NCBI GenBank assembly: GCA_035084275.1
Contig: CM068744.1
Coordinates: forward strand, 53,568,001-53,632,000
Source: Hydrolagus colliei
Lineage: Eukaryota
DNA length: 64,000 nucleotides
Direction of reading: 5' to 3'
The notes under the pieces were generated by a model. That model was not told where the DNA came from. It was given only the letters and a program-made list of their open reading frames with translations, and did no database searches. Below are positions 1-64,000 of the stretch, piece after piece; position 1 is the stretch's first letter; every line of letters starts with the position of its first letter. The position numbers were made by a program, and so were the translations under genes.

Positions 1-602
1 ATTAAGGTAAATACAGTTAACATGCATTTATTCCCGTGTGTCTATATCTCTGTGTTACCACCCCATCCCCCCCTCTGTTTCTCTCTCTGCAGGTCCCTGT
101 CTGACTGTCTGATCGCTGCAGATCCTGGCCCAAACTTACTCCCCCTGTCCCCAGGTATGTTTTATGTGTTTTTCTGTGTTTCCCATAGGGCCCTGTGTGC
201 CTACGTGCTGAGCTTTTTGTCGGGTCAAAAAACGTATTTTACCAAGAACAATCGTACTGCCATATTAACTTCAATTTACAGTACTAAATACGGCAAAAAC
301 GTACTGGTTGGCAGCTCTGCAGTGCCTTCAATCATCCTCATACCCTTACCCTCCCCACCCTCCACTTGTCCTGATCCCAACCACCAGCTCAGCTACATCT
401 CCATGACTCTCCAGCTCCTTTGTACATCCTGCTGATGTGAAAGACGCCATAAAAATTTTATTTGTTGTATTGTCTTTAAAAGATAAAAGGTAGAACACAA
501 GTCTAGACTGCAATGTTCTTATAGCAAATATGTTATGAACACGTGTTCCAATAAAGTGATGAAAAATAGCCAGGGAGGAAAACAATGATTGTGATGCCTA
601 AG

Positions 603-1310
603 TCATAATAATAATAATCCTTGCATTTAATATAGCGCCTTATCACATCTCAAAACGCTTGAGACATCTCAAAATGCTTCAAGGAATAAATTGGAAAGTG
701 AATTGATTGTGTATTTTATTGGCAAAAAGCAGCAGACAATTGTGCACAGCAACGTCCCACAAACAGTCATGGATTGAGTGACCACATTTTGTTTTTAGAG
801 AGTTTAACCCCAGAAAGCCATCTGCCAATTGTCTAATGATCAGGTTCCTATTTACTGCTAGGTAAACAGAGGTGTGTGAAGTAAGGAAACTTGCCAAAAG
901 TTTCACGACACATGCCCATGAATTAGGGTCCGGCGATATATCAGTTATATCCGATATAATTTTCATATCGATATGGCGGTATTGGAATTTAAAATATATC
1001 GATATATCGGAAAATTCGATATATAGAGAAAAAATCGATATATCGCAAATATCGATATATCAGTATATATCGGTATAATGCGGACTTTTTCAACTTACCT
1101 TGTCGATATCCGAATGCCCGCACACACACTGGAATGCGCGCGCATGCGCAGGACAAAAAACCCCGCGATATCGATATATCGCCGATATCAATATATCGGT
1201 GTATATCGATATGGGCAAACCGATATATCGATATCTGAAAATTTCCATATCGATGGACCCTACCATGAATCAAACCTGGGTCCTCTCGCTTGCCACTTTG
1301 GTGAAGTATT
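603..1310 (-). mobile_element. tRNA-derived SINE with L2-type tail (dominant family), split by a hAT MITE
   Basis: (TAA)n tail, CCTTGCATTT...GAGACATCTCAAA body, head resumes after 1270. Confidence 0.85.
924..1262. mobile_element. hAT-type MITE (CGATAT-rich)
   Basis: TIRs TAGGGTCCNNCGATAT; perfect 8-bp TSD CCATGAAT (916-923, 1263-1270); splits a SINE. Confidence 0.92.
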
Positions 1311-1525
1311 CTACACTATATCATGATGTGTTTATGAACAAATAAAACTTCTCTGCATGATGAAAACTTAATGAAAGGTATGTGGATATGCATGCCCAAA
1401 AGTCAAAAGATATTGATCAAATCATCATAAGAAACTATCTTTACTAACAACTATCCCTATCTATTTAATTCTAAATTAAAATAGTGTGTACATTTACAGA
1501 TGGGATTTTTGTGCTTTTAACTTAC

Positions 1526-1666
1526 CATGAATACTACTTTTGAGGTAAATATGTTGTCCTATAGGCACTTCTAAGTGACATCCAGGGGGTAGCTGAAAGC
1601 AAAGCAGTCTGGTGTCATGTGTGACATCTGTCTTTAAGAGTAGCTTGCATTTCCGGTAAAAAAGAC
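1526..1666 (-). CDS. CYB5R4: CYB5R4 exon 11 (141 nt)
   Basis: ctgcaaag|(G)[46 protein letters not shown](G)|gtaagt. Confidence 0.97.
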
Positions 1667-4600
1667 CTTTGCAGGAGAGAGAAAAATCACCATTTTAATA
1701 TGAACAGTCAATAGAAAAACTGAACTATTTCCATCTTGTGTTTTTGAATCGCATCCCCAACCTAGGTAGACACATTATTTTTAACCAAACTGTTACTGTT
1801 TGTATAATTTAGAAAGTATAATGCCAAGCTCCTTTTTTTGAAACACATTGTATAATCCTGCCACATTTGATTTTAAATGTATTTAAAGAGCAACAGTTTG
1901 AATTAAAACAGTAGAATCACAAGAGATGAACATGTGTGGAAGTCAAATACAAGGAACATAGTACAAATTATTTCAATATGTGAACAATACGATTCTCGTT
2001 TGATTCTGATCCATTTTCCTTAACTGTAATATGTCCAGCTCAGGCTTCGGCTCAGTTAGAGACATCTCAACCCCAAATGAATAACCAGGTGACACTCACA
2101 TATGGGATCACATATAGAACAGTGCTATTTCATCAAGTTGACTAGATGTTTTTGCTTCCATTTCTCTCGTGAAGATACGTTGGAGGAGTCTGCTAGTGCC
2201 TGTAAAGTCCCCCTCTAACATATCTTCAGGAGAGAAATGGAAGCAAAAAAATGTAGTGTTGGCAGGAAATGGAAAATGAGTGGGAGCAATCTGGATTTCC
2301 AACACAAATCTAGAAAGGCGAATCACAAACAGCATACATGGATCGCAAGAAAGAAAGATTTGTGGTAGCAGTGCAGTAACTGCAGTTTAAAACAGGTAAA
2401 AACATATGACACAGATTGAAGAAAAGCAATTGGCTGCAGTGTTTCGTACACAAAATATGCAGTCAGTTTACTTTACAGGGTATCCTGTGAAGTTCGTTGA
2501 GACGTCTCAAAGATGTGATAAGGCGCTATAGCAATACAGGGGTTATTTTTTATTATTAAATAAATGGATCCATATTTCTACCTCGATCAGATTTCTTTTT
2601 CCGCGAGTCATGATTTTCTAGAGGTAGTCCAAGATCACTCCACATTGTGTTGTCTGTTTTTTTCATGCATAATTCAATTTTTCCAACTGTGTTTGCATAA
2701 TGCACTGAAGCAAAAGAAAAAAAGGACAATCAACATATTTATGATGATTTTGAACCAATCACGAGTGAATTCAGAAAGCACTTTTTCACATAAAGGATTT
2801 TAAACTATAGAATTCACATACTGGAAACAAATAGTTTCTACAATTTTTTTTAATGCAGCTAATGTTATGAGTTTATAAAACATCACAGACAATAAAACAC
2901 ATTGCAGGAGATTACTAGAAAGAAGTATTTTAAAGCTTATGAAATTTCACTAGGTTATAGCGTAGGATTTTAGCAAACTTATTTTGAGTTAAAATTTACA
3001 TCACTTAATTTTATGAGAGCCACTGAAAAGTCTGAAACCAAATTAAAAATTGCTTTGACCAGTGAAAAATCAATTTAAATAATTTCTATTAACAACAATT
3101 TAAATAAATATTCTACATACCAGAAATCACTTCTTGAACTTCATGACTCAACTCTGTAAGAAAGGAAGTGGAAGTGAAGATACTGACTGGTCTGTATTTA
3201 TTCAGAGATTTCAGCTTTGAGATTTTTCTTTTTTAAATTTACTGCTTCTTACTCAATCACCTTCACCTTCAACTGATAAGACAACTGAGTCACCTGTTTT
3301 TCTTTCTAAAAACAAAACCTTGAGTACAAAAAGAGCAGGGTTTTTTTGACCAATAAAATGTATTTAACTTTTTAAAGCAGCTCATTAATCGATTTAATTG
3401 TTGCATTTTAGTCTATGTTTAAAGAAAATAGATATGGTCAACAGGTGTCTGACATCTGCAGAATCCAGTCAATGTGCTTAAGTGTATCCAGACCAGACTG
3501 AGTTCTACATAACTATCCTCTTACAACATACCAGTTGTCTGGAATTGAGTGATACACTCTGCCTTCTTGATTCTGGGAAAAATAAGGCCCAAGTTACAGC
3601 CCGATAACACAGCAAACAACAATAATGTGCATTTAGATAGCGGCCTCCAAACCAGGCAGCGTCTCAGAGCACTTCACAATGGCGGAGCCCGAGGCCGAGC
3701 CATGGGGGAGGGGAAGGTGACCATCAGCACAGTTGAAGAGAAAGGTCTTCAGGCACAACCTGAAAATGGGGAAGGAAGGGGGTGAGGTGAAGGGGTTGAG
3801 GGAGGGAGTTCCAAAGTTTTGGGGTATAGTGGCTGAAAATAAAACCACTGATAATGGAGCGGAGGTTTCGGGGGACAAGGAGGAGGATGGGACCCAGTAG
3901 AGCAGAGGCAAGGGATTCTGCTGTGAAGGTGGAGCAAGGTAGAGAGGTAAGGGGTGCCAAGGAGTGGAGAGATTTAAAAACAAGAGAGAGGATCTTGAAG
4001 ACAATCCGCTCTGTGACAGGGAGCCAGTGGAATTTGGCATGGATTGGGGTAATTGCAGTACAAATTTTGGTATGGGTGAGAATGTGGCCGGCGGAGTTCT
4101 GGATGAGCTGAATTTTGTGAATGATGGAGAAGGGGCCACTGGCAAGGAAGGGCGTTGTGAGTTGTCCAGCCGAGAGGTGACAAAAGACATGGACCATGCC
4201 TTGATACTTCCTCCCAATGTGAAAGGCGCTATATAAATGCACGTTGCAATGTTATGTTTGTTGGGAGTACTGTGGGAGTTTATCCATGAAAACTGCATAG
4301 CTTGCGAAAGGGAGCATTGTTTGGCAAGCTTCCTGGTGAAATTCTTGCTAGGAATACCATTTAATTAGGACTTTGGTACGCAGGATTAACAAGATCCCAA
4401 TAGAAAGCTCTATCCCTGGGTACTGCTCTTCCCCTCCATGTTTTGCTGAGAGGACAGATTAGCTGATCTATCCGAATTGCCCTGAGCAATGCAGACCTTC
4501 CTGATTCAGGCACTAAACTACCAAGACAGCCTCAAATGGTTGAGCTGATTCTAATATTCCATTTCTAGACAAGGTCATCTCCAAACTGATCTTGGTTACT

Positions 4601-6262
4601 TCCGGACAAGTAGAATAGATCATCAGCCACCTGACAACACCAGGTTTGAGCCTTATTGGGTGGATAGCAGATGAGCAGAACTCAGCATGAAAAGCATAAT
4701 TCAATGAATGCGTGGATGAATTCCTTGCATTTGATGCATCGACTTTCACATCAAAAGAATCTCTCAAAATGCTTCACAGGATTCACTGAAAAGTGTAGCG
4801 ACTATATTTTATAGGCAAACATGGCAGTCAATTTGTGCATAGCAATGTCACCAAAATAACTATAGCCAATTTTATTCGAAGGATTGTTCTCCAGGACATT
4901 CCAATCAAGGTGGATACCAATCCATGGAAAAGTGAGTGTATTGGTAAACTGTTAATAATTCACAAAGGTAGGGAAGTACTGCGTGAATTCTGATTTAGAG
5001 TCCTGCTCCTAAAAATACCATAAGACATGGTTTCAAAAGTCGTATTATTCCCAGTATAAATCTTAATTACTTAAACTCTAACCAAATTTAAATAGGATTA
5101 CATAGAAATAATAAAGGTTAGATTAATTAGAAAAGGTTTAATAGCTTGTCTTGGAAGATGGGTCACTGAGAGGAGAATGAATCGATAACGTGATAAATCC
5201 AGGCTAAGACTGGATTTATCTGCGCTTTCTCTTGACCATTAGTATCAGGGAGAATACTTACTCATGTGAAAGACATAATAAGATTCTTCGAGATGAATCT
5301 CTGTTCTTAGCACACCCTCTGTTACATCTATGATCACGGAATCCGAAGTAGTATCCTGCGGAAGAGGATTTCACAAATCAAAACCTTCCACGGTTAACAG
5401 GTCAAAAGATTCAGATGCATTAAATATTTATGGTTACTGAGAATTAATGAGTACAGTACTTCTCAAACAAGGGAATTAGATTAGCTTTGAAAAAAAACCA
5501 ATATAGTGGGTTCTAGGGGAAAAGCCAGGATATACAGCTCCTGTAGAGGAGTTAGTAGATAATGATTAATAAAGCGAATGGCCTGCAGCAATATTGTCAT
5601 GATAATAATAATAATCCTTACAGTTGTATAGTACCTTATCACGCTGGAAAAATGTCTCAAGCATTTCATGGGAATTACCAGGAAATGGGGTGACTGTGTG
5701 TTTGTTGTCAAGCACGACAGCATAGCTGTGCACAGTAATGTCACAAACTGCTGTAAAATTAATGATCAATTTTATTTGAGAGATAGTGGCCGGAGAAACT
5801 ATTTTTACCTCATCTGACAACCCCAAACAATGCAACAGTCTCCCCAGCATTGCTTTGTAGTGTCAGTTTAGACGATGTGAGTTCAAGTTCCCGCATGGGA
5901 TTTGAACCCACAATCTTCTTTCCGACTCAGAGGTGAGAGTGCGACCACTCAGCCAGGATAACAACTGCTTCCATTTTATCACCAGATGTTAGAAACTAAA
6001 ATTCCTCTGGGAAAAACAGACATTTGTGAACAACAATGGAATACTAGGCAGGCAACCATTAATTGTTTTGTGCTATTTCCCACCAAAATGTGATATTACA
6101 TACATTTCTGAGCATACAATTAAAACATTACTTACTCCTTTCAGTTTGGTAGCAGTTGACGTTCTACTTTAGGCATTAGTGTTGATGTTGCAACTTGATG
6201 GCCCAGTACCTTTGCGGAATGTACTATATAATGATTTCAAAAGTGGGATAACCTAATGATTC

Positions 6263-6295
<33 letters not shown>

Positions 6296-9200
6296 CCTTG
6301 CATTTGATATAGCACTTTTCACATCTTTTAGACATCTCAAAGCACTTCACAGAATATACTGTAAAGTGAATTGACGGTATATTTGGGGACGAAACGTGGC
6401 AGCCAATTTCACACAGCAGTGTCCCACAATTAGTTGTGGATTGAATGTCCAAATTATTGTTTTTTTTGAAGGTCTTATTATCACCGGAAAAGCGATCCAC
6501 CAATCGACTAACAACTGGGTTCCTACTTACTGCTAGATAAACAGAGGCGTGTGGAGTAAAGAAACTTGCCCAACATTTTGCCCTGCTGGGAATAGAACCC
6601 AGGTCACTTGCGAGGAACGTTCTCCAACCATTGAGCTACAGGACTCCACATATGGAGTGTCAATGCAAACTGTGTTCCCCGGAAGAACAATAAACCAGTC
6701 GTTACAAGTGAAATTGACAAAAACATGAAGGTCTGACCAACATTTTGGATAGAAAATAATGTGCAAAGATCTAAAAGTACTGTAGAGCACTCAAGAGTGC
6801 ATTACAGAACTAAAAATGAACATGAGGATTTTACAGCTCTGGAGCATAAACACTTATTTTGTGTTTTTATTATGTAAAATCTCTTCCAAATGTATAAATG
6901 TATAAATTATACTGTGATAGCCACTATACGAACCTCAGGCATTCACAAACAAATAGCTTAATTCATCGTACATAAGTAAAAATACACCTATTGCTGAGTG
7001 GTCACACAAAGTTTCCAGGCATTGTCTCATTTTAACACAAATTATGTTTCTATTCATTATACCTATTTACAACATTATGAACATAATAAATAATAAAACA
7101 AAAATACAATTTACATCCTTAACCCTGATTTTAGATACATTTGTGTATTGCCAGCAAACAATTTCAATCGCAGAGAAATGTGAGTTTTCATTTCTGTAAC
7201 ATTCATTTTCCTTGGTAATTTACTGCTGGTTCTGCAGCAAAATGCAAATAAAAATATACAGCATCTTTGGCTCTGGCAACAGGGATTTTATTCAGTCCAG
7301 TGTCTATCAAACTCATTCTATAAAGGAAGGGTTAGGAACTTATTTAGATTTTCGAATGACTTGTACACAGACGAGCACTATGACCACACCAAGCCCTCTA
7401 AAAGTAACAGTACACTACCCTTACGTATTTACTTGTGATACATTTCAGGTAACAGTTTGCTGAAATGCCTTGCGAGACTTAGTGCAATAAACCATCACTT
7501 AATTCACTTTTCACCGAACACGCTAAATAATTCTCCTGCAAATATAGTCACAACACTTTACAATATATCCTGTGAAGCACTTTGAGACATCCTCCAGGTA
7601 AGCACTATAGCAAATGCATTATTATTTTAACTCAACAAGACAACCATCACTCCTTATTTACCAAGTTTAATCTGACAAAAAATATTTAATACAGTCGAAG
7701 ACTCTTTCCTTCCCTTCTCCCATACCCAAAACGTAAATGCCCCAGTTTGGACGACTACTAGATTTATCTACTCTGCAATAAGAACACAATATGTGCTGAT
7801 ATTACATAACATCAAGCATCAACAATGGTTTAATTCTCAAACACATACCTTTTGTTTGGTGTACATAACAACTGTGACAGCATCTTTAGTCTGAAACCAT
7901 TCATACCTGGTAACATTGAAAAAAAATAGGGTTGCATTGGTAATATTTTGTTTCTTTCTCAACTCTGAACATAAAGCTGCATTTCCAAAATCAGATGATT
8001 CACAAGTACAAAGTTAGGCGATACTGAAGTGGAGGACTTTTCAGTAGAGGATTCATAGGTTAAATGAGAATGAAGTAAAAACACAAGCATGACGTAACCG
8101 TGAAAATAAGTTGTAGTATATTAAAAAAATGGTATAATCTGGGATGGTGAAGATAATGGCGAGAGGCAAGATTGCCCTACAAACCAATCTAATTGGTGAT
8201 TTGACAGTGCAACATATGGATGGCAACTTTTTTGGGGGGTGGGGGTTACCCGTCTTAATATAGCTTTTGCAGTCTAACAAAAAGAGTCATGAAGGGGAAG
8301 CTTTACCAGAAATGACCCTGGCTCGGCATGAATGAGGATACTTCCAAGTTGTAAATAAATATCGGAAAAGGTTGATTAAGTAATTGATCTACAAATATTA
8401 ATACTTCATCCCTAATGCTCACAGTGCAGGTCAAAGGACTACAAAAGTAGCACAAATATGGGAGCATTGGTAAATCAAGCAACAGATAAATATTGGGTTA
8501 AAAAGTTATTTCCTTGCGCCATGGGATGTCCTCAAGATATGAAAGGCTCTATACAAATGTAATTTTGTTGTGTATTGGAATGTGTTGTTTACCTCCGAAC
8601 TATATTTCTACTGAAGAAATCAAAGAGAGCTACAAAGATTTACAAAGATAAGGCAAATTTCTACGATAAACCTTGCTAACAATACCCTTCCTAGTTATTG
8701 GTCCGCAATACAACTAGAAGATACCCACTAGCTCAAAACCATAGAGAAAGCTGGACAGCTGAGACAGAACATTTAAATCTAATCCTTATTTCATTACGTA
8801 ATTAAGAACATGCGTAATTCTCTCTGTACAAATGGTTTGCACAGTGCCAATACATCTGTGCACAATTTATACACGTACATAGTGACAACACCTAATATCT
8901 TCTAAACTGCAAGATAGTGCCCAGTATTAAGCAGGCCAAAACCAAATGCTTACGTGTTACTGTATGGAATGCGATCACCACATTACCATACAGGAACAAC
9001 AAGAAATAAGTATTTAATAATATGAATTTTATTCTGCAAATATCCTGTCTTTATTATGGAGAAGATCAGAAGCCCAGAAATTGCTTCTGCAACATTAGAT
9101 TTTTAGAGCCACTGACAGCAGTATGCTCGCACAAACTGAGCCTCAATGAAAACAAATACAATACCTACCTCGGTGAAACATTTCTTAATGTTTTTTCAAA

Positions 9201-12200
9201 CCCACCATCAGGAACACTTGCACCTGTAAAAGACATTTAAATAGTATGACATAGTCTTGTAAGTGAAATAGACTTTGAAGAGAAGTAAATAAACACCCTA
9301 TTGTCACTTTCTCAAATAATAGTCCTCCAGAATTCAACTTGATTCTTAACCATGCGTTAAACCAATACCTTTTAAATGTAATATTTTATTGGCTTTTCAC
9401 GATGTCATAGCATGACATTATACCAATTCATAGCATAGTACCAATTCTAGAACTAGTCAGCAGCCACAGATAGCGGCATTCATAGGGCTGCGGCACTCAA
9501 AAGGATTAAGGCTGATAATAAAATATGTAGTGACAGCTGGGTTAGCTTCTTGAAGTTAATTTAGGGTTAAATCACATCCACTTTAAAAGAGTTTATTTTA
9601 TTATGACATACCGTTTAGTAATGTCCTCTTTGACATTTTGACACAAGACCGATCAGAAACTGGAAAGGACAAAAATAAAAGACCTAATTAACACAGCGAG
9701 ACAACAACAACAAAGTAACATTTATAGAGTGTTTTTCACATCGGGAGGCCATCCCAAGGTGCTGAACAGTTAGGTCGAGACCATGTGGATCAACAAATAG
9801 AAAAATGGAGCAGTTTCCTCTGTAAAATGACATCATGTATAGGTTCCAGGATCCTATTTCTGGCTTCTACAAAAGTACACATATACAACAATCCTTACAA
9901 TCCTTGCATTTGATATAGCGCCTTGTCGTGTCTTCGAGGCGTTTCAAAGTGCTTCACAGAATACACTGTGAAGTGAAACAGAAACAGAAGTTGCGGGGAA
10001 CATTCAGCAGGTCAGGCAGCATCTGGTGAAGGGTCATGGACCCGAAACGTTGACTCACTGTCCTTTCTTCGTAGATGCTGCCTGACCTGCTGAATGTTCC
10101 CAGCGACTGTTGTTTCTGTTTCAAATTTCCAGCAACTGCAGTATTTTGCGTTTTGACACTGTAAAGTGAATTGACTGTTTTGTGGATGAAACATGGCAGC
10201 CAATGGTGCACATCAATTGTCACAATGTCAAAATAATTGTCAATACAATAGCAATCTGGTTTCATTGTGCAAACAATGATTAATACAGTATCAGTAAATT
10301 TAAAGATAATATAAATGCAGATTAAGTAAAGGTACTGCTTGCAACCAAAATTAGAGTCACAACAGGCACCAAGAATTCCATAATGGAACAGAGACTGCAT
10401 CATAGCCAGCAATGCTAAACACTACCTCAATAAATTAATAAATTAAATTAAGCAAGAACAAGCGGATTACAATGTCATAACTGTGTACGGATCACCACCT
10501 CGTGAACAGAAAGATGATCATCAAATCATCAAAAGGACCAAGACATGGATAGCACACAAAATCCTGTAGTTCTCCAATGGGAAGAAAAGTAAACAAATTG
10601 TTGATAGCCTGAGAAAATCAACTAGTATCTACATAAGCATACAGGAAAGGAAACAAGACTGATTTACAGTTATTTCTCCAGGCATGCGTTATGCAAAAAT
10701 GGATTGCACACTGCCAGTATTGCTAGGTTGGTTCCTGGGATGAAGGGATCTGACCAATGAGAAGGCCTATATTCTCTAGAATATCGAAGAATTAGAGGTG
10801 ATTTTATAGAAATCTATAAGATTCTTAAGGGGCTTGACAGAGTAGACAGTGGAGACTGTTTCCCTCGGTAGGAGAATCTATAACAATGGGTCAGTGTTAA
10901 GATTAAGGGTCAGCCTTTTCGAACAAAGTTGAAGAAACTCTTCTTCGCTCAGAGGGTAGTGAATTTATGGAACTCTCTACCCCAAAAGGCCGTAGATGCT
11001 CAGTCTTTGAACATATTCAAGACTGAGATTGATAGATTTCTAATGGATAGAGGGATTAAGGGATATGGTGATAAAGCGAGCAGATGGAGTTAGATTAGAA
11101 GATTAGCCATGATTTTATCGAATGGCGGGGCCGGCTCGAGGGGTCAAATGGCCTACTCCTGCTCCTAATTCCTAAATTCCTATGTATTCAAATTAAATGG
11201 TAAATAAACATTTAAAATTATTCTTTGTGTAAACCGTCTCAAAACAGACGTTTGATGAAAATGTTTTCCAAATCTTCACGGAAAGGCAAAACACAAGAGT
11301 ATAATTATGGAATGTATCATGCTATATAGCCACATCTACCCACCCACCCAACCACCTTCACATCGAGAGGACGTCCCAAGGCACTATACAGTCAGGGAGG
11401 GACAAGGGCAGAAGGGGAGGGGTTCGGGCAGGGGGAAGGAGAACAGGAAAATTGACTGTATATTTGTGGGTGAAATGCAGCAGCCAAATTGCGCGCAGCA
11501 GTGTCCCACAAACAGCCATGGAAATGGGGCCGGGGAGAAAGGGGGAAAAGAGGGTAAGGGAGGAGAGGGAGTGAAAAATGATGTGGGGTAAAGTCAGGGA
11601 GGAAGAGGGGGGAGAAAAGGGGGTAAGGGAGAGAAAGGTGGGTCGGGGGCAAGTTCAGGGAGAAAGGGGGGTAAGGGGGAAGAGGGGGGGAAGGGGGAAA
11701 GGGGGGAGAGAAAGGGGGGAAAGGGAGTGAGGAAAGAAGAAGGGAGGAGGCCAGGAGGGGGGGGGGGGGGGGGAATCAAACAACAACAATCAACAAACAA
11801 AAAAAAAACAATAGTTCAGTAACCGCTCCTTGTCCTCGCCGCCCGCCTGGACCATCTTTAAAATGGCGGGAAACACCACACCAGGGCCCAATGTGGTGAC
11901 AGGCTCCAAAACAGACCGGCTCCTCAGGTGACGACTTGGTGACGGCCCTGGTACCTCGGACACGGCGTGTCTGGCCAGCTCGCCCGGCAGCAGCAGCCTC
12001 ACCGCCGTCTGGATCTCCTGCGACGAGATGATGGGAAAAGGCCTCGCCGGGGAACCACTTGAAGATGTCGTTGTCGAGCGAGTTCACGACGACGAAATGC
12101 CCATGTTTGGACTGTAACACTGTCTTTCCTTATGTCCAATTCACTTTGACGTGAGGTAGTACATTAGCCACAATGCAGAGGATGCGTCACAGATTCCAGC

Positions 12201-15200
12201 AGAACCTGTTTCTGTGAAGGCAGCAGTCCTTGATATCTCCACAGGGATCCTCAGATTCTGAGGACTTGGTGATGTTCTTGACAATGATGGTCTGGGTAGG
12301 GACATGGGTCACCTGGCAGGTGTAAAGCGCATCCCTCCTCCAATCTCTGACTGGGACAGTCAGCTGGCTGCTGGTGCTAAATTGTCTTCTCTAGCTGAGG
12401 GAGAGGTCACAACACCTGAGGCTACGATCTGGGAGCCCTTCAGCCAGTCAACCCTGAGTTTGCCTGGACGGAAAGCAGATATTAAGCAGACAGCAGTGGC
12501 CTGTTTGTTCAGGGTGATGTGTTCAGGGGACGTCTGTGTGAGGATCACAACTGGGGGCATTGGGGTCTGCAAAACATGATCTGAGACAGGAGCCGACGTC
12601 ACCGCGTCTGCCGCCCCCAGCGACTGGGGAAAGATGAAAACACACAAATGGGGCAACCTATATAACACAGTCACCTGGCTAGGAATATCTCTGACCCCAA
12701 CTAAGACATAAACATGAAAAATGGCTGACTTTCAGGTCTTCAGATTGCTGCTGACATTTCTTGTGTGTTTCAAGCATGTACAGCGTACAAGCGACATCTA
12801 AACAAAGCCTTGCTCATCCAGCTAGGCAGACAGGCAGGCATCATCACAGTTCTGTCCTGTTTATGAATAAAACAGATATTATCTATCTTACTCTGCCATG
12901 ACTAAGTGGCAGAATAATAAAATGACAATCAAACCAAATGTAAACCCTCCCCAATGGCCCAATACTTACCAAAAGGTCATTGCTTTGATTTTTGACTCTG
13001 CTGAGATGCTTTACGTCAGCTAAGGCTGCAATTTGTCTCAACAACTCTGGTTTTGGGGGGGAGGGGGAAAAAAAGGAGGTTGGAGCATTCACCCTCCTGG
13101 TCACCACCTACAGATGCTGACTTGAAATTGTATGCATGCACTTGGAACAAAGTCAATATTAGGATCGGTTGTAAGGCAGCACTAAGCTATAGTGTAAAGG
13201 TCTGATCTAGCATTCACACAATGGTGATCTTGGAACTGACATAGCCCAAAGGGAAAATATTTTGGTATGTGGAATAAATTCTTTAATTTATATCAGATCA
13301 TAACTTTCTATTTTGAGTGTATATTTTGGAAAAACTGAACTTGACAAATCAGTTGATAACAGTGATAGTAAAGTATTTGGCAAATATACATCACAAGATG
13401 GTTACAGACAAAGACGATTCTTGGGTCATATTACCACAATACCCAACAGTTTTAGGGTATTTGTTAAATGACTAGTATTTTAGCTTCCACCATCCTTTTC
13501 TGTGATTTACCTTTTTTCCTGAAAACTATCCTTCACTGATGTAGAATTGCCTACTGTGCATATTAGAAGCATTTGAAAAAAATGAAAAACATTACTGCTA
13601 CTATTCCATTATTCTGAAGATCAAATGGATATACGGATATACATACAGTATATGGATGTACATTTGTTCAAGATAAATTCAAACATTTTCATTCTTATTT
13701 TTAAAAGAGAAAAGGAATTGAACAGTTATATAACAATAAATAGCTATTAATTCCTCTACTGCATTCATTCTCCACACTCCCTCCAGCAACTCATTTTCCA
13801 CAGTTCTGCTGGAAGGATGTTTCCATTTCTTAAGCAAACATCTAATATGGATTTACCTTTCATAGAGGCAAGCTTCAAGACCATCCGTCCTATTAGGCAC
13901 TCCTTTAACATGGAATCATAGTTGACCCAACGATGAATCTGAAATGTGAGGGCAATGAATGTCAAATCAACTGGTCCATTCAGATTGATAGATATTTGTA
14001 CCCATGATTTTTTTAAGTATCTTCGCTGGATACATTTTACAATATCAATCAGTTTATTTACAATGCAATTTTCCATTAAACATCAGGAAACTACTTCATC
14101 CTAGAGTAGTCCATATAGCACATTTCACAAGATTTGGCCAGCCTCTTACCCAAGTTCTTGACATAGTTAATGTAATTAACTTTGAAACCCACTTTATTTT
14201 GTTCGGATTCAAATTGAAAATTCAGAAGCATCGTTATTCATATACAGGTATCCCCCAAATTACAACACTTCTATTTACATTGTTTCGATTCAACGGACAT
14301 AATTTTTTAACACCTTTTTAATCGATATACGACATTTGGTTTTGTTTTAACAACCCAAAAATTTGGCGCATCTTTTTTGCGCATGCACAGTACATAGTGT
14401 ATTTTGCGGTAAAATTGCAGTCGTATACTGTATCCAAGCGTTTGAACTGGCCAATAGCATGTCGCTACGTCAGTGGTTCTCAACTTTTTTTGCTGCGACC
14501 CTAATTTGCCTCGCATCATTAGAGGGCGTTATCGCGATTGACGTTCAGATTGTGGACTCAGCTATAAAAAAGTACGCTCTTTATACAAATTGGTCGGCAG
14601 TGTCGCTTTTTTTTTAGTGGTAAAACCTTTTTTTTTAGCGGCTAAAGCTTTTTTCTAGCGTTTTAAAAGTGAGCTTCTTTTGAAGTGATACCACGCAATT
14701 TCAAGTGATTTGCAGCCTCCACTGCATTTCTACAATGTCAGAAAAGAGACCGGTAAATGAAATGGGCAGCAGTAATACCGCTAGCAGTAAAAAAAACGCA
14801 AAGTCATTACTTTAGATACTAAATCTTGCCTATTTGTGTTATTTTGTGTGTTTTTTTTTAGTGTTTTTTAAGGTCCGAAAATTGTGAAAAGAACGCATCT
14901 TGGGTTATATAATGGGACCGCATGGGAAACCGCGTTTCGATTTACGACGTTTCTATTTGAGTACCATTTTTTAGGAACGCAGCCCTGTCGTAAATCGGGG
15001 TATCCCTGTACAGTACTTTTTTTCTTAAAGGTAAAAGTAAATACTTCAATAAAGAATAAGGGTATTTTAGATAACAAAAACAATCAGAAATAATTTATTT
15101 AAACTCCACAACCATTTTCTGACTTCTTAATAATCCAATGTGATAAATCTTGCTCAAGATAAATCATTTTTAGGAATGCAATATAAGATGAGAAGCAACT

Positions 15201-18200
15201 AATTGCTCCATTTGTCTTCATCCAAAGTTTTCTGTCAGGCCAGGTCTTCACAAAAAAAATCTAGCTGCAATCTTGCTCCATCATCAAACTGTCATCTCAT
15301 TCACTGATTATTCAGGAAGTTGGTTAATTCCTTTTGAAATGCAAGGCAGAGGATTTTGCAATCTTTGTACATGGTGGACTGTAATTTCAGTTACCATTTT
15401 CAAAAATATCTTTTTATCAGTACATCCAATTTGCACCAACCTACTAGCACGCCTTATTTAATCTGTCTACTCATTACTGTTATATACACTTTAGGACATG
15501 TATCAAAGATGGATAGATGAAAAAAGTTTAGCTAATCAAAACTTTTGTAAATTCACTTCTTTAGTTCTAACTAAATCTCATAACAGAGATGTGAAAACCT
15601 ATTTATGACTGAACTGAATCATTGTAGTTCAGTGGCTCCCTCCTGTGCCAGTCGCATTTCACGACAAGGTTATGCTGTGGATGTAATTATATGCAGACAA
15701 GAACCTTGGAGAAGGAGAAGCTAGCATCGTCAGAACCATTCAGTTAATGGAGACATTTCGCACTCACCTCCAAAAGAATTCCATTTTTGTATGGCATTTA
15801 CTTCAACCATGAAATAAAAACGTTCAGGGGGATTCAAAGCAAAAATCTCTGATTTCAAGTCCTGTGCTCAACCAATTCGGCTACTGTTCAGTCAAATTCA
15901 GAGAGAGAGAAAAAAAGTTTATTCAAATTATGTGCCACTTAAGTTTACCTGATCAAACAACTCTGTTCCATCAATTCCAGCTCCTTTCATGAGTTCTTCC
16001 TCTCCTCCAGGGTGATATTCCAAATAAGGAGTCAGATTGTAAACCATACCTTAAAAGACAAACAGCGCAAACCATTAGGAAGATTACATAAAATGGAGAG
16101 CTTCATCAGGACATCCAACACTAGGACAGTTTCTAATGCAACAATTGAAAGATACAGTAAAAGCCCGTTTATCCGGCACACTCGGGGGGGGGGGGGGGGG
16201 GGGGTCAACTAATTGACTGTGCCAGATAATCGAGCGGCAAGTTGCTGAAAACCCAACACAAAAAAATTATTTATTTTAAAACATACTATATTAATAATAT
16301 ACTAAATAGTAACAGAATATTGTATAGCTACTTACCAATAAAAATGTCAGCACACTCGGTAAAAAAGCATTTTTTACCGATCAATAAAAACCTCCAAGTT
16401 CGTAAGTTTAATAAGTGCGCATGCGCGCATTGAGTATACTCGGGATTGCTGGAATGGGGAATTGCCCCAGGAGGGGTTCGAGAAATCCGGTTAATTGGGT
16501 CACGGATAAACAGGCTTTTACTGTAGTTTGATATTGTGTTCTGGTCAATCCCAATGTAACTTTATAAAATTCAGTTTTTAGGAGACACAAGGGAATAAAA
16601 TTCAGATAGTAATTACTCTCTCAATATTACCTGTTAAGCAATTCTTTAGAATCAACTATAATTCACATTTATAACATATTACATTTCAGAACATCACACA
16701 TGCCCCCTTGTGTCCACAACAGAGAGTGCAGATACAGATTAGCAAATCATGCATAATTAGAGCACTCAATTTAAATTTCTGGTTAATTTCTCAAGGTACC
16801 TGTAAAAGCGTTGACTCAATCCCAAAAAAAACTTAATATAAGGATTTGTGAAGAGCAACTGGAAAGTACAGCTGATCTGAAGGGATCTTTTTCGTTAAAT
16901 GAACACCTGAAGTCAGTGTAATAATAATATAATAACCTGCAGATAATCCAAAACTCTGAGGTCCATGTCCTGTATCGCACCAAGCTTCGCGACCACCATC
17001 TCCCCCATTCTCGCCTGACTCAATTGGCTCCCCATCACCCAGAGGATCCAATTCAAGATCCTGGTCCTCACAATCAAAGCCCTGCATGGCCTTGGTCCAC
17101 CCCACCTCTGCGATCTCCTAATCCCCTACCAACCTGCCTGCCGGCCATTTGCTCAGCAGGCTCCAGCCAGCTCCATGTCCCCCGACCCACCCGTCCCACT
17201 ATTGGCAGATGAGCCGTCAGCAACTCTGCTCCTAACCTCTGGAACTCCATCCCGCACTTTCTCCACCGCGCCCCTTCCCTGGCCCCCCTTCAAGTCCTGC
17301 CTCAATGTCCTCCTCTTCAACAGTCCCATTGGTCACCCCAAATCCCCCCTTTCCCTCCACCCTCCCCATACCAAACTCCAGCTCGGTTCTGAAACAGCGC
17401 CTTGGGATGTCCTTCTGACGTGAATGGCGCTATACAAGTGTAATTTTGTTGTTATATAATAATCTTTTCATCTGATAAAGCACTTTTCACATCTTATCGA
17501 CGTCTCAAAGCACTTCACAGAATATACTGTAAAGTGAATTGACTGTATATTTGTAGGCAAAACTCGGCAGCCAATTGTGCACAGCAATGTCCCACAAACA
17601 GTCCTGGATTGAAAATGACCAATTTTTATTATTGTGTTTTTTTGGGGACGGATTATTATTAAGCGTATGGCATAAGGAAACTTGCCCAATGTTTCACCCT
17701 GATCTGCCTGGATTCGAACACAGGTGAGTGCTCTCATCACTGAGCTCCAGGAACTCCACAAACCAAAACATCCAAACCAACACATCCAGACAAAGCAATA
17801 AGTCAGGAAACTTAACCCACGATACTCAAGGAATCAAAAAAAACTATCTCACCTCGGATACATATCCAGCAGTCATCTTTCTTATTGTGTTTAGCAAGTT
17901 CTTCCTCTGAAACCTCAATAAGTCTTCCCTTAAGCCCAGTCAGGTCCTTGCCGCTCTTTGTCAGCCGGATCCAGTCCATTAAACTTCTGCCAGGTTTCAA
18001 TCGCACCTTTACGTAGTGAAAAGAAATACTGATGAAGCAATCTTGAAACAGTGATTTCACATAAAAACTTGATAGGTATTTATCAGATTCAACGGAATAG
18101 GTCAAATGTTTGCGCACACAATTAGTTTCAGTAACGTATCCTGGGTTAAAATTGCTTGTAATGAGCCTCAGTTTCCAAAGAAAATTGCTGAAATGATGTT

Positions 18201-21200
18201 CCAAGCAAGTTTAAGATCACTCACTCTGCATCATATATACAAACATTGGCTGAGATGCTTTTACTCATTTCATTTTTTCTTTTACCAGCCAAGTCAGCAT
18301 TGATCCAACTCGGATAGAAAATACCTGTGTAGATGTCAGGTGATCATTAAGTATGCAGATATCATTCCACATATCACTCAGGAAGTTTCAGGTAAATAGT
18401 ACAACACATATTCGCTTTAAGACAGTAAACACAGAATGCTATTTGTTAATACAGTAAAAGCCTGTTTATCTGGCACCCAATCAACCGTAAGTTCTGTATA
18501 ACCAGCATTGCAAAATTAACAGTCTGCATTCGATTAACCGGAATTTTGAAATTTTTTGGGGGGGCCGTTTTCGGCCAAATATGCGGCACGCGCTTTAACT
18601 GGCATTGGCCAGATCCCGATGGTGATGGATAAGGATAAACAGGCTTTTACTGTACCTGTATATTTTTTAAAAGAATATGTATATTTGTATATTTAAAAGA
18701 AAAAAACATGTGTTGTTTTGTGGGGCAATGGCAACAATGATTAATGCCTTTATATAATAATAATAATCCTTGGATTTGATATAGCGCTTTTTCACATCTT
18801 ATCGACGTCTCAAAGAGCTTCACAGAATATACTGTAAAGGAAATTGACTGTATATTTGTGGGTGAAACACAGTAGCCAATTGTGCACAGCAGTGTCCCAC
18901 AAACAGTCGTGAATTTTATTATTATTGTGGTTTATTATTTGGCATGTGGAGTATGGAAATTTGCCCAAGGTTTCGCCCTGATCTGCCTGGATTCAAACAC
19001 AGGTCTCACACTTGTAAGGCGAGTGCTCTAACCACTGAGCTACAGGAGCTCCACAATATGATCACATTAGGCATTGTATTGCACCAAGAAAGTTTTCAGC
19101 CTCGGGAGTACGTTCTAAAGTGCTTCACAGAATTTACTACGATAGCGTAGTGACTATATTTTGTAGTTAATAGTAAATACAAATGTGAAAATAAAAAGAA
19201 AATAATCTGCTTTTCCCTTTCCTCCTCCCCCCACACACAGATAACAGAAATTACCTTACACCTTCATCTTAATGACACAAACAGGGGTGGACTGGCTTGT
19301 TCTGTTTATGAATAAAGCTTTATTTTACTTTAATTTCTCTAATGCTAACAACACTGTAGTAAGTGACTGAGCTCAGTCTAGAGACAGAGCACCAGTGAGA
19401 AGTAGATTCTCAATGTCATGCCTGCAGGTTAAACACACCTTAGTCCACTTTACAATATTTACTGGAGAAAGAGAGCGTCTCTTTATCATTCATGAGGATT
19501 TATCATCATAAATACTTAATCAAATAATCGCAAGTATTTACTATTGGCACATGCCATATCAGACTAACGCATATATCTGGAGATACTATTTAAGCCTCAA
19601 GTTTTTTTAATATCTAGTATTAATTCTAATTCCTCCTACCAAGTCAATGAGATTAGGTATCATGAGTTGTATTTTGCAAGTACAGTACATATTTTGAATC
19701 AAAGAGCCTCTAAACCAAATTATGAGTTAAAAGTTGCTTCTTCGTGCACTCCTGTATGTGATGCCAGCCCAAAGTTTGAGCCTCTGCCATCTGCACTCAG
19801 CAATTTTTAAACAGGATAGGTTACCCCTTTTCTACAATGTATAGTGGCACACACAATAACTATTTATAATTTATGCCTCAATCAACATTTAAAGGTGAAT
19901 TCAACAAATATTACGATCATTTAATTTTACAACGCCGACACATGACATCTGGCCACCAAATATGCGCCAAGGCGTTTTTATAACATGAATCACCTAATCC
20001 ATTTTTTCTCCAACCCACTTCACAGGATCATTTAATATTCCTCCTTTACAAACAACAATCTTGTTCCATTTAAAGAATTTTAAACCACAACAAAATTACA
20101 TTTATAGCGTGCCTTTCATGTCGGGAGGACGTCTCAAGGCATTGAACTTGGGACGTCCTCCCGACGTGAAAGGCGCTCTATAAATGTAATTTGTTGTTGT
20201 TGTTGTTGAACAGTTAGGTCGGGATCCGAGTAAGGGAGAGGGGCAAGGCAGGGGCGGGAGAGTTAGGAGAGTAGGGAGAGAGTTGGGAGGGCAGCAGAAG
20301 GCATAGTTGAAGAGGAGGGTCTTAAGACCAGCTGAAAGCCTGTCTGCCGATGGTAGGGCAGGGGACATGGAACAGGCTGAACGGAGTGTGCGGGAGGGTT
20401 CATAGGGGGACAGTGAGTTGGAGGTGGGGTGAGGGGTCAAGGCCGTGAATGGCCCTGAAGGTGAGGATGAGGATCCGAACACTGTATTAACAGGAGAATT
20501 TCTACCTAATAATTCTGTGTTACACTTAACTAGAATGATTGGACCTCTAACTTCTGCATCGTAAAATAGCACACAGTCATGGATTAATTGACCAAATTGA
20601 CAAATAAGCTATTGCACTATAACACAATTGTTACAAATAAATCAAAAAATATTTTAATCAGGATGACAAATCCACCCCAACAAAAATAAACTGTGCCCAG
20701 AATCATATGGCGTTCTGATTATTTTCTAAATGAGTAAATACAAATAGCTAAAGGTGCAATATTTAATTTTTATATACAGGTAAATATTCTGTTTTTTGAA
20801 TAGAATTATTGTATTTCATATGAAGATGTTTACTGTTCAGGTTTTATTTGAAATGTTTCCAGGCAACCCAATCACAACACAAGCTGCACATTACTGAACT
20901 AGAGATGGTGGCAACCGAAATACAGTAATAATAATAATATCAAAATACCAGTAAATACTAAAATACAAATTTTTATTTAAAAATAAATAAAAATGAACCG
21001 GATGGTTGCTTAACCAGTGTTTTCACACTTGACCATGCCACACCCAGGCACATCAAGTCTTAAGTCATATGGAGTGATACCGTCAGGTTACCCTTTTCAG
21101 CTCAGCGTCAAGTCATACCTAACACTAGTTATGTGAAGGGTGCTACCATAAATTCAAGTTATTATTGCTGTTGCATTCTTCTCATTCTTAAAAACAAGCA

Positions 21201-22237
21201 TTGCTCCAAGTGTTCTAAGAGTCATTGTTCAACTTTGCTCTTTAAAAACGTAAACAATAAAATCTCCCCCTTCCCAAATTCAAAACGTTTTGCCGGACTA
21301 GTTTTCCATGGACAAAACACAAAATACTACAGATGCATGGGAATTTGAAACACAAACAGAAGTTGCTGGGAAAACTCAGCAGGTCAGGCAGCATCCATGG
21401 AGAAAGGAAAGCGAGTCAACGTTTCGGGTCCACGACAAAGGATTGTGGACCCGAAACGTTGACTCGCTTTCCTTCTCCGTGGAACTTCTGTTTTTGTTTT
21501 TGTTTTTTTGTTCTGTTTTTGTTTTAGTTTTCCATGGATGCTGCCTGACCTGCTGAATTTTCCCAGCAACTTCCGTTTTTGTTTCAGATTCCCAGCATCT
21601 GCAGTATTTTGTGTTTTGCTGCACAACTAGTAAACCGGACTGAGCTTGTGTGAGCTTTATGATCGACCACTTGTGTTAATTTTTCTCTCTGTCTCTCGGA
21701 AGGGCAGAAACTCTTGCTGAGGTCCAGCTTGCCAAATATCCGTTTGCAGACCTTTCACGGGGGTGGACATCGGTGGAACGCTATTTCCATCCTCACCTTG
21801 CATCCACACGCCCACGTCTTCAACCGGGGTCTCTCAATGGCAGTGAGGGAGACTATCACTGCCTCCCCAACCCAAAGCAGTGTCACCTCCAGGGATTAGC
21901 GACTCGGCATTCACCTGGTTTGAACCTGGCACCACCTGGTGTGTGCGGGGCCAAGTCCTTGTGTCCACCCAGTCACAGAAAGATTTCAGAAAACTAGTCA
22001 CACTCACGGCAAAGCCAGATTCAACAGGATCCGCGTCGTCACATCTCAGTTTGTCAAAGGATGGCATTACCGCGGTATCAGCGGGAATAGCGCGGGTCGG
22101 TCGGTTAGTCAGGGCTGGGGGTCGGGGCTGAGGATCGGGACCGAGGGTCGGGGCCTCACCTTGTTGCGGCTGGTGCCCCCCGACAGTCGCTGCTGAGAGG
22201 CGGCCGCGGGGAAGTCCTGTGTCGGGGGCCTCAGCAT
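1526..22237 (-). CDS. CYB5R4: Cytochrome b5 reductase 4 (NCB5OR), coding exons 1-11; 3' exons lie outside the window
   Basis: Eleven GT-AG exons splice in frame to [58 protein letters not shown]...[28 protein letters not shown]...[22 protein letters not shown]...YEWFQTKD...[43 protein letters not shown]. This has the b5 heme-binding HPGG motif, a CS domain and the start of the FAD-binding domain, as in human CYB5R4 recalled from memory. Confidence 0.97.
2149..2249. repeat. Inverted repeat (about 40-bp arms, about 20-nt loop) in CYB5R4 intron 10
   Basis: TTTTTGCTTCCATTTCTCTCGTGAAGATACGTTGGAGGAG vs reverse complement of 2209-2249; 4 mismatches. Confidence 0.9.
2582..2704 (-). CDS. CYB5R4: CYB5R4 exon 10 (123 nt)
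   Basis: cttcag|(V)[40 protein letters not shown](G)|gtagaa. Confidence 0.95.
3121..3153 (-). CDS. CYB5R4: CYB5R4 exon 9 (33 nt)
   Basis: tttcttacag|(K)[10 protein letters not shown](V)|gtatgt; matches human LSHEVQEDFSV. Confidence 0.93.
3618..4200 (-). mobile_element. L2-clade LINE 3' fragment
   Basis: [17 protein letters not shown]...[34 protein letters not shown] matches the L2 ORF2 C-terminus; tail GAGACG...GCTATCTAAATGCA(TTG)n. Confidence 0.9.
5262..5355 (-). CDS. CYB5R4: CYB5R4 exon 8 (94 nt)
   Basis: cttccgcag|[31 protein letters not shown]|gtaagt. Confidence 0.92.
6288..6648 (-). mobile_element. tRNA-derived SINE, full length
   Basis: Head with A/B boxes, body and tail collinear with other copies. 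Confidence 0.9.
7849..7906 (-). CDS. CYB5R4: CYB5R4 exon 7 (58 nt)
   Basis: ttaccag|(R)[19 protein letters not shown]|gtatgt; start of the CS domain. Confidence 0.95.
9169..9223 (-). CDS. CYB5R4: CYB5R4 exon 6 (55 nt)
   Basis: cttttacag|(G)[17 protein letters not shown](R)|gtaggt; phase 1-2 fits exon 7. Confidence 0.85.
9612..9659 (-). CDS. CYB5R4: CYB5R4 exon 5 (48 nt)
   Basis: cctttccag|(V)[15 protein letters not shown](G)|gtatgt; phase 1-1; ends like human KKVLNG. Confidence 0.85.
9978..10155. mobile_element. Palindromic Penelope-like non-autonomous element
   Basis: Inverted arms CAGCAGGTCAGGCAGCATCT / AGATGCTGCCTGACCTGCTG; flanked by a 15-bp near-perfect duplication ACACTGT(G/A)AAGTGAA (9963-9977, 10156-10170) inside a SINE; family assignment from recalled shark repeats. 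Confidence 0.65.
10715..11190 (+). mobile_element. CR1 LINE 3' fragment
   Basis: [21 protein letters not shown]...[32 protein letters not shown] plus tail GGCCTACTCCTGCTCCTAATTCCTA. Confidence 0.92.
11520..11773 (+). repeat. G/A-only low-complexity tract with many G runs
   Basis: About 250 nt of GGGGAGAAAGGGGG-like units ending in a poly-G run. Confidence 0.9.
11925..12111 (-). pseudogene. Histone H2B pseudogene fragment (C-terminal half)
   Basis: Across indels reads [16 protein letters not shown]...[32 protein letters not shown], vs canonical MNSFVNDIFERIAGEA...[33 protein letters not shown]; the RLAHYNKRS segment is deleted; frameshifted. Confidence 0.92.
12112..12590 (-). pseudogene. Immunoglobulin heavy-chain constant-region pseudogene fragment (C-mu2 plus partial C-mu3-like)
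   Basis: Domain 1: [100 protein letters not shown] (C...W...YTC C1-set pattern, one frameshift near 12385). It continues directly into [41 protein letters not shown], resembling shark IgM C-mu3. Confidence 0.88.
12970..13046 (-). other. Candidate cassette exon in CYB5R4 intron 4 (77 nt)
   Basis: Long pyrimidine tract ending aaaaccag, open in the exon-4 frame ([26 protein letters not shown]), donor TTG|gtaagt. Confidence 0.3.
13857..13938 (-). CDS. CYB5R4: CYB5R4 exon 4 (82 nt)
   Basis: tttcag|[27 protein letters not shown]|gtaaat. Confidence 0.97.
14245..15008. mobile_element. Tigger/pogo-like non-autonomous DNA transposon
   Basis: Imperfect TIRs CAGGTATCCCCCAAATTACAAC / CAGGGATACCCCGATTTACGAC flanked by TA. 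Confidence 0.8.
15949..16049 (-). CDS. CYB5R4: CYB5R4 exon 3 (101 nt)
   Basis: ttttaag|(G)[33 protein letters not shown]|gtaaac; HPGG heme motif. Confidence 0.97.
16155..16523. mobile_element. Tigger/pogo-like MITE, family CAGTAAAAGCC
   Basis: TIR CAGTAAAAGCC(C/T)GTTTATCCG at both ends, TA TSD; internal poly-G. Confidence 0.88.
16950..17452 (+). mobile_element. L2-clade LINE 3' fragment
   Basis: Same ORF2 end and tail GCGCCTTGGGATGTCC...GGCGCTATACAAGTG. Confidence 0.85.
17455..17758 (-). mobile_element. tRNA-derived SINE, full length
   Basis: As above; tail-to-tail with the L2 ending at 17452. Confidence 0.9.
17853..18006 (-). CDS. CYB5R4: CYB5R4 exon 2 (154 nt)
   Basis: aag|[51 protein letters not shown](G)|gtgaga. 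Confidence 0.97.
18452..18652. mobile_element. Tigger/pogo-like MITE, same family
   Basis: TIR CAGTAAAAGCCTGTTTATC at both ends, TA TSD. Confidence 0.88.
18755..19054 (-). mobile_element. tRNA-derived SINE, full length
   Basis: As above. Confidence 0.9.
20088..20480 (-). mobile_element. L2-clade LINE 3' fragment with an inverted tail inserted
   Basis: Reverse-complement L2 tail and body; second tail in opposite orientation near 20148-20208. Confidence 0.85.
21313..21618. mobile_element. Palindromic Penelope-like element, near-complete hairpin
   Basis: About 120-bp inverted arms around a short loop; same family as 9978-10155; T-rich insertion near 21487-21533. Confidence 0.7.
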
Positions 22238-22520
22238 CTTCGGGTGTTGAGTGTCAGCAGAGGCTCATCACAGGCCCCGGGACAGGCCAGGCCTGGCCAC
22301 CTCAGCTCAGCTCCTCCCCCACAGCACTGCCTGGCCGTCTGTCTAACCTCTGTGTCTATCTTGTCTCTATCTCTCAGTCTCTCTATCTGTCTACTCTCCC
22401 CGTGTCTCTATCTCACTGCCTTCTGTCTGTCTCTCTCTCTCTCTCTCTCAATGGCTTGTAAACACTCCGTGTCTCACTTCCTGTTGGGTTGCTGCACATG
22501 CGCGGGAGCGATTGGGTTTC
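21990..22520. promoter_or_regulatory. CpG-rich CYB5R4 promoter / first-exon region
   Basis: Locally high GC and CpG; ETS/GABP-type CACTTCCTG at 22475-22483; NRF1-type TGCACATGCGCG at 22493-22504; ATTGG (CCAAT) near 22511; (CT)n near 22430-22448. Confidence 0.75.
22160..22237 (-). CDS. CYB5R4: CYB5R4 coding exon 1 (78 nt)
   Basis: ATG at 22237; [26 protein letters not shown]; donor AAG|gtgagg; inside the CpG-rich region. Confidence 0.93.
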
Positions 22521-22591
22521 TGGGAGTTGGAGTTCTCTCAGCTTGTGGCACCTGAGCAGGGGGTTAGACATGGCTGCTGGGAGAATGACTC

Positions 22592-22840
22592 GGTTGCTAG
22601 GAGGTTGACTTGGTTGCTAGGAGGTTGACTTGGTTGCTAGGTGGTTGACTTGGTTGCTGGGTGGTTGACTTGGTTGCTGGGTGGTTGACTTGGTTGCTAG
22701 GAGGTTGATTTGGTTGCTGGGTGGTTGACTTGGTTGCTGGGTGGTTGACTTGGTTGCTGGGTGGTTGACTTGGTTGCTGGGTGGTTGACTTGGTTGCTAG
22801 GAGGTTGACTTGGTTGCTAGGTGGTTGAGTTGGTTGCTCT
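22592..22840. repeat. 20-bp minisatellite, about 12 copies
   Basis: Unit GGTTGACTTGGTTGCT(A/G)GG(A/T), directly tandem with no spacers. Confidence 0.95.
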
Positions 22841-23377
22841 GGGATGCTGGGTTGCATGAGGGAGCGCAAAATGAATCCAAATTGTTGTTATTACTGGGTA
22901 GTTGAGTTGATTGCTGTGTGGGGTGGATGAGGTTAGATTGTTGGAATGCAATGCTCACGCACTCCCTGGAGGGATGTATTCTGCTTACCTTATTCTAGAG
23001 TGTATCAGCCGCAGGGTGGCAAGAACCAAGGTTTGGGGACCCCAGGGTGTGTGTTGGGTGCTATTGGAGTCTAACCAGTTTGCCATTTGGCTTGTAGCCT
23101 TAAAAGGAACTGAGTGAGATGACTCCCTGCCCCCAGTGACTCATCCGCCCTTCCATGTCCTGCCAATGAGCCAGTCTAGCTGTGCTGTCATCAGCAGTGC
23201 CCTGGAATACTGTAGACCTCCATGTTTCAGGAACCAACTACCGAGACAGCCACTGGCTAAATTCTGACATTCTGTTGCTAAGCATGTCACCTTGGAGTCA
23301 AATCAGCTTGTAGAAGCCCCACTGGATATAATAATATAATAATAATACCTTAAAATACCTTAAAAGCCCAATTATAC

Positions 23378-23585
23378 CTTAAAAGCCCATTTATCCAGCA
23401 CCCAATCAACCGTAACTTCCATATAACTGGCATCGCAAAAAAAGGTCCGCATTTGTTTAACCGGAATTTATCCGGAAAAATGCATTTAAAAAACCTTTTT
23501 GTTGCGTTTTCGGCCGAATATCCGGCACACACTTTAACTGGCATTGGCCAGGTCCTAAGGTTGCTGGATAAACAGGCTTTTACTG
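23378..23585. mobile_element. Tigger/pogo-like MITE, same family
   Basis: Collinear with 18452-18652; left end has short tandem duplications (TACCTTAAAAGCCCA). Confidence 0.8.
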
Positions 23586-23944
23586 TAATAATAATCCTTA
23601 CATTTATATAGCGCTTTCCACATCTTATCGACGTCTCAAAGCACTTCACAGAATACAACAATATAGGAGTGTAAATTCTCAAACCTGTAACGACTTTCAC
23701 CAGCTTTTGTCCCAAATCTTAAATATTATGATGCTGTTCAGATGAGTTTTGTGTATACAACTGGAGGCCCACAATAAGGAAAGGGGGTACATAGGAACTG
23801 AAAAAAGCTTGCTTTTGTTTATTTTACCATTGATATTTTGTCTTAGAACCATAACAAGCCATTCTTGTGCTTGTGCTCGACTGGCTCTTTGAAAGTGCAA
23901 TCCATTCAGTCCCATCTACCTTTTCCTTATAGCCCTGCATTTTA

Positions 23945-24240
23945 CTGTAAAACTTCGATAATTCGGCATGGTTGGGCCCAGGCCCTGGATTTTAGAAAGG
24001 GCTTGGGAAGCACCACGTGTGCTGTATAAACACAGCACTGACCCAAAAAATGCTGGAGCTCTACCCACAGCGTCAGATGACAGAGCGGCCACGCTGGGAG
24101 CTGCAAGCAGCTATTCCGAACTTCAGGAGATTTGCCGGACAATGGAAAATAAATCTAATATTGTTGTACAGTATTTTGAAATCTTGCCGGTTTTAGGGAG
24201 TTACCGGCTTTTGGAATATCAGATTATTGGAGTTTTACTG
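23945..24240. mobile_element. Tigger/pogo-like MITE, related family
   Basis: Imperfect TIRs CTGTAAAACTTCGATAAT / CAGTAAAACTCCAATAAT. Confidence 0.65.
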
Positions 24241-24394
24241 TCTTCCTTTTTAGATATCTAGATGAAAACTACAAGCAGGAGAGCTGGGTGTTTGAGAAGC
24301 TGTGTTTTTTTTTTGCATTTGTACCTGAAGTATATTGAGTAACTTTCCCGCAAATTTAAGAAGGAGTTAGAGATTGGGCTAAAGATTTAATTAA

Positions 24395-24490
24395 TGAGTA
24401 TAAAAAAGGTGTCAGAAAAAGGGTAGCAAGGAGATTTACTAGGATGATACTAGACATGAATAGTTTGACCGATGAAACAAGTCGACCTAT
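24395..24490 (+). mobile_element. CR1 ORF2 fragment
   Basis: RVARRFTRMILDMNSL, resembling RVQRRFTRMIPG. Confidence 0.55.
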
Positions 24491-25419
24491 GAAACTTACA
24501 ACATTCACGTTGCTTTTATTATCACATAGTCCCAGTTGATTTGTGCAGTTACACACATCTGTTTGATCTTTTACTCTCTTTGACTGTATCTTATTTTTAG
24601 TCTCATCCAACTGTGAAGATGTTTTCCATGTGTGGCAATAGTTTATGAAACTTAAAAAGCTGTCTCTGCTACACTGCCTAGGAATTGTAGCCATCATATG
24701 CATCCAATTGAAACCTTCAATATCTTTAAAGGTCTTTCAGAATTATGAGGTTTCTCATTCATCTGTTGCAGATATTAGAGATCTTTTGTTACATATTCAT
24801 AATGAGATACACCGTTATTGAGACAGAATCCATAAATTCTTTTTTAAAAAAGTAATTATATAAATGCTCGAAAAAGCACCATGTTAAAAGGTATTGGTAG
24901 CAATCGGGAAACCCGTAGAGATTTGATGAACTGAATGGGTTGTTTCCGTTCTGTAAAATTCTGCAGGGCAACATACTTTGACCCCCACCAATAATTTGGC
25001 ACATTATAATGAGTATGTGTAAAACAGTGACCTTTTCCAGGTCACCAGGCTATCATTGTCTTCACGTCAAAGCTTCTGACACAGAGTGACTGGCTTCCTG
25101 CATATGTGCTCAAGAGACCAATCAGCCTCAACTACTCTCACACTGGAAATACTCACACGAGTGGACACAGCTGACTGTCCAATGTATAACCACACTTCTG
25201 CACCACTGCAGATCCACAGGACACCCATGATAAAAATGAGCTCACACTTTACCATGCATCTAATATTGGGCTCATTCTTTATTGTTTTGAAAATCCCCAA
25301 AGATGTGTTTCCAGGATAAACTTATATTTTGGTAAAATATCAAAATGCAAAAAGAACCTTTCCTGACCAATTCCACTGATAATCATCATAATAATTGTTG
25401 CGCACCGATTTAATAACGT

Positions 25420-25565
25420 TTCAGAGAGTAGTGGACAGTTATTTGAGGAGGAGAGGTTTGCAGGTCTATGGGGAGAGAGCGGGAATGTAGGAAAGATTTG
25501 AATGACTCTTTTCAGAAATGATAAGCCGAATGGCCTCCTTCTGTGCTGTATAATTCTACGATTCT
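25420..25565 (+). mobile_element. CR1-type 3' tail fragment
   Basis: GCCGAATGGCCTCCTTCTGTGCTGTATAATTCTA tail. Confidence 0.7.
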
Positions 25566-25639
25566 AACTTGATGTAAACCTTTCCAAGATACAAGATGCT
25601 TCACAGTATTTATTGTAGTGTGATTACTGTGTATTTTGT

Positions 25640-25865
25640 CAACAAAACGTGGCAGCCAATTTGCACATGGTAATGTCCCACAAATAGCCTTTAGGCGAAT
25701 GATCAATTTTAGCCAGCACCCCAGGAGAAACTCCTTTCTCTTTCAAATAGTGCCCCAGGACCTTTAACATCCACCTGAACAGGTGGATGGAACTTTAGTT
25801 TAAAGTTATATCTGAAGGACATATCCTCTGACATGGCACAGCGTCCAAGTACTGTACTGGAGAAT
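25640..25865 (-). mobile_element. Deu-domain SINE fragment
   Basis: TTCAAATAGTGCC...TTTAACATCCACCTGAACAG; similar fragments near 5760-5960, 43310-43400, 48590-48745, 51005-51190. Confidence 0.65.
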
Positions 25866-25884
25866 CATGGACCCATTATAATGA

Positions 25885-26098
25885 GCAATGTAGAGCAAAA
25901 GCCCGCTTATCTGACATCCTCAGGACCTGGCCAATGACGATTAAAGCACGTGCCGGATATCCGGCCGAAAACACACCAAAAAAATATAATGTATTTTTCT
26001 GGATAAATTCCAGTTAATCGAATTCGGACCTTTTTTTGCGATGCCAGTTATACGGAAGTTACAGTTGATCGGGTGCCAGATAAATAGGCTTTTACTCT
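25885..26098. mobile_element. Tigger/pogo-like MITE, same family, inverted
   Basis: Reverse-complement match to 18452-18652. Confidence 0.8.
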
Positions 26099-26481
26099 AT
26101 TTATTTAGGGACTCTGCTGTATCTTTATCCTGCATTATAATTCCCCGTCTCTGCCTGTAATGGACCCACATTTACTTTTGCTAGCCTATTCTTCCCACCT
26201 GTATTTATAAAAATGCTTACAATCTGATTTAATGTTCCTAGCTAGCTTGCCTTCATAATTATTTTCTCACTCTTAATGAGTTTTTGGTTTTTCTTTGTTG
26301 GTCCCTAAAACACTCCCAGTCCTCAGGTTTGCTGCTCTTTTTGGCAGTTTTATAGGCCTTTTCTTTCATACTTTCACTAACTGCTCTAGTTATCCACGGA
26401 TGAACTCAAACTTCCATCTTAATTCCACTTACACACCCTAGCCCCACATCCCTCAATACCTTTATATATTAAAAAGGATTC

Positions 26482-26750
26482 AAACAACAATAAAATTACA
26501 CTTGTATAGCGCCCTCCACATCAAGAGGACATCCTAAGGCGCTGAACAGTTAGTGCAAGACTCAGGTGGGGGGTGGTGAGGGGAAGGGGAGTAGGGGAAG
26601 ACTTAGAAGGGGATCCAAAGGCGCAGTCAAAGAGGAAGGTCTTGAGACCGGCTTTGAAGGAGGTAGGGAGGAAGCAAGCCGGAGGGACTGCGGGATGGAG
26701 TTCCACAGTATGGGTGCAGAGAGGCAGAAAGCCTAGCCACAATGTTAGGC
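26482..26750 (-). mobile_element. L2-clade LINE 3' fragment
   Basis: Reverse complement of FKAGLKTFLFD region plus tail. Confidence 0.85.
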
Positions 26751-27070
26751 AGTGGATGCCAGGCTAATCCTCCAAACTATTCAATATATAGTCAGCCAAT
26801 TATCGAAACTACTTAATGGGGGCATAAACAACATGATGGATCCTGATTGATGTCAGATGCATGGAGGCAGGACCTTCAATTGGACCTCATGGGAATGTCA
26901 TTACCCTGTGGCCACATGATTGAACTGAAAGCTGTGAGTATTTAACCCTGAGGCTAAGTCTACTTCCCCCACCCCCCCTCCCAAAAGGGGGGAATTTGCT
27001 GGAGGCTTGTGGGTCAGAGCAGTTCCTTGGTTTGTTTGCTTGGCCCTGGCTGGGCTTCTCTGAGAATAAT

Positions 27071-27834
27071 ATGTGGTAAGTCTGAACTAGTGGGATCTTG
27101 GGATGGTGACAAAATTGGAACCTGTTTCTCTCTCTCTGGCAACTTTCCACACTTTGAGTTTGTTCAGGGCTGAGAGTTGGTTTCTGTCAGGGTTGCTTTG
27201 AAGCAAGTCACAAAGTCAGTTTGCTAGTGACTGGCATAGTGTAGCTGCCGAGAGTCAGTTTTTGTCAGTGTTAATTGAGGGCTGAGTTGCGTGGTTGTTG
27301 AGTTGGTTCAGGGCTGAGAGTTGTTTCAGTTGATTGGATTCAGGGCTGAGTTGGTTTAGTTGTTGGGTTGACTGCTCTTTCTGAGTGAGATGGTACAATT
27401 TGTTGTATTTATGAATGAAATTCTCACACACCGTTTTCATTATTTTGAGGTTCGATGAGGAGGCTCCTTTCTGTCGGTTGTTGCTTGGCTGGGATCTCCT
27501 TGGTTATTCTGAAGTTGACCTGGAGCCCATACATGTCTGCGGGCAATCTCTTTCATCTCTGGGCTTCACCTCAGCCGTAGTTCTGAAACTCGCGCCGTTT
27601 TTCTTTCTCTGTGACTCTAGCACCTTGGGATTTGTGGAACATCAGATGAGTGTAATAATGGAAACATCACGGTGCCAACTATTACACTCTTTCTCTCTGG
27701 CACCTTTCTACACTCCAGAGATTTGGCAAGACTATGTGGACTCCATGCAGGATGTCCAACATCCAAACACATCTGAGCCAATCTCTGGATCACATTGTAG
27801 GTCAAGAGGGGAAGTTGTTAGGAACAGAGGCTGA
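27071..27834 (+). CDS. Candidate orphan spliced ORF (about 129 aa), possible retropepsin-like motif
   Basis: ATGTG|gtaagt at 27071-27075 and acceptor ttttgag| at 27449 give MW-FDEEAPFCRLLLGWDLLGYSEVDLEPIHV...NRG*; TATTTAA at 26939; the paralogous exon at 28888 shows third-position bias. Confidence 0.35.
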
Positions 27835-28224
27835 GGTTTGCTAGGGACAGGACCAGGGAGATGTTGTTAGGTTAATCACAGGTCAGATTGAGGATAGAAT
27901 TGATGAACCCAGAATGTAGCAACACAGAGATTGAGGTTAAGCACTATAGTTACACGGTGTAAAATAAGATTGAATAATTTCTGTTGGAATAGTTTAAACT
28001 GAGATAAGAGAGTAAATTTGTTTGTACTTGGAGAATGTAGAGTAACTGTGTGAAGGTTGGTTGAGTTTATTTGCCTAGAGGTGGTGTCCGAATGTTGGCT
28101 CAGTTTGGTGGCTGAGAGTCAGTTTCTGTCAGGGCCAGTGGTCGAGCGCTAGTTTGTTCAGTGCAGGCAGGGTCGGTGTCTGTTTGCCGAGGTTGGTTGT
28201 GGGCAGTTGTGGAGGGTCAGAGTC

Positions 28225-28652
28225 TGTCAGGCTCAGTGCAGTTCCCTTGGGTTAGTCGCCACCAAGGCCAGGTCGCAGCTGTTTGCACGATCTACTCTCC
28301 CCCTAAAAACCTACCTGGACCCTCTGTTCAGCAGGAATTGGCCTGCTCCAAGCCCCCCCGCCCGAACCGCAACACCATCGGAGGCTGGGCCTTCAGTTTC
28401 TCTGGTCCCACCCTGTGGAATTCCATCCCCCAATCCATCCGCCTTGTTTCTTCCCTTTCCTCTTTCAAGGCCGGTCTGAAGACTTTCCTCTTCGACCGTG
28501 CCTTTTGTTCCCCCCTGAATTTTTTGACCTCCCCTACGTGTTTCACCCCTTCCCGAACACTCCCCTCCCAACTCGGGTCACACGCCTCCTGTGCAGCGCC
28601 TTGGGATGTCCTCCCGACGTGAAAGGCGCTTTATAAGTTTAAGTTGTTGTTG
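28225..28652 (+). mobile_element. L2-clade LINE 3' fragment
   Basis: GGWAFSFSGPTLWNSIP...SFKAGLKTFLFDRAF plus tail. Confidence 0.88.
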
Positions 28653-28988
28653 CCTTGAGTGGGTGGTTGAGTCAGTTCACGGCTGGAAGTGTGCAATTGT
28701 CCTTCGGGTGGACTGTAAATGACATGCAATGGTGTTTCTCTATGGTGGTGATGGGAAAGAATCTGAATCTTGGGTAACGGGAGCCCTGTGGGATCGATCG
28801 TTGTTGATCGTTTGACTGATCTTTGTGAGACAATATGATTTGTTGTATTTATGAATGATTTTTCTCACTTAGTTTCATCATTTGCAGGTTTGACGAGGAG
28901 GCTCCTTTCTGTCAGTTCTTACTTGGCTGGGATCTCCTCAGTTATTCAGAAGTTGACCTGGAGTCTGTCCATGTCTATGACCTTGTTC

Positions 28989-29042
28989 ACCTCTGGGCTT
29001 TACCTCAGCCATCAACCGATGGCTGAGGTAAAGCCCAGAGGT
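28989..29042. repeat. Perfect 25-bp inverted repeat with a 4-nt loop
   Basis: ACCTCTGGGCTTTACCTCAGCCATC-AACC-GATGGCTGAGGTAAAGCCCAGAGGT. Confidence 0.95.
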
Positions 29043-29101
29043 TGGAACAGTACATTGACGACTGAAACTCAAGCCATTTTTCTTTTGTTGAGTCTCTAGC
29101 A

Positions 29102-29482
29102 CAGTGGTTCCCAACCTCGGGTCCCGACCCAAATAAGGGTAGTGGGGGTCCTCAGTAGGGTCGTGAGGGGTCATTACAATTTTTTGTTGTTTTTTTAACT
29201 TTGAAAATGCTTTTATAAAGCTTAAAAAAACATTTTTCATTTTAAAAAGAACCCAAGGTGACACTGCCAAACAATTTGTATGAAGAGCGTACTTAAGAGT
29301 TGCGCTTAGTGCACAAAAGAGACAGACGTAACGTTTTGGCTGAGTTTCAGTCGTGATATCGCCTCCTAGGAGTGGGAGGACTTGTTGGAGGTTAATTAAG
29401 GTCACAGCAAAAAAAGGTTTGGGTCATGAGGACTTGCTGATGGTTAATTTTGGTCGCAGCAAAAAAAGGTTCGTAACCACTG
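29102..29482. mobile_element. hAT (Charlie-like) MITE
   Basis: TIRs CAGTGGTTCCCAACC / CAGTGGTTACGAACC; 8-bp TSD CTCTAGCA (29094-29101, 29483-29490); empty site seen in the paralogous copy near 27615. Confidence 0.93.
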
Positions 29483-29984
29483 CTCTAGCACCTCGGGGTT
29501 CGGGGAACATCAGGTAAGTGTAACAGTGGAAACCTTGCCGGTGGCAACTAAAGCTATTACACTTTTTATCTCTCTCTTTGGCATTTTTCTGCAGTCCAGA
29601 GGTTTGGCGACTCCATGCAGGATATTCAACATCCAAACACATATGAGCCAATCTCTGGATCACATTGTAGGCCAAGACAGGAAGTTGTTAGGAACAGAGG
29701 CTGAGGTTTGATGGGGATGGGATGAGGGAGATGTTGTTAGATTAATGTGGAGCTCACAGAACATGTTGATGATAGAGTTGATCAGCACGGAATGTAGGAA
29801 CACACAATTAGGTTCTCCATTGTAGTAGGCACTGTAAGATGAGGTTTAATCATTTCTGTTACAGACTCCTGTTTGAGCTGAGAGAGTGAAGTTGTTTGGA
29901 CTTGGGGAACGTCGGTTGGTTGGCTCCACCCCTTGGCCGTAGGCCTCCCGACCCAGCAGCCAGCCGGTGGAGTCAGTCGGCTGA

Positions 29985-30113
29985 AAACACACAAAAAATT
30001 GAATGCATTTTTGCAGATAAATTACAGTTAATCGAATGCGGACTTTTTTTTTTGCGATGTCGGTTATACGGAAGTTGCGGTTGATCGGGTGCCGGATAAA
30101 CAGGCTTTTACTG
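29985..30113. mobile_element. Tigger/pogo-like MITE, partial
   Basis: Right end GGATAAACAGGCTTTTACTG-TA, collinear with 25980-26098. Confidence 0.75.
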
Positions 30114-31039
30114 TACTTAGTCTATGAGCTCAGAAGTCCTGACATGTATCTTTAATTCTGATTCACAGGTAAGAGTGACATTGAATTCTATACATTAAAA
30201 AAGTTTACATTGGTACAATTCTAATATCAGTTGATCTTTTTAGGCAAAAATTTGTTCATTGCCAGCTTTCAGTAGCAAAATATCCTTCAAAAATATGATT
30301 GTATCATTCATATTATTTGACTGCTACCGAAATTTGTACTCCAGTATTTTGAACAGCATTTCCCATTTAGCAGTTGTTTTGTGGAAATGTCAGTCTGAAA
30401 AATAATCATCAAAAGTACAAAGCAGAGCATGACTACATTGGCCATGTGGTAAAAGAAAAGTCCTGACTCAATTCAGTTTCAAATTAAAGATCTTTCTAAG
30501 ACCCAACATACAGTATTTTGTTTGTTAGCAGAAATGTAATGCTAGTGGTTTTGGAACATAAACTGTTTAAATTCACAGTTGCATCTGTTCGGTCCCACTA
30601 CGATTTGAAAAATATCCAATTTACTCTTCTAACATGCAGGGATATGCTCAGCACAAAACAGTATTAAAAGATTCTTGAATGTATGATTATTACGTACAAG
30701 AGATTAGCTTGATGGACTTCAACTCCTTGGGATGTCCTCATGACGTGAAAGGCACCAGACAAATGTAATTTTGTTGTGTTCTAGCAAGCAACTGTGAATT
30801 TCTTAAAGATCATGAATGTCAATTACCAAAGCATGATTCAAATAAACAAAGTTTCTCCTGCGTATTTTTCACAGTAATGCACAAATTCTTGTGGATTTAT
30901 AGCTGCTGTCAGAAATTGATGATTTTAAACAGTGCAAGATTATTTAGCGCCTTTCAAATCAGGAGCATGTACCAAGGTGCAAGGACGGTCCAAGAATTGC
31001 ACCTGAGCTGGTAGTGGAGGTAATGACTTCACTGGCTAT

Positions 31040-31330
31040 CTGTCACAGAATGGAATGAGTCAAGATCTTTACACTCTCATATGAATCACTTCATGCCCTG
31101 GCACCCCCATAAGCCTAAAACCTACTCACACGCACAACTCTATCCATCCGCTTCACTCAGCTGGCTTCAGCCTCCTTTTCTGCTTATGCCTCAACCCTTC
31201 TGCTTCACCTTTCGACCATGTTGCCTCAAATGTTTGGAACTCAATCCCTCCACCTTATCCTCTCTTTGCCCATTGTCAGGTTGCATATGAAGACTTTGCT
31301 CTTTGAATATACCTATATGGTCTCCTCCCC
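31040..31330 (+). mobile_element. Degenerate L2 fragment
   Basis: Similarity to 28225-28500. Confidence 0.6.
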
Positions 31331-32829
31331 TTTCTCCTCAATTGTCAAGCATTCCAAAACAATTGAAGACAATTGAAATTTCAATTGAAATTGACAATTT
31401 CAATTGAGATTCCACTTGAAGAGAGCTATAAAAAGCAAGTTGTTGTTCACAATGCTGGTTCAAAGCTGATTGTGCAATGTTATAAGGAGGCTGATTTCAA
31501 TTCCATTCCACTTTTTGTCCCAAAGAAAAAAAAACAGATGGTAGACTTGACTAGTGCTGTAGGATTGCAATATTAAGTACATAAATCAGTTGCAAGTCTG
31601 AGACATCTCATTTGGTTCTAATTAAGACATAGCACCTTTCACACCAGGAAGGGATGTGTCTCACAGAATTTACAGTGAAGTTTAATGAATAGTGTATTTT
31701 AGTGTATTTTGTATGTGCATGTAACAGACAAATAAATGCCACATAAACAGAGTAAATCTAGACTCGGGAGCAGTTTCTCCAGTGCTTTGTGTCAATCACA
31801 TGAACTATTGCGTAACAATTACATGATTCCTCATTAGGTAACATTAATAAAATCTCGCTTTATAAATTTGTATATCTTTTTCTGAACAATTAGTATCAAT
31901 AAAGATCAAATTTGTATCAAATTGAATTCCATGTTCAACATAATATTATAGTTGTACATTTATTCCTCAGTAAACAGTCTAAAATAATGAAATGAATAAT
32001 TTGCAATATCTTTCATATACCTTATAAATCTTGGATGATGAATGTAGACTTTTACTTCATTTCAGAAGTAGATTCCTTTGTATTTTCTCTTTTTTCTACG
32101 TATAGCATTTTTCATGATCTATGTGGCTCAGTTACATGCATAATAATAAATAATTCTTGCATTTGGTATAGCGCTTTTTAGGTCTTCTAGAGGACTCAGT
32201 GCTTTACAGAATACTGTTTACTCTAAAGTGAATTGACTGTATATTTGTGGGCAAAACGTACCCACAAACTAAACAGATTGAACCATCAGACAATTTTATC
32301 AACTTATTTACATTTCATCTGTAATATTTCTATTTGTTCAATCGGGTTAATAAAAAGATAACCCACAAAAATAGATGAAATGGCATATAATTAACAAATA
32401 TTTCCATGTACACCTGCATTATTGTGTATTATTGTGGCAACTGACTTATCGCTTTATACTCAGTATGTTCAAAGTGACAATAATTCTTGTTCTCAACATT
32501 CAAATTACATCGGTATTATAATGAGTTCTTCATGCTTTTTATTTACTAAGACATTTTTACATTTACAATAATCTATTTACTTTGGGAATTAAATTGCCCA
32601 TAGACCAGCAGCTACCCAAACTGATGTCCTTTTGTTCTACTGTCTTGATGCATCCTAAAATATTCATCTAGGTTTAGTTTTTCAATCCATTTAAGATTTT
32701 ATATATCTTATAAATTGATTTTGATGTAAGTTAACTAAAAAATGCTGAATAGATTGGACTATGAATTAATGTGATAAGTGCATTTGCCAAAATTTTGTGT
32801 CGGATGCTGCTATTAAATTCACTCATTAC

Positions 32830-33120
32830 TACTGATACCTTATGATACGCAATCTTCATGGACCTACCCTGGACTGGTTCAAATTTTACCACTTCCACCG
32901 TACCACTGTCACTGATGGCTTTTCCTCCATCCCCTGCACTGTCACATTTGGTGTCCCCCTAGGGCTGTGTCATTGACTCCCTCCTTTTCAATATCTACAT
33001 GCTCCACTTTGGTGTCAACATCCGCAGACATGGGGTCAACTTCCATATGTATGCAGATGACACCCAACCCTTTTGGTCTCTGCCCTCGATTCCAGGACCA
33101 CTGCTGTCCTGACTATGAGC
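32830..33120 (+). mobile_element. L2/CR1-superclade reverse transcriptase fragment
   Basis: Degenerate GVPxG...LLFNIYML...IRRHGVNFHMYADDTQ (YADD motif). Confidence 0.85.
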
Positions 33121-33227
33121 TGACTTTCAAAAGTTGAATGTCAACAATACCATGATTGCCAGCAACCCTGACCTGAAAAGCACCATACAAATGTAATTGT
33201 TGTTGTTGATACAATCTACACCAAGAT

Positions 33228-33570
33228 AATAATAATAATAATAATCCTTGCATTTGATATAGCGCTTTCCACATCTTATCAACGTCCCAAAGCGCTTTAC
33301 AGAATATACTGTAAAGTGAATTGACTGTATATATTTGTGGGCGAATCACAGCAGCCAATTGCGCACAGCAGTGTCCCACACACAGTCGTGGATTGAAATG
33401 ACCAATTTTATTATTGTGTTTTTTTTGGAGGGATTATTATTAGGCATGTGGAGTAAGGAAACTTGCCCAAGGTTTCGCCCTGACCTGCCTGGATTTGAAC
33501 ACAGGTCTCCCCAGCTTGGTTTCCCCAGCTTGCAAGACAAGTGCTCTAACCACTGAGCCACAGGAGCTCC
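33228..33570 (-). mobile_element. tRNA-derived SINE, full length, duplicated-head subfamily
   Basis: As above; AAGCTGGGGA duplicated in the head. Confidence 0.9.
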
Positions 33571-34334
33571 AAGATGACAAAAGCACCAACAGTATTTTGC
33601 TAAAAGCTGTTGTACCATAAGGCAAGCTAGTGTCAGAAACACAAATGGGGCAGCACAAAGAATCATATGTTGTTTACTGCACATGGGGTTGCATTATTTG
33701 CAGAGCTTGCTAATATCTAAGACAATCAAGGAAGATGTTCCTGTTACACAATAAGATGTGTGCCAGCCTGGCTCAGTTGGTAGCACTCTGGAATAGTGAA
33801 TCACTGGACTAATTGGAGAAGATGTGGAGTGTGGGTATTGATGTGAGGGGCGGGTGTGCAGGATGCAGGATAAAATTGCCTGTTTTTCCCCATCAAAACC
33901 CACCTGCTTGTGTGTGAAGACTGTCCAGGAGACTGTGGTCTGGCACAGGCTGCAAATCAAGCTGATAGAATCAGGACAGATTTCAGAAAGACTCACCATT
34001 GTAATAGTAGCAATCTCCAGAAATCCTGCCAGTGTATATACAGTATTAGGTCTATTGATATTAAGCATTCAAGCATGTTTGTATGCTTTGGTATTCTCTG
34101 GCACATTAATATAAACAGGTTTTGTGTGACAGAGCGAGAGAAACAAAAATACATACATACCTACATATTCACTCAGGCATACAAAGGAATAAATATAAGA
34201 AATTAACAATGTAATCACAATAATCTTTGCAATTGATATAGTGCCTTATCACAAAACATCTCAAAGTGCTTCACATTATTGTACGGTCTAATGAAGTGAT
34301 ATGATACCAATAATAAAATGCTAAATTGAGACAA

Positions 34335-34530
34335 CCGAATTGGTGCAGAAGTTCATGTGCCTTGGAAGCGACATCGATTCCTTGGGTTACTACGGACCAA
34401 ATATCTGCAGATGGGTTAGTTTGACGGTGTCTGGAGAGATTGACGTCTGTCCCTGGCTTATTTATAGATCTTGTGTGATGTTGGTGCTTCTGTCTGGCTT
34501 GGTGACGTGGACACTGCTGAAGAGTTGTGC
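34335..34530 (+). mobile_element. RTE-clade LINE RT/thumb fragment
   Basis: VQKFMCLGSDIDSLG...IYRSCVMLVLLSGLVTWTLLK, resembling the RTE pattern F.YLGS.I...IY.SCVL.VLLYGSETWTL. Confidence 0.7.
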
Positions 34531-36164
34531 CACACAGAATGAGCATCCTAAAGCAGTTAAAAATTATAAGAGCATTGATATGATAAAGGAGAAAGTTGAA
34601 GATTTTGATCAAAAACATGCTCAAATGTGTTTAGAGGCTTTTGATGGCAGAAAGAGAGCAAATGAGCCAAAGATTTTAGAAGAGAAGTACAGACAAGAGG
34701 CTGCATGCCTCTTCAGTGACTGAAGGAAAATCCATCAATGGTGAGACAGAGGTAATAAGGAATGAATACTAATAGACCAAAAGAGGAAAAGGAGCACCTT
34801 ACTAATTGAACTAAGCGGAGACAGTCAAATCAATATCAATAGTGTAAGTTTATCAGAGGTTTCATTCTGACAGAAACGACTTAATCATTCTGAAGTTGTG
34901 CCACTGGATGGCAGCATTTTCCCATGTTACTGATGGAGGAATTTAAATGTGTGCACACAACAGAGAGCACAGCACTGTGTTTCACAGATCTACTCAGTTG
35001 TTTCTTCCTTGTGAAAGAAATTCTAATGTATTTTAGAATAGTTTCTGCAACTTCCTGAGGAATATTTTTAGGAATCATTTATAAAATAAATTATGTAATT
35101 TCAATGGTTATTTCCTTGTAAGTGGAAGTCTGAAACCGTGTCTTGTCTTTCCGAGGGCATTTCTGTCATTTTATTTTTATAGTTCCCTATTAATCTAATG
35201 TAATCTAATTTACAGGAATGCCAGTGATGAGAATTTTGTTTTCACAATTTATGGCTTATTTAAATCTTAAAATAATTCTGCTCCTTAAAATGGAAAAGGA
35301 GGAAAACACCTGAGAGTCATGAAACACTAATACTAAATAACATCTGAATACTGAAAGTGTGGCTTTCAATCAATGTTTCTTTTTCGCATTTAAACTTCAC
35401 TTAAACAGTCCATTGTTAAGACCCAAGCTGTGATCCAGCTGTGTGGCAAACTGGAAATGCAGGAATCATTGCTGGCCAGTTCACTTCTACTCTCAAAAGA
35501 GTACCAAACTGCATTCTTTAACAGAAACAATTCAAGACTAGTTTTAATTATGTTTCCTGTGTGATCACTTGAAAATTACTGCAACAATGCTTCCCTTGAA
35601 AGTTTTTTTTGTACTACACTGTACTGTTACACCGAGAGTATTTTAAATAATGTATATTTCATACAACATTACCCACCAGCTATGAAGCACTATGAAGTAA
35701 TAAATTATCTAGAACAAATAATAATATTAAACAATAATTAATATGGATGGCTACATTAAAAAAGTATGTACTTAATATCACCTTTCCTTAGCGAAATGGA
35801 TGCTGTCAACTATTAGTTTCATTTCAAATGATGAATGAGAATCCATGAATTAATAATCTCTGTTTAGACCATTGGGTACAATTTGCTTCCCAGTGTAGTC
35901 ATATTTTCATTACTCTATATATTGACAACAATTGTGAGGAAGACATTACTGTACTCTCCAAGCATATCATCGAATCCATAGTTGGGAAATTTTTCTATAG
36001 GGATAAGGAGCTCTTTATTTTTATACTATATCATATTGGCATCTAATCTGCAATGTTTTTTAATGGAATTCCTTAAGAAGGAATAGCTAATTTCTCAGAT
36101 GTGGGGGTTCTTCCGATAAGAACAACAATTTGTATCTATATACATAGTTCCTTTCTCATGTATG

Positions 36165-36470
36165 ATAATAATAATAATAATCCTTGCATTTGATATGGCG
36201 CTCTCCCCATCTTCTAGACATCTCAAAGCACTTCATAGAATATACTGTAAAGTCAATTGACTGTATATTTGTGAGCAAAACAAGGCAGCCAATTGCACCA
36301 AGCAATGTCCCACTAACAGTCGTAGATTTAAATGACCAATGTTATTATTGTGTTTTTTTTTGAGGGATTATTATTGGGCATGTGGAAAATTGCCCAAGGT
36401 TTTGCTCTGATGTGCCTGGATTTGAACACAGGTCTCATGTAAGGCAAGTGCTCTAACCACTAGAACTCCA
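36165..36470 (-). mobile_element. tRNA-derived SINE, full length
   Basis: As above. Confidence 0.88.
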
Positions 36471-36669
36471 CATTATGAAACAGCTACTGAAATCCACATT
36501 ATGAAAATTGCCAACTTGTCCTAATATTCTTGAAATTAGGTAAAAGGATGACTTCCTCTGAAAGAAAAATGTCATTCATACACAGGCATGTGTAGGTGAG
36601 ATCCATGGAACTCTGTTTGGACACACTTATGCATGGTGATGGGTTTCTGTATGTGTCAGGCACCTGGCA

Positions 36670-37030
36670 TTAGACATTGTATGAAAATCCAACTAAAGTG
36701 GGATGAGGAAGATAAGAGAGGGGTGTCCAAACGCATGGTTGAAGAGATAGATTTTTTAGATTGCTTTTGAAAACTGAGAAGATATCAAACAGAGGGATTT
36801 CAAATGAGAACTCCAGAGACTGATGGCATAGTGGCTGAAAATTCAGCTCACAATGGGGGTGGGGAGAACAGAAGGAGCCAGGACTGTGATGCAGGCCCAT
36901 GCAGACAGAGTGCAGGGCAATGGTCGGTAGAGTAGGTTGCACAGGAGAAGGATAGGGTAAGAGTGGTGAGGGCCCCAAACCTGAAAACAAGGACATCTCA
37001 AAGCGCCACCTATCTTCTGCTCAATGCCTT
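36670..37030 (-). mobile_element. Degenerate L2 3' fragment
   Basis: Reverse-complement similarity to other L2 3' ends. Confidence 0.7.
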
Positions 37031-40000
37031 ACCACATCAACAGTTCCTGGAATTGGAATTCAACAAACAAGGGGTTTGGACTAGACTGTGTCCCATCCCT
37101 CCACTCAGCTACGCAGCAAAAAGGAGAAGGAGTTTGAATCACAGCCATTACTTTATTGTGCCCAAGTCCTCCAGATATTGCCAACTGACTCTCAAAGACA
37201 GTTAAAATGATCAGTTGTTGTGAGTCAGACGCAATAGCTAAATACAAGAGTAAACCCTACAGTTGTGACATTCAGACAGCAATATACATTACCCCAGTTC
37301 ATTCAATGCTATGAATGGTGTCCTGGAAAACAATCCAGATTATATGTATCCGTGAGGTAGAATTAGTTTTAGAGGAAATAGAGGTTTAAGGGAGAGTGGA
37401 TTAAGAGAAGTGAAGCCTTGTGTGGAATGCAAACACCGGCATGGACTAATTCAGCCGAAAAGTGCTTTGATAATTTATGCAATTCCCTATAAATTGTGAG
37501 ACATTGCTGTTGGCAAACTGGTTGATGGATGGCCTACAAGTATATAGTCACTACACATAAAAGATTTATCTGTAAAGTATTTTGAGACATTTTCATATGG
37601 GAGTCACCATATTAAATGTAACGATTATTATTCAGGATTATTGTTACCATCCTCTTTATCTGTGGTGCATTATTCTATTTCAGAATTAAATGTGTTTGTC
37701 TGAAAGTGTTCTCAGGCTGTTTGGATCTCCTCTTCACAACGATTTCTGACACAATTTTTAAAAAGAGCTGAATTGTAAATTTTAGTAACCAGAAGTATGT
37801 TGCACCAATTGGTGAATGGAGTTCCTACAGATCAGCAGGATTTATTTCCAATTAATAATCCTTGAATTTGACACTCAATTGTATCTAAGCAATCATGGTA
37901 GAAATTGTAAGGTTTTGGCCCTCAATACTAGTATCACAAACCTTTTGTAGCCAAAACATCATATCACGCAGGTCATTTTCTACAAAGTATATTGTAAAGG
38001 GATTTATTATTTATTATCAGTGCACACAATTATGCTGATTAATAATTAATGATCCATTACACCAAAATCCTATTATGAAATAATCTGCTAACAAAGAAGT
38101 ATACCATGAGACTAATAGGATTAAGGAAAACTCATTATTTAACAAATTAATGTTTGAATCCAAAACCAGAAAAGCCAATCCCCAAAGTGTTGATTTTTTA
38201 AAATATAAAAACATTACACAAAACATAGATTTAAAGGTGTAATAATAACCAGCCTTGCTTTTCATATAGCACCTTACCACATGGAAATGTTTCAATGCGC
38301 TTCACAGAGTTTTCTGTGTGTGTTCATAGGTGAACAGGCCAGCCAATTCACACAGAGCAATGTTCCACAAAACGACATAATGTTTGGACACTGAATTATT
38401 ACTTCTCCAAGTACCCAGTTATTTATCACATGTATGGGTCTGTCTAAGCAAATGGAGACTGTTACAGATTTATGACTTTACTAGAAAATGTATAATCTTG
38501 ACTATGTGATAAATAAAATAATCCTGAAATAGAAGCAAAGCAAATTATCACTGCTAACCAGCCAGTGATAAAGGCAAAATTGGTCTGTGCACAAAATGTT
38601 TGATATTTGAGCCTTCCCAGTACAAATGTATTTTTTAATATAAATGTGATATTTTCTGGCAAACTATTACAACCATTATAATAATTTCATCAACAATATA
38701 GAAACGTGTTGTTGTTTTTGTCTTTCTTGTCACTAATGGAATAAAAATTGAGCAGGAAAAGGTGGGAAAAAATGATTAATTTGGTGAAAATTTTAATTTA
38801 TTTGGGAACATTGAAAAAACTTAAGAAAGCAAGCCAAATACTGAGAAAAGTGTTTCATTACTGAACACATTTATTGATACAATGGTGAATTGATTATTTG
38901 CACTAATTGGGACAGTCAACTATGTGGATAAGCAAACAGTATGGCTAATTGAACATCACTCAAAATATAAATTGGTTGTAGCCTTAACTTAAAAAATCCA
39001 TTGAAAATGTTACTTTCTTCAAAGTTCCACAATGTGAAATGCTACAGTCCTGAGTTTACTGAGCAGAGGGCAGCATCGGGAGCTTGAGATCATAAGGATA
39101 GGGAGGAGATTTCTGTAAGCATATGGCAGAGATAAGCAGGCAGCAAACAAGGGAGAGCAATGGATGTGAGAGTTGCCGAATTGGAATCACCATTTCCCAT
39201 TATAAATGTACATTGTCAAAGTATTCTAAACCTACTAGTATATGGAATAACAGGCCCCATTAATGTGATGATAATGTCAATATACAGTAGTTTCTTTGAA
39301 CTGCATGAACAATAATGTGTCATGAATAAATATTTTTTGTGTGTGTCTGTAATGCAATTTATTTTGTTAGGATAATTGTAAATCATTTTGTGATTTCCCA
39401 GTGAGCTAACTGGTACATTAACCATATCTCACTTAAATTTAATAGGATCCTTCATTCTACACTTTGCCGAATGAAGCTGAGCTAAGTTGCTTCTTGTACA
39501 TGTAGCACATACTGTACCCTCTTTCAAAAAGCTATTTCCTTCCCGTTGTTGCAGCTCATGGCATTCAGTGGTATCAATCATATTTGTGTAGCGTTACCAT
39601 CAAGTGAAATGTCTCTGTAATACAATAAGACATATATTTAGAGATAAAGTGTATGTAAACTGCAGATAAAGAATCCATACATTCACGTGGTGATTTTAAT
39701 GCCAGTATTGGGTGCTAGGACATTTTAATATAAATATTATCCTAAGGAATGCTAAAAAGGGATTATATCACTTCAGTAGAACAGCACTGAAGCTATACAA
39801 AACATAATGTATCTTAAGAGTTTATAGGACTCATGACATGAAGAACATTTCCTCAAAAATGTGCTTCTGACTGCAGGAAGCTATGTCCTGTCATAATTTT
39901 CAAGATAGCTCAGTGGGCAAGAAAGGCCTTTCAGCACCCGCCCCCCCCCCACCCCCCCCCCCCACAAAAAAAAACCCCAAAGGAATTAAGAATGATCACA

Positions 40001-41967
40001 GGCACTATACATGGCACTGTTATATAAATAGGAAAAGCAGAATTATAGCAATTTATTAAATTCAGTCTAAAATTAGAAACCGTTTTCTTTTAAAGTATTG
40101 CAGAAAACAAATCTCAAATTAAGACTGAATTTAAGAAATCTCCACAATTCTGCAGATTCTTAAACTTTAACACAAAATTGGTTTACAGATTGAGACTAGG
40201 TGGAATTTTGATCCCCAAACTCATCTCGAATGTCGACTTCGTCTACCAGGTATTAAGTCCATTGCTGGAAGTTCCACTTGTCAGCTTGGAACGGATTTCA
40301 TGTAGATATAAGCTAACTGTTAATTTAACATGCCAAATCAATGATGTCAATGAATGCTAATTTATCCCCCAGTAATAACTGCAATTGCTGCAATAACATA
40401 GGGGCCAAAGCAATTGATTGTGTGTCTTTGGGGAGTGCTAATGTTTTTAGCTAAAGCTTGTTTTTTTGTTGAGTGCGATACGCTCAATTACCTTGGTGCT
40501 AAAAGGGTTGAGAATAATTACTTGATGGAGCATGAATCATTTTAACACTGAATTTGTCTGACCATTTGTTAAAATTAAAATGTGTGTATAATTAGGGTAT
40601 TTCAGAAGGGAACACCAAAACACAGCAAGTTTAAATAATCATTAGCTTTACAGATTATCCATTTTTCCTACCCTGTTATATTGAAAATTAGATGTTGGCA
40701 GCAAAAAGCACATTGCATTCTCTACTACTCTGTGCATTTATTGCTCTCGACAGTTTGAGTTTATAAAGAAAGAGTATTCCCTATGAATGTATTTTACCAA
40801 GAGCTATAAATTTCTCAGTGACAAAAGTAACCCCTTGATCTGTTGGACAAAAAATTCAAAGCCAATTTTTTGAAACATTTCATATTGTAAATATTTGCCA
40901 ATCCTCATAAAAGGGCATCATGTCAGTGTTACAGTTTATTTACTAACATTATTTGTAATTTGTTCAAATATAATAATAGTACATTGTTAAATAATATGGT
41001 AAAACATTACATTTGATATGTTATAGTATAAAAATAATCAAATTCTTAGCAACTGTAGTGTCCATTATTTTGTACCAAAATACTTTTTTCAAATAGAACA
41101 ACTCAATAAAAATATTATGAACAGATTACATTCAGTTTAAATATATTAACATTATAAAAATACGGGAAATAATCTTGCATATAATAATAACCCTTATATT
41201 TGATATGGTGTTGTAATGTCATTGAGACATCCCAAGGCGCTTCACAGGAATTATTACAATGTTAGTGACTGAGAATTTTGTAGCCATAATACATTATGCA
41301 GCAGGCAAAACAATAATTTACACTTATAAACAACTTACTTTCATATTGGGAGGACTTGTTAAAGTGTTTCAGACAGCTGACTGGATGCCTGAACTGATGT
41401 GGGTGGGAAAGGTGATTGAAAGTACCATCGAAAAGTTAGGTTTTAAGGTGGTTTAAAAGTTGGGGAGGAAGGGAGGGGGACAATCACTAACCCCAAAATG
41501 TTTTATACAGATATATTCAACATTTTGGTCACTTGGCAATGACCTATCAGAATCCCTGTGTGAGGTGAAGCTCTGCTTGTCAAATTCAAGAAACAACTGC
41601 GGGATTCAACAACAACAAAATTACATTTATAGAGCGTCTTTCACGTCGGGAGGATATTAAATTATACAACAAAAAATGTTACTCATGGTACTCTAAAAGT
41701 ATACATTAGCTGTGGATAGTTCATATATTCAGTGGATGAAATATTAATGATACAGTAATTATTCAAATAATAATTCACGCATTTGATATACAATAAACCT
41801 TCATCTTAGTACTGTATTTGGAATTCAGACCAAGTGAGACTGAGCTGGAAATCACTTTCTTTTAATTTCCACAGGCTCTTGTGTGTGCAGACTCCTGCCA
41901 GTCCACTCTCTCAGTGGCACACCCACCTCACAGTGCTTACTGGTCTTCAGTGGCCATAGATATTGAC

Positions 41968-42531
41968 TAGTGGCCGTCGATATTGAATTTTTCTGATACC
42001 GATATATCGGTGGGCTCATATCAATATATACCGATATATCGATATCACCAGGTTTTTTTTTACTCACGTTCCAAACCTTTAAGTATGAATGGCTTGGGAG
42101 GGTTGTGCGCAAGTCTGATTGTGTTTGGTGGTGGGGGGAAGGGAAGAAGGGGGATGTGCACGCATTCAGATATGCGTGCTCTACGCCCAGGAAGTTTGCA
42201 ATGCCGGCGACAAGGTCTGTTGAAAGTCTGTTGAACTTTGTTGTTACTGTTTTTGTTGTTTGTTGTTGTTGATAGAGCCCTTTGGCGCTTTAAGAAAATT
42301 AAGCTCTTGTGTGCGTTGTGTCATCAAGTACATTTGAACCTGTGGTTGTATATTTTCTGCATGCTGTAATGTGGCATTTGTTGATGATATACCAATGTTT
42401 TGTGGATATACCGATTTTTTTTTCATACCGAATTTTTCGATATACCAATATATTCAAATTTCCAATATCGATATGAAAAATTATACCGATATAACCGATA
42501 TATTGACTTTGACCCAGTAATATTGACACTA
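41968..42531. mobile_element. hAT-type MITE, related to 924-1262, opposite orientation
   Basis: 8-bp TSD ATATTGAC (41960-41967, 42532-42539); right arm alignable to the reverse complement of 924-1040; different internal sequence. Confidence 0.8.
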
Positions 42532-45500
42532 ATATTGACTTTGACCCAGTACTGTATGAATCCCATGAACAGAAATTAGCGTATTTTCTATCTCTTGCTT
42601 GCAGGATTCAAACAATTAGAATGCCGATACAGGCATTTACTGCCATTTTTCTGACCTGAAAAAAGCCTTCGCTGAAAAATGGCAAAAATGCTGGCAATTA
42701 CACTTAGCCAAAAATTTCGGCACACCAGACCGGATCTCCCCTTACATTAGTCCGGCAGGAATGGCAACTGAAAAATAAAGGCAAGTCAAGCCTGCATCCT
42801 ATCACTCTGCCACAGCATATTGGTACTTCAATCAGATTGAGCATCCAAATTATTACCACAATCTTGACAATTGGAGAACACTGTTGGTTAAGTTGAAAAA
42901 TGCAAGTATCATCTGTTTTGTATTTCTCACTTGTCAATGATAAAAAAAAAGACTTGTTCATTGAAGCATCTATCATAGAGCCCCAAGTTTTGCCTAAAAA
43001 CATCTTCCACCTCATACATCAATGTTTTTGTGGATGTGACATTCTGCTTCATGATGCACAAACACCTTAAATAGGTGTGCAATGGAAATGTAGGCAATAT
43101 AACTGCTAAAAGACTGCAGCCGCCTAACTAGAAAGAACAAACACTGCACTTACCAGGAAAGTAGATTCAAGTATAGTATTTGCCCTCTCCAGCTAGAGGG
43201 AAACAGAATCACATCATTATGCGATGCGATAACTACACGTTTATGTTCAGAGCCCATTCTGTTGGACCTTTTTTTAATCAAGCTTTATGACCCTTCGTCT
43301 AACACCGTTGAAGTGAATGACCAATTTTATTGGGGGATTGTTGGCCAGATGACTGGGAGAAACTCCCTTCTCTTTTTCAAATAGTGCCAAGGGATCTTTA
43401 ACCTCCACCTGAACATCTGAGAGTTCCATATATTTCAAGAACTACAGAAAACATCCAAATTAAGACTTTACACAATTCTGTGATCTTAGGATCAGAAACC
43501 AAAAGATCTATTAGGGTAAGACAATGTGGAATTTCAGATGTTCTATATAAGAACATGCACCCTTAACACTCCCTGATCCTTCCAATAGAATTTGTCATTG
43601 ATTCTTACTAACTCTATTAAACTTCACCCAAATCTAATGGATTCTTTATGCAATCCAAAGTTTATCACTTTAGTGCCATTATAATTATATATACATATGA
43701 AATATATATATTAAATAAAATATGCAGGAATATAATTCTACATATTAATTCCAATAGTATGATATTCTTTGTTCAAGCCCACTATATATTTTTAATGTGC
43801 AATCAATACTGCAATGCACCTCCCTGACCAAGCCTAACCATGCATTTAACAAATGCAGCTTTCATTTAAAAAAAACATAAAGATTATGAAGTTACTGTAG
43901 TAATCTGCAGTCCATGAAATGATCTCCAATTTATTATCAATGATTGAATATTTCACATATTTATTAGACATTCAACCTGATGGTTTGAAATAGGTTGGTT
44001 ACAACCAATCAGTATAAATTATTCTGTGATGGATCACTTATTTATAGACTGGGCTGTAATCTTCCATAAATAGCTTGCATCTAGTAAAATGCTCTGCCCA
44101 TAAAAGATAATACTGTCATTAAATAAATTATTAGTTCAATTCCTTTTATAGATAACTTAAAAGAAGTATGAATCTGCCTTTGTTTTCCAAAGAAAACCTG
44201 CTTAGGAAGGGCATGTTCGGATTAGTGAATTCAAGCACATGTATTTAGAACTATTTGTTCTTGAAATTTCATTTGTAATCCAGAATTCTTTAGTACTCAG
44301 TCACTAAAACTTTATTACTTAAACATATTTGAATTAAGGTTTGATAGTTTCACACTACTGTATATGGCAAAGATAATCTTCTGGGGTGCAATCATTTATA
44401 CTGGACAATCATTTATAATAGATAATTTTTTCAGTGGTCTATCTTCACTGAATGCTAACACAGTAGTTTTGGAATGAGGTCGAAGATTTTTCTAATGTAA
44501 AAGTGAAGTAAAATCATTCTTATTTTCAATGATCAGTATATAATAACCTTACGATGTAGCTTAAGACAGTGACCTGAAGATTTCTTGCCTGCTTTGTTTG
44601 AGAATCATTTATGTGGTGTTTGCAGTGTATTAATGTTCTTTGGATTTGACAACGAGAACATCAGTAGAATCAAAACAAACATTAAGGGGAAGTTTTGGCA
44701 TCCACAATTTTCACATTTTGCTTTGTTAATTATTTTCTATTTCAATAGCATTTTGTGGGATGGTTGCAAAAGAGTCTCTGATCAGCTTTCTAAGTGCATC
44801 AACCACTCTCACTGTATGATTATCATTACTTTCTATATGATCAGCTTCCAATGATACAATAACATTTCTTATTGTGTATTAAATTGCAAATCATGAAGCC
44901 TGCTATACAATTGACAGCTGGTGTGCTAGAATTGCAGCAAAATTGGTTTTGCTTCCTGGATGGAATAGGAACTGTCAAAAAAAATCTGTTTACAATGAAC
45001 TCTCCAGTTTCACTGAATGCTTTCAGAGTTCAAGGCAATTTATTTTTATTAGTATTTTTAAATATGTTGTCACTTCCTACTAATGCATAAAAATCAAAGA
45101 AAAAATATCAGTAGCTCCAATCTTACATTTTTAGATTTTAATTGCTTTCTTAGCTGTAATCCGAAAAGAAATTCCAGACCAGTGTCACAATATCTTACTC
45201 GGAGCTAATAGTTTTGTGGATAGCACAATCTTAGTAGTTGCAAGACACATTGTTTTAAATATAAATTGAAAACATGCAGATAGATCATCAACTATAGCAA
45301 CTAACATTACTAAGTAATGTCACAAGATAGAGCAGAACCTAACACTGCTCATCGATTATTACCCTTCAATTAGACCATGTTTATATATGCTGCAATCATG
45401 CACAACATTTGGAACAATACATCAAACCCCCAACTAAAATTGACCACTCACTTCTTGCTGTATGTAGGATATTGCTATGTCTAAATTGGCTGCCATATTA

Positions 45501-45534
45501 CTTTACAGTGTATCATGTGAAGCATTTTGAGATA

Positions 45535-45860
45535 TCCTGTAGCTCAGTGGTTAGAGCACTCGCTTTACAAGCATGAAACCTGTGTTCGAATCCAGGCAGA
45601 TCAGGGCTAAACCTTGGGCAAGGTTTCTTACTCCACATGCCTAATAATAATCCATCCAAAAAATACCACAACAATAAAATTGTTCATTTCAATCCACGAC
45701 TGTTTGTGGGACTCTACTGTATACAGTTGGCTGCCACATTTCGCCCACAAATATACAGTCAATTTACTTTACAGTATGTTCTGTGAAGCGCTTGGTGAGA
45801 CGTCGATAACATGTGAAAAGCGCTATATGAAATGCAAGGATTATTATTATTATTATTGCA
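45535..45860 (+). mobile_element. tRNA-derived SINE, full length
   Basis: A box TAGCTCAGTGG, B box GTTCGAATCC, tail AAATGCAAGGA(TTA)n. Confidence 0.92.
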
Positions 45861-46524
45861 ACAATAATAATAATTATTGTTAATTATCAAAGGATTATTA
45901 TATTCTGCTTTTACCTTTACTGTGGAAACTAGATAGTGAGGCACTATTTGACCAGCAATAGATCAGTGTGTTCTGGAACGCTACCCTGCATGAGGAGCAG
46001 TACATAAATGCACATTGTTGTTGTAGTGCAGCTTTTACACAGTGAGATACAAGACATTGGATATATTCTTGTTTTTCCAGTTTCCCATTTGTATAAGTTA
46101 TTCCAATATGTGAGTTTAGCTGAATTTCCTGCACTTGCCAGTTCCCTGGAAACAGGTTCAGAAAATGTTCTTCAAGAATGCATGCTGATTATTTCACATA
46201 GTATCTTGGTGAAAAAAATCTTTGCTTCAAAAGCATGAGTTGAAATGCTAACAGGCCTTTGAAATGTATTGATCTAAAAGTGATGCTTGTTAATTTCATA
46301 CTATAATTTAATACTTTTGCCTCACTTTTAATATTACTCACAAAGTAATATTTTCAATATTTAAAATCTGGGTTTGTTAATTAGATAAATTTTATTCTGA
46401 TCCTATTTCTTTTCAAGCACCCACTGACATATCTAATATTGGTGCCATCCACCCATCAATTTAATGCCACTGGAATACAGGAAAGCAACAAGCAACTTAA
46501 ATCATGACATTATGACAAGTATGA

Positions 46525-46830
46525 GGTGTCAGCCTGGCTTGGTTGGTAGCGCTTTCACCTCTGAGTCAAAGGTGAAGTTTCAAACTGTCCCTCAGGATTT
46601 TAAGTTTACAATCTAGGCTGATGTATCAGTTCATTGCTGAGGGTACTGTCCTTCAGAGAAGATGTTAAGTCCTTTCTGTCTGTTCAGGTGGACATTAAAG
46701 ATCTCATGGCACTATTTGAAAAGAAATGGTCATTTCTCACAGTGTCCTGGCCACTAATCTTCCAGTTAAAATGAATGATTCACTTCCTCACATTTGTGGC
46801 ACTTTTGCTGAATTCAAATTGCTTATAGAA
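46525..46830 (+). mobile_element. Older Deu-domain SINE (SacSINE/AmnSINE-like)
   Basis: tRNA-like head then TGTTCAGGTGGACATTAAAGATCTCATGGCACTATTTGAA...GTGTCCTGGCC, the Deu core as recalled. Confidence 0.7.
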
Positions 46831-49800
46831 TACACATTACATTAAAATCCTATCAAGCATTTTGAGACGTCTTCCCAATCCAAAAGGTGCTATATTGAAT
46901 GCATGACATTAGTATTAGTATTATTTTAAATTGACTACTACTTTTTTTCAACAAAAATACAATCACTAATACATTTAGTAATTTCTTTGAGACAACTGGA
47001 ATTTGGGATAAGGCGCTATATCAAATGCTCGGATTATTATATTATAACAAAATAGTTTAAAGAAGCATTTTCCAAGAGGGCAGATCCTAACTTCAGATAA
47101 TACTAACTCTTGTACATTGTGTCTAAAATTGAACTGCGGTTTTTCAGTTATCCATTAAATTGATTTCTGCATTCACCTACAAAAATATATAGTGTCCACA
47201 CATTACAGGAATCATGTGAGCATCTTCTAGATGTGAAAGACACTATAATAGGTGCAAGGATTACTTTAAGAGCTATGGGTTGTGTAAAGCAGCTATGGGT
47301 TTATTTCAGGGTCCTCCATTAACATGGAGTAAAATGACTAAAGACACTTATTTAAATGTGCTTGCTTTTAAATGGCTGTTTTGAGTTTCATTTGAATGAG
47401 GAGCTATGCAATGCTTCATGAGTAACTTATATCTTGCCATTCATGTGGACTTCAATTCCATATAATTGGGGCTTTAGCCTCTTTATCATCGTGCAATGGA
47501 ATGGATTAGTGTGAAATCCTAAATACAGTTATTTCCTGATAAAGTAAGCACATTTGCTTGTGGTCATTTCTGTTGGATAAACAAGCATTCTGGGCAAACC
47601 AATAAAGTCTACATAAAAATCACACGTATCTTCTAAATCTCATTGTCAATCTCATTGTCATTGTGCTAATAGATGAACAAAGTATGAAAGTCTCTGCTCA
47701 GATGTGGTACAACTAGAGGTGGGGGAAAGGTTGGGCGGATGTGAGGGAGGTGCTGCATGTTTTCACAGTGTCTAATCCATATCCCAGACACTTTCCAACT
47801 ACTTTATTAGTCTCTTTCCGTGTTTCTTTTTTATCTATCTCTGCTGAGACAGTACATCACCAGGAATGATATTTTCAAGGTTGTGTTGCTACCTCCAGCT
47901 GTGCACAGCGGGAATCTCTTAAAACCCATTGCTTGTCAGTATGAGAGGAGACACAGGTGGTTGAGACTGATCAGACCCTATCTGAAGAAAACACTTGCCA
48001 AAACATCCTTGGCATGTTGCATTCATTATTTCTGTATCAGAAGAACAATGCATGTCATTATAAGCCTCCCAGTTCTGCGGTTCAGTAACATTGATACCAT
48101 GGTATGGAGCAGACAAATGCATACACTGGTTGTTCTGAGTATAAAAGGCCTCTTTATACCATGCATGTGGGCTGAAAGGCATGCCGTAACAACAGCGGAA
48201 TAACATCTCTGCAGGATGTGTCGCTTCATGGTTGTGCCACAAGACACTTACAGTGCAGCGTTCAACCATTGACTTGTACTTGAGATACAAAAAAACACCT
48301 GACCACTAAAAATCTGAAATGAAAACGAGTAAAAAAAAGCTTCCTCCAAAAGCCAAGTACAATTATATTCAGACTAAGTCCACTCAAATGTTGGTTTTCA
48401 TTTTTACCAAGCCCCAAAGAGAGCATAGCTGACAGCTGCAGCAGATGCAGTCTGGATAAAATGGCAATGAGGTTTAGTTGTGGATTGTAGTCCACAATTT
48501 TGGAAACTCTGTTGCAAGTCTATCAGCTGTATGGTACCATTGTCCCTTTTCTTTGATTTGGTGATGCCGTGCATCAGATGGGAAGTTTAATCAAGATTCC
48601 GTCAGCCTCTTCTGTTGGACATTAAAAAATACCATGGGTCTATTCAAAAAGAGGAGTTTCTCCCAGTGTCCTGACCAACAACCCTTAAGATAAAATTGCT
48701 TATTCACTCTTTGGCTGTTTGTGTGGAATATTGGCTGCAACATTTGCCTACAAATTAAACTTTTGCCAGCTCTACATTCAAGGATTATTATTATGATAGA
48801 AAATGTTTGCACTAAAAAGCACTAAACAACAACAACTTGCATTTATATAGCGGCCTTTGTGTGGAGTAGCATCTTGGAGCATTTACCATATGCAAAGATT
48901 ATTACTATATTAAAGCTTCACATGTATGGATTTTGAATCAAAACAGCAGTGGACTTGGCTGTGATGTTTTTCGAGGCATGCTGACACTCAAAGTCTAGGC
49001 TTACTCAAAGCATTCAACAGATGAGGAATGGGAAAAAATAGGAATTGTCTCCATCTCACCCCCACACTCCCACCCAAAAATTGCTGGACACAAGTCCCCT
49101 ACAAAAGATACAGTCACTACCCTTTGCAGTAGAATCATGTGTAGCTGATGTGAAATGCTCTGATGTGAAATGTTGTGATGTGAAATGCGCTATACCAAAT
49201 TAAATGAATATTATTAAGTCAATCAGCATCAGCGATCTAAATACAGTTATATTGTGGACTTGACATTTCATCATTGTAAAAAGGTCTTACCTGAAACAGC
49301 AGCTGTTTCTATTTCAGTTCCTAACATTTCTCATACTGTATTTATTTTAATTGTGAATACCTACTTTTACAATGGTGCAGAACCACTTCGGTAACTGCAG
49401 AAAACCATCAGATTCAAACAGCTTACTTTCGCCATAAATAGCATTTCTCACATTCTAGTTTTCAGCATTTATTTTTGTTCTATTGTCTTAAAAACAATTT
49501 AAAACTGTAGCTTTGTACCAATATAACCTAGATGTTCAGCACCAGTGGAATATAGTTGCACGTTACTAAAGATGCTGAGAATTGAGAGATACATACATAT
49601 TGTGACTCTATTTATTCTCTTATTGCGATTAACTATGGGAGATACCGAATCTGACAACCTGCATAAGGACTACAATAGAAGAATTAGACCAGGCTAAATA
49701 GAATTCTTACTCCATCTCTCAACATCAAGTCCAGCCTGAACTGTGCTTTGGGACCTCCTCCCAATGTATAAGGTGGTACTGTATATAAGTGTAAATTGTA

Positions 49801-50113
49801 TTGTTTTCAAGCAGATTCTATTTGGCCCATAAAGCCCTCACCCTGTACAAAAACATTATTGTGGATTCACTCTTTACATTCAGAAGAAAGCTCTGTAATG
49901 CCTAAAATTATCCAAGATTCCCCATCCCCCACTAATTCACTGATTTCTGCAACTTTCCTTTTCAACTTTGTTCCAGTGGCTTAGGTTTGTGTAAAGATTG
50001 CGGTTGCCATTCTATCACCAGTCATGGGTCATAATGCCAGACAATACTAGTGCCTGTAACTATAACAAGTGGTCAGTCCACAAGCCCATGACCTGATATA
50101 GCTTACAATGCTA

Positions 50114-50602
50114 TAGTAAAACCTTGTTTATCCAATACCCAACCAACTGGTATACTCAACCAACCGGTATCTCCCAATTGTATTGGGAGATCCGGGACAC
50201 TCGCGGTGTGCTCACTTTGCGTGGAGCATCTGCACTTATTAAACTTACTGAATGCTGGAATGCTTTTTTACTGATCGGATCTCATACTGGAGCTATCCGC
50301 GACACTCGCAAGTATGCTTACTTTGCGCATTCGTGCAATGGGTGCGCATGCGCACTTATTAAACTTAACAAATACTAGAATTTTTAATTTACCGATCATT
50401 TTACCGAGTGTGCTGGAATGCTTTATTGATAAGTATCCATACAATATTCTGTTATTATTTAGTCTATTATTAATATGCTATGTTTCAAAAAAAGTTAATT
50501 TTTTGTGTAGCATTTTCGGCAACTTGCTGCTCGAATATCTGGCATATTTGATTAACTGGCACCGGGCAGATCCCGAGGGTGCGGATAACAAAGGTTTTAC
50601 TG
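50114..50602. mobile_element. Tigger/pogo-like MITE, longer variant
   Basis: TIRs (T/C)AGTAAAACCTT(T)GTT(T)ATCC; internal similarity to 16155-16523. Confidence 0.8.
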
Positions 50603-50640
50603 TACTTAGACGTCTGAGGTCCTGGAGCTCTGGAGCGTCT

Positions 50641-50976
50641 GGAGCTCCTGTGACTTAGTGGTTAGAGCACTTGTCTTGCAAGCTGGGGAGACCAAGCTGG
50701 GGAGGCCTGTGTTCAAATCCAGGCAGGTCAGGGTGAAACCTTGGGCAAGTTTCCTTACTCCACATGCTTAATAATAATCTGTCCAAAAAAACCACAATAA
50801 TAAAAAGAATTGGTCATTTCAATCCACGACTGTTTGTGGGACATTGCTGTGCTCAATTGGCTGCCGCGATTCACCCACAAATATACAGTCAATTCACTTT
50901 ACAGTATATCCTGTGAAGCACTTTGGGACGTTGATAAGATATGAATAGCGCTATATCAAATGCAAGGATTATTATA
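50641..50976 (+). mobile_element. tRNA-derived SINE, full length, duplicated-head subfamily
   Basis: Shares the head duplication with 33228-33570; a further 3' half follows near 51205-51400. Confidence 0.9.
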
Positions 50977-53900
50977 TTATGTCTATGCTGATACTCCAAT
51001 GCAGAATTGGGGGAATCTTGCATTGTTTGAGATGCCATCTTTCAGATGAGACATTAAGATGAGCTCCCTTCTGCTTGTTCAGATGGACATTAAATGGCAC
51101 AATTTGAAAAGAAAAGGAATAAGAATCCTCCAGAGAGAAAAAAAAATTATCATTCACTTCATGGATATTGCTGTGCCACATTGACTGTCACTTTTGCCTA
51201 GAATAATAATCCCTCAAGAAAAAAAATAGTTTACTTCAATCCACAACTGTTTGTGGGGCACTGTTGTGCGCAATTGGCTGCTACATTTTGCTCACAAATA
51301 TACAGTCAATTCACTTTATAGTATATTCTTTGAAGTGCTTTGAGACTTCTTGGAGATGTGGAAAGTGCTATATCAAATGCAAAGATTATTATTATTATAA
51401 ATACCCTTTACGTCCACCTGACGTGAAAGGCGCTATACAAGTGTAATTTTGTTGTTGTTGTTTACAGAAACCTCAGCAAAGAGCTTTGAGAGATTTTGCT
51501 TTGATCAGTCAAGAGCAAGGATTATCAACATGGCAAATCTTTTTCAATGCAACAGTTACACTTATACTTGGAAGAATGCAGACAATGAAATCTCCATGCT
51601 TTATGTTCTTTGGAGTGAGTAAAGCTGCTATATAAAAGAATAAATAGGTCAAGCCAGAGAACATGAGAGAACATGAATAAAGCACACATCAGATATAGTG
51701 CATTTTAAATAGAATCTCTAAGTGTTGCATTAAAATAAGTGCTTCACTATATTCCAACCAGCTGCAAGTATTATAACATTAGCTGGTGGCAAAACACTCT
51801 TCACGTGTTATTAAACTGAAAATATCTGCATTATTTTAAATGCCTTGATTGTTTCTATACTTCTGGCATACATATAAAAAATTATAATATCCCTTTATAT
51901 ATTCCATCTGATTAGATCTGTTAAAGTATCAGCCATATTATAGAGTCGTGATTGATAGCCTGCACAGCTCCCTATTTCCATGGTTACTGTAGGTTGAAAT
52001 GTTCATCTTCTGCTACGCGATCACATTTCTCTGTGAAATAACAACAGAGGTGAAGCCTTTGACCTATCACCCTTCCGAGGAGTGCACGCTCAATCAGCAG
52101 GCCTGAACAAATTTCAAGTGATATTCTTTTCAGATGAGACTGGAAGCAAAGGTACTGAGGTTAGCTTGCTTTTCCTGCTCCAACGTCATTGCAATGTCTC
52201 TGATAAAGATGAGCAGGTGGGGAACAGGATTTTAAAAAAAATCACTTTTCCTTTCTTGCAGTTAAGTACAATAACAGTTCTTTTTGCTAACCTCTATGCT
52301 ATCGACATATTGCTTATTCGGAATTAATGGCAATGTGGCATGCATGAATTAATAAATATTCACTTCACATGTTTTTTTCTCCACTATTGAATAGTATTCT
52401 TTAAACTGACATTCAGAAACCTTGTGGATTGCAGAAATAGTCATGTAATTACAACATTTACATTGATATACAGAAGCAGTGAATTAATTTGGAAATTGCA
52501 GGAGTCTCCAGTTTAGTGATCAGGCTCTCATCTACTCTCTCAACTCAAAACTGTATTATCATTTGTGAAGAGAAACTCTTGATGTTGGAAAAACTTACTT
52601 TTTAAAAACAAATCTCTTTCCTATTATCATTATCGTTTGCTTTCTCCATCTCAATCCCAATCTCATTGCCTAGAGACATTACTTCTAAAAAGTTTCTTTG
52701 GATCTTCTGTTAAAGTACAAATGTCTCAGGAATGGCCCAGTACTTATATAATGGCCCAGTACTTATACTTAAATATTATTAAAGGTGCATTGTTAACACC
52801 CCAGGGAAAATATTGTCTGATGTCTCTATTTCCGGGGACATTACCCGGCGTGAAAAGGCTATATAAATGCAAGTTGTTTCTGTTACTTTGCTTGAGCACT
52901 TTGAGACATTCTCCCGACATCAAAGGCACAGTATATACACATATATCTATATCTATATATATATAAATTGTAAATTGAATTATATTTGAAATAACACTGA
53001 TTACCAACTCAAGTATGTTGAAAAACAATATAGGTTGACTTTCTCTCCCCTAAATCTTTACTTATTGTGATTTTACATTTACCTTTGCACAATGTGTATC
53101 ACTAATCATATTAATATTTAAATATTTAAAGTTCAAAATCTGCCTCCTAAATAATATATACTGATTAAAATCCTGATGTTGAATTTTAATATTTATCTTT
53201 GTATCTGGGATTAGTGGCCATGTTTAAATTTAGGAGTATTTGATTTATTTTCGAGTGATGAACAGTATTAAAATATATAACCACAAAACACTGTAAAACT
53301 GTGCGGTTATTTCTTTTACGATACATAAATATAAAATGATTTCAGCTTCTTTTTGTGATTTGCTACAACAGCCTTTTAAATTGCTTTCCTTCTGTATCAT
53401 CAGCACACATTGATCAAAAGCGTTCGCAATTTGTTTTCTGTGATGTCTGAGCCTGCGGAAAAGATGAGGGATTTGTACATAATTTGTGTTGATTGCATTT
53501 CAGAACATAATCAACAGTCATGCACCACATATTTCAAAACTAATAAACAGGAGATGAGTAGGAGAGAGACAAAAAACACAGTCACTAACAGTTAGCACAT
53601 GACGTATGTGAATGATTCAGATGAACACTGCAACCCATGTTATGTTGGAATAATAACTGATTGAAACAGTCTACTGTGCCTCATGCTTTAATTAACCCAA
53701 GGTCCCTTAATTCAATACAGGAATATACTAGAACATTCGTTCTGATCATTAGGAGTTCAAGTTCAGTTTTATCGTACCTATCGAGCTTCAGAAGCATTAG
53801 TGCTTGTTCCCGAAAAAGACCTCTAACCGAGCACCAATGCCCACCCTCCAGGTTATTGGCACTGCTGCTATCAGACAATATCTTTGGTCACACAATATAG

Positions 53901-54688
53901 TGTCAAGGCCGTATGTTGCAGAACTACAATACATGGAAAAAAGATCCTCCTATTTTTAGGTCAAAGTGGGGTTAAATGCAACCGTCTGAAGACTCTTGCC
54001 TCTTTTCTAACATCCTCCTCTTCCCGCGCTAGAGGATGCTTTGGAAATGACAACCTGTTTCTTAAAATCAAACAAAACAATTTTAGGGTACAATCCAAAG
54101 TTGTTCAGAAATTGTATTTAAAAAATTATAAATGGAAAGAAATCAGGTGAAATTCCCAGAATTCTAATTTGATAGGCAATTTAATCCGGATTCATTTTAC
54201 ATAGTCCCAGAAATTGAATAACATTGAAAGTTCTCGGAAATGTAATAAAGTTTACCTGTCACAATGAACATAAAACAGGAAAAAAAGGAAAAAATATTAC
54301 TTGGAAATAAAAGACAGAAAAGCAGTACAAAAAAACTAAATTAATAAAAATGTGGTCACTCAATCCACAACTGTGGGACACTAACTACCATACAATCGAC
54401 TGCCACATTTCATCCACAAAATATACAGTCAATTCTCTTTGCAGTATATTCTGTGAAGTATTTTGAGACATCTCGAAGATATGATAAGGCGTTATATCAA
54501 TACAAAGGTTATTATTATAACTTAGCTAAACAAATCTCCTAGGGAATGGAGACAAAACTCTGAGCTTCAGGTAGATTTAAAATAATAAATTCTCAGTTTT
54601 TTTTTGTTGTTTCGTCCTACACGGAAAGCAACACAGGAATTTATACTCTGGCTTCTCATTCAACAGATTGTGGTTTCAAGCTTCACAT

Positions 54689-54992
54689 GGAGTCCTATAG
54701 CTCAGTGGTTAGAGCACTCGCCTAAGAGCAAGAGACCTGGGTTTGATTCCAGGCAGGGTGAAAGCTTGGGCAACTTTCCTTATTCCACACGCCTAATAAT
54801 AATCTCACACACAAAAAAAAGATAAATTGGTCATCGACGACTGTTTGTGGGATACTGCTGTGCGCAATTGGCGGCCGAGTTTTGCCCACAAATATACAGT
54901 GAATTTACTTTACAGTATATTCTGTGAAGCGCTTTGAGATGTCTAGAAGACATGAAAAGCACTATATCAAATGCAGGAATTATTATGATTAT
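54689..54992 (+). mobile_element. tRNA-derived SINE, full length
   Basis: As above; another 3' half near 54340-54520. Confidence 0.88.
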
Positions 54993-57037
54993 CCAAACTT
55001 GAAACTCATGTAATGCTGCATTGTTGGAGATGCTTCAGATGAGAATTTAAGGTGAGGTCCATATGGTCAGGCAAGCTGGATTTTCCAGCTAAGTGTAGCT
55101 ACAGTACCGATACCAGCATTTAATTGCTTTTTTGCTAAGGTATTGTTTTTTGTGTGTAAACAGGATTCAAACAATCTAAATTAAAGTTGATATCCCAGTC
55201 CACTGTGAAGGCCAGCAAGAAAGTGAGAGGTGAAAAACAAACCATGTGGGCTTCTCAGTGTGGGGTTGATGTGTGCTAGGAGAGTTGGGCTTGGTGGGAA
55301 GCTATACACCGGATTGGAGATATTTTTTTAATTTCAGTTTCAGGCCCTACTGCTAGATTCAAAGTCTGGACACCTAGTAAAACAGGGATAAAGAGTAAAA
55401 CAAGGGTTTACCGCTTTTTAAAAGAGAAGGAAGATACTCCCAGTGTGCTGGCCACAAATCCCCCAAATAAAATTCATTGCTGTTCATGGACATTGCTGTA
55501 CACAAATGTGTTGCCATATTTGCTCGCAGAATTCACAGTAATTACAGTTCAAAGTATGTCTTGTGGAGCATTTTGAGACATCCTTCCAATGTGAAGGCAT
55601 GATATCAAATGTAAGGAAGGTTATACAAGCTTCATTGCATTTGCACTGGATGTTACATTAATAATAATAATAATCCTTACATTTGATATAGCTCTTTTCA
55701 CATTTCACATTTCTAGACTTCTCAAAGTGCTTCACAGAATACACTGTAACGTGAATTGACTGTATATTTGTGGGCAGTCAATTGCGCAGAACAGTGTCCC
55801 ACAAATAGTGGACCATGTTGTCGATACAAATAGCAGTGAATATTAAAATCAGATAATTAGATCACAGATGTTATAAGGATTCAGAGAATGGCATCATCAA
55901 ATGCCAAAATACATCAGGTTTTATGTCCCTGGGATTATAGTTGCTTTGTTGAATACAGGCTAGTTTTTCAGGATTGTATCATTTAATAAACACCTTGCAA
56001 CTAATTGTAATAACATTAATTGGATTTGAGTCAAGACCAGTTAACATACCAAACAGTAGCAGCTGAAATTAACCCTCAAGCTTTTCACAATCACAATCAA
56101 ACTATATGTGTCCTTCCTCTGACACTGTGGAAATATTTCCAAGGATTAATGAGGTGAAATGTTACACTGCAATACATTATACAAACTTCAAAGGAAAAAA
56201 AGGTTTTTTTTCATTCCAAAATCCCTGCGTCAAAGCTGTCACAGGGTAATAATCAGCATGGAAGCTATCATCAGTCTTGTTAGTTCATGGTTTCCATAAG
56301 GAATTTCCTAGTGTCAGCCTTCAGAGGGCAGGTCAGTGAAGAAACCCTGGGGATCTGCCCTGCAGGACAAGACTAACACAACCTAAAGCCATTTGGAGCT
56401 ACATTGTCTACCCTGGACACTGGTTTAAATACATCAATCACATGATTTTAAAATACTGCTATCTACAGAAAAAAGGTTGCTATCTGGTATTTATTGCATT
56501 AATATGACTAAGCAATCATAAGCTTGTATTGTATTTGTACCAAACTTCATAATTCTTTGTATTTTCTGAACATAATTTATTATTCTCTGTATTTAATTTT
56601 ATCAGAGAAGTTCTTCACAGTCTAATTTAGTTTCCAAGGTAATTACATTTATCCTCCTTGTGTGGGGGTGGGGAGAGTGGGGGAATGCATGTGGGTGGAT
56701 GGGAAGGTAGGGAATAAGCATAAGCGGGGTCTCCTTAGAGCTGAACTGACTCAGTAGTCTGGTTCCTGAGACAGGCGGATCTGTGATCAGCAGAACATTA
56801 GTTTGAATCTACATTTAGTGGTGAGTATTGGCAAAGTCCATTGCAGCTCGTTTAGCTTTTTAAACTATCTTTCATAGATTCATTTTAATATACTAGTAAC
56901 CATTGCATCTTAAATCTGAAAGTATTTTATTTGCCCACAAGACTGATTTGGGATAAGTGGAGGTGAGAGAGAGTTGCATATTGGGTGTATTTTTTATTAT
57001 TATTAAAATAATAGGAAGAATAGCAGCATTTCTGTTA

Positions 57038-57195
57038 TAAGAACATAAGAATTAGGAGCAGGAGTAGGCCATTCGGCCCTTCGAGCCTGTTCCGCCATTC
57101 AATAAGATCATGGCTGATCTTCTCACCTAACTCTGATTACCTACCCTATCCCCATATCCCCTAATCCTCTAATTTTCAAAAATCTATCAGTCTCA
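57038..57195 (-). mobile_element. CR1 3' tail fragment
   Basis: Reverse complement of the 11040-11190 tail. Confidence 0.85.
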
Positions 57196-57289
57196 GGGCC
57201 TTTCGCATCGGGAGGACATCTCAAAGTGCTTCACAGGGTTTATTGTGAAGCAGAATATGTTTATAGGCAAATGTGGCAGCCCAATTGCG

Positions 57290-57655
57290 CATAGCACTGT
57301 CCCTCAAACAGCCATGAAAGGGATTTTAATTTGTGGGCCAGGACACCAGGAGCCTTTCCCTGCTCTTTTTGAATAGTGCCACAGGATTTTTAACGTCCAT
57401 CTATCTGACTGCCTGACTGACCATCTGACAGGCGGACAGGCAGACAGGCAGGCAGACAGACGGACAGACGGAAGGATAGACAGACAGAAGGACAGGACAG
57501 GATATCCAAAAGACAGCACTGAGACAATGTAACACACCTTCAGCACTGCACTGAAGTATCAGCTTGGGCTATGTGAGTTCAAGCCCCAACAGGCGGCTTG
57601 AATTTAAAATTGTCTAACTCAGAGGTGAGAATGCCGCCAACTGAGCCAGGCTGAC
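57290..57655 (-). mobile_element. Older Deu-domain SINE with an internal (CAGA)n-like expansion
   Basis: Reverse complement of the 46525-46830 pattern; repeat expansion near 57400-57500. Confidence 0.7.
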
Positions 57656-58204
57656 ACACTTTGCTTTCTCTGAAAGAGTTAGAAAGAACAGGCTGCTCCT
57701 GAACTTCCATCACTACATCTCTAAAGCTGGCTGATAAAAAGCACACCGCAACACAATTCCACGTGATATCCATACCTGCCCACTTCCAAGATGGGTCACT
57801 GGACACTGATTTTCCTGTCTCTCTGTGACAAATTGCACTCACTGATTCACCCACCTCTTTCTTTCCATAACCTAGGGGTTCACAGTTAAGATTAAGAGCT
57901 CGGGTGTAAACTGTCCGGAGCACTGAGCGCAGGCTCCCTCAGTCTGTAGCGCAATAAACTGGAGATCCAATGCACTGTGACTTTATGCTATCTGCAATTA
58001 CTTTGCTGTTATACTCAAGGCCATTAATAACTGTGGCAACAGATGCAGCAACACATAAAATACAGTGTTTGTAGCATTTTGAAATATGGCATCGATGTGA
58101 AAGGTGTCATGTAAGATGTTATATAAAGATTTGATTTAAGAATCATCATGGAGTTCATCCATCAATCCCCAGTGTGATTGTTTGCCATCTAGTTGTTCAG
58201 AGCA

Positions 58205-58545
58205 CTATGGGGTGGATAACAGGCTGAACACAGACAGATAGCTCTCAGCACAGAACAGATACCAGACCCAGGCTGAGCATATATCAGATACCAACACAGA
58301 TCAGATACCGGGCACAGAGAAGATACAAGGCTGAGCACAGAGCAGATACCAGGCACAGAGCACGAAGCAAATAATAATAATAATGCTTGCATTTGATATA
58401 GTGCTTTTCACGTCTTCTAGCCATCTCCATGCGCTTCACACAATATATTATAAAGTGAACTGGCTGTATATTTGTGGATGAAGACATGGCACAGAATAGA
58501 TATCAGCACAGAGCCCAGAGCAGATACCAGCACAGAGTATATACC
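58205..58545. repeat. Degenerate minisatellite (GCACAGAGCAGATACCAG-like) interrupted by a SINE 3' fragment
   Basis: Repeated CACAGAGCAGATACC units on both sides of a SINE piece near 58370-58490. Confidence 0.75.
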
Positions 58546-60309
58546 AATTCCGGGTGGGAAAGAAGGAAGGGTGAAAGAAAGGGGATTCTAAAGTAGGGTT
58601 TCTCTTGATCCACTCTGATCGAGAGTGTATACAGGGTGTCACTGGCTGTGACTCCCTTGCACTGATCATTCCCTTGCAGGATGTACTGTGAACACCCGGG
58701 AGATGGACGAATAAGAACAACAACAATACATTTGTATAGCGCCTTTCACATCAGGAGGGCATCCCAAGGCCCTGGAAGTAAAACAAACAGTTTTAAAGAA
58801 TCACATTTGTCAAATAAAATTACATCAGGCAGGATTCTTTTAATATAATTTTTATGCATAAAATACACTTAATGACAGCTATGAAAGTGTCTCCTATATG
58901 GTTAATATGCAGATTAAGATCAAAATCCTGGAGTAGCGCTCCTGTTACTTGATTCACAGAAACCTTCCTATAGAGACATGGATTTTCCCCCCTGACATTT
59001 TTATTACCGTATTCGTACTCATTTGAACTTGATATTGTTGCAAAGTAAGATTGTGTGCCAAGTGTAAATTAAGAAATGTTGGGGCCCTGGGCCAAAAACA
59101 TTCGTGGGCCCCTTCAGTGAATGCTTAAGAGTTTGAATGATACAAATGACAGTGAAAAATGCCTTTAATCACAGAAACATTGCTAAAACACAACAATTGA
59201 ATCTGCAAGCAAGCTCCTAAAAATTGGCTTTCACGGAATGGAACACTCATCTCGAAGCATGATGTTGGAGTCAGCTATTGAATTCCCCCCTAAAACAATA
59301 AAGCCTGATTCACAAACAGCAAGTAAAACTGACACAAAAATTGAGTCTCCCCCAGCCGTTTTTAAGTGCTTGTATTTATTTAATCATAAACTTTGCACTT
59401 GGCAACACTTGCATTTGTCTTCAGTTTCAGGAATCTTGTTTGGGAGGTGGTGGGGGGTGGGGTGGGGGTAAAGCCCATGTTTCCTAGCCCTGTTATTCCT
59501 CATGTTAATTTCCTTCCTGTTATGTGTCAGGCAATAAGAGTAAGGATCTTTTGTTTGCTTGGTGTTGGTGCTGATGCTAAGCCCTCTTGTATGTTTTTGG
59601 AGCTTGGGGAATAACTGTGAAAAATGTTAGGTGTGATAGGGTTAAGGAAACTGCTGGTATGAACTGATCTCTGCTGAATGATGTGTAGGCTGTGATTTTC
59701 TCCTTTACTGGGGAGTTGGAATGGGGTCAGGAGTGAACACAGCAAGATTGTGTCGAAAATTATAGTTTTAACCGTGTTTACACTGTGCCATAAAACTTTG
59801 CTCGTGCTACATGCAGATTAGATTAGATGACGATCCATTTTCCAGTGTTGAGTTTGTCATTTGCAAACTATCCCGAAAACAATTGGTTATAAATCAAGGG
59901 GCTATTTCTCTGGAACTCTTTTCCCCAATCCCCCTCCCTTCAACACTGCAACATGTGTTTTTGTGGTTTTATGCAACGGGCAAGAAAAAGTATAATGGAT
60001 GTCTGTTTACAAAGGAATTGATGGGATTTTAAGGCCATAAAAACTTTTAAACAATTGTGCTATGCTGAGTGGCAAACAGGTTTTTATACCTAGTTGTCTG
60101 TTTGGTGGCATCCAACTTCTGGAAAACTTGAAGGGAGGGTGCCATTTTTTCTGGTATCTGTTTTCCTGAAGGGTCAATTGATTGTAAGGGGCAAGGGGAG
60201 GTTGGAGTGATCTGTATGGCATCCTTTGTGAAGCACAATGTGGAGAGTGGTGAGTCCTGGCAGCGAGCAATGCACCTACTCTATATTGGGAGTGTTCAAC
60301 TCCTGAAGA

Positions 60310-60500
60310 ACAACAAGTTGCATTTATATAGCGTCCTTGATGGAGGGTAGCTTAACAGTGGTGCTTAACCCTGAGCCAGGGAGAGAGGGAAAGGAAGTTA
60401 TATGCACAGTCGAAGAGGAAGGTCTTCAGATGCGATCTGCAGACAGAACAGAAGGATTGAAGCAGAGAATTCCATACTGTTGGAGCGTAATGGCTGACAA
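60310..60500 (-). mobile_element. Degenerate L2 3' fragment
   Basis: L2 tail and LKT-LF region, reverse complement. Confidence 0.65.
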
Positions 60501-60534
60501 CACGGTCACCGATGGTGGAACAGAGGAGATACTA

Positions 60535-60922
60535 CTACTAATAATAATATTCCTTGCATTTGATACAGCGCCTTATCAAGTCTTCGAGATGTCTCAAAGC
60601 CAAAGCATTTCACTGAATATACTGTAAATTGAATTGACTGCATATTTGTGGGTAAATCCAAGTAGCTAATTGCATACAGCAGTGTCCCACAAACAGTCAT
60701 AGATTGAGTGATCAAATTATTATTGTTCTTTTTTTTAAGGGATTATTTTCCACGGAAACGTGATCCACCAATCTACTAACAACAGGGTTCCAACTGACTG
60801 CTAGGTAAACAGAAGATTAAGAAGGAATGAAAATTGCATAACTTCTTGCCCTGCCGGAAATCGAACCCAGGTCCTCTCGCTTGCGAGGTGAGTAGTCTAA
60901 CCACTAAGGTCCAGGACTCCAC
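60535..60922 (-). mobile_element. tRNA-derived SINE, full length
   Basis: As above; long variant like 6288-6648. Confidence 0.88.
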
Positions 60923-61857
60923 AATGAGGGACGTGCAGAAGGCTGGAGCCAGTGCAATCTGTTTAGGACTCTATAGGTCCACAGACAAACCGGTGACCCC
61001 AGAACCATCCCTCTTCTCATCCTACAAAAAATAAATGTTAACTTTCAGGTTTTGTGTGCTGGGATATTAACTTTGTTTATTGCCGCAGTCGCTACCTGTC
61101 TTTGACCCTGTTGATCGCATTCCCCCTTCCAGCCTACAAAATATATTTTGCCCCAATATAAATACTGTACATCAACAACAAAAGATTGCTCTCTTGACAT
61201 TTCCACCTGATTTGGAAGAGCTGCACAGCATTTTTTTTCCCCCTTTGCTGCTTCTATCTCAGTCTGAAATTAGCTCATTTGTGTGTAGCGCAGCAATGCT
61301 AGCAGATACCTGCACGAGCATTTCTTTTAGTGACTTAATTCTATGCACTTTGTGCTTAAGCAGATGTGCTCTGTATATGTGCATCCTCTATCCTGCCTCG
61401 CAAACCGCAAGGTGGAGGCTCATTTTGACTTTGTCAGCACGCACCAGTCAAGGTCTTGCTTTAGATTTACATTGAATATCAGACTTTGTTTGCAATAATC
61501 TGTTGACCGATATTTCCTGTCATGAAGAGAAATTAAATTTTGCCAGCTTAGATGGTACATACTGACAGCAAATCTATTGGATGCATATATGTATGGTTTA
61601 TATTATATTCTGTTCATAAATAACCAACAAAAAATAATAAGACAGACACGCACAGTGCATAACAATAAGTGAAAAAAAACTGTCAAGCAGAACAAACTGT
61701 TATTTTTTTTCTAATCCCTCTGAAAGTAACACTGCCGCATAAGTCAAAGGAAATAAATACTGTCATTTCAGGACTCTAATCCCCCACTTTCCTGTCGGAT
61801 CAAGTTGTGGTTGATTTGTATTGATTTTACTTCTAATTCCTCTCATTTGTGTTTCAG

Positions 61858-61915
61858 AAATCATCAAGTGCAGACAGCGATGAGAATGCAGGGGTCTGTC
61901 CAGTCACTGACCCTT
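61858..61915 (+). other. Candidate internal exon of an unidentified plus-strand transcript
   Basis: Branch-like TTCTAAT, pyrimidine tract, tttcag| acceptor, CTT|gtaagt donor; gene not recognised. Confidence 0.3.
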
Positions 61916-63510
61916 GTAAGTGTCCTGATCTGATTACAGAGCAGACACCAGATTATTTAATTACATGGGATCACGGTTGATATACTGTACCTTGTTTTAT
62001 TATTATTGCAAATAGCAATGAAAATTAGATTTTTTGTTCCTTTTGTTTCTAAATCTGTTCATTTCCAAGCTTTGAAAAGATAAATGGGCCATGAGGAGAA
62101 ATTACACTGATACAGTTAATTACATCACCTTTCTCCATGTAGTTGATTCTGTTTTAAGACACCAGTTAAGTATGCACTGATTTTGTCATAATGTCAGTTT
62201 TTTTTAACTACAATTGTACTGAGGTACAGTATAATAATAATAGCCAAGAATGCTTTCAAATCAAACTAAAATACGCAGGAAGAAACAATCAAACACTCCT
62301 GCCCCTGACCACTGTCTGCTGAAAATGAACGTTGATTGAGGGCAGTATCTTTTTATTCAAATAACATATTCATAATAATAATAGTCTTTGCATTTGTTAT
62401 AGCACCTTATCACAAGGTGATATAACAATAAGTGAAAAAAGATGACAAGATGATCTAGTGCTACATCAAATGCAAGGAATAATATTACAGTATTTGTAAT
62501 ACTCAGGGCTACAGTAGTGACGAATATTGAAAGCACACATGCAATATGCACACCTATACACACATACAAGAATAAATACGGATACATATATATTACCCCA
62601 TATACAGACTCACACATATACACACATTTTAGCACAGAAACACACATACACATAGAGCTAAACACATTTGGGGATAAATGCAGACACACAAATGCAGACA
62701 CACATGGATGTGATATACTGGAAAAGGTGAAAATATTTCACATGTATACTGAACTTTGAAAAAAAATCATTATGTGAATGCCTAAGTATAAATTGTTCTT
62801 AATTTATAACACATTTCCACAATTGATGCTTTTCACAATGGGAAGCCATTTGTGTTTGCTTAGCAAGGTTCCCTGCATTCTGCTTTAAACCTCAGGGTGT
62901 TTTATCATTAAGAAAAGGCAGAACCAATTTTTTGCTTGTTGAAAAGTGTTTCCTTTATAATTCCTTAAATTGAGGAGATTATTATCCAATTTATTTTTGA
63001 AAATGTTCCACACAACACAATTAGTCACGCAGAATACTATCCACTTAAAACAATGACAGAGAGTTACATTTATTATTCTTTTGATGATTAATGTTCACTG
63101 ATTCTAAAAGGTGTTTGCAGACTTTCCATATTAATCTCACTCATTAGTGCATTCAAGCCCCGCTTTACCTCTGGCAGTTTGTATTTTAAGAGGAGGGAGG
63201 AGGGAAGTTATAGTAGGGACAGGGAAGTACAATGCCAACTGTAGTTATTGTGAAATACTGTATAAGAATTCAAGGCTTAAAGTTTCATCTGTAAAATCAT
63301 TTAGTGTTAAAATGTAATATTTAGCAGGATTGTGTAAAATTCTTAAATTCAATCCGAATTTAGAAGCAGTTTTTCTGCAGTTCTTAAAAAAAAGATGGGT
63401 CTGCAGAGGTAAAGCTTTGGATTAATATTACCAGTGCCACCAGTGGAGACTTTCAATGAGCTGAAGGCGTTTGTGAAGGTAAGATGAACACAATAGGATG
63501 ATGATTTGTA

Positions 63511-63810
63511 GAGTCCAGTAGCTCAGTGGTTAGAGCACTCGCCTTGCAAGCGAGAGACCTGGGTTTGATTCCCGGCAGGCAAAACCTTGGCCAAGTTTCC
63601 TTACTCCACATAATAATAATAATAATCATCCCTGAAAAAAACAATAATAAATTGGTCAATTCAATCCACGACTGTTTGTGGGACATTGCTGTGCGCAATT
63701 TGCTGCCGCGTTTCACCCACAAATATGGTCAATTCACTTTACAGTATATTCTGTGAAGTGCTTTGAGATATCTAGAAGATGTGAAAAGCGGTATACCAAA
63801 TGCAAGGAAC
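63511..63810 (+). mobile_element. tRNA-derived SINE, full length
   Basis: Head TAGCTCAGTGGTTAGAGCACTCGCCTTGCAAGCGAGAGACCTGGGTTTGATTCC (TGC anticodon-like loop); extra tail near 63850-63905. Confidence 0.92.
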
Positions 63811-64000
63811 ACTATTTTTCTGATGTTCAAACATACTTTCAAACATACGTAGACGTATAGAAGATGTGAAAAATGCTATACCAAATGCAAGGAGTATTAT
63901 TATTACTCATATCCTCCATGTAATGGGGCCTGTACAAGGGAACATTTTATGACCATGCCTGCTTTCTTTCACATTGATAACTTGTTGGTGTCAAGTCTTG

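Follow-up and report, generated by a model that had tools for sequence, protein, structure and literature searches.

How an immunoglobulin (Ig) heavy-chain fragment and part of a histone H2B sequence came to lie end to end within an intron of CYB5R4 is the question raised by this locus of Hydrolagus colliei, which we analysed within a 64-kb stretch of contig CM068744.1 (the window). A first, sequence-only reading had described an Ig heavy-chain constant fragment (12590->12112) followed by the 3' half of an H2B sequence (12111->11925) on the minus strand. Both identities were borne out by Pfam, PDB, tblastn and frameshift-aware alignments, and the coordinates were correct to within ~10 nt, with the Ig homology beginning near 12599. 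The Ig C1-set region runs from 12599 to 12106 on the minus strand and comprises the linker between two domains, the whole of IgM CH2 and about 40 codons from the beginning of CH3:

12540..12599 (minus strand), linker between Ig domains with the beginning of CH2, 20 aa; Ig homology is detectable no further 5' than this
12259..12539 (minus strand), IgM CH2 domain (C1-set), identified by PF07654, PDB and alignment to Callorhinchus milii IgM models
12227..12258 (minus strand), spliced CH2-CH3 junction, 11 aa, from comparison with C. milii models
12106..12226 (minus strand), first ~40 codons of IgM CH3, as pieces of 14 aa and 25 aa aligned to 'IYFLPPAQRQVLMDSSVTLTCVVVNAPLHVNVTWTQGNTHLQSG' of model P0152

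Two uninterrupted pieces matched the C1-set family PF07654 in Pfam, at 12363-12641 (minus strand; E 2e-7, 31.7 bits) and 12190-12390 (minus strand; E 5e-5, 23.9 bits), both exceeding the gathering cut-off of 21 bits, and the best PDB matches of the Ig half were Ig heavy-chain constant regions (mu, epsilon and alpha, E 1e-10 to 1e-12). The C. milii IgM models were reached by exhaustive protein search. Frameshift-aware alignment to one of these, P0152, which has the architecture CH2-CH3-CH4-secretory-tail, covered 12563->12100 with 94 of 151 codons identical, and the Ig half was collinear with the CH2-CH3 part of this model in IgM order and spacing. The CH2 domain showed 61–69% identity with the C. 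milii IgM CH2 models, while identity among the C. milii paralogues was 74–81%. The linker matched 'SDKVLHKPSSPVVIL' of P0001 and 'VLHKPSPPVVML' of P0017, and resembles the one ahead of CH2 in P0001, a CH2-to-CH2 spliced form. The constant fragment of the first reading can be narrowed on these alignments to the IgM (mu) class, CH2 plus part of CH3, with an IgM gene closest to that of C. milii as its apparent parent. Upstream of ~12600 there was no Ig homology above shuffled controls, and V and CH1 are absent from the IgM piece. Two strings in 12600-13000 (VGVRD..VLY and one of 12 aa), considered as CH1, V or another CH2-like domain upstream, were rejected since they scored within the range of shuffles. 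The remainder of CH3 and CH4 were found neither downstream of the Ig piece nor elsewhere in the window, and the tail, too, is lacking downstream.

The interval between KNITKSS and the start of CH3 is only 33 nt, a spacing like that of an mRNA. The spliced models P0152 and P0021 have 10–12 aa at the CH2-CH3 junction, whereas P0077 and P0025, in which the intron has apparently been read through, carry 69–113 aa (207–339 nt) of non-Ig sequence there. Because the gap is 33 nt as against 207–339 nt in the apparent read-through models, the Ig half derives from spliced RNA or its cDNA, the CH2-CH3 intron of the parent having been removed. The string ttttgcag at ~12570 was examined as a splice acceptor, which would have indicated a genomic origin of CH2, and was rejected, as it encodes VLQ, for which C. 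milii CH2 has the homologous VLHK.

The H2B half and its 3' side consist of:

11929..12113 (minus strand), histone H2B residues ~57-123, identified by tblastn, PDB and shuffle test; 5'-truncated at the Ig junction
11895..11928 (minus strand), putative H2B stop codon and 3' UTR in remnant form, read by eye

A 25-aa piece at 12029-11955, from the C-terminal histone-fold sequence, showed 88% identity to H2B (tblastn E 3e-10), PDB H2B chains were matched with E 1.5e-7, and the frameshift-aware score was 115, compared with 24.5 +/- 3.8 for shuffles (z ~24). The match is extended in a different frame by an 11-aa piece at 12084-12040; overall, this half is ~76% identical at the protein level, with at least three frameshifts and about 9 codons missing. 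Further 3', 'ggtctgttttggagcc' (11895..11928) resembles the histone stem-loop consensus by eye, agreeing at 13 of its 16 positions if two indels are allowed. The Rfam Histone3 stem-loop (RF00032) gave no match at a relaxed threshold of E <= 10 over 10500-14000 and 11850-11960, and neither the candidate 16-mer nor the 11895..11928 stretch folds better than shuffles; the stem-loop may simply have decayed. H2B genes are generally intronless, so this half is uninformative on intron loss, and since its 3' end with the stem-loop is not demonstrable, its RNA origin is assumed. The RNA or cDNA source proposed in the first reading therefore stands for the Ig half and remains an assumption for the H2B half.

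The two halves meet at a single short stretch:

12098..12116 (minus strand), Ig/H2B junction CAG TCC AAA C ATG GGC ATT, from the sequence as read and the overlapping alignments

The join is direct, as had been proposed: the Ig alignment continues through ...TVLQS(K) and that of H2B starts from S-K-(A)-M-G-I, so that the two overlap at 12116-12098 without a spacer. The overlap amounts to 3–4 nt (TCC), and either parent would have been able to supply TCC, judging from the protein alignments; this dependence of the microhomology on protein alignments was counted against template switching. Decay is evident on both sides of the junction. CH2 (12259..12539) has one frameshift and about 3 codons missing near 12382, the CH3 part (12106..12226) has two frameshifts and one in-frame stop, and the fusion as a whole has at least six frameshifts (at least three per half), one in-frame stop and missing codons, with ~11% divergence at non-synonymous sites and 24–39% amino-acid divergence across the two halves. 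To judge from its sequence, the fusion is dead and without sign of function. A single old event fits, because both halves have several frameshifts and comparable divergence, and at an assumed neutral rate of about 1e-9 per site per year the insertion would be on the order of 10^8 years old. Heavy decay of this kind, with frameshifts, a stop and 24–39% amino-acid divergence in the two halves, is unlike contaminating cDNA, normal intron sequence surrounds the segment and the window contains no N, all of which makes an artefact of the assembly or of the library, for instance through a chimeric read or stray cDNA, very improbable indeed.

The N-terminal half of H2B was searched for upstream of the Ig part and downstream of the H2B part and was not found. 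A nested insertion was rejected as a model, as the truncation of H2B coincides with the junction and the N-terminal half of H2B lies on neither side. Two independent neighbouring insertions, of an IgM retrocopy and an H2B copy, followed by deletion between short homologies would also yield a spacer-free microhomology junction, and both parts do have further internal deletions, but this course needs two rare insertions at the same spot and in the same orientation, and neither an H2B 5' half nor the remaining IgM CH3/CH4 occurs anywhere in the window; we consider it improbable. Template switching in one event is supported because H2B is truncated exactly at the junction and the parts are co-oriented and directly joined.

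The surrounding gene was delimited by three exons:

13858..13941 (minus strand), CYB5R4 exon, 28 aa (tblastn, 71% identity, E 2e-9)
12970..13046 (minus strand), likely CYB5R4 coding exon, ~25 aa, from splice signals and phase; its donor lies ~370 nt upstream of the Ig homology
7849..7906 (minus strand), next clear CYB5R4 exon downstream, 19 aa (tblastn E 0.003; splice sites read)

The host gene is CYB5R4, the exons of which lie on the minus strand (tblastn), and the chimera sits in an intron in sense orientation, in agreement with the first reading; the assignment of this intron as intron 4, however, did not hold. The stretch 13046-12970 has a polypyrimidine tract and cag acceptor, a donor reading TTG/gtaagt and a phase compatible with that of the exon whose end is at 13858, and shows a weak match to human CYB5R4 residues 153-165. 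Because this likely exon sits between exon 13941-13858 and the chimera, the latter is likely to lie in intron 5 or later. A phase mismatch implies one more small exon, which is missing from this set. The exon is probably unannotated, and for annotation it should be borne in mind that the Ig-like and histone-like matches in this CYB5R4 intron are no genes.

Downstream of the H2B half, the following features adjoin:

11813..11894 (minus strand), ~80-nt segment X, insert or flank
11774..11812 (minus strand), T-rich (TTG/ATT)n-like microsatellite, from TRF and sequence
11523..11773 (minus strand), C17 run and, after it, ~230 nt of polypyrimidine (the plus strand being polypurine), from TRF and repeat families
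11295..11522 (minus strand), tRNA-derived SINE (3' half), oriented like the chimera, from alignment to seven other copies

Segment X has no second copy in the 64-kb window and no Rfam match, and its fold is not significant. The polypyrimidine tract (11523..11773) shows a GC skew of 0.5–0.74. The SINE (11295..11522) is 5'-truncated, its core is ~10% diverged from the family consensus, of which at least 16 core copies occur in the window, and its divergence is similar to that of the chimera. A 5'-truncated SINE of similar divergence downstream and in the same orientation was counted in favour of template switching, and its distance of ~330 nt from the chimera (occupied by X, the microsatellite, the C17 run and the polypyrimidine tract) was counted against it.

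In this old copy, no direct repeat of >=10 nt brackets any of three candidate boundary sets; the only long match, C-rich and at 13055, was rejected as a target-site duplication (TSD), being the polypyrimidine tract of the upstream exon. No poly(A) tract was found 3' of H2B, where X (~80 nt) and then the T-rich microsatellite follow, and no LINE 3' end is recognisable at the chimera. The lack of TSD, poly(A) and a recognisable LINE 3' end was likewise counted against template switching. The first reading had taken the absence of poly(A) and TSD as favouring break repair, and while neither was found here, the inference fails: replication-dependent H2B mRNA carries no poly(A) tail, and because the copy is ~11% diverged at non-synonymous sites with many indels, a TSD of 10–15 bp would no longer be recognisable, so that the absent hallmarks do not favour break repair.

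A break-repair patchwork, in which separate cDNA- or RNA-templated fragments of IgM and H2B were ligated by end joining at a double-strand break, is nevertheless a tentative, less likely alternative, and the adjacent polypurine/polypyrimidine tract could have promoted such a break via triplex DNA. Both pieces are truncated (the IgM piece at both ends), neither TSD nor poly(A) was found, the junction overlap is a few nt at most, and a 250-nt purine/pyrimidine tract and the filler-like ~80-nt segment adjoin the insert. Against this, with ~11% divergence and a histone mRNA as source, a missing TSD or poly(A) is hardly informative, two independent cDNAs would be needed at one break, and such a model does not demand that the two pieces, and the SINE with them, share one orientation; from this sequence alone it is indistinguishable from template switching.

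Repeat searches and the removed intron also bear on the suggestion that the fusion is multi-copy cargo of a gene-capturing transposon (a Helitron-like or Pack-TIR element), which we judge quite improbable. Mosaics of gene fragments are typical of such elements (PMC8277862), and the boundaries of the insert are undefined, but no relevant terminal inverted or long direct repeats were found around the locus (9000-16000), no second copy of the Ig, H2B or X segment exists in the 64-kb window, compared with at least 16 of the SINE core, and capture of genomic DNA would have kept an intron between CH2 and CH3, whereas none is present. An exact look-up in public assemblies of the two largest ORFs here gave no match on record.

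Among these explanations, we give about an even chance to the fusion being an ancient, non-functional retro-pseudogene that arose by one insertion of a template-switched hybrid cDNA. Reverse transcriptase would have started at the 3' end of an H2B mRNA and, ~200 nt on, at H2B codon ~57-59, would have left this template; the nascent cDNA would have re-annealed via the 3–4 nt overlap (TCC) within CH3 of a spliced IgM heavy-chain mRNA, with synthesis proceeding 5'-wards through CH2 and ending near its start. The hybrid cDNA would then have entered the CYB5R4 intron in sense orientation, ~370 nt downstream of the exon, and the integrated copy would have drifted neutrally. Integration could have occurred by target-primed reverse transcription through a non-L1 LINE, possibly begun on the downstream SINE or X, and could equally have occurred by end-joining of a free cDNA. 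The LINEs of cartilaginous fishes are assumed to be mainly of non-L1 types. A wider version, in which IgM, H2B, X and the 5'-truncated SINE form one retrocopy begun on SINE RNA by the reverse transcriptase of a non-L1 (stringent-type) LINE with at least two jumps, seems unlikely to us. If true, cartilaginous fishes would have a first template-switch chimera of the multi-partite kind, a molecular fossil from which spliced IgM and non-polyadenylated histone mRNA would be seen to have been accessible to retrotransposon reverse transcriptase in the early holocephalan germline. Such accessibility would fit the germline-rearranged Ig clusters of these fishes (PMC5192425).

The direct consequence of the fusion is small, the element being dead and intronic; it is nonetheless a clean case, from beyond the mammals and fungi, of one retrocopy joining cellular RNAs that are unrelated, namely a B-cell transcript and a histone mRNA of the kind that normally lacks poly(A). 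Once its age and boundaries are established, it could reveal which reverse transcriptases gave rise to the processed pseudogenes of cartilaginous fishes and would add indirect evidence for germline Ig transcription. Human IGHEP2 is a processed epsilon constant-region pseudogene. Like such processed Ig pseudogenes, the present copy is a constant region without introns away from Ig loci, and Ig RNA would therefore have been present in germline or early embryonic cells; unlike IGHEP2, it is of IgM class, holds CH2 and part of CH3 only, is fused to a histone and is chondrichthyan. With templated sequence insertions and cDNA capture by end joining at double-strand breaks it shares truncated RNA-derived fragments and a short microhomology where they meet; neither a TSD nor poly(A) was found here, as in those cases.

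Template-switch chimeric retrogenes, both bipartite and tripartite, are LINE-mediated and have been described in mammals and Magnaporthe, with direct joining, the same transcriptional orientation, a 5'-truncated 3' part, a full-length 5' RNA and flanking short direct repeats as their hallmarks (PMC2104539). The Ig-H2B fusion resembles these in that two unrelated cellular RNAs are directly joined and co-oriented and the 3' partner is 5'-truncated (H2B from residue ~57-59), and, as in the tripartite forms, a co-oriented SINE lies further 3'. It differs in its host, a cartilaginous fish, in that direct repeats at its flanks, a LINE 3' end and poly(A) were not detectable, and in its 5' partner, an internal fragment of IgM mRNA rather than a full-length small RNA, a point counted against template switching since classical L1 chimeras use full-length RNA (PMC2104539). 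Holocephalan IgM clusters include a Hydrolagus type in which CH1 has been lost and CH2 duplicated (PMC3149040); compared with these, the present copy is a dead retrocopy in which an upstream CH2-like domain is not above chance. Set beside these systems, the Ig-H2B fusion is real, but as a chimeric retro-pseudogene it is ordinary, one decayed example of a class already known.

Three-frame translation of the minus strand between 11500 and 12900 revealed an immunoglobulin (Ig) constant-type region followed immediately by histone H2B sequence, and the element is a real, well-delimited and dead IgM–H2B chimeric retro-pseudogene, of a known class. Both uninterrupted Ig pieces passed the Pfam C1-set gathering score (12363-12641, E 2e-7; 12190-12390, E 5e-5), with heavy-chain constant regions (mu, epsilon, alpha) as their best solved-structure matches. 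Within the H2B part (residues ~57-123; 12113-11929, minus strand), a 25-residue piece (12029-11955) matched H2B chains of solved structures (E 1.5e-7) and was 88% identical to a human H2B probe; a frameshift-tolerant alignment to H2B scored 115, against 24.5 ± 3.8 for shuffled DNA. The gathering and alignment scores bear out the chimera proposed by the sequence-only reading, the coordinates of which were accurate to ~10 nt.

When 1.84 billion representative proteins were searched exhaustively, Callorhinchus milii Ig models (species assigned via cluster look-up) emerged as the closest single-domain relatives; two of these models, P0152 and P0021, contain CH2, CH3, CH4 and the IgM secretory tail. 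P0152 was collinear with the window from 12563 to 12100, with 94 of 151 codons identical in a frameshift-tolerant alignment spanning the complete CH2 and the first ~40 CH3 codons, and this alignment exposed three frameshifts and one in-frame stop. CH2 identity was 61–69% between the window and the C. milii paralogues, compared with 74–81% among the paralogues themselves. Ig homology starts at ~12599, within the linker preceding CH2; no CH1, V domain or second CH2-like domain was demonstrable upstream, where the best alignments fell within shuffle range.

The CH2 end (KNITKSS) and CH3 start (LLPSQKQ) are separated by 33 nt in the window, and by 10–12 residues in spliced C. milii models. In two further models, P0077 and P0025, the CH2 end and CH3 start are held apart by 69–113 residues (207–339 nt) of non-Ig sequence; judged from their sequences, these models appear to read through a genomic intron. 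Set against these 207–339 nt, the 33 nt indicate that the CH2–CH3 intron is missing from the window copy. This points to a spliced mRNA as the template of the Ig half, for which reverse transcription is required.

The H2B half has at least three frameshifts and has lost ~9 codons, with ~76% identity across the remaining codons; since H2B hardly varies, this amounts to ~0.11 changes per non-synonymous site and suggests a long period of neutral evolution, which would be some 10^8 years at a rate of about 1e-9 per site per year. The heavy decay in both halves counts against contamination, and an assembly artefact is very unlikely. The N-terminal half of H2B was absent both upstream of the Ig part and downstream of the H2B part, an absence that speaks against insertion of an IgM copy into an older H2B pseudogene. 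A 16-mer past the H2B stop region looks similar to the histone stem-loop, with no Rfam detection and folding no better than shuffles; an RNA origin of the H2B half is therefore an assumption.

At the junction (CAG TCC AAA C ATG GGC ATT) the IgM alignment reaches ..TVLQS(K), where P0152 has ..THLQSG, and the H2B alignment begins S-K-(A)-M-G-I, leaving no spacer; either parent could supply TCC, a putative microhomology. We favour, at about even confidence, a single hybrid cDNA, which would have formed when reverse transcriptase switched template from H2B RNA to IgM RNA. The main rival, two separate cDNA fragments end-joined at a break beside the adjoining purine/pyrimidine tract, is possible, if rather doubtful, and on the window sequence is inseparable from template switching. 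A deletion between two independent insertions would also bring the halves together and is unlikely.

GC content is elevated from ~11300 to 12800. On the minus strand, the H2B part is followed by, in order:

11813-11894, minus strand, segment of ~80 nt
T-rich (TTG/ATT)n tract
C17 run
polypyrimidine tract of ~230 nt
tRNA-derived SINE (3' half), oriented like the chimera

The 250-nt polypurine/polypyrimidine tract adjoining the chimera (11523-11773, with the G17/C17 run) may be fragile and capable of triplex formation; CT-rich blocks (11380-11430) break up the neighbouring SINE copy. The SINE (~330-nt consensus, (ATT)n tail) is also read through in apparent introns of the C. milii Ig models P0017 and P0152. 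The 64-kb window contains at least 16 copies of its core, and the copy beside the chimera is ~10% diverged; examples of the SINE are:

18750-19060, minus strand
33150-33560, minus strand
50650-51060, plus strand
63500-63900, plus strand

Other repeats nearby are an inverted repeat (9974-10024 / 10073-10123; 51 nt, 92% complementary, 48-nt loop) with the appearance of a MITE-like or hairpin-forming repeat, and an interspersed repeat at 10750-11180 on the minus strand, starting 'ggagcaggagtaggccatttgacccctcgagcc...', which is probably common in cartilaginous-fish genomes.

The Ig, H2B and ~80-nt segments were found nowhere else in the 64-kb window, and no target-site duplication (TSD) or terminal inverted repeat was found around the chimera; carriage as transposon cargo is quite unlikely. 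The earlier argument for break repair, drawn from the lack of a poly(A) tail and a TSD, is weak, because histone mRNA lacks poly(A) and a TSD would be unrecognisable at such divergence.

The chimera sits within CYB5R4, a minus-strand gene, whose exons were located using a human CYB5R4 probe except where stated:

22237-22157, minus strand, exon
18009-17851, minus strand, exon, 92% identity
16050-15943, minus strand, exon
13941-13858, minus strand, exon
13046-12970, minus strand, likely coding exon from splice signals and reading phase
7905-7849 (also given as 7906-7849), minus strand, YEWFQT exon
2708-2580, minus strand, exon
1667-1524, minus strand, exon

The segment at 13046-12970, uncounted in the sequence-only reading, has a polypyrimidine tract with a 'cag' acceptor at one end and a 'TTG|gtaagt' donor at the other, its phase is compatible with the preceding exon, and it is likely a further coding exon. 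The chimera, ~370 nt downstream, therefore lies not in intron 4 but in intron 5 or a later one. The phase 0 end of this exon does not match the phase 2 start of the next clear one (7905-7849), and a further small exon with a length of 2 mod 3 is therefore probable between 12970 and 7905. Read-through past the donor (12925-12969, minus strand) bears a weak likeness (E 3.6) to human CYB5R4 AKEGPSYPSYDWFQTD, which may be chance or a relic of an older exon arrangement, the true YEWFQT exon being at 7905.

The IgM genes of cartilaginous fishes form many scattered clusters, some germline-rearranged, and B cells are produced in the gonad-associated epigonal organ (PMC5192425). One known holocephalan IgM type lacks CH1 and has a duplicated CH2 (PMC3149040); the protein fragment P0001 (UniParc UPI0003D961EB), which joins a CH2 end straight to a CH2 start, is consistent with this form, and the window's pre-CH2 linker resembles it, which amounts to a hint at most. 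Published criteria for template-switch chimeras include a direct join, same orientation and a 5'-truncated 3' partner (PMC2104539). Unlike those chimeras, the one in the window has a 5' partner that is not full-length. Flanking direct repeats, a criterion there, were not found around it. With the published chimeras it shares the direct, same-orientation join and the 5'-truncated 3' partner.

Follow-up and report, generated by a model that had tools for sequence, protein, structure and literature searches.

The window analysed here is a 64-kb stretch of the genome of Hydrolagus colliei, and its minus strand carries an intron-free, broken piece of an IgM heavy chain that is fused to a piece of histone H2B. 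This chimera has three to four parts, namely a possible J, a C-mu2, half of a C-mu3 and two thirds of H2B, and lies between two exons of a CYB5R4-like gene. Its features are as follows, with positions counted within the window and the source of each assignment in brackets.

11340 to 11812, minus strand: flank, probably outside the chimera (Tandem Repeats Finder, window self-comparison)
11774 to 11812: T/G-rich microsatellite (Tandem Repeats Finder)
11815 to 11923, minus strand: GC-rich 109-nt tail, 3′ of the H2B stop codon (Rfam, Pfam, Atlas, window self-comparison)
11924 to 12105, minus strand: histone H2B, coding part that begins near codon 55 ('AMGI') and runs to the TGA stop at about 11926-11924 (z-scored alignments)
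12106 to 12257, lower end approximate, minus strand: first half of C-mu3 (tblastn, frameshift-aware alignment)
12257 to 12258, minus strand: intronless C-mu2/C-mu3 exon-exon junction (alignment with genomic contigs and gene models)
12258 to 12580, minus strand: equivalent of a complete IgM C-mu2 exon, holocephalan type (Pfam, PDB matches, identity matrix)
12581 to 12633, minus strand: GC-rich (70%), CpG-rich 53-nt stretch abutting the C-mu2 exon, a possible JH remnant (match to J peptides)
13880 to 13945, minus strand: CYB5R4-like host exon; the chimera is about 1.2 kb downstream, in the same orientation (ORF list)
About 17.83-17.9 kb: second host exon, start of the cytochrome b5 domain (Pfam, ORF list)

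Ordinary intron sequence surrounds the chimera, and SINEs are found to either side of it. The host is a cytochrome-b5-reductase-4-like gene, probably CYB5R4; the Pfam Cyt-b5 match at 17815-18204 (E 6.9e-05, 23.2 bits) is slightly below the 23.7-bit gathering cut-off. A tblastn search with Ig proteins found no other Ig domain within the 64-kb window. Thus, as expected of a retrocopy, the Ig piece lies away from any parent locus. The chimera as a whole is interrupted by a stop codon and by no fewer than six or seven breaks of the frame, and no identical or orthologous copy was found in the public protein collections.

The C-mu2 part (12580-12258, minus strand) is a C1-set domain (Pfam PF07654), with E values of 2.7e-07 and 7e-04 for its two frame pieces. 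In the identity matrix, it is 63-68% identical to the IgM C-mu2 of Callorhinchus and Hydrolagus, the top matches of a library search are Ig models of Callorhinchus milii at 60-65% identity, and its PDB matches are IgM, lambda and UrIg C domains. The exon opens on a split codon, G|AT (Asp), and its last letters are ..TCC TCA G; its start agrees with '..TPS|DKVLHKP' in P0227 and with 'cag|AT CGC GTG' in L002. A single frameshifting deletion is found in this part, at about 12381-12379. The C-mu3 part has a Cys-containing, hinge-like start followed by strands A to about C, and ends in the middle of the domain at 'LQSKHG'. It is matched by the tblastn queries P0180, P0196, P0198 and P0200, and scores z = 19-21 against shuffled queries in the frameshift-aware alignment. 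An extension of the H2B homology upstream over 12112-12257 had also been considered and was dropped, as these two results show C-mu3. This part is disrupted by two frameshifts, located near 12228 and near 12185, and by a TAA stop codon (12132-12130), so that the Ig lesions amount to three frameshifts and one stop codon in addition to the truncation of C-mu3.

Both parts thus belong to an IgM constant region: they are C1-set domains, their nearest relatives are IgM C-mu2 and C-mu3, and they are arranged in the order of a cDNA. They do not form a functional IgM gene, as the frame is broken and C-mu1, C-mu4, the secretory tail and the V domain are all absent. The initial annotation had described two Ig constant domains in this region, and both are real, but C-mu3 extends over just about half of its length, and the proposed end at 12112 falls right before the fusion to H2B. 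That same-sense fusion had been overlooked, as had the dead frame and the break within C-mu3.

The C-mu2/C-mu3 intron is missing in this copy and present in its relatives. The junction reads TCA G|AA at 12258/12257, while the homologous base in the shark genomic contigs L001 and L002 runs on as G|GTAAGA (TCAG|AATCTGAGGATCCC in the window versus CAGG|GTAAGAGA in L001 and CCAG|GTAAGAAA in L002). Four read-through models from Callorhinchus, the elephant shark (P0104, P0044, P0141 and P0209), likewise have a GT donor there, with a G followed by GT(A/G)GAAG-type codons. The codon split by the junction is kept, G|AA encoding Glu (compare 'ECDDPSGGVK' in Callorhinchus P0196). An intronless join of two constant domains had been proposed for exactly this position, and an alignment to the genomic contigs and models of relatives places the true C-mu2/C-mu3 boundary there to the base. 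The intron is therefore absent precisely at an exon-exon junction, as in a retrocopy. Because the junction is base-exact, with its split codon, and the site is within an unrelated CYB5R4 intron, the copying of a spliced IgM RNA into germ-line DNA is the simplest origin of the Ig part.

At the other side of C-mu2, 12581/12580 is the exact start of the exon. A second TCA G|AT junction had been reported near 12590; a similar site does exist, but it is located at 12581/12580 and is no more than a possible exon-exon junction. The preceding 'ctcag' would suit a retained intron acceptor equally well as a splice (compare 'ctttcag|AT' in L002). The adjoining 53-nt stretch reads 'PSRWGRQTR' and then ..GTGACGTC..GTCTCAG, with a CpG observed/expected ratio of 0.93. 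In frameshift-aware comparisons with three chimaera J peptides, in which random 65-mers of the window served as the null, p was 0.015-0.04; for the J of P0223, it was 0.001-0.006, with 0.006 obtained under a GC-matched null. J-to-C-mu2 joins are present in the chimaera sequences P0204 and P0223. Besides a JH remnant, this stretch could represent the 3′ end of the intron upstream of C-mu2 or an unrelated fragment that was captured. A reading of the sequence upstream of it gave no convincing J-type recombination signal (heptamer/nonamer), and searches upstream of 12581 for C-mu1, for a V domain and, by protein and by DNA self-comparison, for a second C-mu2 all remained within shuffled controls.

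The H2B part has the same orientation as the Ig part and comprises the last two thirds of the coding sequence. Its histone fold is recognisable in the conserved C-terminal helix region, where 24 of 25 residues are identical; a 31-residue stretch aligns with z = 29, and a 17-residue stretch aligns to IMNSFVNDIFKRIAGEA with z = 8.5. Nevertheless, this is not an intact H2B gene, since the first 55 codons or so are missing, the frame breaks at least three times, about eight codons have been deleted and a TCGTCGTCG-type insertion is present. The CpG observed/expected ratio is 1.07 (0.39 for the window), and this full CpG content, found together with so many indels, fits poorly with simple slow decay.

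The joint between C-mu3 and H2B lies within 'CAG TCC AAA CAT GGG' (about 12113-12099), where about 12 nt can be read as either parent. Microhomology is thus possible, although both it and the breakpoints are read from the chimera itself and not from the parent genes. Since the joint is head to tail and same-sense, with breakpoints within exons of both partners, splicing or exon shuffling can be excluded as the cause of the fusion. Two unrelated sequences, C-mu3 in mid-domain and H2B at about codon 55, are joined internally on the minus strand, which is the arrangement expected of a template switch. Downstream of the H2B stop, the 109-nt tail holds a poor look-alike of the histone stem-loop (GGTCTGTTTTGGAGCC ... 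ACCACA). Rfam recognised no histone 3′ stem-loop in the tail at E values up to 10, only sub-threshold snoRNA-like noise; neither Pfam nor Atlas recognised anything at 11793-11927, and the tail has no second copy within the window. Because of this GC-rich tail, in which no stem-loop is detectable, the H2B piece could also derive from genomic DNA.

Beyond the tail, the flank at 11340-11812 also contains a C run of 17 nt, CT-rich low-complexity sequence over about 250 nt and a 5′-truncated SINE (about 11340-11530), the core of which (11449-11522) has at least 15 further copies in the window. No A-rich tract that could represent a poly(A) tail follows the H2B stop on the sense (minus) strand, where the T/G-rich microsatellite and the C run are found instead. 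When 12590-13250 and 11250-11960 were compared in search of a target-site duplication around the provisional ends of the insertion, the words they share were low-complexity 9-10-mers, and none reached 11 nt. Similarly, no LINE 3′ tail is recognisable, and no direct repeats flanking the chimera were found.

Taken as a whole, the feature is probably a dead chimeric Ig-H2B retrocopy that arose when a reverse transcriptase switched templates from an H2B RNA to a spliced IgM RNA, a reading to which we assign a probability of roughly 0.6. The enzyme was most likely that of an L2/CR1-type LINE, a kind abundant in this genome; it would have started at the 3′ end of the H2B RNA and jumped in mid-message, at a short stretch of likeness, to the spliced IgM heavy-chain RNA. 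Copying would then have continued back through C-mu3 and C-mu2, and possibly into a J spliced directly to C-mu2, a splice also made by the CH1-less IgM genes of chimaeras. Insertion of the product into the CYB5R4 intron would have come last, in a germ-line or early embryonic cell. The J-like stretch favours this retrocopy reading, as its position is precisely the one that a J spliced to C-mu2 would occupy. By contrast, it counts against the same reading that replication-dependent H2B mRNAs have no poly(A) tail, and that the Ig homology begins exactly at an exon boundary, which a retained acceptor would explain as well. The processed IgH transcript of the initial annotation therefore survives in part: a spliced IgM RNA is still the simplest origin, but the copy is a chimera with H2B, and neither poly(A) nor a target-site duplication was found.

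The lack of these insertion hallmarks, including a LINE tail, would suit a double-strand-break repair patchwork, in which short cDNA- or RNA-templated fragments from abundant transcripts (IgM, H2B and perhaps others) were end-joined into the CYB5R4 intron without LINE target-primed insertion. The chimera is indeed a row of short unrelated pieces (the 53-nt CpG-rich stretch, Ig, H2B and the 109-nt tail), its indels are bunched near the joints, and the possible microhomology at the Ig/H2B joint would be in keeping with such repair. However, all recognisable pieces have the same sense, as template switching predicts and random ligation does not. We regard this origin as unlikely, though worth keeping in mind; it differs in the insertion step alone, and a spliced IgM RNA or its cDNA would still be required in a germ-line cell.

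Another origin, which we hold to be improbable, is at the level of DNA, with a fragment of an Ig cluster, or an already intronless Ig pseudogene, standing beside an H2B relic and moved here by segmental duplication or transposon capture. The 'ctcag|AT' before C-mu2, which resembles a retained intron acceptor, and the extension of GC-rich sequence beyond the H2B stop codon both lend themselves to this explanation. Nevertheless, the breaks in C-mu3 and H2B both fall within exons and the two are joined in a frame-like register, the window contains no transposon ends, inverted repeats or second copy of the chimera, and the exact loss of the intron would need an earlier RNA step anyway. It is still far less probable that the chimera is an artefact (an assembly chimera or one from cDNA contamination) or, conversely, a working exon or gene. 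Its odd anatomy, the orientation shared with the host gene and the acceptor-like site in front could be read in these ways, but the accumulated frame breaks and the stop argue against fresh cDNA contamination and a coding role alike, and the surroundings are those of an ordinary intron with SINEs.

The arrival of Ig RNA in the germ line is not new, as examples of this kind have been known in human DNA since 1982. Two processed immunoglobulin genes, and no more, are given for human DNA in the IMGT account: IGHEP2 (C-epsilon, chromosome 9) and IGLJ-C/OR18 (lambda J-C, chromosome 18; Hollis et al. 1982) (PMC7555362). The present chimera resembles both in that germ-line Ig constant sequence lies outside the Ig locus with the introns between its exons gone. 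IGLJ-C/OR18, moreover, shows J and C connected in the manner of a splice, and the J-like stretch would imply the same for the present copy. However, the human copies are plain retrocopies of a single transcript, whereas this one stops in the middle of C-mu3, is fused to H2B and has no poly(A) tail; IGLJ-C/OR18 carries a poly(A) tract. The source also differs, as the present copy belongs to a cartilaginous fish, whose Ig loci are of the cluster type, and our literature search found no processed Ig gene described for this group. Chimeric retrogenes formed by LINE template switching, of the type described by Buzdin and Gogvadze and including three-part ones, are documented (PMC2104539). As here, copies of different transcripts are fused directly, in one orientation and at internal positions. 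In the described cases, the 3′ part bears a LINE, a SINE or poly(A), and target-site duplications are usually present, whereas the 3′ recognisable part here is a histone message, with no such tail or duplication found.

Within chimaeras themselves, CH1-less IgM clusters, including J-to-C-mu2 joins, are described for Hydrolagus (Rast et al. 1998) (PMC3149040). They share with the present copy a chimaera-type C-mu2 and, if the 53-nt stretch is a J, a J-to-C-mu2 splice like those of P0204 and P0223. In contrast, the CH1-less genes as described are intact, with multiple exons, introns and two C-mu2-type exons, while the copy is an intronless broken fragment with one C-mu2, outside the clusters. 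In the germline-joined Ig genes of cartilaginous fish, V(D)J was fused by RAG in germ cells, and the introns of the leader and constant region are kept (PMC2193156). The chimera resembles these genes as an unusual germ-line state of Ig sequences in a cartilaginous fish, and both imply that Ig genes are acted on in germ cells. However, no V homology above shuffled controls was found upstream, and what distinguishes the chimera is a missing intron, a signature of RNA processing and not of recombination. The proposed bearing of this locus on how germline-joined clusters arise does not follow, since introns are retained in those clusters, for which RAG recombination is the explanation (PMC2193156).

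The chimera is one defunct relic, of kinds already known, and shows no sign of function; its value is that of a marker that could be dated by comparison with the parent genes and with the empty site in related species. In a genome where L2/CR1-type elements, which lack a poly(A) tail, dominate, the fusion to H2B is a natural example of template switching or of a cDNA patchwork. Processed Ig genes are rare, and each marks a past transcript of B-cell type in a cell that contributed to the germ line. The chimera thereby touches on the standing question of why the Ig clusters of chimaeras and sharks are so often rearranged in the germ line. RAG-mediated germline joining is peculiar to cartilaginous fish, and its usually assumed precondition is that the Ig clusters are open in the germ line. 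It is doubtful, but conceivable, that the 53-nt stretch is a genuine JH spliced to C-mu2 with no V, and hence the relict of a J-C-mu transcript that was sterile, whether unrearranged or partly rearranged, and was made in a germ-line cell. If so, it would provide independent sequence evidence for transcriptionally open heavy-chain clusters in the germ line of cartilaginous fish.

Both of the Ig constant domains proposed by the initial annotation are real, and they belong to a longer composite element, the features of which are all on the minus strand of the window:

12633-12581, minus strand: J-like stretch of 53 nt directly before C-mu2
12580-12258, minus strand: C-mu2 domain of IgM
12257 to about 12106, minus strand: partial C-mu3 domain
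about 12105 to 11924, minus strand: partial histone H2B
11923-11815, minus strand: tail of 109 nt
3′ of the tail, in order, probably as flank outside the chimera: T/G-rich microsatellite, C run, CT-rich low complexity, truncated SINE

In three-frame translation, an Ig C1-set domain is split across two frames, and both pieces match PF07654 in Pfam (E = 2.7e-07 and 7e-04); matches in the PDB are to IgM, lambda and UrIg constant domains. A profile-free search, run exhaustively against 1.8 billion representative proteins, recovered many vertebrate Ig constant domains, with only short Ig models of Callorhinchus milii, the elephant shark and a chimaera relative, reaching about 60% identity. A second-round search with one of these models led to cDNA-derived IgM heavy chains of Callorhinchus, Hydrolagus and Heterodontus. 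The domain is 63-68% identical to C-mu2 of Callorhinchus and Hydrolagus and 52% identical to that of the horn shark; by comparison with these cDNA-derived chains, it can be assigned unambiguously to C-mu2. The proteins ranked first by summed score in the C1-set search of the same 1.8 billion sequences (P0030-P0036) come from rays, are very long and carry 8-36 C1-set repeats; they are labelled "uncharacterized" or "titin-like" and include XP_072126131 of Mobula birostris (1428 aa) and one of 4676 aa.

From C-mu2, the match runs on directly into C-mu3, both in tblastn with full heavy chains and in alignment with a custom-written, frameshift-aware protein-to-DNA aligner. The C-mu3 part starts with a 10-residue, Cys-containing hinge-like piece, the counterpart of "ECDDPSGGVK" in the Callorhinchus sequence P0196, followed by a 14-residue segment and a 27-residue segment matching "LTCVV.NAPLHVNVTWTQG.THLQSGYG", and then breaks off mid-domain. 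On its own, it scores 19-21 standard deviations above shuffled queries. Reading 12112-12257 as an extension of the H2B homology was rejected, as both methods place this interval in C-mu3. The Ig copy is dead: C-mu2 carries a frameshifting deletion at about 12381-12379, and C-mu3 has frameshifts at about 12228 and 12185 and a TAA stop at 12132-12130. No further Ig domains were found in the 64-kb window by tblastn with full heavy chains.

The absence of an intron between the two domains is borne out to the exact base. C-mu2 ends with AAG TCC TCA G at 12258, and the next base begins AA TCT GAG GAT CCC TGT, so that the split Glu codon (G|AA) is the same as in spliced Callorhinchus sequence. Two genomic shark contigs that hold a C-mu2 exon and its flanks (L001 and L002) align to exactly 12258 and then read GTAAGA, and four gene models of Callorhinchus whose reading runs on beyond the exon (P0104, P0044, P0141 and P0209) continue with Gly and codons spelling GT(A/G)GAAG. 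Since all of these continue with GT past the junction base, the intron is present in the relatives examined, and the parent type there is not naturally intronless.

A similar junction had been placed near 12590. It does exist, at 12581/12580, precisely where the C-mu2 exon opens with its first codon: the Asp codon is split G|AT, as in P0227 ("..TPS|DKVLHKP") and L002 ("ctttcag|AT CGC GTG"). The "ctcag" before it suits an intron acceptor just as well as the last bases of a preceding exon. Upstream of 12581, no C-mu1, V domain or second C-mu2 stood above shuffled controls. The 53-nt stretch that adjoins C-mu2 has a GC content of 70%, is CpG-rich and, with one frameshift allowed, reads as a 16-residue peptide. 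Four J peptides were tried: scored against three chimaera J peptides, this stretch ranks among the best 1.5-4% of random 65-mers, and against the J of P0223 ("WGRGTKVTVTE") among the best 0.1-0.6%, a GC-matched null included. Direct J-to-C-mu2-type joins occur in the chimaera sequences P0204 and P0223, in agreement with the CH1-less IgM clusters described for ratfish (PMC3149040). There is roughly an even chance that the stretch is a J remnant; the sequence preceding it shows no evident recombination signal. Callorhinchus models and a metaclust fragment (P0204, P0207 and P0223) run germline-type V-D-J into a C-mu2-type domain without C-mu1 ("..WGQGTKVTVTD|DNMPPVPSPP.."); they are chimaera CH1-less heavy chains filed in databases under generic names. 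On the plus strand, antisense to the host gene, 12624-12707 forms a hairpin weakly resembling a C/D-box snoRNA (terminal stem GGGG...CCCC, AGATGA C-like box, CTGA D box), which is probably due to chance, with an Rfam score of 19 bits (E = 2-3) far under the gathering score.

The fusion to H2B and the lesions were absent from the initial annotation. From about 12105, the sequence follows H2B from around codon 55 to its stop codon at about 11926-11924. One segment holds "MGI" and a 17-residue piece (z = 8.5); a second agrees with H2B at 24 of 25 residues and continues into "GTRAVTK" (z = 29). The frame of this part is broken in several places, and it has also lost about eight codons and gained a small insertion. 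In both partners the break falls inside an exon, and the two run in the same sense across the joint. This lies inside "CAG TCC AAA CAT GGG", which is readable as "LQSGYG" of C-mu3 or "SSKAMG" of H2B, making microhomology possible at the joint. The observed/expected CpG ratio is 1.07 in the H2B part (11926-12105) and 0.93 in the J-like part (12581-12633), compared with 0.18-0.26 for the Ig part and 0.39 across the window. Such a high value in H2B is unusual for a relic with so much damage; it may point to a rather recent event that caused the damage as the copy formed, to parents that were already damaged, or to local protection from methylation. The 109-nt tail is GC-rich, with no family assigned and no recognition by Pfam or Atlas, and Rfam found no histone stem-loop.

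The chimera lies in an intron of a gene in the same orientation. Two exons on that strand encode the start (about 17.85 kb) and the end (about 13.9 kb) of a cytochrome-b5 domain; the former is a marginal Pfam Cyt-b5 match (23.2 bits against a cut-off of 23.7), the latter has no Pfam match, and the chimera follows it. Going by the human protein, we read these exons as part of a CYB5R4-like gene.

Because the intron is removed exactly, two unrelated messages are fused internally in the same sense and the site is away from Ig clusters, the sequence fits a chimeric retrocopy, in which reverse transcriptase would have switched between the IgM and H2B messages at internal points. Chimeric retrocopies produced by such template switching have been described in fungi and mammals (PMC2104539). 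No poly(A) tail was found 3′ of the chimera, and neither a LINE tail nor a target-site duplication was found around it. With these marks missing, two less probable rivals stay alive beside the template-switch retrocopy: a patchwork of cDNA fragments assembled during break repair, and relocation, at the level of DNA, of a piece that had been rearranged beforehand. The window holds no second copy of the chimera.

Several repeats lie nearby. One SINE family, abundant and conserved in its core, occurs at 11449-11522 and in no fewer than 15 further places (e.g., 18841, 33319, 50823 and 63665). In sense, it translates as "..IHDC.WDTAVRNWLL.FTHKY", and this repeat also contributes N-terminal sequence to the Callorhinchus Ig models P0044 and P0180. 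A plus-strand ORF at 10929-11093 has no Pfam match, and its 30-residue ending reads as the C-terminal motif of CR1/L2-type LINE ORF2, showing that LINE debris of this type lies less than 1 kb from the chimera. An inverted repeat of 51 nt at 9974-10024 and 10073-10123, with 92% complementarity and a 48-nt loop, has a hairpin-forming or MITE-like structure.

The chimera is non-functional and well documented, and belongs to kinds that are already known. Human DNA holds processed immunoglobulin genes, IGHEP2 and IGLJ-C/OR18 (PMC7555362), so the passage of Ig RNA into germ-line DNA is not new and has been on record since 1982. The copy had also been thought to bear on how germline-joined clusters arise. 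This does not follow directly, because the shark clusters are ascribed to the recombinase RAG acting in germ cells, and they keep their introns (PMC2193156), whereas the copy described here lacks the one between C-mu2 and C-mu3. It is unlikely that the Ig part derives from a sterile transcript; if it did, this would be the sole link between the copy and the germline-joined clusters.
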